From: Azolla caroliniana
Lineage: Eukaryota; Plantae; Polypodiophyta
Length of the DNA stretch: 64,000 bases
Direction: 5' to 3'
Assembly (NCBI GenBank): GCA_043228905.1
Contig: JBHGNT010000010.1
Location: forward strand, 11,470,001 to 11,534,000
Below are positions 1-64,000 of this stretch, piece after piece. The number at the start of each line of letters is the position of its first letter. Within the stretch, counting starts at the first letter, position 1. A program made the translations under genes and the position numbers. A model generated the notes under the pieces. It saw only the letters and a list, made by a program, of their open reading frames with translations, was not told the origin of the DNA and searched no databases.

Positions 1-4
1 GGAG

Positions 5-2515
5 GTGGTGATGCTTGGTCATGTGGTGTCTCAAGAAGGAATCAAAGTTGATAGTTCAAAGATTGAAGCAATTCAAAAGATGACAACACCCACGAGTATT
101 AAAGATTTGGAGGTATTTGTTCAAAAAGTTCGTTACTTTGAACGATTCATTCATATGTTGGCCCAAATTCTCTATCCTTTTCGCATTATTCTTCGCACCA
201 ACAACTTCTTGTGGACATCTACAACTGAAGAGCAATATGTAAGAATAAAAGAACTATTATGTAATGCTCCTATTCTAAAGCCACCTGATAGAACATCTAC
301 CTTCTTTCTTTCTCTTAGTGTTGGATCTCATGCTATAGGAGCCATTCTTATGCAACAAGATTCTGAAAATAGACTTATGCATCCTATATATTTTATTAGT
401 AAAGCCATGTCTGATGTAGAGAAAGAATTCTTAGAAGTAGAAAAGTGGATGTTAGCTCTTATATATGCTTGTAAAAAGTTTAGAAGCTTTCTACTACCTC
501 ATCATTTTGTAATAATCACTAGCATGTCATTACTCCCATATGTACTCCAACATGTGAGCATTTCAGCACGAATTGCTAAATGGGCTCTACTATTGGCGGA
601 GTTTGATTTTGAAGTCAAATTGGAATCAACTATGCGTGCCGAATTGGCGGATCTTCTCACCTTTAGAGAAACCTTTCATGAAGAAGACTTGGTAAAGCTA
701 CGAAAGGCACTTCCCGAGCCGGATATGGAGGATGCATTCACCTTATTCTTTGATGGGGCATTTCGCAAAGCCACAAACATAGCCGTGGGTGGGATTATTC
801 TCAAGGATCCTCAAGGAGACAGAGTAAAAAGTGAAGGTATTACATTAAGTGGTGTGAATTCAAATAATGAAGCGGAGTATGCTACCTTGTGTTATGGTCT
901 TCGTCTATGTAAAGCTATGAAGATAAAAAGATTAATTCTTAAGGGTGATTCCTTATTGGTAATTAAACAAATTCAAGGCAATTGGAAATGTCAAAGTGAT
1001 GGGCTTAGAAATTTTTATAAAGAAGCAATGAGTCTACTAAGGTCTTTTGAAAAGATACAGGTTAAGCATGTGGGGAGATTATACAATAAAGAAGCGGATG
1101 CATTAGCTCAAGCCCAATTAGATAAGATCAAGGAAGGTTTCGTTGGTGTTTTGGAGACGTGCAAAGATGTAGACTCCCTAGAGGAAGTACATAATTTTCT
1201 TAATAAAGGAGAGTTTCCAAATAACCTCAATGCCTTGCAAAGAAAGCGTTTGGTGGCAAAGGCTTCACAATATCATTTGGTGGGTGAAGATTTGTACAAC
1301 AAAGGGAAAGATGGAGTTTTACGAAGAGTTCCAAACAAAAGCGAGATTATAAAGATACTCTTTAAGTTGCATGAAGAAGTTTGTGGTGGGCATTTAGCCC
1401 ATGATATAATGATAAGAAAGATTTTACTAATTGGTTTTACATGGCCTACTATCCATAGGGATGTGCATGATTGGTGTAGATCTTGTGATGCATGTCAAAA
1501 AGCGGGAATAAGACATCTACAAAGTGGACCTTTACAACCCATTGTGGTGTTTGCTCCATTCGAGAAATGGGGAATTGATGCAGTAGGACCTCTTCCGAAA
1601 ACTCAACATGGTAAAGAGTTTATTTTGGTGGCCATTGACTACATGACAAAGTGGGTGGAAGCTATAGCAACTTCCTCGATTAAAGCCAAAGATGTAGCCC
1701 AATTTGTGTATAAGAATATTTGTACTAGATTTGGAGTTCCCATGGAGATTGTATCCGATCATGGACCCGGTTTTAGGAGTGAAATGTTAGCTTGTCTATT
1801 AAGCAAGTTGAAGATTAAGCATCGATATTCAACGCCTTATTATCCTCAAGCAAATGGTGCAGTTGAGAAAGTGAATGGGCTTATAGTGAAGAATTTGACA
1901 AAGTTAGTGCAAGACAAAGTAAGAACATGGGATAGGTATTTGGATGATACTCTTTGGGCTTATAGAGTTTCTTATAAATCCTCCACAGGTTTTACTCCTT
2001 TTTATTTGGTTTATGGAAAAGAAGCGTTACTTCCGATCGAACTTGAGATCAAAAGTAATAGACTAATGGAGGCATCGCATCGCTCAAAAGGAAATGATGT
2101 GATGAGTCGTTTAGCGAGCAACCATCTACTACAATATTCAAGAGAAGAAGCTGTGGAGCATTACTTAAATCAAGCAATGAAGAGAAAGGAGGCATATGAC
2201 AAAAAACACAAGGGCAACCACATTGAAGAAGGATCATTGGTTCTTAGGTATGATAATAGATATGATTATATTCAAGGACAAAAGCTTGATAATAAGTGGG
2301 AAGGACCCTTTGTGGTTCACAAAAAGTATGACAACGGAAGTTACCAATTGAAAGATGTGGATGGAGCACTTCATTCTTATCGAGTGAACGGATGGCGCCT
2401 TAAAAAGTATGTAACTCGGGGACCTACTTATATTCCCCAAGTTACTAATGATATTGTTGATACGGATGGATGGGAGCAAGAAGTGGACTTGTTTCCCCAT
2501 ACATTATTTTCTTAA
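5..2515 (+). CDS. Ty3/Gypsy pol, 5'-partial (RT end, RNase H, additional RNase HI-type domain aRH, integrase); Tat-type
   Basis: Open 836-aa frame with RT end (LGHVVSQEGIKVD), degenerate RH (AIGAILMQ...PIYFISK), a second RH (LFFDGA...NNEAEY...GDS...NKEADALA), HHCC (H-CGGH...CRSCDAC), rve core (WGIDAVGP, IVSDHG, YYPQANGAVE) and a GPF motif. Confidence 0.93.
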   Translation: MVMLGHVVSQEGIKVDSSKIEAIQKMTTPTSIKDLEVFVQKVRYFERFIHMLAQILYPFRIILRTNNFLWTSTTEEQYVRIKELLCNAPILKPPDRTSTFFLSLSVGSHAIGAILMQQDSENRLMHPIYFISKAMSDVEKEFLEVEKWMLALIYACKKFRSFLLPHHFVIITSMSLLPYVLQHVSISARIAKWALLLAEFDFEVKLESTMRAELADLLTFRETFHEEDLVKLRKALPEPDMEDAFTLFFDGAFRKATNIAVGGIILKDPQGDRVKSEGITLSGVNSNNEAEYATLCYGLRLCKAMKIKRLILKGDSLLVIKQIQGNWKCQSDGLRNFYKEAMSLLRSFEKIQVKHVGRLYNKEADALAQAQLDKIKEGFVGVLETCKDVDSLEEVHNFLNKGEFPNNLNALQRKRLVAKASQYHLVGEDLYNKGKDGVLRRVPNKSEIIKILFKLHEEVCGGHLAHDIMIRKILLIGFTWPTIHRDVHDWCRSCDACQKAGIRHLQSGPLQPIVVFAPFEKWGIDAVGPLPKTQHGKEFILVAIDYMTKWVEAIATSSIKAKDVAQFVYKNICTRFGVPMEIVSDHGPGFRSEMLACLLSKLKIKHRYSTPYYPQANGAVEKVNGLIVKNLTKLVQDKVRTWDRYLDDTLWAYRVSYKSSTGFTPFYLVYGKEALLPIELEIKSNRLMEASHRSKGNDVMSRLASNHLLQYSREEAVEHYLNQAMKRKEAYDKKHKGNHIEEGSLVLRYDNRYDYIQGQKLDNKWEGPFVVHKKYDNGSYQLKDVDGALHSYRVNGWRLKKYVTRGPTYIPQVTNDIVDTDGWEQEVDLFPHTLFS

Positions 2516-2776
2516 TAGTCCATATTGTAGACCCATCTTTCTCTCTATTAACAAAGAGGAAGATGGTAATAGTGATTATCTTTTTTATTTGTAGAGAATG
2601 TGAGGTTTTTCCTACCGATTAGCGGGGGTTTTACTCACATCTTTTTATTTTCTTTTTATTATATCTCTCTCATTGTCTATAGCCAAGAGATTGGCGAGAG
2701 AGCTTTTGTTTGTTAAGTACTGCCAATAAGTGCTTCGCCATAAATGGCTTAGCCTCTAACAAGGGGGAGGGCTAAA

Positions 2777-3524
2777 TGTGAAAGTGTTTTTAGAATCTAA
2801 GCCATTGAACATTAGGAGAATATAAAGTATAGATAATTCACCTTTTGAGGATAAGAACACGAACTAAGACCTTAGGGAAGAAGTCAAAAGTAAAAGTACG
2901 AGACCAAGAGAAAAGTAAAAAGAGAAAACGCAGACTATAAAAAACAGTAAAGATAGAATGGTCATAACTCCCTCGTTGTTTATCCAAATATCACGTTTAA
3001 ATATGGATTAGAAAGCTTGTAAAAAGAGCTTTCTATAGCTTTTTAAATCGCTTAATTTGGATATCGGATGAGGGAGATATGACGATTAGAAGGTCGATGT
3101 GTCATAGCTAAAAATAGGGAGATAAAAAGCTTCTAAAAATAGCATGAACGTGGATAAGAAGAGGAAGGTTATAAAAGAAGAAGTGATATTAGTGAGATAG
3201 GGGGCTAAGAAAAAAGGCAAAAGAGTGGATGAGGAGTGTTAGGAAGAAGTGTCTTTGTTAGGAAGAAGTGTCTTAGAAGAGGAAGGTCTTTGGTTTTAGT
3301 TCAATGTGGAGTTTGTCTCCTTTGTATTCTCTTGATGTTGGAATATCAGAACATTCTTATTTCTTGCTCGCTTTCTCTATCTTTTTTCTTAGTTTCTTGA
3401 GTTATACTCTCTAATCATAATTACTTAGAGCTATATAATATATTATGATTTTCAACTCCATCTAATCGGTTTGGTCAAGCCCTCATATAGTGTATAACTA
3501 TCTATTATCTTATACACCCTATCA
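2777..3524 (+). repeat. 3' LTR of the Tat-type Gypsy element
   Basis: PPT AAGGGGGAGGG at 2761-2771, TG at 2777, CA at 3523-3524, after which Copia RNase H coding sequence (LGSAAVVWSSKKQ) begins; the partner LTR lies outside the window. Confidence 0.75.
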
Positions 3525-4870
3525 CCTAGGTAGCGCGGCTGTTGTGTGGAGCAGCAAGAAGCAGCCAACAATTGCTCTGTCAAGCATTGAGGCTGAGTAT
3601 CGGGGCGCTACCATTGCCACCTGTGAAGCCATTTGGCTTCGGCGACTACTACAAGACCTACGGATCGAGGTACCGACCCCGATTCTAGTCTACTGCGACA
3701 ACATAAGCAGCATGCAACTCGCCAAGAACCCCGTATTCCTTGCTCGCACAAAGCACATAGAAGTGCACTATCACTTCGTGCGTGAGCGTGTCCTGAGCGG
3801 TGAGGCTGAACTTCGGTATGTTCACACGGATCAACAAGTTGCCGACATCTTCACCAAACCACTCGGATCGGACAAGTTGCAACACTTCACTGAAATGCTT
3901 GGTCTTCAACATCTCGACGTGCCACACTTGAGGGGGAGAACGGGCAAAGCGGGCAAAGGCAAAGAGACTGTTGATTGCGCCGGTGAGGGAAGAATAGAAG
4001 GCGGTAGAGTCAAGAAGGACAAAGCCAATCGAAGGAAGAAGGCCAAGACCCGGACATGGTCCGATGTGGTGAAGGGCTTGGAACCAGAAGACGAATCGGG
4101 AGCAACTGATTCGGACAAGAGCTGGAACGAATCGGAGACAGTCGAATCGGTTCAACAGACAGATTCGGAAGAACCGGATCAATTCAAGGCCAAGCAGACA
4201 CGGATGCAGTGGAAGTCGATGCCATCGCGGAGGAACCGACGGATCGATAAGCGCCGGAGACATAGCAGGGAAGGAGCTGAGAGGGGCCTATTGAGCAGAC
4301 ATACCGACCGTGAAGGTCGAAGCGCGCAGAACAAGAGGGGTTGCGGCAAACAGAACTGGACCGGACGAGGAGCGCGAGCAAGGCGGAGCGACACCAGGAG
4401 AAGTCGGTTGGAAGAACCGACTACCACAGAGACTGACACTAGGATCCAACCTCAAGTTGAGCTTGAGGGGGAGTGTTGAGCGGCAAGCTCAACTGGAGCC
4501 GGATCGGCTGGCTGAATAAGCCTGAGCCGGCAAGAGAGACGGATCGGTAAGCCGTGAGCAACCGAGCCGGCAAGCAACAGAGCCGGTGAGCCGGTTAGCC
4601 GGATCCAATCGGTAACTGATAGCCTAGTATTAGTTTAGACTACTAGGCAATCATAGTCTCGTAGTAAGTGTCAGAAGCTCGTGTGAGCATTGAAGTACGC
4701 GGTACTTCTGTCAGTCCCACGAGGACTTGTATAAATAGTGCTACTGAGCACAGTTGTATGGGACAGAGTGATTATATCGTTTTTGAATATAGCTTTTACG
4801 TTCTACTCTCTTTGTCTCTCCTGTGTACTCTGTGTATTCTCTGCTTTCTCTGTTTTCTAACCCTTCCGTA
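3525..4870 (+). mobile_element. 3' end of a Copia element (family of 36570-42257): RNase H, charged C-terminal tail, PPT and partial 3' LTR from 4474
   Basis: WSSKKQPTIALSS.EAEY, YCDN, RTKHIEVHYHF and ADIFTK motifs; GAGGGGGAG-TGTTGAG boundary at 4465-4480; LTR start resembles that of 36570-36998 (-); right end approximate. Confidence 0.85.
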
Positions 4871-5234
4871 AGTAATCATTCACAATAAACAAGTTAGCTT
4901 GTTGGTGAAGAGGCTCGTGTTTCCAAGTTCGAGTGAAGGGTTCAAACCAAGAGTCGGTAGAGAAAGGGTTCATCTTGTTATGAAGTATTGTAATGTTGGT
5001 AAAAACTTGTTCTCTTAATATAAATCATGTTCATATCTTATACTCTTTCTTCTTAAATTATACATTCTCTCTATCTTTTATCTATGCTCATCTCTCTCTC
5101 ACACATTACTTTAAACTCTTATTCTTTTTATCCTTAATCTTCCTAACATTTGTGCGCAAAGCCTTATAAAAGTTTCGTCAACTCCCTTTAACCTTAGTCT
5201 CTGCAACTTCGCCGCACGAACCACAACTACCCCG

Positions 5235-5466
5235 ATAGCGTCCAACTTGTCGGTTGTCAACACCTTGGTCAACATATCTGACCCGTTCTCCTCCGCGTGG
5301 ATCTTCGTCAGCACAAACTCTTGATCTTCTACTCTCTCCCGAATCCAGTGGTACCTACACTGGATATGTTTCGTCCGAGAATGGTAAGCCACGTTCTTTG
5401 CAAGGTGGATAACACTTTGACTATTGCAATAGAGCCGGTATTCCTCCTATTGGATCCCTAGCTCTC
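5235..5466 (-). pseudogene. Copia RNase H fragment
   Basis: YHSRTKHIQCRYHWIRERV...ENGSDMLTK on the minus strand. Confidence 0.8.
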
Positions 5467-7504
5467 CTTGTGTTATAAAAGGGGGGGGGGGTTCCTTCTT
5501 TCTAAGAAGCAGAGGATGGTGCCGAACAAAAAAGGAGCTCGCTCATCCATTCTCTGCGGGACCTCTACGACCAACCTCTGGAAGGAACCCTCGGCTCGCG
5601 TCAAACGCCCGTGCGCTCCCGACTAGAGGTCCTCTTTTTCCTTTGTTTGTTCTAGAGCTCGAAGCTCTATTCCCGGCTCTGACCGGTTGTATCCCTTGCG
5701 CTTCACGCGTGCGTCCTAACTACCAATGATAACATATTTCGTTGTTTGTGTTGTCTTTCTATTGTGTTGTTCTTGTGTTGCCATTCTCTCGTACTACATT
5801 GAGTCTAACACCTACGACCACCTCCTTCGTACCCCTCTTTGTCGGTTCGCGGTGTTTGTGTGTACGCAACTCGCAAGCCCCTTCCTCTTTTATCGATTCC
5901 TTGGTCCTGCCCCGTTTCTAGCATCCACGTGGAATACCGTGACATCTTTGGTGAACTTGATGTGAAGGGCGGCAAAGGAATCTCAAGATGAGAGAGAGCG
6001 AACTCGCTGAAGCAATGGCGGTGGTTGTAGACTGCCTGGTTAGCGCTCGTGAGGGCATGAGCGCCCTTGATAGGGCCATAGAGGCGACGATCGACAAGAT
6101 AGGCCGGTTCGGTGGGAGAGATGCCATGAGTTACCTGGAGGCCTACCAGTCCGAGATGCAGATGAGGAACATTCTGGAGGATAGACGGTTGACCGGGTTT
6201 CCTCAAGTCGTGACGCCGAGCATCCACGCAGAAGTGCTCGAAGTACAAGCGGGTTGCCGAGATTGGGCGGACTTCGCGGAGCGGATTCTTGAATGGTATG
6301 GTTTCGATGACTCGTTCTGGCTGACGAAGAAGGCTTTCATGGATCGGTGCTCCTTCAAGAGTTTGAGTCGCGGTTCGTGCGGCTCTCCACACTGGACCGG
6401 ACCGTGCTTGATACAAGCAAGGTCTTGCTCTTTGTTAAATCGTTCGACTTGCTCGACCGCGATAATGTGGGTCTCCTTTTAGAGACGAACGATGGACTCA
6501 TGATCGACTGGGACATGGTCAAAGGGGTGTGTAGCAGGATTGACAAGCGTAGATATTGGAAAGAAAGGGGGTCCTCGACAGTCGGACCGACTGTCGAAAT
6601 GAGGGCCGAGCCGGCACCAACTTGAGCATAAGAAACGAGAAGGTGGCTCGAGTCAGGCCCGGCCCCGACGAACGTAGTCGCGGACCATCCGGGGGCGCAG
6701 CTCTAGAAGAGCTAACAAAAATGGTGCGCGATCTCCAGATCGCTTAGGCCCGAAGGGGCGACGGAGGCCAACCTCGTGACCAGCGGCCGCCGGCCAACCA
6801 AAGGTGCATATGGTGTGATGCCCTCGGCCATGCCTGGAGAGATTGTGCCGACTTCGGCAAAGCACTCACGAGCAACATGGTGTACCTTTGGAATGGTAGG
6901 TTGCACGCAAGCGACACACGGAGAATGCTCGAAGTAAACACCGAATGAGGCGGCATGAAGAGGTTGATGGAGGAAGCCACGACACGACACGTTGAGACCA
7001 TCCACTACTCGGCCTCGACCGGCATTCGCGTAGGTGGAAAGGCAGTTAACGCCGATACAAGGCCCGGGTTTTGGCCGGTGGTACAGGAAACCTTCTCCAA
7101 AAGGAGGTTGAAGAAGGAAGAAAATGACCATGCGAAAATCCGAGTACGCAATGTCACTGGATGGGGCGATCCGGTTGAGGAAAGTATCGGCTTTGTGGAA
7201 GCCGCGTGCCAGAACTACGAGGTTCTGGTCGACGATAAGCGGGTCGGAAAAAAAAATGGAGGGGCGGGCCCTTCGGGGAGGTATGCCACCCGGAGCGGAC
7301 CCATTCAAGAGAAGGCCAAGGTCTCGAGCTTCCGGTTAAGCTTGGAAATCAAGAAAACAACGGACCTGTGAAAGGTCCTGGAGGAGCGAGTCCTCGATAG
7401 TCGCGTAGAACTCACACTGAGAGAAGTGCTAGGCATAGCAAGGAGAGAGTTCCACGATAACATCGTGGATCTCGTAAAAAGGAAGCGTCTCGCGACGGAG
7501 CTGG

Positions 7505-8737
7505 TGTCGTGAAAAATCCGTCACTACGTGCGGATCATGAAGCGGAACCGCCAGGGTTCTGGACTAGAAGGATTCGAAGTTTGCACTAGCTTTAGCGAGA
7601 AAGTAATTAAGATAGATTGAAAGAGAGAGAGATTGAGATAAGATAGAATGCTTGACTTTAGATGAGAGAGATTGAAATGGAGAGAGAGCTTAAGATTGAA
7701 CTCTTAACTTTAGATTTGAAGAGCAAGATATATCATCAATTGGATAACGAATTTTCTTCTCTTTTATTATTATTATTAAATTCTTGATTAATACATCGCT
7801 CCCCTTTTGATCTTTTTCATCCACTCTTTTATAGATGACCCCATGCATATGATGCATGTGAGGGTACATGACATGCATACAATGCATGTGATGCATGTTT
7901 GCCATTTGGCGCTCATGCATTACATGTGATGCATGATAACCATGTCACTCAATCAAGCTTTAATATGAGAATTTACATGTAAAAGTATAATGATGCATGT
8001 TTGCCATTTGGCGCTCATGCATTACATGTGATGCATGATAACCATGTCACTCAATCAAGCTTTAATATGGGAATTTACATGTAAAAGTATAATGATGCAT
8101 GTTTGCCATTTGCCATTGGAGGTGTAGGGTTCAAGCCTTGCTTACATCCCTTTGCATACAAATTCTTACTAGGTTTTTTAGTTTAGATGATTTTTGTTTG
8201 TTTCACACCGAAACCATCGCGATAAACCTATTCGATCGATTGATCCATTCGGTCCGGTGATCCGGTCTATCCGGTTCAGTTCCGGTGTCGGTCGCAATTT
8301 GGTCGCCGTCGCCGTCCCGGTTCCGGTCCTGGTTCCGTCGTCGTTCGCCCGGTTCGGTCCTCCAAAACCATTACGAGTAGTTAAGCCACAGTTTAGCCCA
8401 AGAACATTCTGTGCTCCACACATAAACAAATAATAAGTTTTGGTTCTGCTTATATACTGTGGGATCTTGATTTCTCTTATCTATGTGGGATATCTCATAG
8501 TTTTGTTTTTCTCTTCTCAAACTTCACATTCACATAACTTGACATTTAGTTGTCCGTTTCAAATGTAGTAAAGTACATTCGGAAGCTCTTGAAGACCTCC
8601 ATCTTCTCGTACCAAGATATTAAGCTAATCTAAAATAGTATCTTCACTATTATTGTTTCATTTCTTGTGTGAAGAACCACAATCGATTTTATACATTCCA
8701 TGCAATTTTCACACTATTGTCGAAAATCTTTATGACA
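7505..8737. mobile_element. Solo LTR (TGTCGTGAA...TTATGACA) with a 4-bp TSD
   Basis: Terminal TG...CA, flanks CTGG/TTGG; removing it restores host codons GAG CTG GAA CCA GAG. Confidence 0.8.
7889..8111. repeat. 102-bp tandem duplication (about 2.2 copies) inside the solo LTR
   Basis: TGATGCATGTTTGCCATTTG recurs at 7889, 7991 and 8093. Confidence 0.9.
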
Positions 8738-10390
8738 TTGGAACCAGAGAAACCGGTTTAGGTAAGGGCGGTGCTCCTGGACGAAGTAGCCACGGAGGAT
8801 GAGCTTGCGGAAAGACATTATACAAGGCCGCACTAGGCAAGAGCAATGACGGAAACCCCGGTTCATATCGAGGATGTGAAGGAATTGATGGTAGCGTTGA
8901 TTGACCACGATGTCCATGGACTTCTACAAGAAGGGGAAATGGCCAATCAACACCAAGCATGGCTGGAAGATATGCGCGGCTACGAAGGCCACGGAAGAGT
9001 TTCATGGGGCATGTCCAAATGTCAGAGTAAATGTTGAGGACGTCGAGATAGACCAACACTTTTTTGTGCAAGAGACGTCTTCCCATCACGTCATCCTCAA
9101 CGAGCCATACATCACGTTACGCTTCATTTAGAACTTGCAGCCAGTCAATAAGGTGACCATTCGCAATACAGGAGTCGGGGCCGTTAATCGACGAGTTTGC
9201 GGAAGCCTTCGTCGGGAGGTCCATATACTCGGTCAGAGACCTATACTCGGGGTACAATCAATTCCAGCTAACCGTTGAAAGCAGGGACATCACAACGATG
9301 CGAACCCCTCTCGACCTAGTTTAGATGTGTACCCAACCGCGAGGAGGGACCAACTCAGTGGCACACATGGTGAATGCGATGAACAAAGTACTGAGGGACT
9401 GCATCCCAGACATCATCATGCTGTTCTTGGACGACATCCTGATCAAGGGATGTCCGGTGGAAGATAAGGATGAATCGGTCAGGCTGGACGGATGCCGGAG
9501 GTTCATGGCGGACCACATCGATGACTGCGAGAAGGTACTACGGAGGCTCGAGATGCACGACTCACCTTCTCCGGACAGAATTCAACTTTTAGGCAATTCG
9601 AAATCTTAGTGGTCGGCCACTTGTGCGGGCCATATGGTTGAAGGTCGTCCCCGGAAAAGGTAGAGGCCATCTCAATAATGAAAGAAGTGTGTGGATCCTT
9701 CACGGAGGTCCGATGCTTCTTGGGAGCATGCGCCTTTTACCACATTTGGATACCACACTATGTGCATGTTGCCGAGCCACTCTACGGCTTGCTGAAGAAA
9801 GGCAGGAATTTCGAATGGGCCGAAGAGCACACAGAGGCGATCTAGAGACTAAAACAAAAGCTTACAACTGCATTGGCTTTACGGAGAGCTGTGTACAAAC
9901 CAGACACTCCAGTTTACATCATGGTAGACACCAGCCCGACCGAAATCGAAAGGGTTGTAAATTTTGGCACACGTTTCCCCATCCGGTTCGGCGCGAAGGT
10001 ATTGAGCGAGCGATAGTGAGGATACGCCTAGGTCAAGCGCAAACTATGTGGTATCGTTTCTACACTTAAGGTCGACAATGACTACTTAATCGGGACAGGA
10101 GTGATTGTAGAAACGGACTACCTACCGATCCTCGGTATGGTTTCGAGGTGCGCAACTCCTGACTTGGCCATGCTCAGATGGATTACGTACATCAAGTCCC
10201 TGAACCTGGAAATACGACACATTTTGGGAAAAGACAATGCCATGGCCGATATGCTTTCTAGAGCGAGGTTCGAGAACGAGGAAGACATGGTGTCGGAAGA
10301 CAAAGAGATCAGCGCGAACTTCTTCAAATCAACACAGATGAAGGTAAATAGGCGAAGCACTCTGCCCCTGAATGAGTTCGATGAGGACAA

Positions 10391-12555
10391 GTTCCACCTT
10401 AGTAAGGACGCGAAACTGGTAGCCCAAAGGCGTTACTGGATGAACCCGAACTATGCACTAAAAGTCAAGGAGGAAATCGACAAATTATTGAGAGTTGGCT
10501 TTATCTGGTTGGTGAATCAGGCAACATGGCTAAGCCTGATCATGGTGGTGCCCAAGAAAAATGGGAAAATTCGGGTATCTGTGGACTACTAGAAGTTGAA
10601 AGCAGCCACAACAATGATGTGTTTTCACTTCCTTTCACGGACATAGTACTAGATGCGCTAGCCGGACATGAGGTGTACATATTCCTGGATAGTTTTGGCG
10701 GCTACAATCAAATCCGGATGCATCCGGATGATCAGGAAAAGACGACATTCGTGAAGGAATAGGGCGTCTTCATCATTGTAGTAATGATTTTTGGATTAAA
10801 GACCGCACCAATGACATTCCAGAGGATTATAATGGAAATATTTGGCGAATACATTCTGATGTTTATGCAGGTTTTCTTAGACGACTTCATCGTGTATAGC
10901 TAGAAGATGGAGCACTTGGACCATCTCCAGATGTGTCTAGAGAAATGTCGGGCCGCCAGATTAAGCTTGAATCCGGCAAAATGTGCATTCGGAGTCACCA
11001 ACAGAGCGTTGTTGGGCCACATTGTGAGTAAGGAAGGGATCGTTGTTGATCCAGACAAGGTGAAGGCGATTTTGCAAGCACCAACACCAACGAACGCGAA
11101 GGCATTAAGCCGATTTCTTAGCCAAATACGGTGGCATAGCCGGATGCTCTAGTATCTAGCAAACTTTGCCACACCATTACATGTCGTGGTGCACCGGTTA
11201 CCGTTTCGATGGACAGATCATGAGGACAAGGCATACCAAGCGCTAAAGGCTATGTTATCATAGGGCCTGGTAGTACAACCGATGTACTATGCGAGCCAGA
11301 ATCTCTCAAAGGCCAAAAGGAATTATTCAACGACGGAATGAGAAGCACTAGGAATGGTGTTTAGCGTGAACAAGTACCGACACTATTTGTTTTGCTGGAA
11401 GTTTTCCTTCCACGTCGATCATTCGGTGTTAGTATATCTTGTGTCCAAATCTTCACTAATAGGTAAACTGGCTACTGATGGACCTTGTTTTTGCAACAAT
11501 TCGAGTTTGACATATACCATAGGCCCGGAGTTCAACACAATGTAGCAGATTACCTAAGCTGGTTGGAGTCCAGTGAATCTAATGATGGGGTCCGGGATGA
11601 ATTTCCGAATGCTCAACTGTTTAAAATTACTGCAGAAGAGCCAACAGATGCGTCGGTACCGGTTGAAGACATATGGATGACGGACATGCACCAATTGCTT
11701 AGTAGTGGACTGCCGCTAGAGGAGATGAACTGATGTCGCGTTATTACGCGCGTGCATGTAGAAGGGGTCGTGACCACAGGGGGTCTCGGACGAGGGAGGA
11801 AGGGATGTCGAGAAACCGACTCCGGACACGTCCCAGTGGCAACTGAACATGAGAGAGAGAGAAAGAGAGAAAGAGAGAAAGAAAGAGAAAGGATGCGCGT
11901 GACACAGACTCTTATGCATAGGAAATAAGGGACTATGCTCCCGACACCTCCAAATACACCAATATGCACAAACAGATATGAGTATATATATTACAAGGGA
12001 AAGATACAACCCTGGCTTCGAGCCGGACCAAGGTAGGGTAGGTTACAACAACAGTCTACTGTCAATCCGTCGATCTGGGAGCTCTCGGGCTTGTCGCGCC
12101 GAGCGGGGTCTTGCACAAGAGACCGGGTGGAAGCAAACCCTAAATAGACACGAACTCTCAACCCACACGACGAGGAAGAAGAAGAAGAAGAAGAAAAACT
12201 ACCAAGATGAAACCCTAGAACGAAGCAAGAATAAGAGAAATTGCCTAACCCTAAATCTAACGGTATACCCTCCTAACACAAAATGGGCAACCCCTTCACA
12301 AGAGGCGCTCCCTTCCTTTTATAGAACAAGGAGAGGGATGCTTTACAATGTGGGATAAATACTCCCCCTTATTCTATACACCGTTTCCTACTATACATGT
12401 GCACATGTTGCACACCACCGACTTGCTCATTCCACCCCGGTTTCACACTATAGCCGGAAATCTTCACGACACCGGGATGAACGGAAGAGATTGGCAGTGC
12501 AAAGTAGAAATTTCTGCCTATTATAGGACACACTTTACCACAAAGGAGCCAATAG
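10391..12555 (+). pseudogene. Gypsy RT-RNase H fragment (same lineage as 24748-33971), interrupted by a solo LTR
   Basis: MNPNYALKVKEEIDKLL, VVPKKNGKIRV, FLDDF, LSLNPAKCAFGV match the pol at 27459-28721; many stops. Confidence 0.85.
11734..12471 (-). mobile_element. Solo LTR related to the 56997-61664 LTRs
   Basis: Both ends are reverse complements of the 56997 LTR termini (TGTCGTGAAGA / ACGCGACA); flanks CTGA/CCGG; removal restores in-frame M-N-R-D-E-R-K-R-L-A-V. Confidence 0.85.
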
Positions 12556-15500
12556 AAGAGTTGTCCGTATCAAGACAAAGAGAGAGAGAGAGAGAGAGAA
12601 AGAGAGGAAAAGAGATATAGTGTTAAGGTAGTTCAAGAGAGAATTGAAAAGAAAGTATTGTATTGCAATATAAGATGGAGTACAAAGAGTAGACAGTAGG
12701 GAGCTATAGGATGGCGTTGAACCAATTTGGTTTTTGGAGGATTGATAGATCCCTATTTATAAGTCCCGATAGAGTAATATAGATTACTCTAGAATATTCT
12801 AGGACATTCTAGAATATAGAGTAATCTAGTAGTCTAGAAGGTTCTAGCATATAGACACTCTAGGACATTCTTGAATATAAAGTAATATAGAATATTCTTC
12901 TGATATAGATTATATATTCTAAAAATCATACACATAAATGTTAGGAAATGGGCCCCTCTGGATGGGAAGAGAAGAGCCGAGTTGATGAGGAACTCGGCTG
13001 ATGCCGATAGGCCGAGGCCGAAACTGAAATTGTGTAGACAACCAACTCGGAAGACTATACTTGTAAATAGTCTAAATATGCCCTTATGGGCTACACTTGT
13101 AAATAACCCAAAAGGTGCACTAATATAAGTACTTAGGGCAATCATAATGCTATGATGATGAGTGATTGTTAAAAGGTTACTGAGAAGGTCGTTGCCTCTG
13201 TAATTGTGTAATAGTAAGTGATTGAGAGTGAGAGCGTGTGTAACACTGTAGCCGTCTGTTGACGAAGTAGAATCTCGAGGTCGTTGCCTTGGAGCTTCTA
13301 GTTGTACTCCTCCTTTTAACATAGTGTGGGTTTTTCCCATTTCGGGTTTCCACGTTAAAATCGTGCGTTTCTGTCTCTTGTCCTATTTCTATTTTCGTAC
13401 TCTATCTGAGTGCATTCTATTTTACGTTCCCTGCACTCGAACATCCGAACGAGAAGCCAGTTGTGGCCGGTCACGATTCTTGACAAAGTGGTATCAGAGC
13501 GATGGAAGACTTGTTCAGCGGCATGTTTAAGTTAACCGGCTTCAACTATTCAATGTGGAAGTTGAAGGTGAGAGACATGCTCGTGTGCAAAGATCTCTGG
13601 TTGCCAGTGTAGTTTGGAGATAAAAGGTCAAACAAGATTGATGCAACGGTTTGGGAAGTGTTGCACTTAAAAGCTACTGCATACATAAGATGTTTTAAAG
13701 ACATGAGTCTATACAACAACTTCGGCAAAGAAACAGAAGCAAATGTCCCATGGAAGAAGATCAACGTCATGTTTGAAAACAAGAACGTTATGAACAAAGT
13801 CTCAGTATTCAGAAAAATCGTGAGACTTTGGTATTAGGATGGCTCTAGCATGGTGGAACACATCAATACCTTCCAAGGACTAATGAACCAAACCACCTCC
13901 CTAGAAGTACCTCTTGCCGATGAAGTGTTTGCACTATTCTTGCTTGGATCCCTTCCGGACAAATGAGAAACACTGGTTGTCACTTTGGGCAATGCAGGAC
14001 CGGAAGTGAAACATCTATCCCTAGAGGAGGTGAAGTCGAGCTTGTTGAACAAAGAAGCTCGCCAGAAGGACCGAGAGTCCAATACCGACCAGAAGGCTCT
14101 CATCACACAAGGTGATATGGATAGAGGAAGAGCTGAAATTGAAGTCCCCAGAACTGAGATAAGTCGGGGACAAGGTTGAAGTCGAGAGGAAGGCCCACAT
14201 GATTCTATTGCGGGAAGCCGGGGCACTTTCAAAAGAATTGCCGACATTTCCGAAAGGAAAAAGGGGGAGCCGATGGTGTGCAAGAGAAAAAGATTTCAGA
14301 AAGCAGGAGCACCTCGGTGATCGCGACAAGTGAGGAGGAGTTGTTGCTCATTAGTGAGTAGAACGAAGTGAACCTTGTTGGCGATGAATTGACAAGGGTG
14401 GTTGATTCGGGTGCGTCGTTTCACCTAGCCCCTGACCGGAAACGATTCTCATCGTATAGGGCCGATGATCTCGGATCTGTAAAGATGGGAAATGAAGGAG
14501 CATGCTGAATCGTCAGCATTGGAGACGTGTGTTTGGTGACCTCAACTGGCTGCAAACTCGTGCTGAGAGATGTTCGACACGTTCCGGAGGTTCGATTGAA
14601 CTTGATATTAGCCGGTCGGTTGGATGATGAAGGCTACACGGGTAGCATTTGGAATGGTGTCATGAAGTTCTGCAAGGGGAGCCTAATCGTGGCTCGAGCA
14701 TGGAAAACCAACACACTATATAAAATGAATGCTCGATTATGCCGTGGAGAAGTGAATGTGGCAGCCGAAACAGTTGGTGAACTATGGGACAAGAGGTTGT
14801 GCCACATGAGCCAAAAGGAAATGCAGAACCTTGTCGAGGATAACCTCATTCTGGAGGTGAAGAATGTGCAACTTGAGAGATGCACGGATTGCTTGGCCGG
14901 TAAGAAAAATCGAACATCCTTCCGAACAAGGCCCCTAATGAGGAAGAAAATGCCATTGGAACTCGTGCATATGGATGTATGCTACGTGGACACAAAGTCG
15001 CATAATGGTTCACAATATTTCGTGACCTTTATAGACGACTATAGCCGGAAGTTGTGAGCTTCTGTGCTAAAGACGAAGGATCAAGTGTTATCTGTCTTCA
15101 AAGAGTTCCAAGCGAGGCCCGAGAGAGAAATTGGTTGTAAGTTGAAGGCAATCCGAGCGGACAATGGTGGAGAGTACCGCGAACCGTTGGAAGAATATTG
15201 CCGAAAAGAAGGAATCTGGCTTGAGTATACCGTGCCAAAAACGCCAGAGCTAAATGGGCTGGCCGAGAGAATGAATCGGACCATAATGGAGAGCGTCTGA
15301 AGCATGTTTACACATGTGAAATTACCGAAAACATTCTTGGTTGAGGTGCTAATGACATCAGCATATGTGATAAACCGATCACCCTCAGTACCCTTGGACG
15401 GTGATATTCCACAACGGGTGTGGAGCGACAAAGACGTGTCGTACAGACATTTGAGGGTGTTCGGTTGTCTTGCCTTTGTGCATGTGGCAAAGGACCAGAG

Positions 15501-16794
15501 GGGGAAATTAGACCGGAAATCTCGGCCATGCATATATCTCGGTTACGGCGATGATGAGTTCGGCTATCGGCAATGGGACTTAGCCGAGAAGAAGGTGATT
15601 AGGAGCTGAGACATTGTCTTCATGGAAGAGAAGAAAGTGATTGATTGGGAGAACGAGGAAAGGTCTCTAACCACCGAATTGAGCCGAGTCAATGCTTGGC
15701 TAGATCGTGTAGATGACGGTTCGATTGAAATTGAACCCGTACCAGTCGATCGATCTAATACTCGGCAAAATCGAGAAATGACTAATGATCAAGGGGAGTC
15801 AGCCGAACAAGGAACCGAAATTGACATGGCCGAAGAGGTTGAAGACGAACTAACCATACCGAACGTAGGCCGAAGATACCCCCTTAGAGAGCGAAGAGCC
15901 CCTCGAAGATTTCCGGATGAAGAATGTGTACTGCTAATTGATGAGGGGAGCCGGAAAGCTACGAAGAAGCTAAGAAAGATACCCACAACCGAGAGTGGTT
16001 ACGTGCCATGCAAGAGGAGATGGATTCCTTGCGTAAGAACCACACATACAAATTGACCGAGTTGTCGAAGGGGAAGAAGGCACTCCGAAATAAGTGGGTA
16101 TACAAGTTGAAACCGGGAGATGGCCGAAATCCACCTAGATACAAAGCACGAATTGTCGTAAAAGGGTTTCAATAGAAGAAAGGCGTGGATTTTGATGAAA
16201 TATTTGCCCTGTTAGTGAAAATAGCATCCATCCAAACTGTGTTGAACATTGTGGCAAGCATGGATCTCGAAGTTGAACAATTGGATGTCAAGACGACGTT
16301 TCTACATGGAGATCTCGAAGAGGAGATATATATGCAGCAACCGGAAGGATTCGTAATGAAAGGTAAAGCAAACATGGTATGCCGATTGAGGAAGAGTCTG
16401 TACGGGTTGAAGCAGGCTCCATGGCAATGGTACCGAAAATTCAAATCCTTCATGACCGAAAACGGGTACCACAAAATGCAAGCCGATCACTGCGTATTTT
16501 TTAAGATTGCTTAAAGTGTGCGGCACTTCATCGAGGGTTGTTTGGGGTGGACTCAAGTTTAGATCTTATTTGTATGTCTAAACATAAGTAGTGATATAGT
16601 TTTAGAAGAATAGAAAAGTGAGGGCGTGGGTGGGGGTTAGGGGAGTGTAGCTTGTTGAAATTATCAAAAGTATTTAAACCTAATCAAAGTTTTTAGAATA
16701 TATTAAAGATCATTGGGATAACTTAAGTTATTAGACAACAATAACGTACTATTAAAACACCAATATAGAGTATTATTAAAACGGGACCACACGC

Positions 16795-17345
16795 TTAGAT
16801 GAACGGGAGTTGTTTAAACACACGCTTAAGCAAACACTTAAAAGAAAGATTATTATAAAAAATAAGAATAAAAATAAAAATAGAAAAGAGAGATTGAGAT
16901 TAAAAAATGATTATGGTTAAGAAGGGATTATGATTAAGGGGGAAGGGGTTGCTAAACAAAGTACTTAAACGAATGTTTAAACAAATATTTAGATAAGAAA
17001 ACACTTGGGCAAACACTTAACGCAAGGTTAGGATTAAAAGAGAAGGGAGGGATTATGGTTAAAGAAAAGGGGTCATGGTTGAGAAGAGAATGATTATGAT
17101 TAAGAGAGGAGAATACTTAAACAAATGTTTAAACAAAAAGTTAAACCTAAAAATGATTGAACAAGTACTTAAAAAAAGGGGTTAAACAAGTACGTAATAA
17201 AAATGTTTATTAAACAAGTACTTAATAGAAAATGATTAAATAAATGCTTAAAAACTTAAGACAAAATTTTTTTTGATAAAAAAGTGATTAAACAAGTACT
17301 TAATAAAAATTTATTAAATAAGTACTTAAGAACTTAAGACAAAAA
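16795..17345. repeat. Degenerate AT-rich repeat array (TTAAACAAGTACTTAA-like units) in the PLE 3' UTR
   Basis: Many copies of AAACAAGTACTTAA / AAATGTTTAA / AAACACTTAA / ATGATTA. Confidence 0.7.
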
Positions 17346-17400
17346 ATTAGATAAGAGCAACACATAGAAGGAAAGAAAGTTTTACTATCATAAGGCAACG

Positions 17401-17446
17401 ATCGGCAAATGCATTTCGCCTCGATGGAGGCTCTTCAGTGCCCGAT
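17401..17446 (-). ncRNA. Minimal type-I hammerhead ribozyme
   Basis: Minus strand reads ATCGGGCA-CTGAAGA-GCCTC(CATC)GAGGC-GAAA-TGCA-TT-TGCCGAT: CUGAnGA and GAAA cores, 5-bp stem II, palindromic ATGCAT stem III, AUU site, 7-bp stem I with one bulge. Confidence 0.85.
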
Positions 17447-17608
17447 GTACAAATGATGAAAACTAAGCCTACTAGGTTGCTCTTTTTATAGGGAGAGGGA
17501 GGAGAGTCCTTTGTATGTGGGACATACAAAAGTGTGTACAAAGGGAAGGTAAAAGAGTGTACACAAGACTTTAGGTGGGGGTTAAGAGGGGTGAGAGTAC
17601 ATAAAACA

Positions 17609-18553
17609 TTAGGTGGGGGGAAAGGATGCGTGTACTAGGTGGTTTCTTAGTTTTTTACCATTTAGCCAACACGTGAGAGGGGGTGTAAGGGAACTGTATT
17701 GTGGTTGTCCTAGAAGGGGTTTAAGTTTGTTTCTCACGAGCGCTCCGATTTGGAGTTTTTTGATACATGGGGAGTATCGAAGCTTAAAAACAATGGGTGG
17801 AGGTTTTTTGTTGTTGGGTTGGTTAGAGAGTAGTTGGTTTCGTATGGAGTAGGGGACGGTCGAAAAACACTTGAGTAGGAACTTCGATGGGTAGCCCCTA
17901 GCTCTTAGGCGGTCGTAGAACTTTTTGCGTAGTTCCATGTAGCCATTTTCTGAGCTCTCCCGGATAGCATACCGTTTTAGTTCGCCCGTGATGAAGCCCT
18001 TTTTGTGTGCTATGGGGTGCGAGGATTTCCACGGGAGGTACATGTAGGCATTGAGAGGTTTTTGGTGGCATGTGGTGTCGAGGATGCCGAATTCTTTAAA
18101 GTATGGGCCTTTGAAGAAGATGACGTCCAGGATGGTGATCTCTTTAGGGGAGGTTGTTGATTCAATACGGATGTGTTGTTGTAGAGGCACGCCGTATTGG
18201 TGTAAGAAGGTGTGAAGTGTATCGGGGGAACCTTCCCAAACTCCTATGACATCATCGATGTAGCATTTGTAGTAGAGTAGTTGCGGTGTTTGGAAAGCTA
18301 GGTTGTCGTCCTCTAGCTGTGAAAGAAACAAGCAAGCGTAAACAACCGCAAAATTACTACCCATCGCAGTGCCTTTAATTTGTAACCAAAAAGCATTATT
18401 AAAGGAGAGAAAATTGTTTCTAAGTATTAGTTCGGCAACACTCATAATGATTTTGGTTTTGTGTGGTGGGAAATGATGTGAAATAGATTTTTTAAAAACC
18501 AATAGACCTTCCGTGGTAGGTATACTGGGATATAGTGACACTACGTCAAAAGA
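17609..18553 (-). CDS. Penelope-like reverse transcriptase, 5'-truncated at motif A, no C-terminal endonuclease
   Basis: SFDVVSLYPSIP (motif A), QIKGTAMGS (B), YIDD (C), ILDV (E), and a PLE-type thumb (KP...YLPWKSSHP..HKKGF..GEL.R, RLRARGYP); no stops; ends VHASFPPT* with no GIY-YIG. Confidence 0.88.
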   Translation of the reverse strand, partial: SFDVVSLYPSIPTTEGLLVFKKSISHHFPPHKTKIIMSVAELILRNNFLSFNNAFWLQIKGTAMGSNFAVVYACLFLSQLEDDNLAFQTPQLLYYKCYIDDVIGVWEGSPDTLHTFLHQYGVPLQQHIRIESTTSPKEITILDVIFFKGPYFKEFGILDTTCHQKPLNAYMYLPWKSSHPIAHKKGFITGELKRYAIRESSENGYMELRKKFYDRLRARGYPSKFLLKCFSTVPYSIRNQLLSNQPNNKKPPPIVFKLRYSPCIKKLQIGALVRNKLKPLLGQPQYSSLTPPLTCWLNGKKLRNHLVHASFPPT

Positions 18554-21500
18554 AGTTCGATGGAGGAGATTTCCTTATCCTTTTGTTGTACGTGGACGAC
18601 ATGCTAATTGTCGGACGGGACCATATGAAGATACGAGCACTGAAGAAGGCCTTAAACAGGTCATTCTCGATGAAGGATATGAGTCCGGCAAAGCAAATAT
18701 TGGGTATGCACATTGTTCGGGACAGAACAAAGAAATTGTTATGGCTATCACAAGAGAAATATGTGACAAAGGTGCTCCAGAGATTTGGCATGGAAGGCGC
18801 GAAACTGGTCAGCTCAACATTGCCGACGAACTGCAAGTTGAGTAAAGATCAATGTCCGAAATCGAAAACCAAAAAGGCCAAGATGTCAAACGTCCCCTAT
18901 GCCTCGGCGGTTGGAAGCCTGATGTATGCAATGGTGTGTACCAGGCCAGACATTGGATACGTTGTCAGAGTGGTCAGTTGATATATGAGAAATCCCGGGA
19001 AAGAGCATTAAGCTGCCGTGAAATGGATATTTTGGTACCTGAGCGGCACCCCGAGCATGTGTCTTCGTTTTGGCTCAGGTAACCCCACATTGGAAGGTTA
19101 CATGGATTCAGACATGTCGGCTAATGCAAATACTAGCCGATCCATGTTCGGATACGTAATGATGTATGCAGGGGGAGCTGTCTTGTGGCAATTGAGGTTG
19201 CAGAAGGCCATGGTGTTGTCGACCACGGAAGCCGAGTACATGGCCGCAACGAAAACCGGCAAGGAAATCATATGGATGAAGGAGTTTATCAGTGAGCTGG
19301 GAATTTGGCAGGAAGAATTCCGACTCTATTGTGATAATCAGAGTGCCAACCACCTTGCGAAAAATGCCACCTACCACTCGAGGACAAAGCACATCCAATG
19401 GAGGTATCATTGGCTTCGGGAGAGGGTAGAAGAAAGGGAGTTCGCTCTAGTAAAGGTCCACACGGCCGAAAATGGATTAAATATGTTGACTAAAGTGTTA
19501 CCAGCCGAAAAGCTGAGTGCGTGCCGACGGAAGATCGGATTGGTGCAGTACCCCATGCCGGAGTGAAGGGGGAGTTTGTTAGGAAACGGGTCCCTCCAGA
19601 TGGGAAGTGAAGAGTCAAGTTGATGAGGAACTCGGCCGATGCCCAAACCGAAATCATGTAGACAACCAATTCGGAAGACTATACTTGTAAAAAGTCTAAA
19701 TATGCCCTTATGGGCTACACTTGTAAATAACCCAAAAGGTGTACTTGTATAAGTACTTAGGGCAATCATAATGTTATGATGATGAGTGATTGTTAAAAGG
19801 TTACTGAGAAGGCTGTAACTGTGTAGCAGTAAGTGAGTGAGAGTCAGAGCATGTGTAACTCTGTAACCGCCTATTGACGAAGTAGAATCTCGAGGTCGTT
19901 GCCTTGGATCTTCTAGTTGTACTCCTCCTTTTAACATAGTGATTCTGTTTCTCGAGGTCGTTGCCTTGGATCTTCTAGTTGTACTCCTCCTTTCTCGGGG
20001 TTTTTGGACCCCCGTGGTTTTTTCCCATTTTGGGTTTCCACGTTAAAATCGCGTGTTTCTCTCTTTTGTTTATTTCTATTTTTGTACTCTGTCTGAGTGC
20101 ATTCTATTTTACGTTCCCTGCACTCGAACATCCGAATGAGAAGCCGGTTGTGGCCAGTCACGATTATCGACAATAAACATGTTATTAGAATGGTTAAGGA
20201 TTTGATATGTGTATAACAAGGTTGTGGGTTCAAATCTTTTCGAGGCATGATGTGAGTGTCATCATGAGACTATCCCCCTTCTTCGACGACACGTCTCACG
20301 GGTCGTAGGGCTTGTAGTAGGACCTGGTTTATGAGGATAGTCACGATGAAATGTGGTGTGACCATGTCTGCGGCATTGGAAAGATTTGTTGCAGGTTCCC
20401 AAGTTCGATCGTTGGGGGTATAGCCTACCCAATCAACCAAGTAATACAACTTGTTGCGCACGATTTTAGAATCGAGAATGGCAACAACCTCAAATTCAAG
20501 TCCTTCCAAGAACTCAACAGGTGGTGGGGGGGTTATAAGATGACCCGGAATGGAACTTGTGGCATAAGGTTCCAAAAGGGATACATGAAACACCAGATGA
20601 AGACGCATGTGCGGAGGGAGGCCAAGACGAAATGCAACATCACTTATCTTACTGGTGATCATGTATGGGCCAAAACATTGGTAATCCAATTTACCGCAAG
20701 GCCGAGTACTCTTGATGTTGTGTTGGAGAAGCCATACACGATCCCCAACACGGAATTTTTTTGAGGAATCTAGGTGATGACGATCCACAAGCCTCTTGTG
20801 TGTAACTTGAGCATCATGCAAATTGTGAAGAATGGTAGCGTGAATTTCTTGGAGGCGACTAAGACGATCCTCAACAATAGGGCTGGTAGGCACTTCTGGA
20901 TGCGCTTTCATTGTCCACCGAGGATGACGGCCCGTATTTGCAAAAAATGGGGAATATCCCATAGAAGAATGGACTAAGTTGTTGTAAGCGAATTCAGCCA
21001 AGTGCAAAAAATCAACCCAATCATCTTGTTGGTAGTTGATGAAACAACGAATATATTGCCATATATTGCTCCAATTTTTGGTTGGTATGTTCCGTTTGGC
21101 CATTAGTCTCAGGATGATAGCCCAAAGAAAGCTTAGCCGAAATTTGGAGAAGTTTGAGTGTGTGCTTCCAAAACTTTGAGATAAATTGTGAACCCTGATC
21201 ACTAATAATATCATTTGGAAGACCATGGTGCTTAAATACCTCCCGCATAACTAGATCGACCGCTTCTTGACTAGTAATAGACTTCGTACATGGCAAGAAA
21301 TGTGCCATTTTGGTAAGTCGATCAACCACTATGAGAATTGCATCATAACCTTTTGAAACTGGGAGATCAGTAATGAAATCCAAGGATATTGACTTCCAAG
21401 GATTTTCCAGAATAGGAAGTGGTTGTAGTAAGCAATAGGATCGACAACATGTATCACAACTGCGAACATACTCCTCAACAAAATGACGAAGGCAAGGCCA

Positions 21501-24500
21501 CCAATATTGTCGAGAAATTAATTCTAGAGTTTTGCGTACTCCAAAATGTCCAGCCATTGGTGATTCATGGCAGTGTTGTAAAACTTGTAGTCGTGGGGGA
21601 CCATCAAGAACATACAATAGGTTTTGTTGAAATAGAAAACCACCATGCCAATAGAACTGACGATAATCATTACGAGGGTTTTTCGACTGCGAGAAAGAAG
21701 CACGATCTGGGACACTTTGATCCAAAACATCCTTGGCGAATTCATCAGGGGCCGTATGATCTTGAATGGAATCAAGAATAGTGGAATCTTCAAGAGTTGT
21801 TATGGCATTAACTACCATTAATCGTAGGCGATTAGGACCCAAAAAGATTTGTTTTTGATGCTCAAACACAGGTTCCCTTGGACGAAGTTCCATATAAGAG
21901 CATCGAGAAAGTGCATATGCTTTGCCTTGCTGCATCCCAGGGCGATATATGATTACAAAATCGAAGTGGGTCAAAAATTGCGCCCATCGGGCTTGTCGCC
22001 GACTCAAGACTCGAGCATTTTGAAAATATGTCAGGTTCTTATGATCATTGTAGACAATGATCTGCTACGAAGAGCCTTCTAGAAAATGTCGTCATTGTTG
22101 AAAAGAATCCACAATTGCAAGAAGTTCTTTGTCATGGATCTCGTAGTTGATCTCTGTTGCTTCAAACTTTCGGGAATGAAAGGTGACAGGGTGTAGCTCT
22201 CCATCATCTCCAGTCTGCGATAGGACACTTTCTAGAGCAAAATCGGATGCATCAGCTTCAAGGATGAAGCATTTTGTTGGGTCAACATGTGCTAAAATAG
22301 GCGTTGTTGTAAACGCCCGTTTTAAACTTTCAAATGCCTCGCCCGTTTTAAACTCCATATGAATAGTTGATTTTTGTGTGTGAGTTGAGTGAGTGGAAGC
22401 ATGACCTTAGAATAATTTTTAATAAATTTCCGATAAAAGTTCGCAAACCCGAGAAAACATTGCACATCGCGCACTGAAACAGGTGTCTGCCACTTTAAAA
22501 TTGCTTGAACCTTCATGGGGTCCATAGAAATACCATATGATGATACAACGTACCCCAAAAATTCCACTTGATTCTGGCCGAAACTACACTTTTCTAATTT
22601 TGCGTAGAGACCATATTCTTGTAGTCGACATAGTACTTGATGAACATGTTCATCATGCTCCTCTTGGGTCTTCGAGTAGATCAAAATGTCATCTAGGTAA
22701 ACTATAGTGAAGATATCGAGAAAATTTCGAAAAATGTCATTCGCCATATGCTAGAAAACTGCAGGTGCATTCGTGAGACCGAATGGCATCACAATATACT
22801 CGAAATGTCCATAGTGAGTGCGAAAAGCAGTCTTCCATTCATCCCCTGGACGAATCCGAACTAGATTATATGCACCACGAAGGTCCAATTTTGTGAAATA
22901 TTTTGCTCCACTAAGATGTTCCAAAAGATTTAGGATTAATGGATGGTCACTTTGCTTAACCCTCGATAATCCACGACCAACCAAAGAGACCCATTCTTTT
23001 TCTTAATGAAGAAGATAGGTGCACCAACAGGGGATCTAGAATGCCGAACGAATCCATTTGCGAGATTCTCGTCGATATATTCTCGCAAAGTCTCTAGCTC
23101 TACAAGAGAGATATTATAAATTGGGCCCCATGGAGGTTCTTTCATTGGTTGTAAGTCAATAGGGCAGTTGTATGGCCGATGCTCTGGCAATGTATTGGCC
23201 TTCACCTTATCAAAGACGTTGAAGAACTCTTTGTATTTCTCTGGTAATTTAATGTCCCCTTCATGTATGGTGGATGATGGAGTTGCTACTATTGCAAATA
23301 TGAACATATCCTTGGTCTCCCCTTCCTCAGGTAACTAGCGTAAAGAGATGGTCGATAACTTATGGGATCTAGTATCAAATGTCGGAGAGTTGAGGGATGC
23401 GAGCTTTGTTCTTTCTTCCTGGGTCTCCTCAATTGTCCTTTTCATCTAATCAATCTTCGGGTTATGGAGTTCAAACCAAGGGAGACCTAGAACTATTGGG
23501 TGTTCCGGACTACGAATAATGTTGAAAGAAATTATGCTTGCCAAATCGCCAACAACTATATGAATTGGCTCAGACTCCTCGACTATATCACCTGATGCTA
23601 TAGGACGGCCATCAACGACTGCTACGGCTACTGGGTTCAGGAACTTATTCAAAAGGATGTTTTATGACAATGCAAATTCACAATCCATGAAACAAGAGTT
23701 GGCTCCAGAATCTAGGAGGGCAAAGGCTAGGACTCGATGACATGTAGATGTGGTAAGCTCAACTTGTGCAGAAAAAACTCTACTCACTTGACTCGATGAA
23801 ATGGAACCACGAGTAGGAACTAACTCTACATATCTAGGATGTGTCAAGCTTCAAACTCTTGACATGACCATGTTATAATCAAGTATTATGGGTTAACCAA
23901 CATATCTAGTATACAATTATGTATATAATTGGTCCTTGTAGTTTTGGCTAGCATCATGTGCATAGTTGCTCCCTTGTAGTATTTACACTTGGCACATGCG
24001 TGTGTACCTACATGCTGTTGGCATAAAAGGCTGACTCCTTCCAAATTGTGTCCGTCCGAGTGTGAACTCGTTAATAAGTTAGGGCTTAGTATATAAGTGA
24101 ATACCTAACATGGTAATGAGTGATGACGAGCAGCGTATTGTATCTCTGAGAAAGAACGAAGTAATAAAAAGCTTTCCATTAAAGCTCCATTTGTGTAAGT
24201 CTCCACGCCTATTCTATTTTCTATATGTGTTGTTTGCTGTCCAGTACTGACTATAGATCCATACATGTTTCCACACATAGCACTCGTACCCACAACTGGT
24301 ATCAAAGCCGAATCTTTGTTGTTCGGCGGCAACAGACAACAAAAGAAGTTGAAAGAAAAGACTAGGTCAGAAATCTCAAGTTCACAAACAGAATATGGCT
24401 TGAACATCCGGAATAGGAGTTGAAATCAAAAAATTCGATGACAAAAACTTTGCCTTGTGGAAGGAGATGATGCAGGATATGTTGATCATTCGAAAACAGG

Positions 24501-24747
24501 TTGAAGCCATTCGGCACAACGAAAAACCTGCTGCAAAGACAGCAGAGGAGAGGAGATCAACGGACGAAATCGCACGCTCCACCATCCGAATGAATCTGAT
24601 CGAAAACATCTATTTCAGCATGGCGAAAGAGACGACAACGTTCTCATTGTGGGAGACGCTATAGGTCGTCTATGAGAAGAAGTCATCATCTTCAAAACTG
24701 ATCTTGATCAAACAATTGTTAACATGAAGATGAAAGTGACTGATCCG

Positions 24748-27700
24748 CGTTGTCCACCGAAATAGTAACCGACGGACAAGAGCGCAGAAATATAGCATAT
24801 AGTAATATTGTAACACATGTAAATGGTTCATGCGGGAAGTGTGAACGGCTAAAAGACCCTGCATATATAAAGGGCAGCAAACCTCTGATAGAGGTAGCGT
24901 GTAATTTTGAATGTAAAAGGCGTATCTTAATAGAGTTCTATCTTCTCTAATCCCTGTGCATATCTGTGGTTCATCTACTATGTGTCTGTGATTCTTGGTG
25001 GCGTAGCTTAGTCGTAAGAGCGTAGGCGTGAGTAATAGTGTGGTTGCTAGTCCACAGTCTAAGGAGTTCGATTGTAGCCGACTCCCTTATACGCTACTAA
25101 GATACGAGAGGTATCCCACTAAGTATTACGCTACGATGATACCATTCGTTGCAACACAGTTGCTTTGAGGTCTAGGTCGAAGGACTGACCGTAGACCGTG
25201 TTCCTAATTGGTAACACTTTTGGCACGCTTGGTGATCTGTGTCTTCTCATAGATGAACAAAGAAGAATGGATGTTTAGCCGCAAACACCCTAGAGAACCA
25301 ACACGACAAGACCGACCAATCACAAGGTCCATCACACGTCAGGCAAAGGAATGTGCACGACAAAAGCCTCGCCTGAGTGACCTCAGTGATACCTGTCGGG
25401 ACCACAAAGACGATTTCTCGCTCCCCAAATATGTCGGCGACATGCAGGAAACGCACTCACCACAAAAGCATTGTGGTCTTTCCCTGCCCACCGTAGCATC
25501 CAACATAGCCTTTTCTTATCCCCGCTTCAACGGCGAAACCGATGCCGCAACCCACATTCGACTGTTCCTAAATGTCTGGAATGCAAACCACATGGCGCAG
25601 AGCCTTTCCAAAGCAGTAGCGCACCAGTCCAAAATGATGGAGTTCGGATTATCCTTGGATGGGAGAGCGGCGTTTTGACATTTGCATATGGATCTGCCAA
25701 CAATCACAACCTTCGACCAACTGCAATCAGCCTTTCAGTGTTTTTTTCATCGGAGGGTGCCGCAACGCGAAATCCTCGGGCAGTTTTACACAATTAAACA
25801 ATTGCCGACCGAGATTGTAGCGGATTTCAGTTTACACTTCCGAAATCTATGGCGGAAATTAGAACGGGGCCCGACGGAGGATGAGGCTCGGGAGACATTT
25901 CTGGCAGCATTACGATGACCCATACGGACAACACTCAACAACAATAGCGTGAAAGGGGAAACAACCGATATGGTCATAGAACGAGCGCGACATCTCGAAC
26001 TGAACGAAGAAGAGGAAAGGTTTTCCATGTCCTCATTATGACAAGCGTTACCTCAAGATGAGGAACGACATTTTTGCTAGGCGATCCAATGCACGATTTG
26101 CTTAAATTTGGGGCATTCCGCAGTTGAATGCAACATGCAAATCCACTGTCCAATCTGTCACTCGAAAGCTCACACAGTTGAGCAGTGCGAGTACAATATG
26201 TTGAACAGATCCACACCCACAATACGCAGCGTGGAAACACAGCGTCCCCCACGTCGTAATGAGCAAAGGCGGCAAGAAGAACGACCCCAATATATGGATC
26301 GCAACCCATGCGATGACCGGCACTACCGGAATCGCTGGAATCACAATGATTCCGAGGAGGACGAACCAGAGGATGAAGACTATCGTGGCAACCACAGAAA
26401 TACTAAAGGGGGTCGACGCTATGAGAATTACCATTCAACAAACAAACGTGGTAGCTTCAATGGGCGTCGCGGAAAACATCGTCAATATCAGGACCAACGG
26501 CGGTACGACGAAAGTTCGGACGATGATCAGCACCAGGAACCGCGCCGGGACCAACAGCAACCACCGCGTACGCTCCGATGAACGAATCAGGACCGGGAGG
26601 AGCAAGTCACACCTAGGGATCGGCACACACCACTAGTTGCCGAGAAGGGCAAATCTAGCGTCCATTATTTTGTTTGCCAACAACCCAGACATTATGCCAC
26701 ACAATGCCCAGTACGCAAGGGCAAGGGGCCCGCCGTCAATATGATTATGTCAGCAAACAAAAAATGTTGATTGGGCCACGCAATATGAGATACGTCAGAC
26801 AGCCCAAGCATGGGTTGAAAAAGCAAATGCGGCAAATACGGAACGCATGCGGAAGGAGTCTGCAAACACGATGGAACTATTGGAGGAAGAGGGAACATCT
26901 CTGGATCCCATATGGCAAGCACTGACATGCTGCAAGATAACGTTAACCATGGAGAAGCTACTGCAACTAGTCCTACGATTCCGCCAAGCCGTGGAAGAGC
27001 GGATAATGGGCAGACCTGGGGTAAGCGTCGCCGCGAATTTTACGGACATCATCGCCAGACCAACAGTGGTGGATCACCACAATCCGGCTATTAAGTTGAT
27101 ACTACACAGTCAAGAAATCCCGGGATGCGTAATCAACGACGGCTTGGGCGTTAATGTAATTAGCGCGAAGACATGCGAACAATTGGGAATTTCAGAATGA
27201 GAAGCTTGCCCGTTTTGGCTTTGCATGGTCGATACCCGCTCAATACGACCATTGGGTTTGATACGCAAGCTAGGCATTATCGTGGGAGGACATCGCTTCG
27301 ACATCTCGGCAGTAGTCCTTGCCCTTGATGCCCCAGGAGCGTATCCTATGCTGTTGGGTAGACCATGGCTTCGTTCAACGAATATCAAGCAGAGCTGGCA
27401 ACACAAGTGTATCAGCTTTTGACGCGGACGCACCAAGGTTCGCGTACCAACAGAGGAAATGGCAGCACAACCGAAGGGCATAACACCATTATATGCGGAG
27501 TATATAAATATGCTAGCTGGGGTGGAGGATACAGAATTAGAGGTATACCTAGACGAGCACCCCCAGATCATTCCGCTATTCGAAATCGACGTCATCGAAA
27601 CCACAACGGAGTATGCCACGCCCGCTACGCTCCACAACGAGGCTTACGAACCAAACCCAGAGTCAATATTAGAACTAAGTAGAGCACGGGCAACGTTCGA

Positions 27701-30700
27701 GAGGGAAATGGAAATTTCACGACGAGTCACTGGCTCAGCCCTTGAAGAAGTAAATGTGGGTACGGTGTCGGAACCACAATTCCTCTCCATCGCAAAAGAA
27801 TTACTGCCGGATCAGAGAGACGTGATGATAACACTACTCAGGAAGTATAAAGATGTGTTCGCTTGGGCCCATGAGGACATGAAGGGGTTATATCCGAAGT
27901 TCTATCAACATAAGATCAATTTAGCGACCGACGCGAAACCGGTCCAACAACATCGATACCGTATGAACCCAAACTACGCGGGCCGCGTAAAAGAAGAAAT
28001 TGACAAACTCCTCAAGGCCGGATTCATACGACCAGTTAAACAAGCTACACGGTTAAGCCCAATAGTAGTTGTACCAAAGAAAAATGGCAAAATACGTGTA
28101 TGCGTGCACTACCGGAAATTGAACGCCGTAACCATTATTGACGCATTCCCTTTACCGTTCACCGATAGCGTACTGGATGCCGTCGCAGGGCATGACATGT
28201 ACAGCTTTTTAGATGGCTTCAGTGGGTACAACCAAGTACGCATGCACCCCGACGACCAAGAGAAGACGGCGTTTGCCACGGACTGGGTAATCTATGTTGC
28301 AATCGTCATGATGTTCGGGCTAAAGACGATGCTGGCTACATTTCAAAGGACAATCACGGAGATTTTTGGGGAATATATTCCAGCCTTCATGGAAGTTTTT
28401 TTAAACGATTTTGTGGTATATGGGACAACAACCGATCATTTTACGCATCTGCAGGTTTGCCTGGAGCGTTGCCGAACCACACGCTTAAGTCTGAATCCCG
28501 CCAAATGCGCCTTTGGCGTTACCAGCGGGGCTCTCCTCGGCCACATAGTCAGTAAGGAAGGGATAGTGGTTGATCCGAATAAAATCTCCACGATTACTCA
28601 CGCAAAAACACCGACAAACGCGAAATCACTCAACCGGTTTTTGGGACAAATACAATGGCACAGTAGGATGATACGCTATTTGGCGGACTTCGCCACGCTG
28701 TTACATGTCGCCGGTCATTAGACTCCTTTCCAATGGACAGCTACGGAAGAGAAGGCATATGATGCGCTAAAGGTAATGCTAACGCAGGCACCCGTTGTAC
28801 AGTCACTAGTTTGGACGAAGCCATTCCACGTGTTCGTAGATGCCTCAGACATAGCAATAGGTAGTGCGCTAACAGGGAAATTTGCTATATGGATACTACT
28901 GCTTCAAGAATTCGACTTTGTAATTCAGCACCGCCCGGGTACGCAACACATAGTGGCAGATTTCTTGAGCAGACTAGATAATGGAGAAACGATGCAGAAG
29001 GATGACGACAACTTTCTGAATGCGGACATCCTGCGGGTAGCAACTCTAGTAGAACGAACGGAAAAGACTTTTCCGGATCGGTGGCTGATGGAAATGACCT
29101 ACTTTCGGACCACGGGGTTACCGCCACCCTAATTACGGACGGAAGAGAAAAAATGGTTGGCCGTATGGAGTCAACATTTCTGTTTAGTAGAAGACATACT
29201 ATACCACAAAGGCAGTGACGACATTTGGAGGCGCGGAATACGACAGGATGAGAAGGTCGCGGTTCTACGCGAAGCCCCATTGTGGTACGACGGGAGGACA
29301 TTACGCGGGCGATGTTACGGCCCGGAAACTCTGGCAAGCAGGACTTTGGTGGCCGACGACGCAAAAAGATGCGTATGAATATTGTAGATAGTGCGATTTA
29401 TGTCAACGACTGGGCCAGCCATCGGAAGTCGCGAGGACGCCACACCAACCAGTGTTGCCACTAGATCCTTTCCAAAAGTGGGGGCTAGATTTTGTGGGAC
29501 CTTTTACCCCGACGGCTGCTCGAATAGGCAATAAGTACATCTTGGTGGCCACGGATTACTGTACCAAGTGGGTAGAAGCGAAACCACTACGCGAGAATAC
29601 CACGTGTGTCGCGGCGAAATTCCTTTACGAACACATCTAGTGTCGTTTCGGCTGCCCTATCGAGCTCATTAGTGACCAAAGGAGTCACTTCCTCAATACC
29701 GTCATCAGCGAATTGACCCAACATTACACCGTGGTTCACAAAAAAAGTACGTCGTATTACCCTCAAGCAAATGGCTTGGCAGAATCCACGAACAAAACCC
29801 TACAAACTTCCTAAAAAAGATAGTCAATGAGAACAGAACGGATTGGGATACCAAATTGCACAGCGCGCTCTGGGCATACCGTACCAGCTATAAGACTAGC
29901 ATATGATCAACGCCTTTCCGACTAGCATTTGGTCTGGAGGCCGTGATGCCAGTTGAATTCCAGGTACCTAGTTTGCGGATTCAAGTACGAGCCCGACTAC
30001 CGGAGGACAAATCCGAACAAGTACGACTACAACAACTGCTAGAACTAGGAGAAACAAGGTTACATAGTATGGCCATATTAGAGCAAGAACAACAACGGCG
30101 CAAAGCATTCGTGGACGGACACCGGCATACGTGTGAAAAAGACTTTACGGTTGGGAAAGCAGTATTAGTTTTCCAAACACACATAATGCATATGCCAAGA
30201 AAATTAAGATTCCGCTGGACAGGCCCGTACTGGATAGTGGGAGCAGAACAAGGAACGTTTCAACTTGGCACATTGGCCGGGTAAGTGTTACGTCAAAAAG
30301 TAAATGGGTTTTGCTTGAAACCTTATCTTGGACCTACGCCACCTAACTCATTCCCCACCGAACAAGACAAAACCGGAGAATCCGCGGAGTAAGCAGATGG
30401 CCCCACTTGTATTATAGTGTAAAAATAGTATTGTATGTAACCGTTACGAAAAAGAAGAAGAAGAGAAAATAGCAACGCTACTAAAAGGACTTAAGGCATG
30501 CACAGACTTCTAGGCCAAGAACACGCGACACCACGATGGCTCACCGACCAATGAACCCTAGGCCACAAAAAAAGGAAATAGAATGTTTTCTGCACAATAC
30601 AGAAACCCACCTTCTAACAATCATCGCTCCCCTTCCTCACCCTCTTCGCCATCCTATCATAGAGCCCAAGTTCGCCATAGCCAGCAATCCTCACCCGTTA

Positions 30701-33700
30701 GCCACGAGCCTATTCCGACTATGCCGATATCCATCTCTGCCGCCTTGTGTCGATGGCTCATGGAGAAACGCTTGGATGGGTACATCAGAGTCGTCGAGGC
30801 ACCTCCACACCCTGACGCACCGGACATCGCTAGGAAGCTCAACATCGACACGGTCACCAACTCATCCATCCGGGAAAAGCTAGACCTGTCATCACTGGGA
30901 GAAAGACACTTCGAAATCCCTCCTGCAGAATCTTTGCAAAGATATTTCAGTCCATATTCGTCATCCGCCAAGGCATATAGAACAAAGGAGATCCCAGATC
31001 CCTTTTTCCACAAAATCGCCAAGTTCCTGTTGGAGGTCGGATGCGTACATGTAAACACATATGGGATGCCCAAACAGAAGGCAGGTATCATCATTGATAC
31101 CTTTGAAGGGTGTACGGTCGATTGGGGGGTCATTACGGGGCCGGCGTTACAAGAAGGCTTGCATGCGTATCAAGGAGGCAAAAAGCTCAGGCCTATCATA
31201 CAACAGTATCTGACAATACTATTCCCACCCCGAGGTCTACCGGCACCAAAACCCAACAAACCCATGTCGTCGCCCCGATCCGCGAAGCGAAGGTTAGCGG
31301 AGTTAGCCACCACAGAGTGGGAGGATGAACCCCTACCCGCCCAGCCGAACACGCAAACAACACAGGAAGAGTAGGCTGAGCACACCGAGGAAGCAACACA
31401 GGAGCCCGGAAGCTGAACCACAACAGGAAAGCCTGAGGCCGAAACGGCGGAGACTGGACAAGAAAGATGGGTGCGGTTAGTTAAAGACACTCGCGGCCAC
31501 AGAGACGACGACCGTGGTCGACAGGTCCGTAGCTACGGAGCCCAACACCACCTTCGAAATAATCCAGGAACCACGGCCGATCATTACGGCCCAGTCACAT
31601 CGGGGGAAAGGCATATTTACGGCGGAAAGCGAGGTCCTGGCAGAATCCGGACATTTCAGACACGACCCATGAGTTCGGCGCACTATTGCAGTTCGGAACC
31701 ACTTTTGAACTCATGGAATTTTTGGCAACGCAACAAATAAAAGTCTCACAACGAATGGCCGAGGAGCACGCGGAGCGCTAGATGATCGAGCGCGCGCTAA
31801 CACAAATGGCGGAAAGCGACGATGAGGATCAGTTAGCCAGAGTCCGCAGATAGAGGAACGTCGGTATACGTTGAATGGGGATGGAACTACCTCCATTGAA
31901 CGCGGCTCTTGTCGAAGTTCATCGGGAACTGGCGAAGGTTAGTATGGGCGCCAAGGATATGGCAATTATAAATAAAAATTTCTAGAAGACTGTCAAATTG
32001 ACCCAAGCCAAGCTACAAAAGGGCAATGCACGCATCGCGGAATTAGAGCCTAACGTGACTACGGTGCAATAGGCAGCTCAACCAATGACCAACACCATCG
32101 AGGCCCTGAGAGAAGAAATTGAGGCCCAGACCGCCATTGCCTCGAAATCAAAACGGGCCGTGCAACTGGCGGAATCAGAGATAGACCGTCTCCGCTCCGA
32201 ACTTCGCCAGTCCTCAGACAGAGAGAAGGACATCCGGGCCAACGGCCGAAAGACAGTAAAAACACTGGAAGAGAAACTCGCAGTGGAGGTAGCACAGCAC
32301 ACCTACACGAAAGAAGAAAATGCCAAACTACGGGAGGAAATGAAAAAATCGGAAGCGGCGATTACGGGACTCCGGGCGTTATTAGACAAAAAGAAAGCAT
32401 CTTTCGACGAGCAACTGGTTGGAGAACAGGACAGGAGGTATCAGCTAGAAATCTGCCTGAACAATGAAATGGGAAAGCTGGAAGAACTACATTCGAAGGA
32501 ATCTCAGCTCTAGGTAGGAATGAGGAGCACTTATGAGGAAGCGGCGGCAGTTAGTAAACAAGAAATTGAAAACCTCAAGAAATCCGTAGAAGAAGCACGC
32601 AACCGTTGCCAAGCAATAACGGACAACGTGCGCATACTTCTGCAAACGAATCGGGAAAGGTTTACGGCGCAATTAAAATCGGCGCTAGACAAAGGATGGA
32701 TGGCGTGGGCCGCACAAGCGGCGGAATTGCATATGTACCGGGCGGACTGGGAGAACCAAAGGAAAGACGGCCGAGGGTTCTACAAACTCAATGAGGAAAG
32801 CATTGCGGCAGTATGCGAGGACCTAACGTAGGACTATTGCACGCTAGCGGACCAACATTCCGAGGAACTCGTGCAGCTACTAGATGATTTTGGTGAAAGT
32901 CAGGAGGACCTGTTTCACCAGATCATGCAAGCCGACAGCACGCGAACAAATGAGGAATCCATCGCAATACCAATTCCGGATATTGCCAAACAAGAGGAAC
33001 CTCAACCCATGTCACCAGAAATTACCACTACGGTGGACAGCACAGAACGGCGAGTGAAGCCCCCCGTAATACCAAAAAGCGAAACCGCCGACCAAAAGGA
33101 ACCCCAACCACCGGAGTGTACGACTACAGCCGACATCATGGAGGACATTCCAAACCAAGAGGAACCCCAACCCCACTCACCGGAGCGTATGACTACGCCC
33201 GACATCATGGAGGAAGTTACGAACGAAACAGAACCGCAACCTACCGCAAGCCCGTTGGCGGCTGAACCAACCACAATATCACAAGAAGAGCCAGCAGAAC
33301 CCGGACCTCCCACACAGGAAGCCAATGACACCATGGGAAGCCCTCCCGAGCAAGCAGGGGAACCACACAACGACACGCCTACAGGCCCTACATCGTCCCT
33401 GGACCCGGACACCGAAGCAGAACCAAACATCAGGGCCATTTTGGAGGAAGATTAAAGGGGTGGGTCCGACGTGCCATGGCACTATCCCAAAGGCGTGCCA
33501 GGTGTTGTCCGTCGGAATAGTAACCGACGAACAAGAGCGTAGAAATATAGAATATAGTAATATTGTAACGCATGTAAACGGTTCACACGGAAAGCGTGAA
33601 TGGCAAAAAGACCCAGCGTATATAAAGGGCAACAAACCTCTGATAGAGGTAGCGTGTAATTTTGAATGTAAAAGACGTATCTTAATAGAGTTCTATCTTC

Positions 33701-33971
33701 TCTGATCCCTATGTGTATCTATGGTTCATCTACTGTGTGTCTATGATTCTTGGTGGCGTAGCGTAGTCGTAAGAGCGTAGGCATGAGTAACAGTGTGGTT
33801 GCTAGTCCACGGTCTAAGGAGTTCGGTTGTAGCCGACTCCCTTATACGCTACTAGGATACGAGAGGTATCCCACTAAGTATTACACTACGATGATACCAT
33901 TCGTTGCAACACAATCGCTTTGAGGTCTAGGTCGAAGGACTGACCGTAGACCTTGTTCCTAATCGGTAACA
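24748..33971 (+). mobile_element. Full-length non-chromoviral Gypsy element with a 3' extra ORF
   Basis: 469-bp LTRs at 24748-25216 and 33503-33971, TSD ATCCG, PBS-like TGGCACGC at 25221, gag with several Cys/His knuckles, PR (LLGRPWL), RT (27459-28721), INT ([12 protein letters not shown]). Confidence 0.93.
30583..33455 (+). pseudogene. Extra ORF downstream of pol (globular N-terminus, coiled coil, acidic Pro/Thr-rich tail), broken by stops
   Basis: ORF pieces 30583-31374, 32085-32513, 32520-32831 and 32871-33455 lie between integrase and the 3' LTR; the last three share a frame. Confidence 0.7.
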
Positions 33972-34633
33972 ATCCGGCAACCTCCCACATCAACACCTTC
34001 AGCTGGGTGTTGTCAGAGCTCTCGTCACAAGGGATCAACTTCGAAGAAGAAGTGAAAGCCCTTGCCCTCCTATCGACCTTGCCGGCGAGTTGGGAGGTAT
34101 TCTGTACGACTTATGCTAATAGTTGACCAATCCTAAATCTGAACGAAACAACCGGCCAAGTCCTCACAGAGGACGTCGGGCGAAAATCGATGGGACTAAC
34201 CACCGATGAGTCGGTAAAAGCCCATCACTCGACCTAGTCGTTTGACCGACAGAGTCGAACAAAAGAACATGCCGACAGAACCGCTCGTCGCTATAGCCGA
34301 TCGAAAACAAGGGGTGACCAACAGCGGTCGAAGTCGAGAACGGACCGAACAAGTGAGTACTGCACACACTACAGGAAAGCTAGCCACAATGTTTCCGACT
34401 ACTGGTCAATAAAAAGAAAAGAGAGTGGTCGGCGATCCGAGCGGAATCAGGGATGTTTTGACTCGAACCACTCTCCAGTCGGCAACCAGATCAATGTTGT
34501 CGACACCCGACCTGGAGAAATCCTCTTCCTAGAGGATTCGATGATCGGAGAAGTCCTCTACAATGCACAAGTTGCACCCACATGGCTACTAGACTCTAGT
34601 GCCACATTTCGAGTGACCCCCAACGTTGAATGG

Positions 34634-35354
34634 TGACAGGAACTACACGCTCCGATGAACACCGCTCGGCCGCAACCGAGCTTAGAATCAAACACAGAAA
34701 ACCGGGAATAAATGCATGACACAGAGAAGACAAGAGTACACCGGATGTTAACGTGGAAAACCCAAACTAGGGAAAAACCACGGCAGCCCACAGACTGCAA
34801 ACTATCACTATATCACAATGATTACAACAATGAGCTCACGGAGGCAACGACCTCGTGCTCACGATCTTCGCCACAGGCGGCGGTTACAACAGAGGCAACG
34901 ACCTCTTACTCTCTCTCTCTCTCTGTGCACTGTTACGCGCTATCTGATCTAGCGCCAACAAGAATGACAACAACACTCTCCTTCTAAGTTTGCCCTAAGT
35001 CATATTTATACTGATATGACTTTTCGGCTATTTACAAATATAGCCCCAATGGCCTCTCAAGAAACATATTTACGAATATGTCCCTTCATCCGGTGAGCAC
35101 TCCTCACCGGGCCTGCATCATCCATCTCTTGCCGGGCACTTGTCATTCGGTTCTCACCGGGTCTTCACCATCCGGCTCTTGCGAGGTACTTCTCATCCGG
35201 TTCTCACCGGGTCTTCCGTAGCCGGGTACTCCTCGTTCGGTTCTCACCGGGTCTTCCGTAACCGGGTACTCTTCATCCGGTTTCGGCCTTGGCCGAGTTT
35301 GCTCATCAACACTGTTCTTCTCACTTCCCATCCGGAGGGACCTGTCTCCCAACA
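34634..35354 (-). mobile_element. Solo LTR (Copia type, family of 55642-56490)
   Basis: TG...CA ends, TSD AATGG (34629-34633 and 35355-35359), internal CCGGTTCTCACCGGG repeats. Confidence 0.92.
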
Positions 35355-36569
35355 AATGGTTCTCGAACTATTCGGCCGACGCAAGCGGCACAATCCGACT
35401 GGGAAACAGGCGGGAGTGCAAGATAGCAAGAACCGGGGAGGTTCCCATCAAATTGCCAAATGGAAACACAATAACCCTGCACCAAGTTCGGCACGTACCC
35501 GATCTAAAGAGGAGTCTGGTCTCCATCGGCATGTTAACCAAAGACGAGTATCAAACGACTCTACACGAGTCCACATGGGTGATCAGCCGAGGAAACCTCC
35601 AAATTGGTAGTGGGCATAAGTATAATAATCTATACCCACTACCGACAATCAACCCTGAAGGGGCCGTGAACGTAGCCGAGAAAACTAACCCGAACTTATG
35701 GCATGGCCAACTTGGCCACATGTCTCAAGCCGGACTAGATCGGTTGATGTCGGTCGTCTACATCCCGAAACTCCAGGCAAAGACGAACATCTACGAGCAC
35801 TGTCGATATGGGAAACAGACCCGAAGTCCGCACTCTCTCCACTACGAGACGGTACGACAACCCCTAGAGCTCGTGCACACAGACATATGTGGGCCCATGC
35901 CAGGGCGATCACTAGGAGGCTCCCGGTACTTCATCACATTCGTAGATGATTGTATACGGAAAGTTTGGGCATACTCCATCAAGTCCAAAGATGAAGCGCT
36001 TGAGGTCTTCACTCGATGGATATCTGAAGTGGAGAACCGGTCGGGGACACAGAGTGAAGACACTCCGATCCGACAACGGAGGTGAGTACACCTCAAGAGT
36101 CTTCAAACAGTACCTATCCGAAAAAGGGATCCAACATCAAAAGACCGTTCCTTACACACCCATGCAGAATGGGGTGGTTGAACGGATCAACAGAATGATT
36201 CAGGAGTGGGTGACGACAATGCTCCAACAAACCGGATTGAAGCTGGAATTCTAGGCCGAGGCAGTGTAGACGGCAGTGTACCTAATAAATCTGACGTCGT
36301 CAAGAGCAATCAGGCTTGAAGTGCCACAGGCACTATGGTTAGGCAAACAGCCGACCTACAATAGGCTCCGTATATTTAGATGCGAAGCCTACACATTCAT
36401 CCCCATGGACAAAAGGAAGAAGTTGGCACCCCATGCAACAAAGTGTATATTTCTCAGTTATGGAACCGATGGGGACTTTGGCTACCGGCTATGGGACCCT
36501 AAGAACCGGAAATTTATCCGGAGTAGTGACGTAGTCTTCAATGAAGACTCTATCTTCTCTCAACGGAAC

Positions 36570-39500
36570 TGAAAAGAACGGTGTGCGGAAGCAATATAGG
36601 AAACCGAACAACAGAAAACGCAGGTTTAATGGAAAGCTTAGGTTTGCACAATACGCACGGGAGAGACAGAGAGAGAGTAAACACAAGAACTTAATTCAAA
36701 AATAATACTCGATCTGTACATAGGATGTGCTCAGTGAGCACTTTTATACAAGCCCTGACAATCGGGCTAACACAAGTACTGACGGTACTTGACTGCTCAT
36801 AAGTGAGCATCGACACTCACTCCCAAAATTATTCCTTTACGAGGAATATCTCTCTAACGGCCTCTCGTTACACACCGGTTTGCGTACCGGTTTATGCATC
36901 CGTTTTACGCACCGGTCCGGCCTAACCGATCGATCCCAACCAATCCAGTCCTCGGCTTGCTCAGCCGATTCGGCCGATGTTGAGCTTGTCTCTCAACACT
37001 CCCCCTCAAGCTCAACTTGAGGCTCTTCCGGATCTTCCGGATCACCGTTCCGGTTCCTCCTGGCTCCACGCCTCGCTCGCGCTCCTCGGCCTGTTCGACT
37101 CCGCGCGCTCCTTCACAGCTTCCTTGTTGTCGCAGTGTTGGCACTTCTCCTACTACCTTCTTTTCTGCTTGGCCCTCAGTTGATTCAGTATATCTGAATC
37201 AAACATCCGAACCTACTCGGCTACCTCCGATCGGTTTTCGCTCTCATCCGAGTTTGTTGTCTCCAACTCGTCTTCGGTCTTCTCGCCCTTGACGGCGTCA
37301 TCTCCCCCATGCTTGATTGGATTCGGCTTTTTCTTTTGGCTGCTCTCCTTATGTCCGCTTTCAGACTCTTCCGCAGATCCGCCCTCGGCTTCTTTAGCTG
37401 ATCTGAAGTTGAATTCGTCCTCCGACTCGGCATCGCGGTCTTCTCCGCTCCTTTCCTGCTTCCTTCTGTGGTCATTCGGAACGTCTCTCCCCCTCAAGTT
37501 CGGCACATCGAGGTGACGCAACCCAAGCGCAACCGAGAATTGCCGTAACTTGTCCAGACCAAGGGGCTTGGTGAAGATGTCGGCAGTTTGCTGATCGGTC
37601 GAAACATTCTGAAGTTTGACTTCACCAAAAAGGACACGCTCACAGAAAAAATGGTAGTGTACCTCAATGTGCTTGGTCCGTGCGTGGAAAACGGGGTTCT
37701 TCGCGAGTTGGATGATGCTGAGGTTGTCGCAGTAGATCATCGTCGGATCGGACACCTCCTCTTGCAGGTCCTTAAGTAGCTGCTTCAACCATATGGCTTC
37801 GCATGTCGCGACAGCCGCTCCTCGGTACTCAGCTTCGGTGCTCGATAGTGCAACTGTTGGCTGCTTCTTACTGCTCCACGCTATCACGGCACTCCCAAGA
37901 GAGAACACATATCCGAATGTGGATCGGCGATCGGCGGCGTTGCCAGCCCAATCAGCATCAATGTAGCCGACCAACTGCGAGGTTGTACCGGTCCGATACA
38001 ACAGTCCCCGGTCCTTAGTGCCGCTTACGTACCACAGTACGCGTTGCGCACACTGAAGGTGCTCCTCGGTAGGTCGCGCCATGAACTAACTGATCACCCC
38101 GATCGGATAACTGAGATCGGGTCGGGTGATTGTCAAGTAGATAAGGCTTCCAACAATTTGTCGGAACCTCGTCGGGTCGCATACCTTTCCGGAATTGGGG
38201 CGAAGCTTGACAATTCTATCCAGAGGAGTCGAGACGGACTTACAGTCTGCCATCCCGAATTTGAAGAGCATACTCAGCACATAATGGCGTTGGCTGATCA
38301 ATATGCCTTCGGGGGTACGGATCACTTCGATCCCGAGGAAGTAATGAAGATCCCCCAGATCCTTCATGTCGAATGATGCCGCAAGCTGGAACTTGACACG
38401 GTCGATTTCACCCAGGTCGGTGCCGGTGATGACCAAGTCATCAACATAGAGTAAAATGCTAACCGGACCGAGTCGACCTTTCCGGATGAACAAGGAAGAG
38501 TCCGATTTGGACGTTGCAAAGCCCATCCGACGTTGTTGTTGTGTGATCTTCGCGTTCCAAGCACGCGGGGCTTGCTTCAGTCCGTAAAGGGACTTCTTCA
38601 ATTGGCACACCGCCGAAGTGTTCGTTCCGGAGTGAAATCTGGGGGGTTGTACCATGTATACCTGTTCCTCAAGCTCACCTTGCAGGAACGCATTCTTTAC
38701 ATCCATCTGATGTAAGTACCACCCCTCTACCGCAACTACCACAAGCAAAACACGAACGGTCGTCATCTTCGCGACCGGCGCAAACGTCTCATCGTAATCG
38801 ATGACATGTTTCTGCGCGTAGCCTTTCGCTACTAACCAGGCCTTGTATCGGTTGACCGAGCCGTCGGTGTTGTACTTGACCTTGTACACCCACCTACATC
38901 TGATCGGCTTCACACCCTTTGATGCGTCAACCAGGTCCCAGGTCTCGTTTTCCGCCAATGCGTGCATCACTTCCTCCATCGTGGCGCGCCAATTCACGTC
39001 CTTATCCGCTTTTGCGTAGCTCTCCGGCTCACGCACTTCCATTACACGGGTCATGTACGCATAATGATGCGCCATGTACTCGTTGTATCCGAACCGCACA
39101 ACTAGGTTCTTCTGGCGAGTAGATCAACGTAATCGGTCATTAGCTGATGTCGAGGTCTTCTCGGCCGACGCGGACTTCGCACCATCATGGCTTCCCTCGG
39201 AGTCGGACTCGTGTCGATCCGACTCGTTCCTATCCGTGCCGTAATCCGACACCTTATTCTTCCCCTTTTCTTTGCACGTAAGCCATCTCCTCGGCTTCCT
39301 GTGCGGGGAATGCACGGCCGAGTCTCCACTACTCACCGGCTCTTCATCGGACTGGTCGAACCAACTCAGTCGTCCACTTAACCGAAATGAAATCGGACTC
39401 TCTTCACCGGTCCTGATTTCAGGCTCATCCAGAGGCATCTCGGCCTCGCTAACCTCATCGTCAGAACTTGGATTAGAGGTGAGGTCCGGAGTCGGAGGCA

Positions 39501-42257
39501 AGTACCAGGACGCGGACTCATCAAACACAACGTCGCGGCTCACGCGCGCTTGTTTAGTGCGTGGGTTATAACACTTATAACCCTTCTGCTCGTCCGAGTA
39601 ACCGACCAAGATACACTTCTCAGCCTTTGCGTCCAGCTTCTTCCGTTTGTCCTTTGGCACATGTACATACGCAATGCTACCGAAAACTCGTAAGTGTCGC
39701 AAGTTCGACGTCGTTCCGAAATATAGCTCGTGCACCGACACTTTTTCTCCAATCCGATTCTAGATGTATACAGCGGTCCTTACCGCCTCGGCCCAATAGA
39801 ACTTGGGCAAGCTCTTTTCTTCCAGTATTGCCCGTGCCGCTTCCACAACCGACCGATTTTTCCTCTCGGCCACGCCATTTTGCTCCGGCGTATATCTACA
39901 ACTGAATTCGCGCCGAATTCCCATCTGTTGTAGATAACCGTTGAATTGACCGGAAAAGTATTCTTTTCCGCCATCTGACCGCGAGCACTTGATCTTTCTT
40001 CCTATTTCCGTTTGCACGAACCCTCTGAGGTCCCGGAAACAGTCGAAGACTTTGCTCTTCCTTTCGATGAGGTAGATCCATGTGTGCCCTCATGTAGTCG
40101 TCGATGAAGGAGACGAAATATCGGCTCCCGCCAAGACTAACATTTTGTGTCGGCCCCCACTCATCGGAGTGTATCACGTCGAGCTTGTTTGGGCTCCGGT
40201 TACGCTCGTTGGGGAAGGGAAGTCGGTGTTGCTTCCCAAGCTGGCAGGCTTCACAAATTTGTGCCTTCAGGCCACTAAATTTGGGCAATCCGAACACCAC
40301 TTGTTTCGATTTCAGGTCTTGAAGCCACTGGTAGTTGACGTGGCCTACCCACTTGTGCCATAAGTCGATGTCCGACTTGACTTTTTGTCCCTTCGCGAAT
40401 ATTGTGGTGCCACTGTCAGTAGAGTCGAGGATGAACATCCTCCCATCTCTGTGCCCTTGCGCAATAATACGGCCTTCTTCCTCAATGAAGCACCCGAGGT
40501 GTGTAAACCGAACCTGCATTCCCTGGTCGACAATCTGCCTGACCGACACCAGATTCTTCGTAATGGTCGGGACGTGTAACACATTTAGAAATTTCCCTTT
40601 CTGCCCGACATGGCTCAAGGGAACTTCACCGACATTCGCGGTCGGATGCGGAGTGTCGTCTCCGGTTGCGACTACTCCTGCTTGCGTCGGTTTCTCAAGG
40701 TATGAGAACCACTCCTTGTGGCACGTCATGTGGTTTGACACGCCGCAGTCGATGTACCACACCTCCTCCGACTTCAGGGTGATCTTCTTCATTGAGTTTG
40801 CTTCGTGTTTCGTCATGAAGAATGACCCTTTTCCGGCTTTTCCGGATCCTTCGGCGTAGTGCGATTGTTGTCGTTTCCTTTGTCGGTATGTCCGGAACCG
40901 GTCCTCTCCGACTCGACACACTTTTTCCAGCACTCGCTCTCCCTGTGGCCTTTCTTGCCACAGTACCAGCATTGCGCGGCGGATTTCCCTTGCCGGTTCT
41001 CGTTGCCTCGACTCCCCCTATTTCCGGAGGGTCTGGAGTTGTTGTCGGCATCACTTCGGTGCCTTCTTCCTTGATCCCGTCGGCCGCCTCCATTGCACAC
41101 TGAATCGCCTCGTCCGCCACGACCACGGGGCCTCTCTCCCTCCGTGTACAACATCTTGCTATCGGCATGCGTGCTTGTCGACGCACCCGCGTGGTTCTCC
41201 TCTATAAGGAGCATCGACTGTAAGTCGAAAAACGACGGCATATTCTCCCGTGTACACACAGCAATTCGGAACGCTCCGAACTTTGACGCCAAACCCCGAG
41301 ACAGACCTGGACCATCTCGCTTTCCTCGATGTTCACATCGATGGAAGCTAAGGAGTCGCATATGTCCTTGATCTTCGAGGTATAGTCAGCCACTGACAAA
41401 TTACGTTGTCGTAGGTTGCTCAACTCCTATCGAAGCTGAAGCTTCATGGTTGTGGTGCTCGTGGCGAAGATCTTCTTCAAATTTTCCCATGCACCCTTTG
41501 GCATTTTTGCATCCCGAATGTAGCTTAACAACTGTTCGCCCACACAAGACGTGAAACAGTACAGCACTCTGCTCGCCGATTGTTCCCACGCCGAGAAGTC
41601 TTTGTGTGTCGAATCGGGTGTTGTGTCATTTGCTCCATTAACCGTGTCCGAGCAGGTACTGGTGCATCTTGTAGGACCAAGATGTGTAGTTGGTTCTGTC
41701 GAGCTTCTCTGTTGGAAGCGAGCTAGCCATTCCTCTGTCCATCGGTTTTCTTGTTCTTCTTCGTTGGTTTTTCCTTCAACCAAAGTCAGTTGCAGAGTTT
41801 CTCAACCCTCGCGCTCTGATACCATGAAAAGAATGGCGTGCGGAAGCAATATAGGAAACCGAACAACAGAAAACGCAGGTTTAATGGAAAGCTTAGGTTT
41901 GCACAATACGCACGGGAGAGACAGAGAGAGAGAGAGTAAACACAAGAACTTAATTCAAAAATAATACTCGATCTGTACATAGGATGTGCTCAGTGAGCAC
42001 TTTTATACAAGCCCTGACAATCGGGCTGACACAAGGAAACAATACTTGATTGCTCATAAGTTAGCATCGACACTCACTCCAAAAATTATTCCTTTACGAG
42101 GAATATCTCTCTAACGGCCTTTCGGTTTACGCACCGGTTTGCGTACCGGTTTACGCATCCGTTTTACGCATCTGTCCGGCCTAACCGATCGATCACAACC
42201 GATCCGATCCTCGGCTTGGTCAACCGATTCGGCCGATGTTGAGCTTGTCTCTCAACA
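36570..42257 (-). mobile_element. Full-length Copia element C3
   Basis: LTRs 36570-36998 and 41825-42257, TSD GGAAC, iMet PBS 41813-41824 abutting the LTR, PPT about 36999-37010; gag (CWYCGKKGH), PR, INT, RT (YVDD; 38086-39099), RH (37213-38082). Confidence 0.95.
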
Positions 42258-42787
42258 GGAACCAACAAAAAATAGTTGGTAAGAAGGTATCCTTCAAAGA
42301 TGACAGCGTTGTTATAGAAGGACTGACCCAATGGGCTGAATCGGAGACTCGACAAATAGTCGAACGCCAACAAACTGCCATCTTCCCTACTGACAACGTC
42401 GAACTCAAAGACCAAGCAATCAAAGACACAGCCGAATCGATAAGAGTCGACAAAGGCAGAGTCATAATTGAGTCGACAACAACCACAAGGGAGAACAACT
42501 AGACACCGCCGAAATCCCAAACCGAGGGCGGGACACTTAACAAGACTCCTGACACAACTGGTTCAACAAATACCGATCGAAGAATCCGAACTAGATATTA
42601 TGACACCTAGGAGATTTGGACGAGCTTGAAGGCAAACAGAGTTTTATCAACCGGGCCTTGACTATGTCCACTACATGGATGCAGGTGAACCACGCACGCA
42701 TGATGAAGCTATGGCCGCAACAGACCCTGAAACATGGTTGCAGGCCATGAAATCCGAAATGGACTCGATTCATTAGAATCAAACATG

Positions 42788-43020
42788 GGCGTTGAACCAA
42801 TTTGGTTCAACATAATGCCTAGTGCCTTCTTTTATAGTGTTGTCAGGAGTAATCCTGAAACTTCTAGAATGTTCCAGAGAAATCCGGAATATACATTACT
42901 TTCTTATAATAAAACATAAATGAAAATAATATCCTGTGAATTACAATAGATGGTGTGATGGTTAAGAGCTCGACCCATATACCATAAGGTCATGGGTTCG
43001 AGTCTTGCCATATCCTAACA
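42788..43020 (-). repeat. Inverted partial copy (233 bp) of the LTR at 43542-43985
   Basis: Near-identical reverse complement of 43542-43774. Confidence 0.9.
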
Positions 43021-43541
43021 CGAAGCATTGTTCTGGGAGTGGCTTCGTTAGGCAATCGACGATGTTCACCTTGGTGTCGATCTTCCGGACTTAGAGTTTC
43101 TTCTCGGTCACGAGCTCTTGGATATGATGATACCGCAGCTCAATGTGCTTCGTCTTCGCATGGTAGATGGGATTGCTGATGAGGTGTATTGCGCTCTGTG
43201 AGTCGCAATAGATAGTCGGCGTTGGTCGACTTAAGCACGAAAGCCCACAACTTTTTGCTGTAGTCGTCAATGAATGCCACAAAGTATTGTCCCCCTTGAT
43301 GCGATGGAGCATCTACGTAGCACAGATCTGTGTGTTCTAGTTCCAGTGTAGCTTCTCTTCTCCTTGGTGTTCTCGTGTGGAATGCAACTTTGTTTTGCTT
43401 TCCAACTAGGCAGTCAACACACTTCTCCAGGTGCACTCCTTTCACTTCTAGGAGAAGCTTATGATCAACTAGGATGTCCATCCCCTTTTCACTCATGTGG
43501 CCCAACCTATTATGCCATAACTCACCTCTTGAGTCGGCTAC
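43021..43541 (-). pseudogene. Inverted Copia fragments (RNase H 43021 to about 43230; pre-integrase/integrase about 43232-43541)
   Basis: YCDSQSAIHL..NP.YHAKTKHIE and GHMSEKG...CVDCL.GKQ...FIDDYS motifs. Confidence 0.85.
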
Positions 43542-43985
43542 TGTCAGGATATGGCAAGACTCAAACCCATGACCTTATGGTATATGGGTCGAGCTCTTAA
43601 CCATCACACCATCTATTGTAATTCACAGGATATTATTTTCATTTATGTTTTATTATAAGAAAGTAATGTATATTCCGGATTTCTCTGGAACATTCTAGAA
43701 GTTTCAGGATTACTCCTGACAACACTATAAAAGAAGGCACTAGGCATTATGTTGAACCAAATCAGTTCAACGCCAGTCTTAAGCCTCTTAGCCGCTTGTA
43801 CTTATCTTTTCATATAATATATTAGCTGTTGTCATCATTTTTCTCTCTCTTTCATCCTCGCTATCTCTCTCTCTCCTCCTCTCACTTCCTCTCTCGGGAA
43901 TCTTACGCAGTTCCGTCCTCTTAGTACTAATAGTACTGCTCTTCTTAGTACTAATTCCATCTCTGCTTTAGTACTATTGTTGACA
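43542..43985 (+). repeat. LTR (TGTCA...TGACA), related to the chromovirus LTR at 12562-12938
   Basis: Terminal inverted TGTCA/TGACA, TATA at about 43726, CT-rich tract, followed by CTTCG and resumption of the C2 RNase H end. Confidence 0.82.
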
Positions 43986-44687
43986 CTTCGGAACGCTAAG
44001 CACGAAGATGGGGCTATGATAAGCAGCTGAGCAGAAGAAAGTCGAACGAGGAGCAAAAGGTAAGAGCTGACCGACACTCATACTATACCTTTGCCGACTC
44101 GGCTACTTTCCGATAGACTTGTAACATAAGATCTAGTTAAATTTGTAATCTAGGTTTACGGGGGAGATAACCCCAAGCACTTGTACATGCAAGAAAGAGT
44201 AGTCCTTTTACAGGGGAGTTTGTTGGCATAAAAGGCTGATTCCTTCCGAATTGTATCCGTCCGAGTGTGAACTCGTTAATAAGTTAGGGCTTAGTATATA
44301 GGCGAATACCTAACATTGTAATGAGTGATGACGAGCAGACTATTGTATCTCTGAGAAAGAACAAAGTAATAAAAAGCTTTCCATTAAAGCTCCATTTGTG
44401 TAAGTCTCCACGCCTATTCTATTTTCTGTATGTGTTGTTTGTTGTCCAGTACCAACTACAGATCCATATACGTTTCCGCACATAGCACTCGTACCCACAC
44501 ATGCTCTATTGTAGATTCACATGCATGCAACAAGTATGCATGCCGTGTAGTATAAATAGTTGGGTTCACCTTGAAGGAATTCAAGGTGAACAACACCAAT
44601 TATTGAGTCTTTCAGTTAATACTACTCATACATTTGGTTGGTTATCTTCTTTCTTCTCTCTTGGGCTTATGATCTATCCATGACAGT

Positions 44688-44698
44688 TTGTTCACCTT
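44688..44698 (+). promoter_or_regulatory. Putative self-priming primer-binding site
   Basis: TTGTTCACCTT just after the LTR end is the exact complement of AAGGTGAACAA (44583-44593), 32 nt after the start of TATAAATA (44551). Confidence 0.75.
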
Positions 44699-47600
44699 CC
44701 CATCCTCATAGCTCTCCCTCTCATAAGCCGTAACTATGTCCGACTCAACCAGTGACTTAAGCTAGATAATGGTAGCCTTACAACAACTCCAGCTTGAAAA
44801 TGAAGCTCTTTGAAATTCTTTACAAGAACTTCAAGTCGGTACCTCCCTATCCTCACAACCCCTGAAGCCTAGTCTCCCACCGCAACCTAGCCTAGAGCCC
44901 GATCTTCTACAAACATCTGGCCTAGCTTCTTCACATTTTCTTGAGCCTAAGGTTAGCCTCCCAGAAAAATTTGATGGAACGAGGTCGCATTTTCGAGGGT
45001 TCATCAACCAAATTTGACTTATCATTCGGCTACAACCTCAACGTTATGCAGATGGTCTTCGACAAGTCGGCCTTGTGGGCACCCATCTCTCCGGTTCGGC
45101 CCAAGCTTGAGTTGCACCATTGGTAGAAACTTCTTCACCTCTATTGGAGGAATTTCCTGCCTTCCTCGCCAAGTTAGAGGCCATATTTGGAGAGACGGAC
45201 CGGCAACGTACAACCCTTAACGAGCTTTATGCACTCGAACAAGGTTCGCGTGAAGCTTTTGTCTATGCTTCTGAATTTTGACAACTAGCATGCGACGTCA
45301 ATTGGGATGATCAAGCTTTAGCTGATCACTTTCGGCGGGGCCTTCGAAACAATGTCAAGAATCTTCTCTTGAACTTTCCGGAGCCCACCTTGTTATCCCA
45401 AGCGATTTCACAAGCAATCCATTGTGACAATCGTCTTTTCGAAATTCGCCAGGAAGAGCGTCGAACTTGGGTTCCACCTCATTCACTTCCATGACACGCC
45501 CCAGTCGTACAACCCCGGGTATCCCTCCCACCGACTGTGCCACACTCCCCTACTTTGGCAGATGCTCCCGTCCCCATGGAAATTGATCAAGCTCGATTTC
45601 AGCAATTGACTGATGCCGAACGACAATTTCGGTGGGCTAATGGCTCGTGCCTGTATTGTGGTGCCTCCGGTCATGTCATTCGGCATTGTCCTAGGAGTAA
45701 TCGCCCACAATTCCATCGAGCTAGTAGACCCCAACATCTGGAAAACGACATCGTTCAGTTGCAGTAGGAGCCATGCAACTGGACATCTCCCATCACCCAC
45801 ATTCTCTTGGTTCCATTGGTGGACCGTCAAGGCAATTTCACATTGGAGGTATGGCTTTCATTTAACTCTAGTTCCATTCAGTCTGTTGCGTTACTTGATT
45901 CTGGGGCATCTTCTTGCTTCATCGACGTCACGTTTGCCCAAGCACATGGCGTACCCATTGTTTGGCTCTCAAAACCCATTCCCGTTGAAGCCATCGATGG
46001 GCGCGTCCTCTCGTCAGGCGCACTTCCCGCGCAATTACTCAAGCTACGATCCCATTAGGGCTTCGTGTGGGCTCACACCAGGAGGAGCTCACCTTTTACC
46101 TCATCGCATCTCCTCGACATCCGATCGTCTTAGGACTAACGTGGTTGGAGGCGCACAATCCAATAGTGGATTGGTGAAACCGCTCAATCACATTTAGCGA
46201 GCCAGGATGCTCACGCAAAACTATGAAAGCCAATACAGTTTCCCATCCTTCGGAGAAGATCGATTCTAACTCGGCTACCCCACCATCGGTCTAGGATGGG
46301 GTTGTTTGTGGCACCGTTTCTAACACACTCCATGTTATTCCTAACAAATACCAACACTTCTCCGACGTATTTGAAAATGTAATGTTGATTTTTTGTCGGA
46401 ACACCGGCTCTACTACTGTCTGATTGATCTTCAAGAAGGTGCGTGTTCACCCTTTGGTCCTCTATATGTGTTGTCTGCACCAGAGTTGAAGTCCCTTCCT
46501 GTGTATCTCGATGAGAACCTCAAGAAAGGATTTATTCAACCTTCTAAGTCGCCGGCCGGGGCCCCTATTTTATTCATGAAGAAGGATGGCTCTCTACGCT
46601 TATGCGTCGACTACCGAGGTCTCAACAAACTCATTGTGCGCAACCGCTATCCGCTACCTCTAATACCTGAATTCCTTGATCAACTCCGAGTTGTGCGTGT
46701 GTTCTCCAAAGTTGATCTACGTGGAGCGTACAATCTAGTACGCATCAAACCGGGGGATTAATGGAAAACCGCATTCCGAACACGGTATGGGCATTTCGAA
46801 TACAAGGTAATGCCTTTTGGTCTTACTAACGCCCCAACAGTTTTTCAACATATGATGAACGATATATTCCGGGAATATCTCGATCATTTTGTTGTCATTT
46901 ACCTCGATGATATTCTCATTTTCTTGCCAAACATGGAGGAGCACACTTGCCAAGTCCGATTAGTTCTTGCCAAACTTCGCGAGCATGGACTTTATGCTAA
47001 AGGAGAGAAATGCGAGTTCAACCGTACCTCGATCGAATTTCTGGGTTGCATCATCTCGCCCACTGGCATCACCATGGATATGAAGAAGGTCTCTGTCATT
47101 CGGGCGTGGGTGACTCCAAGGCGACTTAAAGATGTGCAATCTTTCCTCGGCTTCACGAATTTTTATTGTCGCTTCATCAAGGGGTTTTCCATCCTAGCAC
47201 AACCTCTTATCGCCCTCACCCGTAAAGGTAATCCTTTTTTATGGACCTCGGAGGCAAAAAATGCGTTCGACTCACTCAAACACTCATTCATCATTGCCCT
47301 GGTGCTGCTACATGTTGACCCCACAAAACCCTTCCAAGTCGAAACCGATGCCTCTGACTTCGCCATTGGCGCCATCTTATCCCAGGCAGACAACAACAAC
47401 CTAATGCACCCAATGGCTTACTACTCCCAGAAAGTCACAGCCTCCGAAATCAATTATCCCATATACGACAAGTAGCTTGCTGCTATCATTGCTGTCTTTG
47501 AAGAATGGCGACCCTACTTGGCCAGCGCACAACATCGTGTCCAGGTAGTGACTGATCATAAAAAATTAGTTTATTTTTCCACCACTCGTACTTTGAATTG

Positions 47601-49024
47601 AAGGCAGGCCCGTTGGTCGGCATGGTTTTGAGATCGTATTTCGACCTGGTGGTCAACATGGGAAGGTCGATGCACTTTCTCGTTGACCTGACCTTGCACT
47701 CCACCCTGGGGATGTTGCTTATGCTCAACAATCTAGACGTTTGTTGAAACCCGACCAATTGCATCTTTTTGCCACTTGTATGTTGCAGGATGATTCATTA
47801 CTCCAACAAATCACTGATGCATCCACGACCAATGCGTTAGCCAACGAGATTCGAGATAGTCTGCAAAACCCCTCCAAGGCGACCAAAAGGAAGGGTCTTG
47901 ACATCTTCACCATACAAGAGGGTTTGCTATTCCGAGATCATCTCTTATACGTCCCAGAGGGCCCATGTTGCACCCGGGTGTTGCAAGAATGCCACGATGA
48001 CCCACTTGCAAGTCATTTTGGGGTTGCGAAAACCCTCGAGCTAATCTCTCGGGGGTACTAGTGGCCACAACCATGGAAGTTGGTCAAGGAATACATCAAG
48101 AGTTGTGAGGTTTGTGCTCACTCCAAAGCCGCTCATCATCGGTCATACGGCTTACTCCAGTCGCTTCCATGCCCCCGTCGTCCCTAGGCCTCTATCTCTA
48201 TGGACCTGATAACTGATCTACCCTTGGTCAATAGCTATGACTCAGTGTTGATCGTTGTTGATCGGTTTACGAAGATGGCTCACTTCACTCCATTCTCCAA
48301 AACCATTTCCGGAGAAGGAATGGTGCATCTACTACTCAACAATGTGGTACGCTTGCATGGACTCCCCCCGATGATGTCATCTCCGATCGCGAACCCCAGT
48401 TTGTCTCTCACTTCCGGCAGCGCGTGCTCCAAACTTTAGGCATCTCTGTCAAGTTGTCCTCCGCGTATCACCCCCAAACTGACGTGCAGATGGAGCGCGT
48501 CAACCAAATCCTTGAGCAGTATCTTCGATGCTCGATTAGTTACCAACAAGATGATTGGGTCAACTTACTTTTACTCGCGGAATTCGCCTACAATAATTCT
48601 CTCCATGCATCGATTGGCGTCACTCCCTTCTTTGCAAACTATGGTTTACATCCTTGCTTCAACATTTCCCTTCTTACCACTTCCGTGAACCCTTCAACGG
48701 AGGATCGCACACACATTTTAGAAGAGCAACGGGTATTTAACAACATATAAGGAGGAGAACAATAGCTCTAAATGGTCTGGTTCTTATCCCCAAAGAGGAC
48801 TCTTTTGTAATGGTCTAAGTCGACAATTAATTGTAATGTGTGGCGTAAAATTTGAATACCCATACCCATACTCTCTATGTATGACAACCCACATTCTACG
48901 TATCAATCAATAAATGGGCAAGGCGATCGGAGCCGGAGGCCGACGACGAGTGGTGTGATGGATGCAATGAGTGGCGATGTGAGAACCCCCCCAATCCATG
49001 AGGAGGAGGCGCCGTTATTGAAAG

Positions 49025-49100
49025 ATGTATGTAATGTATGTATAATGTATGTATAATGTATGTATAATGTATGTATGTATGTATGTATGTATGTATGTGT
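49025..49100. repeat. (ATGT)n microsatellite upstream of SECE1
   Basis: Direct reading of the sequence. Confidence 0.9.
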
Positions 49101-49183
49101 AGACTTGGACAGATTATCCATCCATCCATCCATAAAGGTAACGAGCGCATCATACACAAACAAGCGCACGATCTGAAGCTGCT

Positions 49184-49816
49184 ATGGCCATGGCGTCCTT
49201 CGTGAGGACGACAATCACAATCACAATCACAAGGTCTGTGAATCCCCTGCCATCTCTACCTTCCTCCTCCTCCTCCTCCTCCTCCTGCAGAGCAACCGCT
49301 CTTCTTCTGTCCAGAAAACCGCACTCTCGTTATCCTCACCATGTCAGAGCCCTCATCCATACACCACGGAGGCCCAAGAAACAACCTGCGTCTGTCTCAT
49401 GCCAAGCTGTTGATGGGAATTCTACGAGATCTCCATCACGGGAAGGATCAGAAGATATGATTGATGTCGAGGGAGAGGATTCTACGACGTCTTCTTCAGA
49501 CCTGATTTCTGCTTCTTCAGAGCAGATTGAAGCACAAGAGAGCCTTGGCCGAGCTCTGAACGAGCTGAGGAAAGAGAAGGCGGAGAAGGAAGGAAAAGAG
49601 AATCCATCAAAGACTGAAGAATTCTGGCTAGGAGTGTTGGAAGAGACGAGGTTGATTGAGTGGCCATCTCTGCAGAGAGTCCTGAGCACAACAGGTGTGG
49701 TTCTGAGCATCATATTTGGATCCTCTCTCGTACTGCTCACTGTTAATGCCTTGCTCGCTGAGCTCTCGGATGTGGTCTTTAAGAACACCTCAGTTCTTCC
49801 ATCTCCTCCTCTGTAA
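49184..49816 (+). CDS. SECE1: Chloroplast (thylakoid) preprotein translocase subunit SecE, single coding exon
   Basis: Ser/Thr/Arg-rich transit peptide, acidic linker, SecE signature EFW.GV.EE...IEWP and a single TM segment (TTGVVLSIIFGSSLVLLTVNALLAELSD) recognisable as plant SECE1. Confidence 0.92.
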   Translation: MAMASFVRTTITITITRSVNPLPSLPSSSSSSSSCRATALLLSRKPHSRYPHHVRALIHTPRRPKKQPASVSCQAVDGNSTRSPSREGSEDMIDVEGEDSTTSSSDLISASSEQIEAQESLGRALNELRKEKAEKEGKENPSKTEEFWLGVLEETRLIEWPSLQRVLSTTGVVLSIIFGSSLVLLTVNALLAELSDVVFKNTSVLPSPPL

Positions 49817-52800
49817 CAAATAGAGAGGGAATAACAGTTAAGTGTCCTTTGAATGTGGTCATCTCCTGTGGAATTTTTGTGTTTGCATGGTTTCTTTATG
49901 TTTCCATGTGGTGGATATGTTTGTATATGTGATATGTATCATATGTTATGTGCTCTTATACATGGTATCTAAATGTGGTATGTAGTATGTGCAAAATGGT
50001 CTGCTCTATGTGGTACCTGAAATACAATATGTATCATATGGTATGTGCAATATCATATATATGATATGGAGTGTTGGGTATGCATGATATGTTATATGTG
50101 ATACTGTATGCCCTCTGTGGTATTTGTCACACCCACTGTATGTTTCTATATGGTGTGGGCAATATGTTAGCTGCAGTATGGTATGTGTTATGTGAGATAC
50201 TTCATGTTTTATGTGGTATGTCAAATACATTATGTACAGTATACAGTATAGTATATATATAGATATATGTACATGTATGTGTGTGTGTGTGTGGTATCAG
50301 ATGCTCCATGTGGTACGTTTTATGTTATATATTTCAAGAATGAGATCCTCTTGAAGAGAGACTACATATTGTTCAAGCATTTTGGAGGTTTTATGCAAAC
50401 ATTTTTGGTTTCCATTCCTCCTCGTAACGAGCTGAAATGGTTCTAATTGAAGAGCTGTGAGAAATCTTACAAATAGGCAGTTAAAGGAAATTATTAAGGT
50501 AACAAAATTTAGGCAGCTTTTATTCTGGTAAAAATCTGTTGTTTTTTACGGGAAGAGCTATTTCAGGCATCTCACGGATGAGAAAGTGAAAGGAAACTGT
50601 TAAGATAAATAAAATTTAGTGAAAGGAAACCATTGAGATAAAGAAATTGTAGCTAGTTGATATTCTGGTTGTTTTACTACAAGAGCTATGTTGCATCTCA
50701 TATATATTAAGTGAAAGGAAAGTGTTACAATAATTCAAGCCTTTTTCAGCAAGGTTTTTATACCAACAAATTTTTTGATTGTTATACCCCCTTAGTATGA
50801 AAGTGTACCGAAACGGCTCTATATCTCACAGATCGGAAATGAAAGGAAATTTTTAAGGTAAGTTGATAATTTGATCAATTGGAACTTGGGGCCATATTTC
50901 CTCATCCCATAATAAATCTCTGATTGTTTTAGCACGAGGGCATGGCTATTAGGCCTTTGTTCTTGGGAGATATTGTTATGAGCATGTCTTGTTTAATTGG
51001 TTATTGGAGACGCTCATGAAAATTGATATGTTGATCTACCCGAGGATAGCTTGTTATATGTGCACATCAAATTTGAGAGAGAAATCATGATGTCTTCATT
51101 TTTATTTTTGTTTGTTATCATGTGTATAAAGGCAGTAACAAGCTCGTGAACTTGTAACACTCAGATGTCTCATGGTGTTATTCACAATTGGTTGCTAGTC
51201 AATCAAACAATATTGTGTTAGTGCTATGCTGAGCAAGTCTAGACCATAGTGTATGGTATGATTTGTCAAAAAGAAGATAGGGAGTGGACCTATGCCAAAA
51301 TAAAGTAGAACATTCAACTTGGGAATGAAAGAGGATATATCAATTTCCACTAAACAATTCCCTTGAAGTAGTTTAATGCCATTTTAAGTCTGATAGATCA
51401 ATTTTTTGGAGAGGGACTTTTACAATTAAACTATCATCAATATGTAGGAGAAAAAATAGTATTATTTAATTGTGTATGTGTGACATGCAATCCCATGGGC
51501 GATGGGGAATTAAAGCTAATGTTTGTGATAGAGTTTTATTTGCTATACATTTTGAGAGAACGTTGAGGGGTAGCTTAATTATTAGCATATTTGATATATA
51601 GCCAACAACGCTTTTGCTTTTATATCATTAATGCAATTTATGCTTTATGAGCACCACCCAAGAAGTTTTCGTTTCTAATGTGGATCTAGAACCATCTTAT
51701 CAAAGTTACATCAAAATATTTACGAGACTAAGCATCTATAATACAACCATCCTTGTTGGGATCTATAATGTTCAATGACCACCATCTTTGGGTCTCTTGG
51801 AAGTGTGAGGCCTACTTGGGCTAGTTGAATCCGTACTATACCCTTGGTCACTTGGAAGGCAGGTTAAGCTAATACAAGATAATAACAATAACAAAATTAT
51901 TTATGTTATGCAATATAGTTACCATCTAATAATATAAATACGTGGAAATATATAATTCTATATTTGATAAAATATAGGCAAATGAATGTTGGACAAACTT
52001 TTTGGCCCAAAGTGGGAATTTTCCTACTTTAAAATCTTAAGTGATCACTTCTTTTAAAATAAGTTGGAGGTCTTTGCAGTCTTCATCGCCGTTGAGCTTG
52101 TTACGCATGGACGACTTCATGAAGGGTCAATGACAATTTATAAGCATGGAGTGGCTTGAAAACACTACGCCAACACTGAGGCACCGTGGCCATCGGTAGT
52201 AGTCACGGTCTTAATGGTCCACTTAACTCACCCTTGACCATATGCTCTAAGTCGCTCCATCATTCTACCATTTTCATGCTTTGATTAATTTTAAAACATG
52301 TAAAAGCCATTGCATTTGAGGCATATAATTTAGCGATACTATTTTGTTGTTTATTTTTAAACCTTGTAAAAGACACCACATTCGTGCAATATTAGTTAGT
52401 GACACCATTTTGTTTATTTTAAAAAATTATAAAATGCACTACATTCGTGGCATACCATTTAGCAACACCGTTTTGCATGTATCTCTATAATAGCCTACAT
52501 TTTGAGTTCCAAAATCGTGCATTAGTCTCTCTTCACTATTGTGTGTGAGTGCGAGGAGGGTTAAATAGTTGCTAGTGAATGTGTCTCGAAACTCCCTGAT
52601 CATCTTGGGGGTGTTCACCTTGTTTCGTTCATTCTCATCCTACTTCGCTTTGTCATATTGCATTCAAATCCACACTCACATTCAAGTCCCCAATCGGATT
52701 CATTCGAGTTCCCACTTGGATTCAAGCCCCATTTGGATATGAACCCCCACCTTCATTCACGTCTTCCCTCGTCCAAGACCCATGTGGTCTCGCGCAAACA

Positions 52801-55641
52801 TTAGGCGCACGCATATTTTCGCGAAAATGTTGTGAGATAACCATTCATTGTGTTATCACTTCACCACTTCACACATGTAATCAAGTGTGAAGACTCCAAA
52901 GTTTAGGGTTTTTGCCAATAAAAGAAGGCTCACTACCTTCTTATAAGGAGAGGTTTGACTTATGTTGGGACTATGTCTGTGTGTCTATGACTCTTGTTAG
53001 CTAAGCATGTACAATCCTTGCGGAACACAAATTATGACTCACATCAACCCTCGATGGTTTAAGACGTTGAGGAGGTTCAGGTCTATCTCAACCATCACTA
53101 GGGGGTGGTTGGTTGGTCTAGCACCCAACTTTCCTTTCCTTATGTTGAGTGGACAAGCTCAACATGATCCTGATCGGTTGAATAAGCCAAGAGTCGGATC
53201 ACTATCCGGAACGAAGAGCCGGATCGTTGTCCAAAACGGAGAGCCAGATTAGTATTCGGATCAATGTAACCAGTAGGCCGTTAGAGGCTTACGGTCCTAG
53301 CCTAGTAGATAGGCATATTTTAGGAGTTAGCATCATAACCCAGTACGAGCATTGAAGTACTTGTTAGTACTTCTGTCAGTCCTTTTAAGGACATGTATAA
53401 AAGGTGTTCTAAAGCACATTTGTATGTACAAAGTTTATAGAGTATTTCGAAATAGAGTTTCATTGTTCTGTTCTGCTCTCTCTCTGTCTCTCCCGCGTAC
53501 TCTCTATATGTGTGATTCAAGCTTTCCATTAAACCTTTGTTCTATTCCTGTTGCTATCCGGTAGAACCAGTTGTGTCTACAAGCTTCTACATGCTATTCT
53601 TTTCATCCTATCAAAGCGCAAGGGTTGAGAATCCTCTGAATCAGATGCCGACAAGAGTTGTAGCACAGACAAACCCTAATACCCAGTAAGAACAAACAGA
53701 AGAGGAAATGCATAGAAGCATGGCAAGCTCGCTTCCGATGGAGAAGCTCGACAGAAGCAACTATTGATCTTGGTCGTACAAGATGCACCAGTACCTGTTG
53801 GGTCACGATTACTGGAGTTATGTCGAAGGAGCGAACAAAGTATCGCCGGATTCGGCACACAATAATTTCCCGGCTTGGAAACAAGGAGCGAGCAGTGTGT
53901 TGTATTGCCTCGCATCCTGTGTGCACAACCAAATGTTGGGCTACATCAGAGACGCAAAAACGTCGAATGAAGCCTAGGAAATTCTCAAAAAGATTTTCGC
54001 CGCAACTACCACGACACGAAAGTTGCAGCTCTAGCAATAGCTCAATAGTGTCTGGCAAAGGGACATGTCGGTCACTGACTACACCATGAAGATAAAGGAG
54101 ATATGTGATGCACTAGGGTTCATCAACGTGACAGTGATGAAGAAGAGATGGTGCAAATCTGCCTCAGTGGTCTAGCATAGAGGTACGGGCCAATCTGGAT
54201 GGCACTTGGGAGAAGCCACCATCCTTCTTCAACTTGCAATCGATGGTAATGGTCAAAGAAATCCACGCGAGTGGGTCGAGGACCACTCAATCAGACAACC
54301 AGATGTTGCACATGGAGGCAGATCAGCCCCATGGGCGTGGAGAACAATGTGGATTGGCACACAACAGAGGCGGACGACAAGAGCAAGAAAGAAGGCATAG
54401 AGGTGGTGCCAATAGCAGTTCTAAACCCTCCACAAGCAAGGGGAGTCCAGGCGGGGCCAAAAACCGGTAAGTAAAAGCCGACACGGAATGCTGGTATTGT
54501 GGCAAGATAGGCCACCAAGAGAGCGAGTGTTGGAAGAAGCGCACTGATTCAGACTAATCCGGATCTGGCAAAGCCGAACACAAAAAATGGCAAAGGTCGC
54601 ACTACGTAGAAGGATTCGAAGGATCCGAAACCAAAAAGACCGGAAAAGGGTCAGCCTTTGTGATGAAGCACAAGGCGAACTCGATGAAGAAGACCACCTC
54701 ACAATCGGACAAGGTGTGGTACGTTGACTCCGGAGCGTCAAATCATACGACGAGCCATGAAGAATGATTCTTATACTTAGAGAAATCGGAGCAATCTGGA
54801 GTGATCGAAACCGGAGAAGACACTTTGCATCCGATTGCACATGTCAAAGAAGTTCCCCTCAGCCATGTTGGACAGAAGGGGAAACTCATGAATGTGCCAC
54901 ACATCTTGACAATAACAAAGAACATGGTGTCGGTCGGTTAGATCGTCAACTAGGGAATGCAAGTTTGATTCGCCCATCTTGGGTGCTTCATCAAGGAAGA
55001 AGGCCAAATCATCGTGCAAGGACGTCGGGATGGGAGGATGTTCATCCTCAACACCAATGATGTTGGCACCGCTTTATTCGCAAAAGGACAGAAAGTCGAG
55101 TTGAATGTCGACTTGTGGCACAAGCAAATCAACCACGCCAACTATCAGAGGCTTCAAGAACTACAATCGAAACAAGTAGTATTCGGATTGCCGAAATTTA
55201 GTGGCCGAAAAGCCCAAATTTGTGAAGTCTGCCAGCTTGGGAAGCAACAGCGACTTCCCTTCCCCAATGAGCAAAACCGGAGCCGGAATAAGCTCGACTT
55301 GATACATTTGGATGTAAGGGGACTGACACGGAATGTAAGTCTTGGTGGGAGTCGATATTTCGTCTACTTCATCGACAAGTATAGCCGGCACACATGGATC
55401 TACCTCATCGAAAAGAAGAATGAAGTCTTCGACTATTTCTGGAACCTTCAGAGTTTGGTCGAACGGGAAACGGACAGGAAGATAAAGTGCTTGCAGTCGA
55501 ATGGCGGAAAAAAATACTTTCCTGGCTAATTCAACAGTTATTTGCATCAGAAGGGAATTCAGCTGTAGATATACGCCGCAACAAAACGGCATAGCCGAGT
55601 GGAAGAACTGGTCGATTGTGGAGGCGGAAAGGGAAATGTTG

Positions 55642-56490
55642 TGTTAGGAAATAGGTCCCTCCGGATGGGAAGTGAGAAGAACAGTACTGATGAGTAAACT
55701 TGGCCGAGGCCGAAACCGAATGTGGACTACCCGGCAACGGAAGACCCAGTGAGAACCGGATGACGAGTACCCGGCAAGAGCCGGATGGTGAAGACCCGGT
55801 GAGAACCGGATGTGGTGTACCCGGCAAGCGCCGGATGAGGAGTACCCGGCTATGGAGGACCCGGTGAGAACCGGATGACGAGTACCCGGCAAGAGCCGGA
55901 TGGTGAAGACCCGGTGAGAACCGGATGTGGTGTACCCGGCAAGCACCGGATGAGGAGTACCTGGCTACGGAGGACCCGGTGAGAACCGGATGACGAGTAC
56001 CCGGCAAGAGCCGGATGATGAAGGCCCGGTGAGAAGTGTTGACCGGATGAAGGGACATATTTGTAAATATGTTTTCTGAGAGTCCATCGGGGCTATATTT
56101 GTAAATAGCCGAAAAGTCATATTAGTATAAATATGACTTAGGGCAAACTTAGAGGGTGTTGTTGTCATTTTCTTGTTGGCGCAAGATTAGAGCGTGCAAC
56201 TGTGTACAGAGAGAGTGAGAGAGAGGAAGAGGTTGTTGCCTTTGATTGTAACCGCCGCCTGTGGCGAAGATAGTAAGCTCGAGGTCGTGGCCTCGGTGCT
56301 TTCTTATTGTACATTCTAACATAATAAGAAAATGTACAATAAGAAAGCACACCGAGTTGGGTTTTCCACGTAAACATCCTGTGTACTCTTCTCTCTATCG
56401 TGTTGTGTTTCATTCCCTGTTTTTTTTGTGTTTTATTCTAGGCTCAGTTGTGGCCGAGCGTTGTTCATCGGGAGCGTGTAGTTCCTGTCA
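55642..56490 (+). mobile_element. Solo LTR with an internal tandem-repeat array
   Basis: TG...CA, TSD TGTTG/TGCTG, homologous to 34634-35354; GGTGAGAACCGGATG repeats about 55730-56050. Confidence 0.9.
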
Positions 56491-57716
56491 TGCTGGAGGA
56501 GAAGAGCATGCCCAAGTTCTATTGGGCCGAAGCTATCCGGACGATAGTCTACATCCAAAACGGATTGGGGAGAATGTGTCAGCACACGAACTATATTTCA
56601 GGCGAAAGCCGAACTTACGACACCGGAGGATATCCAACCGCATTGCCTATGTGCATGGGCCCGATGAGATGCAGAGGAAGTTGGAACCGAAGTCGGAGAA
56701 GTGCATATTGGTTGGCTACTCTCATGAGCATAAGCGGTATAAGTGTTATAACCCTCGGACCAAACAAGTTCGAGTAAGCTGCGATGTCGAATTCAATGAG
56801 GCGGCATCCTAGTATTGTTTACCGACTCTAACCCCTGACAACTCCAACCACCCGATCACTAGGGATGAGGCCAGTGAACTTGACATGATTCGGGAAGAAG
56901 AAAAAGAAGAAGAAGAAGACATCGGAGCTTTGGAAGCGAGTTCGATTTCATTCCGGTTCCTCTCTCTGCGCAAGGAACCGAGGAGACGGTTCATGCTGTC
57001 GTGAAGATTTTCGTCCACGAGCGGAAACCCGAGCAACGAGAGCCAAAGAGCGATGTGCAACGTTGCACACGTACATAATGTATTTGTAATAATAATAGGG
57101 GTAAAGGGTATGGTCCTAGAAATGCCCCATAAGATCCCTAAGGTATAAAGGCGATGTGGTCTTGTGCACACATCCACGCGAGAGAGAGAGAGAGAGGTAC
57201 TATGCGGTACATAGGTACCTAGTTGTTTGTGAGGAGGTGGGAGTTAAGGGGCCATCAATCTCACCCTCCCCAGATCAAGGCAAATATCCCCTTTGAATGA
57301 AAGGGGATATTTTAGTCTCACTTTTGTAAACGGTCTTCCCTCCTTGTGCTATAAAAGGAGAGGGAAGGCACCATTGTGGGGGTTGCCTATTTTGAGTGTG
57401 CAAGGTATACCACATAGGTCGAGCATTAGGGTTAGGGTTTCTTTATCTTTATCTTCATCTTCGTCGGTTAGGGTTTCGAGTAGTCGTTTGGTGCGGCCTA
57501 TGCGGCCATCATTTTGTAATCGTTCATTTCGTTTTAATACATCTTGTTGATCATCTTGTCTCCATCTTCCTCTTGTTCGATCTAATCTCTTGTTCATTCT
57601 TCTTCTTCTTGAGCAAAGCTTCCATTCCATGTCCGATTCCTTCTCCTCTACTCCTTAGTCCAAGACCCCCGTGGTCCCGCCCTTCTCCACGCACGCATGT
57701 AGCAACGCGACATATT

Positions 57717-57734
57717 TGGTGAACCCGACGTGAA
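57717..57734 (+). promoter_or_regulatory. PBS complementary to the tRNA-Trp 3' end
   Basis: TGGTGAACCCGACGTGAA is the reverse complement of ...UUCACGUCGGGUUCACCA, the plant cytosolic tRNA-Trp 3' end as I recall it. Confidence 0.8.
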
Positions 57735-57756
57735 GAGGCGGCAAGGGAGGAAGGAA

Positions 57757-59151
57757 ATGGAAGACGGAGACATCGCGGAAGTAATTACGAGAATGGCAAG
57801 GGATTTCGCAAGAAGGAGAGAAAGACGGGAAGAGGCGTACAAGTACGATCGACGCGAGTTCGATCTATGGGTGTCGTCGGCAAAGGCTCCTCGAAGCGTG
57901 ATGAAGGCATTCTGGGAGTTCGATCTCCGGTTTTCCCAACTTTTGGTCCGGGATCAAGAATCGGTGGGGGCGGACAAGGTCCCACTATTCTTGAAGTCGG
58001 TCAACGAAAGGGGGAGAATGGCCATTTTTCCCTACCTCGAAGATGATGAAGGGGCGTACGGCCTCACCGAAGATTGGAACGAGGTAGAATGGGCGTGCAT
58101 ACAATGCGATGAGAGGCGGTCGGCCGCAACGCGGGCCGCGAGCGGCGGAGAAGAGAGAGCGGTGACCGACTACGCACTATCACCGGAAGAGAGCTCAACG
58201 CAAATCGGCTCGGAGGAGCTCGACATCGAAGCCTTGGTGCGGGAAGAGTACGAGATCGTAGAAGCACAAGTCGAAGCCGAAGAAGGGCTTATTGCGGAGT
58301 CGGGCCCAAGCGGATTGGAGGATGAGGAGGCCGAAAGAGAATGGTACATCGGTACCACGGGAGAGGGTGCGGGACGAGCCACCCTCTCGACATGCGGAGA
58401 AAGATCGACCGAGGACGAGGTCGGGGATGGTGAGGCGGCGATCGGCGATTCGAGCGGACATGAGGGAGTTCGGGCATGGAGGCCCGAAACATCGAGCGAG
58501 GAGGAGACAAGCGGCGGTGCCGCGACCTTACACGCACCGGTTCAAGAGACCCCGGCGGCCGGCCCGAGTGCCCGCGTGAGACCTAGGGTAACGAACGGTG
58601 GCGGCGGCAAGGCAGGCGACCACGGCGACGATGTGGGAGAGGGTGCGGAGCGAGCGACCCTCTCGACTTGTGGAAAGAGGACGGCCATGGATGAGGCCGA
58701 TATCTACGGAGCAATGGACGCCACTTCGAGAGTGGGCGAAAGTTTTGGGACGCGGTTGCCTGAAACGTTCTACGAGGATTTCGCGAGCATACTCGAGGCT
58801 TGCAAAATCGAGGAAGAAGAGGAGACGAGTGGCGGTGCCGCAACCTTCCACACACCGGTCCTAGAGATTCCGGCAACCGGCCCGAGAGCCGGTGTGAGAC
58901 CTAGAGAGACGGACGGTGGCGGCGGCAAGGCGGGCAACCGAAATGACGAAGAGGAGGTTCGTAGCAGAAGGAGGCGAGATCCCTTGACACCGGGGCCGGA
59001 GACTTCGGCGGGTGCGCCCGAGCGCGGACATAAGACCAGAGAGATGGGCGGTGGCCGTGAGGATGAGAGGCCCGGAGTGGGCACGTGCGAAAAGACCGAA
59101 GGAGAGGTCCGGAGCGGCATCGAGGAGCGAGTCAGGAACCGACCCGACTGA
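57757..59151 (+). CDS. Gag-derived protein with an acidic, internally duplicated C-terminus
   Basis: N-terminal EFDLRFSQL..RD......KV.LF.KS......DW..V...C aligns with gag piece 6347-6625; GEGA.RATLSTCG and EEETSGGAAT.H.PV...GGGGKAG each occur twice. Confidence 0.65.
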   Translation: MEDGDIAEVITRMARDFARRRERREEAYKYDRREFDLWVSSAKAPRSVMKAFWEFDLRFSQLLVRDQESVGADKVPLFLKSVNERGRMAIFPYLEDDEGAYGLTEDWNEVEWACIQCDERRSAATRAASGGEERAVTDYALSPEESSTQIGSEELDIEALVREEYEIVEAQVEAEEGLIAESGPSGLEDEEAEREWYIGTTGEGAGRATLSTCGERSTEDEVGDGEAAIGDSSGHEGVRAWRPETSSEEETSGGAATLHAPVQETPAAGPSARVRPRVTNGGGGKAGDHGDDVGEGAERATLSTCGKRTAMDEADIYGAMDATSRVGESFGTRLPETFYEDFASILEACKIEEEEETSGGAATFHTPVLEIPATGPRAGVRPRETDGGGGKAGNRNDEEEVRSRRRRDPLTPGPETSAGAPERGHKTREMGGGREDERPGVGTCEKTEGEVRSGIEERVRNRPD

Positions 59152-62100
59152 AAGATGAGTCGGTCGGTAATCCGACCCGACCGGGAGGCGAAGCGGAAGA
59201 AGAGTGAAGCGGGGTCCGGTCAACTGGGCCCAAACCGAAGAAGAACCGGCGAGGCCGGATTTGCGTGGACAAACATGTACCGGGCGGTTACGATTACGGA
59301 AGGGAGCCGACCAAACCGGAACTCGATCGGCTGAGACCGATCCGAGCGAAGGCTAAGTCGGCATGATTGGAGATCGGGGAGGACGGGTCACAACACGCGA
59401 CGAGAGCCGGTGAGCGTATTGAGGAGGCCTAGTGGGCACGGTGATCGCGGCTTGCTAGAAGACCGAGAGTGAGAGGGACCTTCCACACCCATTCTAGAGA
59501 CTTCGGCGGTTGCGGATCAACGTGAGACCGGAGAGACGGCGGGTGGTGGCGAGGAGTCGGAGGCCGAAGCGGACAAAGTTATCGGAGCGGGTATCCGATA
59601 TGAGATGATGGACAAGCGGGTCCAAGATGGCGAGCCTGGGTTGGAAGGGGCTATGGTGACAAAGGAAGAAGTGGCCGACGCGGAGGTCGGGTCTACGGCG
59701 GATAAAGGGCGTAACACGAAGCATGCACTACGGTCGGTGAAGGGCCCAAGAACGAGCATGCATCCGAGGGAGCGTCAACGAGTGACCGAAAACGGTGGAC
59801 TGATTGAGCCTTTGAGAGGCGAGGACTCGATGGTGGACCGAGAGTGGGAGGAACCCTCCACACCTATGCATGAGACTTCGGCGGTTGCGGATCAACGGAA
59901 GACCGAAGAGATGGCGGGTGGCGGCGAGGAGTTGGAGACCGACGCGGAGGTCGGGTCTACGGCGGAAGCGCGACATGAGACGCATGCAATACGGCCGGTG
60001 GAGGGCCAAGACACGAGCATGCATACGGCGGATGGGTGACAATGATTGACCAACGATGACGGCCGGGTCAAGCCTTCGAGAGGCAAGCGCGGGACGAAGG
60101 ACGGCGCGGCGAAACACCAAGACCGACGACATGGGCTGAGCGCAATCGGCATGAGCGGAGAGTCGTGTCTAGGAAAACGGAGGAGGTGCGTGGAGAACGG
60201 AGGGCTACGCACCGGGAAGAGAAAACGCGGTGTCCCGAAGGACATGCGAGGCCAATCTGGCCAAGAGGGCGCGGGTCGAGGCAAAGCGGTAACGAGAGCC
60301 ACGAAGAAGGACGGGGAGATGGCACGCTCTACCGCGAGAGAGCACGGCGAAAAAAGGGAAAGCGAAAACCGCGTGATGGGGTCATCGAAGGACCGAAGCA
60401 CGAGCACGCATTCGGAGGAGAGCATCGACATACGGGGAAAGCCTACGGAAGGCAAGCGCGGAGCGGAGAGAGTCGGCACGCCGAGGTGTGCGGCACGCAA
60501 AGGGCGGAATCCGGCATGCGACCGGGAGCGCATCCGAGGGATATACGAGGCGGACAAAGGAAGAGCAACCGGGTCGGCGACGGCGTTCGGGAGGACTGAA
60601 CGGGGAGGAAAGCACGGGCATCGGATACGGCGGGTCGGATGTAGTCGGTGGTTCAAGGACCCACGATGGACGTGGCGGATCGAGTGGAGGCAACGACTCG
60701 GCGAACATCGTCGAGTGTGGCGGATCGGATGGCGCCGACGGTTTGAGACCATTCGACGAGGATGGTGGACCGGAAGGCGGCGGTGGTTCGTGTGGACGGG
60801 GTGGTCTTGCTCGAAGTGGAAGACAAAACCGGGCGGGCCCACGAGGACGCTAAGGACTCGGCCGGTCGTCGTGGCCGAAAATCTCGTGTTCTCTCCCCTA
60901 TGTTTTGGCACATACCGGTGGATGTGCGGTTAGGTGGGGGCGGATGTCGTGAAGATTTTCGTCCACGAGCGGAAACCCGAGCAATGAGAGCCAAAGAGCG
61001 ATGTGCAACGTTGCACACATACATAATGTATTTGTATTAATAATAGGGGTAAAGGGTATGGTGCTAGAAATGCCCCATAAGATCCCTAAGGTATAAAGGT
61101 GATGTGGTCTTGTGCACACATCCACGCGAGAGAGAGAGAGAGAGAGAGGTACTATGCAGTACATAGGTACCTAGTTGTTTGTGAGGAGGTGGGAGTTAAG
61201 GGGCCATCAATCTCACCCTCCCCAAATCAAGGCAAATATCCCCTTTGAATGAAAGGGGATATTTTAGTCTCACTTTTGTAAACGGTCTTCCCTCCTAGTG
61301 CTATAAAAGGAGAGGGAAGGCACCATTGTGGGGGTTGCCTATTTTGAGTGTGCAAGGTATACCACATAGGTCGAGCGTTAGGGTTAGGGTTTCTTTATCT
61401 TTATCTTCATCTTCGTCGGTTAGGGTTTCGAGTAGTCGTTTGGTGCGGCCTATGCGGCCACCATTTTGTAATCGTTCATTTCGTTTTAATACATCTTGTT
61501 GATCATCTTGTCTCCATCTTCCTCTTGTTCAATCTAATCTCTTGTTCATTCTTCTTCTTCTTGAGCAAAGCTTCCATTCCATGTCCGATTCCTTCTCCTC
61601 TACTCCTTAGTCCAAGACCCCCGTGGTTCCGCCCTTCTCCACGCACGCGCGTAGCAACGCGACAACGCGGAAGGAAAAAAGGAAGAAGAATATGCTGGAA
61701 TACAGCATTGACAAAGAAGAGTCGGATCGGAGCAACTCCGACTCTGGAAAACATGAAGACGGACCTTCGGAGACGAAGTTCGGGTTGGCCAACAGTGCCC
61801 TAAAATCGGCAAACGAGAACCCCGTGAAGCAGTATGGTTATAATGAGTACTTGGCGCATCATTATGCATACATGACGAAAGTGGCGGAAGTGCGTGAGCC
61901 GGAGAGCTACGTAGAAGCAGCAAAAGACGCAAATTGGCGTGCTGCAATGGAGGAAGAATGAGACTTGGGACCTGGATGACACCCCCAATGGTGTGAAGCC
62001 GATCTTATGCAAGTGGATGTACAAGATCAAATACAATGCAGACGGCTTTGTCAATCAGTACAAGGCTCGGTTAGTGGCCAAGGGCTATGCACAACAACAT

Positions 62101-63751
62101 GGCATCGACTACGATGAGACATACGCATCAGTCGCGAAGATGACAACCGTCTATGTCTTGTTTGTGGTCGCCACGGCGAAGGGTTGGCATTTGCACCAAA
62201 TGGATGTGAAGAACGCGTTCCTACAAAGAGAACTTGAAGAACACATATACATGGTGCAGCCACCCAGGTTTCAGTTCGGATTGAATACTTCGACAGTATA
62301 CTGACTCAAGAAGTCCCTTTATAGATTAAAGCAAGACCTGCATGCCTAGAATGCAAAGATCACTCAGTGCTTGCATCGGATGGGGTTTGCCACATCCAAG
62401 TCGGACTCTTCACTCTTCATCTAACAAGGTCGAAATGGGCCGGTAAGTCTTTTACTTTATGTTCGTGATTTAGTCATCACCGGCGCCGACCCAGAGGAAA
62501 TCGATTGCGTCAACTCTAAGCTTGCGGCATCTTTCGAAATGAAGGACCTTGGAGACCTTCACTACTTCCTTGGGATCGAAGTGATCCACACCCCCAACGG
62601 CATATTGTTGTCTCAACAACACTATGTTTTGAATATGTTGTTCAAGTTCGACATAACAGATTGCCGACCGATCTCAACACCTCTTGACCGGAATCAAAAG
62701 CTACGTCTCGACTCTAGATCGGCCTGCAACAAAAACGGTTCCGACAAATTGTCGAAAGACTTATATATCTCACTATCACCCTACCCGACGTCAGCTATCC
62801 AGTCAGAGTGATCAGTTAGTTTATGTAGTGTCCAACCGTCGAGCACCTTCGGTGCATGCATTGTCTATTGAAATAGGTGAGCGGCACTAAGGATCGGGGG
62901 GACTATTGTATAAACACAGTGTAACCAAGCAATTAGTTGGTTATACTTATGTCGATTGGGTCGGTGATGCGTCAAATCGTCGGTCAACATCCAGCTTTAC
63001 GTTTTCTCTTGGGAGCACAACTATTGCGTGGAGTAGCAAGAAGGAGCCGTCGTTGGCTTTGTCGAGCATTGAGGTTGAATACCGAGGGGCTACCGTTGTG
63101 ACCTATGAAGCCATTTAGCTTTTGGCGGCTGTTGCAAGACCTTCAGATCGAAGTACCAACTCCGATCCCGATCTACTGCAACAACATCAATAGCATGCAG
63201 CTCGCCAAGAACCCCATGTTCCATGCTCTCACTAAGCACATCGAGGTGCATTATCACTTTGTGCGCAAATGGGTTCTGAGAGGTGACTCCGATATGTTTG
63301 AACCGATCGGCAGGTTGCTGACATCTTCACCAAGCCACTCCGATCAGACAAGTTGCAACAATTTTCGGAGATCTTCTCTGTGTGATTCAAGCTTACCATT
63401 AAACCTTTGTTCTATTCCTATGGCTATCCGGCAGAACCGATTGTGTCTACAAGCTTTTGCATGCTATTCTTTTCACCTCTTGTGCCATCAACCTTAGTCC
63501 ATATTTATTTTATAACAATACTAGAGAAGGGGGATTCTTAATCCCCTCTTGTGCCATCAACAAACAAACAACTTGTATGACGTCTAGCTCCTCTACTCTC
63601 CCATCGAGGTATATTTAAGATTAAGCTTATGTGGTTTGGGCTTACAAACACAAATATATATATATATTGATTGATTGATTGATTATATCGTCATCTTTGG
63701 AGGTCAAATATAACCTATGAGACCAAAAATATTATTACATTTCATTTTAAA

Positions 63752-64000
63752 CGTAACGTGCGGAAGCTATATGACACACACAATACCAACAGGAGGAAAC
63801 AATAGGTTTAATGGAGAGCTTAAGACACGACGTACGTGGGAGAGACAGAGAGGGAAAAAAACACAGAAGAAACTAAATTCAAAATAATGTGTAAAAACTC
63901 TTTGTACATAGGATGTGCTTAGGGAACACTTTTATATACAAGTTCATACGGAATGACAGAAGTACTGACACATACTTCAATGCTCATAACTAAGCACCTA
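63752..64000 (-). repeat. Partial LTR of the C3/C4 Copia family running off the window
   Basis: GTGCGGAAGC, GGTTTAATGG, GGGAGAGACAGAG and TGTACATAGGATGTGCT match 36580-36810. Confidence 0.8.

What the first reader, a model, noticed from the sequence alone, without database searches (positions are those of the whole stretch)
17401..17446. Minimal hammerhead ribozyme with a palindromic stem III in the PLE 3' UTR
Seen, about 160 nt after the RT stop on the same strand: stem I (ATCGGGCA/TGCCGAT), CUGAAGA, stem II GCCTC/GAGGC, GAAA, a self-complementary ATGCAT stem III and an AUU triplet. Cleavage is predicted between 17408 and 17407. Known: PLE pseudo-LTRs carry minimal type-I hammerheads whose short palindromic stem III favours dimeric cleavage. 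Inference: the ribozyme processes the element's RNA, and tandem or trans copies supply the partner. It also independently supports the PLE call.
Basis: partly seen in the sequence, partly recalled or inferred. Interest (0 to 1): 0.8.

Follow-up and report, generated by a model that had tools for sequence, protein, structure and literature searches.

The report
Hammerhead in endonuclease-free plant Penelope element
This is a conserved hammerhead-shaped RNA motif, predicted to cut itself in pairs, in a broken copy of a plant jumping gene that has no DNA-cutting enzyme; the kind is already known, but here it sits just behind a likely start signal for transcription and about 900 bases away from the end at which this copy was pasted in.

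Summary
The anatomy is as described (minus strand, 17446-17401). It is the only descriptor match in the window, with 0 of 200 shuffles giving a strict match, and it recurs in 6 of 6 related loci. It is a canonical-type, palindromic-helix-III type I hammerhead rather than a strict 'minimal' one. The host is a 5'-truncated, endonuclease-less Penelope-like element (16503-18549) inserted in a Copia RT gene. Its RT groups with Selaginella, Ginkgo and Cryptomeria RTs; the plant is probably a fern. The predicted cut lies 905 nt upstream of the insertion's 3' end, so it did not make the priming end. A TATA box lies 51-52 nt before the core in 7 of 7 copies, which would place the ribozyme about 50 nt from the 5' end of pLTR-driven RNA. 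Likely role: dimer-dependent 5' trimming or unit-length release. Against: no two-sided covariation, no Rfam match at threshold, no RNA data, cleavage untested. The scan noted the same kind twice elsewhere in this genome. New member of a known kind.

The parts
17401..17446 (-). Type I hammerhead motif: helix I (inner 4 bp conserved), CUGAAGA, 5-bp helix II with G10.1-C11.1 and 4-nt loop, GAAA, palindromic AUGCAU helix III, AUU triplet; predicted cut between 17408 and 17407
17378..17464 (-). Predicted extended helix I enclosing the ribozyme; the outer register differs between the two subfamilies
   Evidence: z-score -1.49 only, and the opposite strand folds as well
17483..17490 (-). TATA-box-like TATAAAAA; predicted pLTR promoter with a start site near 17457
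   Evidence: same offset (-51/-52 from C3) in 7 of 7 copies, the only TATAWAW in the held 3' UTR of 6 of 7; start site inferred from recalled plant TATA spacing
17379..17385 (-). First GTAA after the cut site; candidate 5' splice site of a 5' UTR intron (weak match to consensus)
   Evidence: present 16-22 nt after the cut in 7 of 7 copies; no RNA evidence
17609..18550 (-). C-terminal 313 codons of the PLE RT (from motif A through thumb to stop); no C-terminal GIY-YIG; 5'-truncated; 4 amino-acid differences from L001 including R to C just before YIDD
17148..17344 (.). AT-rich degenerate tandem repeats (26-28 and 78 nt periods) in the poorly conserved part of the 3' UTR
16512..16588 (-). Conserved 3'-terminal element: predicted 13-bp hairpin, C/A-rich spacer, 7-bp hairpin, just before the A-run at the insertion's 3' junction; candidate RT start signal
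   Evidence: no two-sided covariation; no Rfam match in L001-L006
16503..18549 (-). Whole PLE insertion (2047 nt), junctions ambiguous by a few bases of microhomology
   Evidence: contigs of 4 of 4 runs join 16502 to 18550; 98.6% identical to L001 over 1982 nt; junctions
16176..16502 (+). Copia RT, part before the insertion (RVT_2 profile positions 48-155)
18550..18981 (+). Copia RT, part after the insertion (RVT_2 profile positions 155-237)

Best explanation
The motif is a conserved type I hammerhead fold in the pseudo-LTR of an endonuclease-less Penelope-like retroelement, and it likely cuts the element's RNA about 50 bases from a predicted transcription start, working as a pair. Shown: the anatomy, its conservation, the host element, tandem arrangement of relatives, a TATA box at a fixed distance upstream, and that this insertion's 3' end lies 905 nt downstream of the site. 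Inferred: transcription starts near 17457 in an upstream pLTR and runs through ORF1, ORF2 and the downstream pLTR, so one RNA carries two ribozymes about 5.1 kb apart; the two AUGCAU palindromes pair into a 6-bp helix III (double hammerhead); cleavage trims the 5' end and can release a unit-length RNA. Reverse transcription starts elsewhere, at the conserved 3'-terminal hairpins, on an RNA that is continuous across the ribozyme site (uncleaved there, or re-ligated). This copy was likely primed at a pre-existing break in a Copia element and is dead as an autonomous element.
For: Descriptor hit unique in the window, 0 of 200 shuffles. Motif in 6 of 6 loci whose RT DNA is 82-99% identical to the window's; among the six aligned rows the core varies only at N7 and loop II, and 4 pairs vary on one side while staying paired. 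36 of 40 ribozyme columns identical across window, L003, L004, L005 against 260 of 1066 in the rest of the UTR. Constrained double hammerhead -32.3 kcal/mol against -14.6 per monomer. TATA offset fixed at -51/-52 while the stop-to-core distance varies from 101 to 170 nt. Unit repeats of 5147 nt (L002) and 5139 nt (L004) and an upstream pLTR in L003. Cut-to-terminal-motif distance 638-844 nt in L003-L005. A pLTR start site with a 5' UTR intron is reported for Penelope and Chlamys-3_cRei (PMC8557442); dimer-dependent cleavage for weak-helix-III hammerheads (PMC4209133; PMC7229834).
Against: No pair shows a change on both sides (0 of 18). Rfam gives only Hammerhead_3 at 15.1 bits against a 48.5 cut-off on a 131-nt stretch and no hammerhead in 12 kb or in L001-L006. 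The predicted ground state mispairs U4/G5 with helix III; helix I pair probabilities are 0.2-0.65 in the window and 0.02-0.4 in L003-L006; the unconstrained dimer (-35.9) differs from the active one. AUU is recalled as a slow triplet (no call confirmed a rate). The ribozyme lies in a wider conserved block of about 140 nt, so promoter constraint may account for part of the conservation. One laid contig (X20 record 17) carries a G5A-equivalent change and two helix II breaks. In PAc, cleavage needed protein, was dispensable for insertion, and no RNA-seq ends were found at the site (PMC11167929). L001-L006 are assemblies of a repeated family and may be collapsed.
Confidence: 0.55

Rival explanations
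1. Double cleavage releases a unit-length RNA that is ligated into a circle; RT starts at the terminal hairpins, crosses the re-formed ribozyme junction and can go round more than once, producing partial tandems. This is an extension of the best explanation rather than a full alternative.
For: Proposed for PLEs in PMC4209133. It explains why the insertion crosses an intact site and why tandem units exist. RtcB circularises hammerhead-cut retrozyme RNAs in vitro (PMC7229834).
Against: An uncleaved linear template explains the same DNA; unprocessed RNA was the dominant substrate for PAc in vitro. No RNA data here.
Confidence: 0.2
2. The fold is kept mainly as a protein-binding or structural element at the promoter and first exon and cleaves slowly or only with the element's protein; cleavage has no needed role in transposition.
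For: Predicted ground state is inactive; U at position 17; low in vitro activity of PLE hammerheads; PAc core mutants insert normally; Naiads thrive without hammerheads.
Against: All catalytic-core positions except N7 are invariant in 6 of 6 aligned rows, as expected if catalysis is under selection; but divergence is shallow.
Confidence: 0.2
3. The ribozyme makes or exposes the 3' end used for priming, as in rotifer Terminons where telomere-complementary repeats lie immediately downstream of the hammerhead.
For: Endonuclease-less host; Terminon architecture as described in PMC6431247.
Against: No CCCTAAA next to the ribozyme in the window insert or L001-L006; the window copy and L003-L005 all continue 638-905 nt past the site to a shared terminal motif.
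Confidence: 0.04
4. Chance resemblance to a hammerhead.
For: The bare core pattern is common; Rfam score far below threshold.
Against: similar palindromic type I motifs also turned up beside the RT matches in 3 of 10 distant loci (L008, L011, L013).
Confidence: 0.01

Closest known systems
Endonuclease-deficient PLEs of Selaginella moellendorffii with type I hammerheads in their pLTRs (Gladyshev and Arkhipova 2007, not readable here; hammerheads in Cervera and De la Pena 2014, PMC4209133)
   Same: RT 45% identical to a S. moellendorffii protein over 319 aligned residues; shares the GTAMGSNFAVVYAC stretch with the 'Selagine1' reference row (by eye); no GIY-YIG; type I hammerhead in the terminal repeat.
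   Different: This copy is inside a Copia gene with colinear flanks, not on a telomere; no telomeric repeat beside the ribozyme. The Selaginella hammerhead sequence itself is in a figure that I could not see, so helix III and tertiary contacts were not compared.
Canonical type I hammerheads with weak palindromic helix III (newt/axolotl satellite retrozymes, Schistosoma; D. virilis Penelope variant)
   Same: Short palindromic helix III, G10.1-C11.1, predicted dimer dependence, extended helix I with internal loop.
   Different: Loop II is CAUC/CUUC and the loop 1-loop 2 contacts could not be recognised; U at position 17; partners would be about 5.1 kb apart rather than about 330 nt.
min-HHR of metazoan PLEs (PMC4209133)
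   Same: PLE pLTR location, palindromic 15.2/16.2, G10.1-C11.1, short conserved helix I.
   Different: Has a 2-nt loop 3 and no extra base between 9 and 10.1; helix II is 5 bp.
PLE-X / Chlamys elements of Chara and Selaginella (PMC8557442)
   Same: Endonuclease-less plant PLEs with hammerheads; PLE-X1_cBra has a 3' hammerhead with a palindromic helix III.
   Different: No CxC motif and no IFD-length insertion between RT motifs A and B here; not inserted in 28S rDNA or a microsatellite.

Membership tests
Type I hammerhead ribozyme | Core C3UGANGA9, G12AAA15.1, U16.1, H17 | tested here: met
   triplet AUU
Type I hammerhead ribozyme | Helices II and III closed, helix I open, G10.1-C11.1 | tested here: met
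Type I hammerhead ribozyme | Compensatory base changes in the helices | tested here: inconclusive
   0 of 18 pairs with two-sided change, 4 with one-sided change; only 6 closely related rows
Type I hammerhead ribozyme | Score above an Rfam hammerhead gathering threshold | tested here: not met
   best Hammerhead_3 15.1 of 48.5 bits; none
Type I hammerhead ribozyme | Loop 1-loop 2 tertiary contacts | tested here: inconclusive
   extended helix I with internal loop predicted; known contact nucleotides not recognised by eye
Type I hammerhead ribozyme | Site-specific self-cleavage | not testable with these tools
   needs in vitro assay or raw RNA reads
min-HHR (Cervera and De la Pena 2014) | No helix III or loop 3 beyond the conserved nucleotides | tested here: not met
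   six-base AUGCAU against the definition
min-HHR (Cervera and De la Pena 2014) | [quoted passage not shown] | tested here: not met
   A9 is followed directly by G10.1 in 7 of 7 copies
min-HHR (Cervera and De la Pena 2014) | Palindromic 15.2-16.2 and loop 3 | tested here: met
Endonuclease-less plant PLE (Selaginella type, filed under Coprina in recalled literature) | RT groups with Selaginella and gymnosperm EN- PLE RTs | tested here: met
   27-row clade with SH-aLRT 99 in a quick tree of 85 rows, midpoint-rooted, no published reference sequences included
Endonuclease-less plant PLE (Selaginella type, filed under Coprina in recalled literature) | No GIY-YIG domain at either end | tested here: met
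   motif search negative in ORF1 and ORF2 of L001 and L003; no GIY-YIG family in Pfam; RT stops after the thumb
Endonuclease-less plant PLE (Selaginella type, filed under Coprina in recalled literature) | pLTR or head-to-tail tandem arrangement, 5' truncation | tested here: met
   L002-L004; window copy truncated at RT motif A
Endonuclease-less plant PLE (Selaginella type, filed under Coprina in recalled literature) | Attachment to telomeric repeats | tested here: inconclusive
   not met for this copy (inside Copia, no telomeric array); one short CCCTAAAC follows the terminal motif in L003 (twice) and L004 but not in L002 or L005, and such words also occur in the ORFs; no genome held
Endonuclease-less plant PLE (Selaginella type, filed under Coprina in recalled literature) | Placement inside the published Coprina clade against reference RTs | not tested
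Naiad/Chlamys including PLE-X | CxC motif and IFD insertion | tested here: not met
   no CxC in ORF1 or ORF2 of L001, L003; 59 residues from motif A to GTAMG, like the IFD-less rows
Terminon-type 3' end | Telomere-complementary repeats immediately downstream of the hammerhead | tested here: not met

The most novel reading that the evidence does not exclude
In a vascular-plant lineage of endonuclease-less PLEs, the pLTR is a compact TATA box - hammerhead - splice donor cassette: the ribozyme sits in a first exon of about 70 nt, so cleavage removes the cap and decides whether a transcript becomes spliced mRNA or unspliced template, while a separate 3'-terminal double hairpin starts reverse transcription at chromosome-internal breaks, not only at telomeres. 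That would give a concrete, testable function for PLE hammerheads.
Probability: 0.2. Interest if true: 0.6.

Novelty: new member of a known kind. Interest (0 to 1): 0.3.

Why it matters
Hammerheads in PLE pLTRs, including a Selaginella element of this lineage, are published, so the motif itself is expected. What the hammerhead does for a PLE is still called unclear in PMC8557442. This family separates the ribozyme from the priming end by 0.6-0.9 kb and places it at a fixed distance behind a TATA box, which makes 5'-end processing, circle formation and bystander models distinguishable by RACE and long reads. It also gives a clean case of an endonuclease-less PLE inserted inside another element rather than on a telomere.

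Tried and rejected
No whole genome is held, so copies could not be counted or their ends mapped; L003 could not be extended. Rfam: no hammerhead in 12 kb or in L001-L006. No second PLE copy or second hammerhead in the window; the other core-pattern matches, such as 55687-55729, fail the helix descriptor. Viral contigs: nothing by DNA pattern or by RT alignment. Genome contigs gave 10 distant loci (25-32% identity) in prokaryotic bins, too distant to align at the ribozyme. No RNA holder listed; the one guessed-RNA run laid gave a decayed copy and contigs cannot show ends; X12 laid nothing. The codon comparison for L006 was out of register and was dropped. The TATA search had a pattern error and was redone. 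The tree is the quick fallback; of 94 candidate ids, P0002, proteins of 400 residues or fewer and those without the DK(N/G)xG anchor (including both animal hits) were left out. PDB sequence search: no match. A literature rate for the AUU triplet was not found. Rejected: Chlamys/PLE-X membership, Terminon-type 3' role, strict min-HHR label.

Full report
Observation. The RT stop is at 17611-17609. The bare core pattern is no evidence (7 matches, 8.9 expected). With helices required, the window has 1 hit, this one; 200 dinucleotide shuffles gave 0.12 loose hits on average and 0 strict hits (the strict criteria were chosen after seeing the motif). Rfam does not recognise it at threshold: nothing in 12 kb, and Hammerhead_3 at 15.1 bits against 48.5 on a 131-nt stretch.

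Host element. The ribozyme lies in a 2047-nt insertion (16503-18549) that splits a Copia RT: Pfam RVT_2 positions 48-155 lie before it and 155-237 after it, and contigs in 4 of 4 laid runs join 16502 to 18550. The 5' junction shares 5 bases with the element's own continuation in L001, and the 3' junction lies in a T-run shared with the element's A-run in L002; a 4-base direct repeat at both sides is also element sequence, so a target-site duplication cannot be told from microhomology. The insert holds the last 313 codons of an RT with no C-terminal endonuclease. A 577-residue protein 98% identical to it fetched six loci. L001-L003 show an ORF1 of about 650 codons, proline-rich at both ends, with no significant Pfam match, overlapping an RT frame that has no ATG near its conserved start. 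No GIY-YIG or CxC motif was found in either ORF of L001 and L003, and motif A to GTAMG spans 59 residues, so there is no IFD. The RT is 45% identical to a Selaginella moellendorffii protein, matches by eye the 'Selagine1' row of the reference alignment in the supplement of PMC8557442, and falls in a 27-row clade (SH-aLRT 99) with Selaginella, Ginkgo and Cryptomeria proteins in a quick tree of 85 rows without published references. A SECE1-like host gene at 49184-49816 has a fern, Adiantum, as its best species-named hit, so the plant is probably a fern. The window copy differs from L001 at 6 synonymous and 4 non-synonymous codons, one next to YIDD.

Conservation. The motif is present in 6 of 6 loci at the same place. 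In six aligned rows (window, L002-L006; L001 is identical to the window here and was left out) the core changes only at N7 and in loop II. Of 18 modelled pairs none changes on both sides and 4 change on one side while staying paired; 96.3% of cells pair. Only 4 bp of helix I next to the core are shared by all; the outer helix has different registers in the two subfamilies. Across window, L003, L004 and L005, 36 of 40 ribozyme columns are identical against 260 of 1066 in the rest of the UTR, but the 46 columns around the TATA box are also conserved (31 of 46). In two further runs several short contigs fit only over about 17403-17442 and run loose on the flanks; one contig of a guessed-RNA run is a decayed copy with a G5A-equivalent change. 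Among 10 distant loci, 3 carry palindromic type I motifs with a four-base helix III.

Classification of the ribozyme. PMC4209133 (parts 1-2 of 4 read) defines the minimal form as lacking helix III and loop 3 beyond the conserved bases, usually with an extra base between positions 9 and 10.1, and the canonical form as having a 1-2 bp helix III with a 2-4 base palindromic loop; it reports canonical type I motifs in Selaginella PLEs. This motif fits the canonical description. As a monomer the predicted ground state mispairs the core; the hammerhead-compatible fold is 1.1 kcal/mol higher in the window and 1.1-3.2 higher in the other copies. A constrained double hammerhead scores -32.3 kcal/mol against -14.6 per monomer, though the unconstrained dimer (-35.9) is a different structure. 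U at position 17 occurs in several PLE hammerheads listed in File S2 of PMC8557442; that AUU is a slow triplet is recalled.

Where it sits in the RNA. First, the insertion continues 905 nt past the predicted cut and ends just after a conserved element with two predicted hairpins (16588-16512), also found 638-844 nt after the cut in L003-L005. So the cut did not make the priming end, and the template was continuous across the site. The Terminon arrangement, with telomere-complementary repeats right after the hammerhead (PMC6431247, passages), is absent. Second, a TATAAAA lies 51-52 nt before C3 in 7 of 7 copies while the stop-to-core distance varies from 101 to 170 nt, and it is the only TATAWAW in the held UTR of 6 of 7. 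A GTAA follows the cut by 16-22 nt in 7 of 7, and a pyrimidine-rich tract with CAG lies 4-17 nt before the ORF1 ATG in L001-L004 (the strand is about 57% pyrimidine overall, so this is weaker than it looks). The leader from cut to ATG in tandem context is 1203-1297 nt with 6-7 ATGs. This matches the pLTR start site plus 5' UTR intron reported for Penelope and Chlamys-3_cRei (PMC8557442). It is inference; no RNA data were available.

Mechanism. Most likely a pLTR-driven transcript carries the ribozyme near its 5' end and again after ORF2, about 5.1 kb on (L002 and L004 repeat units, L003 upstream pLTR; these short-read contigs may be collapsed repeats). The two palindromes would form a double hammerhead, trimming the 5' end and possibly releasing a unit-length RNA. 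Whether that RNA is circularised and used as template, or uncleaved RNA is, cannot be told from DNA. For the one PLE tested, cleavage needed the protein, was dispensable for insertion, and left no RNA-seq ends (PMC11167929, passages), so a slow or bystander role keeps real weight.

Novelty. Hammerheads in PLE pLTRs and EN- PLEs in Selaginella and conifers are in print. Searches returned no paper on fern members or on a TATA-hammerhead cassette in this lineage, but the three primary papers on EN- and conifer PLEs were not readable, one supplement of PMC4209133 was not searched, and figures are not held, so this may be described there. Papers seen: PMC4209133 (parts 1-2, supplement search), PMC8557442 (parts 2-5 of 10, passages, supplement parts 2 and 54 and two searches), and passages only of PMC11167929, PMC6431247, PMC12477314, PMC9033089, PMC7229834, PMC3138052 and bioRxiv 10.64898/2026.07.22.740005. 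Two earlier unreviewed notes on other pieces of this genome reach a similar reading; I had noted the terminal element and the Selaginella link before reading them, took the label 'Coprina' partly from them, and do not count them as evidence. Verdict: a real, ordinary member of a known kind, with a useful layout for testing what PLE hammerheads do.

Noticed in passing
window 49184-49816 (+): Intronless SECE1-like plastid translocase gene, the only host-type gene that I recognised among the 22 ORFs of 200 aa or more; best species-named hit is the fern Adiantum.
   Followed up: partly
window 16497-16506 and 18550-18554: Endonuclease-less PLE inserted inside a Copia RT with microhomology at both junctions and no telomeric repeats: looks like break patching at an internal site.
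   Followed up: partly
window 16512-16588 (-); L002 236-336, L003 410-510 and 5645-5741, L005 2316-2412: Conserved 3'-terminal double hairpin with no Rfam match; candidate RT start signal.
   Followed up: partly
L001 2335-2403; L002 2664; L003 2953: ORF2 overlaps ORF1 by about 0.5 kb of stop-free frame and has no ATG near its conserved start; a frameshift, intron or non-AUG start would be needed.
   Followed up: no
L003 511 and 5751; L004 4939: A single telomere-like CCCTAAAC about 10-20 nt after the terminal motif in one subfamily; absent in L002 and L005; weak.
   Followed up: partly
L008 538 and 2065; L013 2976 and 6353; L011 6045: PLE-like RTs with palindromic type I hammerheads (inverted pairs in L008 and L013) on contigs filed in prokaryotic genome bins, probably eukaryotic contamination.
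   Followed up: no
window 55715-56035 and 35103-35282: 25/50/115-nt tandem arrays within related LTR-element sequences in opposite orientation.
   Followed up: no
window 42788-43774: 233-nt inverted repeat at 98% identity.
   Followed up: no
L001, L003 whole: Strong strand asymmetry of the element: about 12% G on the sense strand, so the cDNA strand is G-rich.
   Followed up: no
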